Source: Faecalibaculum rodentium | GTDB taxonomy: Bacteria > Bacillota_I > Bacilli_A > Erysipelotrichales > Erysipelotrichaceae | Length of the DNA stretch: 32,000 nucleotides | Assembly (NCBI RefSeq): GCF_001564455.1 | Contig: NZ_CP011391.1 | Span: forward strand, 210,001-242,000 | Direction: 5' to 3' | Shown: positions 1 through 32,000 of the stretch, piece by piece | Position numbering within the stretch: the stretch's first letter is position 1 | Layout of the letters: every line of letters starts with the position of its first letter | Notes under the pieces: generated by a model | Told to the model about the DNA's origin: nothing | Databases searched by the model: none | The model's input: the letters and a program-made list of their open reading frames with translations, nothing else | Position numbers and translations under genes: made by a program

Positions 1-25805: not shown

Positions 25806-25833
25806 TTGACAACGCTTTTTTTGTGTCTATACT
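25806..25833 (+). promoter_or_regulatory. Sigma-70-type promoter for the LevR-type activator gene
   Basis: TTGACA (25806-25811), a 16-nt spacer, then TATACT (25828-25833), about 20 nt upstream of the AGGTGA Shine-Dalgarno site and the ATG at 25853. Confidence 0.5.
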
Positions 25834-25852
25834 AACACTCAGGTGAGCGAAC

Positions 25853-28558
25853 ATGCAGGAAATGATAGAAAAAGCAATACAGGAACATACACAAAACGGA
25901 CAGTTCAGCCGTCTTTCCGTGGCGGAACTGTCCTCGCAGCTGAGTCTTCCCAAAAGCCGCGTCACCCAGGTACTCCAGCAGCTGCTCAAGGCCGGCACCG
26001 TTGTCCGCGCAGGGCAGAAGCCGGTCCTGTTCCTGGACCGCAGCGTGCTGGAAGAGACGTATGGCACGGCCATTGAAGGGGATACGATCCGCAACCTGGA
26101 CCAGTGGCTGGCGGCGCAGACAGACCAGGAGCAGGACTTTGACAGACTGATTGGCCACGATGGCAGTCTGTCCTCGCTGGTGGAACAGTGCAAGGCGACC
26201 GTGGCCTATCCCCCCAACGGTCTGCCCCTCATTCTGACGGGAGAAACCGGCACGGGCAAAAGCATGATCGCGGGCCTTGCCTATGAATATGCCCGCAACC
26301 ACGACCTCGTGAAGCCGGAGAGCCGCTTTGTGGCGGTGAACTGCTCGGAGTATGCGAACAACCCGGAACTGCTCACGGCCAATCTCTTCGGCTATGTCAA
26401 GGGAGCCTTCACCGGCGCAGACCAGGATACCCCGGGGCTGCTGGAACTGGCGGACGGTGGTGTGCTGTTTCTGGATGAAGTCCACAATCTGAAGGGAGAA
26501 TGCCAGGAAAAGCTCTTCCACTTCATGGACCAGTCGATATATCACCGCATGGGTGACAACAAGACCTGGTACACATCCAGCGTACGGCTGATTTTTGCGA
26601 CAACCGAAGACCCGGAAAAGGTGCTGCTCAAGACCCTCCAGCGGCGGATCCCCATGAAGCTGACGGTTCCCAACCTGGCCGCCAGGGGCAATTACGAAAA
26701 ACTGCAGATCATTCTGTCCATGTTCGCCAGAGAGGAAGAGCGCCTCAAGGTGCACATCCAGCTCAGCAGCAGCGTCATCCAGCTGCTGCTGTCCTACCCC
26801 TTCCCGGAGAACATCGGCGGCCTGAAAAGCGCGATTCAATCCAGCTGCGTAAATGCCCTCTTTCAGACAGACGAAGAGAAAGTCATGCGCATTGGCCTGA
26901 AGGATATACCGGATTCCGTCATCCAGTATTCGGCGCTGGAAACACTGATGAAGCCCCGGGAACTCACCTGGCACGGCATCGAAGAACTTCGGCATGACCT
27001 GGTGAATGTCCGCACTCCGTTCAGCTTTTTCGAATCGGTGCTGGAAACGCTGGAAACCACACAGGATTTTGAATCGGATTTCCGGGCCATTCAGAAAACG
27101 GTGCTGCATCATTTCAAACGGAGTCTCCGTAAGGCAGATTTGACCCCCTTTGAGACAGCCTTTCTGACCATTGTGCAGGACAGGTGCCGCCAGTACCATC
27201 TGGAGCTCCCGGAAAAAGACCGGCAGCTGTATACAACAGCCTTTGTGGAACTGCTGTCATTGCCCCAGGGCATCGATTTGCTTCTGCAGTCCAGAGCAAA
27301 GCAGGTGGAAGAAGTCATGAACCGTCTGCGGACAGAGGCCTTCAAGTACTTTTCTCTGGTGACGGAAATCCGCCAGGAGGTCAGGGAGCGACTGGAAACA
27401 GACCTGAATCCGCTCCAGTGCCTCATCATGACCGTACTGGCTGCCAGGGCTGGCCAAAGCCAGCCCGCACCCCGGCGGATGGGGGTGATCCTGGCCCATG
27501 GGGAATCCAGTGCCAGTTCCATGGCCATGTGCGTCAACCAGTGGCTGGAGACCCATGTATTTGACGCGATCGACATGCCCCTGTTTGTGAGCCAGGAAGA
27601 AATCAGCCGCCAGCTCAATGACTGGCTCCGGAAAATGGAGGGCATCGAGGAACTGTTTCTGCTCGTGGACCTGGGCAGTCTGGAGCAGATTTACCGCAAT
27701 CTCAACATCCGCAATGTGAACATCGGCATCATCAATTCCCTGAGCCTGAAACTGGCCCTGTCGGTGGGACAGGACATCCGCAACCAGACGCCCATGGAGA
27801 AAGTGTTTGAGCGGGCAAAGGCGCTCTCGAGCATCGAGTACCACATTGAGCGCAACCGGGAGAAGCCCAGGATGATCATCTGTTCCTGCGCCAGCGGCCT
27901 GGGGGTGGCGGAAAAGCTCCGGGGTGTCATTGTGGATTCCCTGCCGGAAGACAGCGACATCCGCGTCATGACCTATGACTACAACACCCTGCAGCAGGAA
28001 GGCATGACGTCCCCGGTGTTTGAGGAAAACCAGGTGATCAGCATCGTGGGGACACTGAAGCCGGAGGAAATCACGGTGCCTTTTGTCGCCCTGGAGGACC
28101 TGATCCTGCAGGAAAACACGAATCGGTTTGATGACAGCCTGCGGCCGTACATGGAGGCGGAGGAGATGCGGGTGTTCAAGAAAAACATCGTCAAGAATTT
28201 CTCGCTCTCCAACATCATGAATTCCCTGACGATCCTGAATCCCGCCAAACTGCTGGAACATGTGGCGGATGCGATTGACCGGCTGCAGAACCGTCTGGGT
28301 GTCAGTCTGGGCAACAACACCTGTTTCGGTTTGTATGTGCATGTGAGCTGCCTGATCGAGCGCCTGGTCATGAACCGGGGCATCGAAGTCTATGGCAATG
28401 CGGATGCCTTCCGTCTGGAGCAGCAGGACTTCATTCAGGCGGTGGATGACTCCTTTGCGGATGTGCAGAAATTCTACGGCATCCGGATCCCGGTGGAGGA
28501 AACAGGCTACATGTATGACTACATCAAAAACGATCCCAATTACAAAAAGCGTGTCTGA
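25853..28558 (+). CDS. Sigma-54-dependent PRD-containing transcriptional activator (LevR/GfrR type)
   Basis: 901 aa. N-terminal wHTH, then a sigma-54 AAA+ module (GETGTGKS, the GAFTGA loop as VKGAFTGA, and LFLDEVH). This is followed by a PRD, an EIIA(Man)-like segment (GVILAHGESSASSMA), an EIIB(Gat)-like segment (MIICSCASGLGVAEKL) and a second PRD. Confidence 0.9.
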   Translation: MQEMIEKAIQEHTQNGQFSRLSVAELSSQLSLPKSRVTQVLQQLLKAGTVVRAGQKPVLFLDRSVLEETYGTAIEGDTIRNLDQWLAAQTDQEQDFDRLIGHDGSLSSLVEQCKATVAYPPNGLPLILTGETGTGKSMIAGLAYEYARNHDLVKPESRFVAVNCSEYANNPELLTANLFGYVKGAFTGADQDTPGLLELADGGVLFLDEVHNLKGECQEKLFHFMDQSIYHRMGDNKTWYTSSVRLIFATTEDPEKVLLKTLQRRIPMKLTVPNLAARGNYEKLQIILSMFAREEERLKVHIQLSSSVIQLLLSYPFPENIGGLKSAIQSSCVNALFQTDEEKVMRIGLKDIPDSVIQYSALETLMKPRELTWHGIEELRHDLVNVRTPFSFFESVLETLETTQDFESDFRAIQKTVLHHFKRSLRKADLTPFETAFLTIVQDRCRQYHLELPEKDRQLYTTAFVELLSLPQGIDLLLQSRAKQVEEVMNRLRTEAFKYFSLVTEIRQEVRERLETDLNPLQCLIMTVLAARAGQSQPAPRRMGVILAHGESSASSMAMCVNQWLETHVFDAIDMPLFVSQEEISRQLNDWLRKMEGIEELFLLVDLGSLEQIYRNLNIRNVNIGIINSLSLKLALSVGQDIRNQTPMEKVFERAKALSSIEYHIERNREKPRMIICSCASGLGVAEKLRGVIVDSLPEDSDIRVMTYDYNTLQQEGMTSPVFEENQVISIVGTLKPEEITVPFVALEDLILQENTNRFDDSLRPYMEAEEMRVFKKNIVKNFSLSNIMNSLTILNPAKLLEHVADAIDRLQNRLGVSLGNNTCFGLYVHVSCLIERLVMNRGIEVYGNADAFRLEQQDFIQAVDDSFADVQKFYGIRIPVEETGYMYDYIKNDPNYKKRV

Positions 28559-28575
28559 AGCGGCACGCTTTTTTT
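28548..28575 (+). terminator. Terminator overlapping the activator gene stop codon
   Basis: AGCGTG (28548-28553) pairs with CACGCT (28564-28569), followed by TTTTTTT. An A-run upstream makes it potentially bidirectional. Confidence 0.55.
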
Positions 28576-28682
28576 GTCCGGGTGCCGATGACGACGGACC
28601 GGGGTCGATTCGCCAAAAAAAACGCGAAAAACCGCAGGAAAACCAGCGGACTGTCCGGCAAAAGACGGAAAAACCGGCAGGA

Positions 28683-28698
28683 TGGCACGGAACTTGCT
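28683..28698 (+). promoter_or_regulatory. Sigma-54 -24/-12 promoter box P1 (distal)
   Basis: TGGCAC-ggaac-TTGCT fits TGGCAC-N5-TTGCW exactly and is followed by GGTATGGAAGTGA. Confidence 0.6.
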
Positions 28699-28782
28699 GG
28701 TATGGAAGTGACGGGCAGCCTCCGGCACCGGCGGATATGGATCCGAAGAAAATACAGAAAAATTCTTCGGAAACATTGAAAC

Positions 28783-28798
28783 TGGCACAGAGTTTGCT
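28783..28798 (+). promoter_or_regulatory. Sigma-54 -24/-12 promoter box P2
   Basis: TGGCAC-agagt-TTGCT, followed by GGTGTGGAAGTGA. It lies exactly 100 bp downstream of P1. Confidence 0.6.
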
Positions 28799-28878
28799 GG
28801 TGTGGAAGTGAACCCGCCCGCTGCATATAGGCATCGGCCACCAGGTTCCCGGAAAAACCACACCGGGCTGAACGGGAC

Positions 28879-28894
28879 TGGCACAACCTATGCT
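28879..28894 (+). promoter_or_regulatory. Sigma-54 -24/-12 promoter box P3
   Basis: TGGCAC-aacct-ATGCT (GG and GC dinucleotides correctly spaced, one deviation at -15), followed by GGTATGAAAGTGG. It lies 96 bp downstream of P2. Confidence 0.5.
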
Positions 28895-28939
28895 GGTATG
28901 AAAGTGGACGCACTCACGGCTTTGCCGCACAGGATGCGG

Positions 28940-28987
28940 CCGGATTCAGAGGATTTCGGAAAAAACATCCGGATTCTCTGAATCCGG
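28940..28987. repeat. Perfect 12-bp inverted repeat (24-bp spacer) with a nested 7-bp hairpin, abutting P4
   Basis: CCGGATTCAGAG (28940-28951) is the reverse complement of CTCTGAATCCGG (28976-28987). A third CCGGATT copy at 28969-28975 can pair with 28981-28987 instead. The last 3 nt overlap the CGGCAC -24 element. Confidence 0.85.
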
Positions 28988-29000
28988 CACGAACCTTGCT
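28985..29000 (+). promoter_or_regulatory. Sigma-54 -24/-12 promoter box P4 (proximal, PTS operon promoter)
   Basis: CGGCAC-gaacc-TTGCT, followed by GGTATGAAAGTGA. It lies 106 bp downstream of P3. The -12 element ends 37 nt before the EIIA ATG and upstream of its AAAGGAGG Shine-Dalgarno site. Confidence 0.75.
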
Positions 29001-29037
29001 GGTATGAAAGTGAAGGAAAACAAGAAAGGAGGTCCAT

Positions 29038-29463
29038 ATGCGGAACATTATTCTGGCATCTCATGGAGAGTTCTCAAAGGGACTGAAGGATTCAGTGAGC
29101 ATGATCGTCGGCGACCTGGCCGATCCGATCCGGACATACAGCCTGTATCCCTCCTGTTCCCCTGCGGACTACATGGAAGAAATGACGAAGGAGATCCTGG
29201 CACATCCGGAGGACGAATATGTCTTCCTGTGCGATGTGAAGGGTGGCAGCGTGCACAGCGCCGTGTCCCGCCTGTGCAGCCACAGAAACGTGGTGGTCTA
29301 CAGCGGCACGAACATGAACCTGGTGCTCGATCTGCTGCTTTCGACACCGGAGTCCCTGTCGGGAAACACCGAAACCCAGGACAGGCTCATCGCCTCGGGC
29401 AAAGACGGCATCGAGGTCCTGGATCACAGCCGGCTTGAAGCCGGGGAAGAAGAAGACTTTTAA
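29038..29463 (+). CDS. PTS mannose/fructose/sorbose-family EIIA component
   Basis: MRNIILASHGEFSKGL contains the phosphorylatable His in the SHG context. 141 aa. AAAGGAGG lies 6 nt upstream. Confidence 0.9.
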   Translation: MRNIILASHGEFSKGLKDSVSMIVGDLADPIRTYSLYPSCSPADYMEEMTKEILAHPEDEYVFLCDVKGGSVHSAVSRLCSHRNVVVYSGTNMNLVLDLLLSTPESLSGNTETQDRLIASGKDGIEVLDHSRLEAGEEEDF

Positions 29464-29475
29464 GGAGGAACGAAC

Positions 29476-29946
29476 ATGATCAAAAAACTGCGCGTGGATC
29501 ACCGGCTGCTGCATGGACAGGTTGCCTTTTCCTGGACGAGCGCACTGAACGTGGACTGCATTCTGATTGCCAACGATTCCGTCATGAAGGACGAACTGCG
29601 CAAGACCACCCTCAAGATGGCAAAACCCAACGGCGTGAAGCTGGTGATGAAAAACATCGAAGACAGCATCAAGGCCATCAACAGCGGCGTGACGGACAAA
29701 TACAAGCTCTTCATCGTGGTGGAAAGCATCGCCGATGCGGCTGCGCTGATCAATGGCGTGGAGTCTATCCGGGCACTGAACCTGGGCGGCACGAAGGCCA
29801 CGGACAAAACCCGGAACATTTCGAAGGCCATGAACGTGACCCCGGAAGAAGAAGACATCCTGAAGAACCTGGTGGACAAGGGCGTCGACGTCACCATCCA
29901 GATGGTGCCGGAAGATACGGCGGTACCGGTCATGAAGGCTCTGTAA
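29476..29946 (+). CDS. PTS mannose/sorbose-family EIIB component
   Basis: LRVDHRLLHGQV N-terminal signature of EIIB(Man/Sor). 156 aa. AAGGAGG lies upstream. Confidence 0.9.
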   Translation: MIKKLRVDHRLLHGQVAFSWTSALNVDCILIANDSVMKDELRKTTLKMAKPNGVKLVMKNIEDSIKAINSGVTDKYKLFIVVESIADAAALINGVESIRALNLGGTKATDKTRNISKAMNVTPEEEDILKNLVDKGVDVTIQMVPEDTAVPVMKAL

Positions 29947-29991
29947 AATACAGCGGATCAACAGAAAATCGGAAAGAAAGAGGAAAACGAC

Positions 29992-30777
29992 ATGCTGATA
30001 CAAGCGATACTGCTCGGTCTGGTTGCCATGCTCGGCAACGCCGAATACCTCTTTGGCACCTGCCTGCTCTCCCGTCCCCTGATCATGGGCACGCTGACAG
30101 GCATCGTGCTGGGCGACATCGAAGCCGGTGTCCGCATTGGCGCCACCATGGAGCTGGCCTTCATGGGTGCGTTCTCCATCGGGGCAAGCATTCCCCCTGA
30201 AATGATTTCCGGCACGGTCCTGGGCACGGCGTTTGCCATCACCACGGGATCCGGCCCGGAAACGGCCCTGGCCATTGGCCTGCCGGTGGCTTCCCTGGTC
30301 CTGCTGGCGAAGAACTTCGGCATGGTCTTCATTCTGCCGCCCTTTGTGCACAAGGCAGATGAATGTGCGAAGAACGACAACATGCAGGGCATTGCCGTGG
30401 TGCACTACCTGGCCGGTTTCTTCGGTGTGAACCTGATCATCGGCCTGTGTGTGGGAATCGGCTACTATGTGGGGTCTCCGGCGGTCGAGGCCTTCCTGTC
30501 CATCATTCCCGAATGGATCTCCAAGGGTCTGGAAATCACCATGGGTCTGCTGCCGGCAATCGGTTTCGGTCTGCTCATGAAGATGATCATGAACAAAGCC
30601 AACGCCTGCTTCTTCATTCTCGGATTCGCAATGAGTGTGTATTTCAACCTGCCGGGTACCGGCATTGCCATTCTCGGTGCGATTCTCGCCATTGTACTTA
30701 CACAGATCAAGCGGTCGCAGACCATGCAGACGGCTGTCGCACAGGGAGGATACACAGATGACGACGAAGACTTCTAA
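29992..30777 (+). CDS. PTS mannose/fructose/sorbose-family EIIC component
   Basis: 261-aa polytopic membrane protein with MLIQAILLGLVAMLGNAEY... typical of EIIC(Man). Its position in the operon also fits. Confidence 0.9.
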   Translation: MLIQAILLGLVAMLGNAEYLFGTCLLSRPLIMGTLTGIVLGDIEAGVRIGATMELAFMGAFSIGASIPPEMISGTVLGTAFAITTGSGPETALAIGLPVASLVLLAKNFGMVFILPPFVHKADECAKNDNMQGIAVVHYLAGFFGVNLIIGLCVGIGYYVGSPAVEAFLSIIPEWISKGLEITMGLLPAIGFGLLMKMIMNKANACFFILGFAMSVYFNLPGTGIAILGAILAIVLTQIKRSQTMQTAVAQGGYTDDDEDF

Positions 30778-31579
30778 GAAGCTGGAAAGAAAGCAGCTGA
30801 TGTCCGTGTTCTGGCGTTCATTCGGCCTGGAATGGGACTGGAACTATGAACGGCAGATGAACATCGGCTACTGCTACTGCATGCTGCCGGTGATCAAAAA
30901 GCTCTATGACGATCCTGCCGAGCAGGAAGCGGCGATGAAACGTCACCTGGAATTCTTCAATACCACCCCGCAGCTGGCGACCCTGATCCTGGGCATCACG
31001 GCGGCGATGGAAGAACAGAACGCGAATGATCCGGATTTCGACACGCAGTCCATCAATGACGTGAAGGTGTCCCTGATGGGGCCCCTGGCGGGAATCGGCG
31101 ACTCCTTTATCTGGGGCACGCTGCGGATCATTGCCACGGGTGTGGGTCTGTCCCTGGCGACACAGGGCAACATTCTGGGTCCCATCCTGTTCTTCCTGAT
31201 CTTCAACATCCCGGCACAGGGCCTGCGCTACTACCTCATGGGTGCCGGCTACAAGCTGGGAAGCGGCTTCCTGGCCACGCTGCAGAAAAGCGGCTGGATG
31301 GAGATGCTGACCTATGGTGCCTCTGTCCTGGGCCTGACGGTGATCGGGGGCATGACGGCACAGAATGTGGCCATCAATGTGCCTCTGGCAATCGGCGCAG
31401 GGGAAGAAGCGACGACCATCGGCGATATCTGCAACACAATCATGCCGGGGATCCTGCCGCTGCTGTTCACCTTCGGCATCTACTACCTGCTGAAGTTCAA
31501 GAACGTGAAAACCACGACGCTGCTGGTCGTCTTCATTCTGATTGGCTTCGCGGGCGCTTTCTTCGGCATCCTGGGATAG
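30758..31579 (+). CDS. PTS mannose/fructose/sorbose-family EIID component
   Basis: The ATG at 30758 follows GGGAGGA. FWRSFGLEWDWNYERQMNIGYCY is the EIID(Man) N-terminal signature. It overlaps the EIIC 3' end by 20 nt. The track start at 30635 is an upstream out-of-context extension. Confidence 0.9.
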   Translation: MTTKTSKKLERKQLMSVFWRSFGLEWDWNYERQMNIGYCYCMLPVIKKLYDDPAEQEAAMKRHLEFFNTTPQLATLILGITAAMEEQNANDPDFDTQSINDVKVSLMGPLAGIGDSFIWGTLRIIATGVGLSLATQGNILGPILFFLIFNIPAQGLRYYLMGAGYKLGSGFLATLQKSGWMEMLTYGASVLGLTVIGGMTAQNVAINVPLAIGAGEEATTIGDICNTIMPGILPLLFTFGIYYLLKFKNVKTTTLLVVFILIGFAGAFFGILG

Positions 31580-31664
31580 CCTGACGGACAGACCGGCTGC
31601 GGCACAGACACAACGGAAAACATACAGAGACAGAAATACAGAGAAACAAAGGAGGAACACAACC

Positions 31665-32000
31665 ATGATGAAATTCAACGAACAGGAAAAAATCGACAGC
31701 GTCAAAGGCGCGCTGGCACTGCGTCCCCAGATCGAGGAAATCGTGGACGGCATCTGCGAAAACGGCTACAAAAACATCGTGTGGCTGGGCATCGGCGGCA
31801 CCTGGGCGAGCGCACAGCAGGCGACGGTGCACATGAAGGAAAAAACCGGCATCGAGACCTGGGCGGAAAACGCAGCGGAATACCTGACGACCGGCAACAA
31901 ACGGATCGGCGAAGGCAGCGTGGTGATCACGTCGTCCGTGACGGGCAACACCATTGAAGTGGTGGAGGCCGTGAAGAAGGCAAAGGAAGCGGGCGCGACG
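31665..32000 (+). CDS. SIS-domain protein, partial (fructoselysine/glucoselysine-6-phosphate deglycase-like, FrlB/GfrE-type); continues beyond the window
   Basis: Hand translation gives MMKFNEQEKIDSVKGALALRPQIEEIVDGICENGYKNIVWLGIGGTWASAQQA...VVITSSVTGNTIEVVEAVKKAKEAGAT. It has SIS phosphosugar-binding motifs (GIGGT, SxSGNT). AAAGGAGGA lies 8 nt upstream. It is absent from the ORF track because no stop lies within the window. Confidence 0.75.
   Translation, partial: MMKFNEQEKIDSVKGALALRPQIEEIVDGICENGYKNIVWLGIGGTWASAQQATVHMKEKTGIETWAENAAEYLTTGNKRIGEGSVVITSSVTGNTIEVVEAVKKAKEAGAT

Follow-up and report, generated by a model that had tools for sequence, protein, structure and literature searches.

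A conserved row of four sigma-54 promoters between a LevR-type activator gene and a mannose-family PTS operon in Faecalibaculum

Between the gene for a LevR-type activator and the mannose-family PTS operon downstream of it lies a row of four sigma-54 (-24/-12) promoters, all on the + strand and facing the operon. The row is part of a compact gene module, its boxes are conserved, and their number differs from one relative to another. Judging from sequence, we think it probable that the array consists of four complete promoters that raise or shape LevR-dependent output and that it evolves by birth and death. We infer that every box is active and that the advantage may be one of gain.

The four boxes and the gene module around them

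The array occupies a 479-bp intergenic region (28559-29037 of the 32-kb window, by which we mean the whole stretch of DNA analysed), which runs from the gene for a PRD-bearing sigma-54 activator of 901 aa to that for EIIA-Man. The boxes start at 28683 (TGGCACGGAACTTGCT), 28783 (TGGCACAGAGTTTGCT), 28879 (TGGCACAACCTATGCT) and 28985 (CGGCACGAACCTTGCT), and both these coordinates and the spacings of 100, 96 and 106 bp agree with a preliminary description of this DNA. All four fit YGGCAC-N5-WTGCT with the GG and GC doublets 10 bp apart; the two variant boxes, U3 (ATGC) and U4 (CGGCAC), keep both doublets. The block GGTRTGRAAGTGR follows every box, as had been reported, and with up to 3 mismatches GCTGGTATGRAAGTGA is found in the window only at these four places.

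Chance matches had been argued against from the flanking conservation alone, and a chance origin can now be excluded: YGGCACNNNNNWTGCT occurs four times in the window, always here, and shuffled sequences contained it 0.13 times on average, with 0 of 100 reaching four. A weight matrix trained on 36 boxes, taken from relatives only, was scanned over both strands of the window (64 kb). It finds exactly five sites, the four boxes and the rpoN promoter, at 22-33 bits; the next best site reaches 9.3 bits, and the background is -41 ± 11. In addition, the genome carries a sigma-54 gene and a GAFTGA-bearing activator that adjoins the array. A repeat finder joined the four copies into one 56-nt family with 61-71% identity. 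Tandem Repeats Finder reported nothing on the array; because the units are only this much alike, its silence is not evidence against the array.

The iterated unit is thus a sigma-54 promoter with its start region, as proposed earlier, and the comparative data below strengthen this. Two details of the proposal need qualification. The block after each box, described as a non-consensus flanking block, is indeed conserved but is not a separate element: it corresponds to promoter positions -11 to +3 and is also found at the rpoN promoter. The CGGAAA motif before each box is present, at 28666, 28768, 28850 and 28957 (17, 15, 29 and 28 nt 5' of the boxes; chance expectation, about 0.5 matches per 600 nt). 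In relatives its counterpart is an A-rich tract about 10-25 nt 5' of the boxes, of which CGGAAA is the version found here.

The units differ in strength and in the leader that each would give. Conservation is stated here relative to L001, a Faecalibaculum MAG that represents a second Faecalibaculum species. U1 (28683-28711, +; TGGCACGGAACTTGCT followed by GGTATGGAAGTGA) scores 32.6 bits and is identical in L001 at 27/29 positions, with a predicted start at about 28709 and a leader to EIIA of about 329 nt. The stretch 5' of it (28614-28682, +) is rich in A-tracts (A8, A5, A4, A4, A5), includes CGGAAAAAC at 28666, and is poorly conserved (46/81). U2 (28783-28811, +; 29.4 bits; 26/29) has a predicted start at about 28809 and a leader of about 229 nt. 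U3 (28879-28907, +; 22.4 bits; 23/29) is the weakest and least conserved unit, with ATGC in the -12 region and GTGG at its end; its predicted start, at about 28905, implies a leader of about 133 nt. The proximal unit, U4 (28985-29013, +; 27.3 bits; 28/29), has a predicted start at about 29011 and a 27-nt leader to GGAGG and the ATG at 29038.

Two features flank these units. The intrinsic terminator of levR (28544-28580, +), a hairpin with a T-run found both as an inverted repeat and by the terminator scan (fold -20 kcal/mol, z -3.5), holds a decayed box remnant, CGGCACGCTTTTTTTGTCC, that does not score with the relatives' matrix. In relatives an intact first box stands at this place, and its -24 element forms the 3' arm of the terminator hairpin. 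Spacer S3-4 (28908-28984, +) is unusually conserved, with 72/77 positions identical to L001 (94%, versus 58-64% in the other spacers). It includes CGGAAAAAAC at 28957 and a hairpin at 28939-28988 (fold -44 kcal/mol, z -6.8). A perfect palindrome, CCGGATTC-TCT-GAATCCGG (28969-28987), occurs once in the window and overlaps the -24 element of U4.

Together the genes for sigma factor and activator, the array and the operon fit into about 8 kb and form a self-contained module. The sigma-54 gene, rpoN (sigL; 24523-25758, -), is recognised by Pfam Sigma54_AID, CBD and DBD and encodes an RpoN-box-like RRAIAKYR; its NCBIfam rpoN_sigma score, 272 bits, is slightly under the 277-bit cut-off. These coordinates are ORF limits, and the ATG at 25740, preceded by GGAGG, is the likely start. 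In front of rpoN is a sigma-54-type promoter, TGGCATAAATCTTGCT followed by TATTTATGAGTGAAGGAGG (25768-25783, -), which with the matrix made from relatives' PTS boxes is the highest-scoring site in the window (33.5 bits). It is kept 5' of rpoN in 11 of the 12 loci examined and predicts positive autoregulation of rpoN. levR has a sigma-70/A-type promoter, TTGACA-N16-TATACT (25806-25833, +; promoter scan, 11/12 matches), and both elements are kept in relatives.

The levR product (25853-28558, +; 901 aa) is a LevR/GfrR/DagR-type enhancer-binding protein (Pfam Sigma54_activat 1e-38, PRD 1e-8), with Walker A at residue 130 and GAFTGA at 184. Of the set typical of such activators (an N-terminal helix-turn-helix, AAA+, two PRDs and EIIA-Man/EIIB-Gat-like domains), AAA+ and one PRD are over Pfam thresholds; a TrmB-type helix-turn-helix is under its cut-off, and PF03610 is present in some homologues. 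Its top NCBIfam model is DagR (473 bits against a cut-off of 1400), and one homologue, 44% identical, is annotated as 'regulator of gfr operon'. The PTS genes (29038-31579, +) encode EIIA (29038-29463; Pfam EIIA-man), EIIB (29476-29946; PTSIIB_sorb), EIIC (29992-30777; EII-Sor) and EIID (ORF 30635-31579, likely start near 30770; EIID-AGA). They are followed by an SIS-domain gene of deglycase or isomerase type (31665-32000, +; Pfam SIS), which is truncated by the window end. Because of this SIS gene the operon looks gfr-like, and by gene content we regard it as a probable fructosamine-type PTS operon, with fructoselysine or glucoselysine as putative substrate. After EIID, relatives have one or two SIS genes (two in L005), and some have Amidohydro_2 or BtpA genes in their place.

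Copy number and conservation among relatives

The module recurs in Erysipelotrichaceae-like contigs, in the same gene context and with boxes 55-107 bp apart. Alignment of the orthologous intergenic regions had been suggested to see whether copy number varies, and it does: they hold 1, 2, 3, 4, 5 or 6 boxes, with two in Dubosiella. Single-box relatives are many, so the system can work without an array. Some relatives have intergenic regions of only 97-130 bp, which leave no room for a separate activator site. Recent duplications are visible as nearly identical 67-bp units in L166 and as twin 55-bp units in L008. Loss is visible as well, even next to the operon: the proximal copy lacks the invariant GG in L166 (TAGCTC) and the -12 GC in L163 (TTAC), and in both loci the upstream copies are intact.

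Selection on the upstream copies, another point raised in the preliminary description, is evident. Compared with L001, the cores of U1-U3 are identical at 76/87 positions (87%), versus 90/147 (61%) for spacers S1-2 and S2-3 (Fisher p=1.4e-5). L001 keeps the array box for box, two of the three spacers have decayed, and the changes in the cores are mostly in the N5 spacer; third-codon-position identity of levR is about 0.78 in this comparison. In the Dubosiella/OPF54 pair, levR third-codon-position identity is about 0.45 and the boxes are about 87-94% identical. All four boxes are also kept in four Faecalibaculum metagenome contigs. The copies therefore decay more slowly than their surroundings, which is not the behaviour of a neutral tandem repeat.

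Across 21 loci, the upstream boxes (29) and the proximal boxes (21) share one consensus, TGGCAC-N5-TTGCT tGtaTa.AAGTGaa, that extends through the start region. Conservation past -12 exceeds what mere holoenzyme binding needs and so counts against a binding-only role. Common descent of the copies accounts for part of the shared consensus. In metagenomes the extended box is almost always found in the rpoN-levR-PTS context, the exceptions being a few unrelated contigs such as L142, and we rejected a dispersed repeat because of this confinement. In a scan of viral contigs for tandem boxes, the arrays among the matches listed lack the downstream block of this locus.

We searched for a LevR site by comparing 11-mers, with one mismatch and on both strands, between the rpoN-upstream/levR-5' and the levR-3'/array regions of 10 loci. 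No motif was common to the rpoN-upstream and PTS-upstream regions; only promoter elements recurred. Synonymous-site conservation along levR likewise gave no clear 3'-end island that would mark an embedded site. The upstream copies and the GTATGGAAGTGA block were rejected as a LevR enhancer: single-box relatives have no upstream copy, and the rpoN promoter has the same block.

Hairpins between units, with structured leaders as a possible consequence, had been suggested too. They exist in some lineages but are not a general property. Spacer hairpins reach significance chiefly in Faecalibaculum and L166, and seven lineages lack them; with a mean z-score of -1.5 we rejected them as a general feature. 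In array-bearing AT-rich relatives the spacers are simply A-rich and contain nothing like the Faecalibaculum palindrome. An Rfam scan with E up to 10 returned only chance-level, sub-threshold matches (miRNA and snoRNA models; best E 0.7). An RNA element or riboswitch was dropped on these two grounds, the lack of a credible Rfam match and the failure of the hairpins to persist across lineages.

How the array may work

The explanation that we favour starts from one ancestral promoter unit, in which TGGCAC-N5-TTGCT is preceded by an A-rich tract and followed by an A/T-rich melting segment and a start site. This unit would have been tandemly duplicated several times, and the copies would since have been held by selection. 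Sigma-54 holoenzyme would sit as a closed complex on every box, and boxes that are 55 bp or more apart leave enough room for it. Once the PTS-controlled LevR is switched on, several closed complexes would be opened, the operon would be transcribed from nested starts near the four positions predicted above (28709, 28809, 28905 and 29011), and the output obtained from one activator would be raised or reshaped. Since the module includes a sigma factor gene that is itself preceded by a sigma-54 promoter, it may form a small self-amplifying circuit with the array as its output stage. Copy number would change by birth and death, with duplication adding copies and decay removing them, even the one nearest the gene.

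Some observations speak against a large part for the upstream boxes. U3 is the weakest and least conserved unit (22 bits, 23/29), and many relatives do with a single box. The contribution of U1-U3 could also be limited by their leaders of 133-329 nt, which include the -44 kcal/mol hairpin, and by the need for transcription from them to pass downstream closed complexes.

In an alternative that we consider unlikely, the upstream boxes are a loading platform or sink. They would bind sigma-54 holoenzyme and yield little mRNA, either holding holoenzyme nearby or titrating scarce, self-regulated sigma-54 and thereby setting a switch threshold, and the proximal box would be the sole working promoter. 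Stability of the closed complex without activator is an established property of the sigma-54 family, rpoN sits in the same module behind a single box and so would compete with the array, and the long structured leaders of U1-U3 look sub-optimal. However, the upstream boxes are conserved from -11 to +3, which binding alone does not need, and U1 outscores U4. In L166 and L163, moreover, the proximal copy is dead and only the upstream copies could drive the operon. The unusual conservation of spacer S3-4 (94% versus 58-64%), the unique 19-bp palindrome over the -24 element of U4 and the differences between hairpins from unit to unit could instead mean that the promoters are separately controlled. 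Their upstream elements would then give each copy its own input, and the palindrome could be a repressor operator at U4 that U1-U3 escape. We find this distinctly improbable: the palindrome is specific to Faecalibaculum, nothing comparable is seen in the AT-rich relatives that bear arrays, and no candidate binding protein was found.

Neutral leftovers of duplication, with one box that matters and the others as decaying passengers, would be in keeping with the variable copy number, with the functioning single-box relatives and with the dead copies (the terminator remnant in the window and the proximal copies of L166 and L163). The evidence already goes against this view, and we give it very little weight, as the upstream cores are far better conserved than the flanking spacers (87% versus 61%, p=1e-5), core conservation is also seen across genera with saturated synonymous sites, and two species, along with four more metagenome contigs, retain all four boxes. 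It seems hardly credible that the boxes are something other than promoters, be it sites bound by a different protein (such as LevR, with the upstream copies as an enhancer), a dispersed mobile repeat or a transcribed RNA element. The search of 10 loci yielded no separate LevR site, and inverted repeats often adjoin the boxes. Yet the invariant positions are exactly the GG and GC of sigma-54 promoters with N5 free, single-box relatives have no upstream copy to act as enhancer, the best Rfam match (E of 0.7) scores far under threshold, and the extended box is nearly confined to this gene context.

Comparison with described systems

Sigma-54 promoters are the bacterial promoters most like enhancer-dependent eukaryotic ones, being silent until a distantly bound ATPase remodels the closed complex. 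In the levanase operon of Bacillus subtilis, LevR and sigma-L act on one -12/-24 promoter with a defined upstream activating sequence. In that system as in ours, the activator combines an AAA+ sigma-54 interaction domain with GAFTGA and a PRD, and it adjoins a mannose-family PTS operon behind TGGCAC-N5-TTGC. The two systems differ in that four promoters and no recognised upstream site are found here, and in that rpoN adjoins, with its own sigma-54 promoter. In place of the single -12/-24 promoter of described LevR systems, this locus has four boxes, and many relatives have 2-6.

By gene order, with the activator followed by EIIA-B-C-D and then the SIS gene(s), the locus resembles the gfr operon of Enterococcus, Salmonella and clostridia (GfrR; EIIABCD and SIS-type deglycases; fructoselysine/glucoselysine). 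GfrR-gfrABCDEF has been listed as a sigma-54 regulon in Clostridiales, and published reconstructions place one activator site or several beside a sigma-54 promoter and do not use the word 'tandem' (PMC6615313). They thus show activator sites in number but not several promoters, in contrast to the four here. CelR, which acts on the cel operon of Bacillus thuringiensis and Clostridium acetobutylicum, is another PRD-type sigma-54 activator over a PTS operon (PMC10864463). Three activator sites and one promoter serve that system, whereas here the multiplicity is in the promoter.

In lactobacilli and Listeria, the role of sigma-54 is essentially confined to one mannose-family PTS operon, with which it works by way of a LevR-type activator (ManR). 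To our knowledge, rpoN clustered with its target, a sigma-54 promoter on rpoN and a promoter array have not been described for those circuits. Here, by contrast, rpoN clusters with its only visible target, has a sigma-54 promoter and is accompanied by the array. The rpoN-levR-PTS clustering suggests that sigma-54 is dedicated to this PTS operon, as in the lactobacilli and Listeria circuits. Erysipelotrichia have been reported to be poor in activators (PMC12316311).

We found no description of tandem, two or multiple sigma-54 promoters in the open-access literature, and three sigma-54 regulon surveys do not contain the word 'tandem'. In the natural sigma-54 cases that we know of, a single promoter is paired with one activator site or more. 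A row of same-direction sigma-54 promoters, kept by selection at one to six copies among relatives, is an arrangement for which we found no published description. Tandem sigma-70 promoters, such as rRNA P1/P2 and the early A1-A2-A3 promoters of phage T7, also place several same-direction promoters before one transcription unit and give nested transcripts with higher or differently regulated output. They fire without an ATP-dependent activator, however, and because sigma-54 promoters are silent until remodelled, the array poses a question that does not arise for sigma-70: how one activator deals with several closed complexes.

A more specific picture, which we offer tentatively and regard as possible but doubtful, is that the array sets the gain of a minimal self-amplifying sigma-54 circuit, with a sigma factor dedicated to one operon and transcribed from a sigma-54 promoter of its own. 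A single activator assembly would serve a row of pre-loaded closed complexes in turn, and the number of boxes (1 to 6, with fast duplication and decay) would tune Amadori-compound uptake by gut Erysipelotrichaceae in its threshold, burst size or bistability. If so, the locus would show how, in nature, a single enhancer protein can drive many promoters and how the evolution of promoter copy number can act as a regulatory dial. Whatever its function, a conserved row of four to six promoters asks whether one activator assembly can serve several closed complexes, whether neighbouring closed complexes help or block each other, and why selection retains the extra copies. The natural variants with 1-6 copies are a deletion and addition series already made by evolution. 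Faecalibaculum and Dubosiella are prominent mouse-gut commensals, and the presence of a putative fructosamine-type PTS in them gives the system a bearing on nutrient competition in the gut.

Sigma-54 boxes between levR and the PTS operon

The 479-bp gap between the gene for a 901-aa sigma-54 activator (levR, 25853-28558, + strand) and a mannose-family PTS contains four sigma-54 boxes (-24/-12 elements). Reading the + strand, we find them at 28683 (TGGCACGGAACTTGCT), 28783 (TGGCACAGAGTTTGCT), 28879 (TGGCACAACCTATGCT) and 28985 (CGGCACGAACCTTGCT), exactly where the preliminary description had placed them; we call these units U1 to U4, U4 being proximal to the operon. A repeat-finder alignment returned the same periods of 100, 96 and 106 bp and joined the units into one 56-nt family with 61-71% identity. 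Tandem Repeats Finder reported no array in the window because the units are too diverged. The degenerate pattern YGGCACNNNNNWTGCT matches four times in the 32-kb window, each time within the array, compared to a mean of 0.13 matches in shuffled sequences (0 of 100 shuffles had four). Within the window, the block that follows the boxes, GCTGGTATGRAAGTGA (≤3 mismatches), occurs at U1-U4 only, and CGGAAA, expected about 0.5 times per 600 nt, lies 15-29 nt upstream of all four boxes. The array as first decoded is therefore a confirmed observation, and its interpretation is supported with the refinements below.

Besides Sigma54_activat and PRD domains, the activator carries GAFTGA and Walker A motifs. 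In NCBIfam it matches DagR best, with a score under the cut-off, and one homologue is annotated as a gfr-operon regulator. Downstream of the array, EIIA, EIIB, EIIC and EIID genes (+ strand) are followed by a SIS-domain gene cut by the window end; by its gene content this is a predicted gfr-type fructosamine operon. The sigma-54 gene rpoN (24523-25758, - strand) lies immediately 5' of levR and diverges from it. In the 94-bp divergent region, a promoter scan placed a sigma-A-type promoter for levR (TTGACA-N16-TATACT, + strand), and sequence reading and the PTS-box matrix described below identified a sigma-54 box for rpoN (25768-25783, - strand, TGGCATAAATCTTGCT), followed by TATTTATGAGTGAAGGAGG and ATG. 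The predicted rpoN start falls a few nucleotides ahead of the ribosome-binding site. The module is thus self-contained, with a sigma-54 promoter on its own sigma factor gene. The same arrangement occurs 5' of rpoN in L001-L003, L005-L010 and L012 (L-numbers denote loci of relatives or metagenome and viral matches). Such a promoter implies that the sigma factor may be positively autoregulated within the module. A survey found Erysipelotrichia to be activator-poor and predicted rpoN autoregulation for the class (PMC12316311).

Elsewhere in the window, GC is 0.44-0.48 at 3000-9000 and 15000-17000 versus about 0.57 in the remainder. These stretches contain an AAA_14/DUF4143 protein (4020-5363), an IS1595-family transposase (6159-7193) and a Schlafen AlbA_2/HATPase_c_4 protein (15639-17117), and are probably mobile or defence-related insertions.

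Copy number and conservation among relatives

We gathered relatives by a genome scan for the activator, by protein search with contig look-ups, and by a metagenome scan with an extended box. Among named relatives, an uncultured Faecalibaculum MAG is closest (L001, activator identity 92%), ahead of Dubosiella newyorkensis and Erysipelotrichaceae OPF54 (56%); activators of Thomasclavelia and Breznakia are near 42-44%. Nearly all carry rpoN on the minus strand, the activator, boxes and EIIA-B-C-D, usually with SIS or other sugar-phosphate enzyme genes after EIID. Copy number, which the preliminary description had proposed comparing across orthologous levR-PTS gaps, turns over: counted between the activator gene and EIIA, there is one box in many human-gut contigs (e.g. 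L136, L212, L011, L210), two in L002, L003, L006, L009, L012, L146, L188, L199 and L211, three in L008, L010 and L163, four in the window, L001 and four Faecalibaculum metagenome contigs, five in L005 and six in L166. Boxes in relatives are 55-107 bp apart, with no helical phase conserved across the loci compared.

The six boxes of L166 (11883-12435) sit in nearly identical 67-bp units, which points to recent tandem duplication, and L008 has twin 55-bp units. The window carries an older, diverged set of four and a dead terminator remnant. Its levR terminator (28544-28580) contains CGGCACGCTTTTTTTGTCC, which has no score with the relatives' matrix and is decayed in L001 too. In array-bearing relatives, the 3' arm of the levR terminator is the -24 element of the first box and the T-run is its N5 spacer, as in L008 (AAAAGTGTGCCagcaaTGGCACACTTTTTGCT, 5915-5960) and L002 (7680-7730); CGGCACGCTTTTTTTGTCC looks like the decayed counterpart of such a fused box. 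L001 has about 135 bp between the levR terminator and U1 (7720-7900) that the window lacks.

Each copy is under selection. Between the window and L001, where levR third-codon-position identity at identical residues averages about 0.78, the 29-nt cores are identical at 27/29 (U1), 26/29 (U2) and 23/29 (U3) positions, with differences mostly at free N5 positions, whereas the spacers S1-2 and S2-3 between these units are 64% and 58% identical, with indels (pooled, 76/87 versus 90/147; Fisher p=1.4e-5). Between Dubosiella and OPF54, levR third positions are saturated (identity about 0.45), yet boxes remain about 87-94% identical. Across 21 loci, 29 non-proximal and 21 proximal boxes yield a single consensus, TGGCAC-N5-TTGCT tGtaTa.AAGTGaa. 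We trained a weight matrix on 36 boxes, all from relatives and none from Faecalibaculum. Run over the two strands of the window, it picks out exactly five sites: the rpoN promoter (33.5 bits), U1 (32.6), U2 (29.4), U4 (27.3) and U3 (22.4). After these, the highest score is 9.3 bits, against a background of -41 ± 11; U1 thus outscores the proximal U4. Shuffles, matrix and core-over-spacer conservation agree that this is an iterated sigma-54 promoter unit, as first proposed, rather than a set of chance matches.

The same comparison revises the idea of a conserved non-consensus flanking block. The block is common to all four boxes; it is no separate element, being part of this clade's sigma-54 promoter, because the rpoN promoters have it too and that of the window is the top match to the PTS-box matrix. 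Counted from the -12 GC, GGTATGGAAGTGA covers about -11 to +3, the melting segment and start site, and at the same loci the rpoN promoters share this layout (TTGCT-N2-WATA-N3-NTGA), with the ribosome-binding site directly after it. About 10-25 nt 5' of the boxes lies an A-rich tract (A fraction 0.5-0.67; CGGAAAAAC in the window). RNA polymerase alpha subunits contact UP elements in this region, and the tract may have a UP-like or bending role.

Possible functions of the array

Our preferred reading, which we consider probable, is that the four units are real promoters giving nested transcripts, all opened by LevR. A substrate signal passing through the PTS would lead LevR to open all four, with starts predicted near 28709, 28809, 28905 and 29011, and together they would multiply or shape operon output. 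What the sequences establish is that the boxes are sigma-54 promoters, that each copy is selected, that copy number turns over and that the module is self-contained. That each box fires, that the benefit is gain, and that sigma-54 is dedicated to the PTS operon are inferences, the last of which the activator-poor state of Erysipelotrichia bears on. It is tempting to speculate further that the number of boxes sets how high the gain or threshold is in a self-amplifying sigma-54 circuit, one activator serving several pre-loaded closed complexes, but we hold this only tentatively.

The likeliest rival, though an improbable one, is that the upstream boxes form a holoenzyme loading platform or sink and U4 alone is productive. 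Holoenzyme binding requires the -24/-12 region only, so conservation through the start site argues that the upstream copies also open and initiate. In L166, a seventh, gene-nearest copy reads TAGCTC...TTGCA (versus TGGCAC) and has lost the invariant GG; in L163 (7125-7450), three good boxes precede a gene-proximal copy with TTAC instead of TTGC. With these proximal copies dead, the operons can be driven from upstream copies only; no other indirect evidence speaks as strongly for non-proximal boxes being working promoters. Separate control of the promoters seems unlikely, although the spacer S3-4 (28908-28988 region) lends it some weight: it is 94% identical to L001 versus 58-64% for the other spacers, contains a perfect 19-bp palindrome (CCGGATTC-TCT-GAATCCGG) overlapping the U4 -24 element, with a third CCGGATTC at 28940, and folds into a hairpin at -44 kcal/mol (z -6.8). 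The single stem difference from L001 is A to G and retains a G-U pair in RNA. This feature, a candidate operator or RNA element, is confined to Faecalibaculum, which counts against separate control. Neutral duplication is very improbable given the selection on cores over spacers, and that the repeats are not promoters at all is the least credible reading.

Structured leaders, read through hairpins between units, had also been suggested. Spacer hairpins with A-rich loops, whose 3' arm often abuts the -24 element, reach significance in Faecalibaculum, L166, L006 and one L005 spacer; none were found in seven other lineages compared, which rules them out as a defining feature. We saw no motif common to the module's two sigma-54-controlled regions that could be a LevR binding site, and no synonymous-site island in levR. 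In relatives with 97-130-bp intergenic regions, the terminator, boxes and A-rich spacer fill the available room. L172 (~2420-2600) and L203 (~3880-4010) have a single-box PTS operon without levR directly upstream (the L172 junction is inside the terminator T-run; in L203 the activator 3' end is ~4 kb off), which means either that the activator site lies elsewhere than immediately upstream or that the assemblies are rearranged or chimeric.

The functional analogue of the array is found among sigma-70 promoters in tandem, such as rRNA P1/P2 and T7 A1-A3, but these work without activator dependence. The LevR/sigma-L levanase, gfr, dga, mpt and cel systems share its PRD-type activator, -24/-12 promoter and PTS operon, yet described cases pair a single promoter with one activator site or several, whereas this locus has several promoters. 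At the B. thuringiensis cel operon, three CelR sites serve a single promoter (PMC10864463), and a clostridial regulon reconstruction likewise places multiple activator sites at single promoters (PMC6615313). Open-access full text yielded no relevant account of sigma-54 promoters in tandem, in pairs or in greater number, though earlier mention elsewhere is possible, and the word 'tandem' is absent from the sigma-54 regulon surveys examined (including PMC6615313 and PMC12316311). A conserved, copy-number-variable sigma-54 promoter array inside a self-contained rpoN-levR-PTS module thus appears to be a variation on these known systems, new to the literature searched.

Sigma-54-like boxes in other settings

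In human-gut contigs, two sigma-54-like boxes 87 bp apart (L142, 2216-2331; also L155, L171, L179, L185) lie directly 5' of Hsp70 (dnaK) and 3' of a gene for an outer-membrane beta-barrel, a setting with no relation to the PTS module. A scan for pairs of consensus boxes 54-84 bp apart in viral contigs gave at least 120 matches versus <1 expected by a rough estimate; these viral arrays differ from the window's in having no downstream block. Among the matches listed, phi29-like phage contigs of ~11 kb (L016, L029, L032, L049 and ~40 similar) carry 2-5 perfect boxes, TGGCACG-N4-TTGCT, with a 58-bp period. These boxes face inward and lie in both terminal inverted repeats, at ~60-180 nt from the contig ends. 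L016 encodes DNA polymerase, terminase, connector and major head protein, and starts with an Illumina adapter, pointing to a genuine genome end. Other viral contigs have 6-11 consensus sigma-54-like boxes packed densely head to tail: L046 (ten boxes, 1963-2250), L097 (eleven, 3289-3630 on the - strand of the locus, with spacings that vary from 18 to 64 bp), L020, L121, L117 and L113; their 18-28-bp spacing (41 bp in L117) is too tight for independent promoters. Together with the box palindromes TGGCAC-N5-TTGCTA(N)GCAA-N5-GTGCCA of L045, L107, L120 and L126, they could be sigma-54 decoys or another protein's sites.
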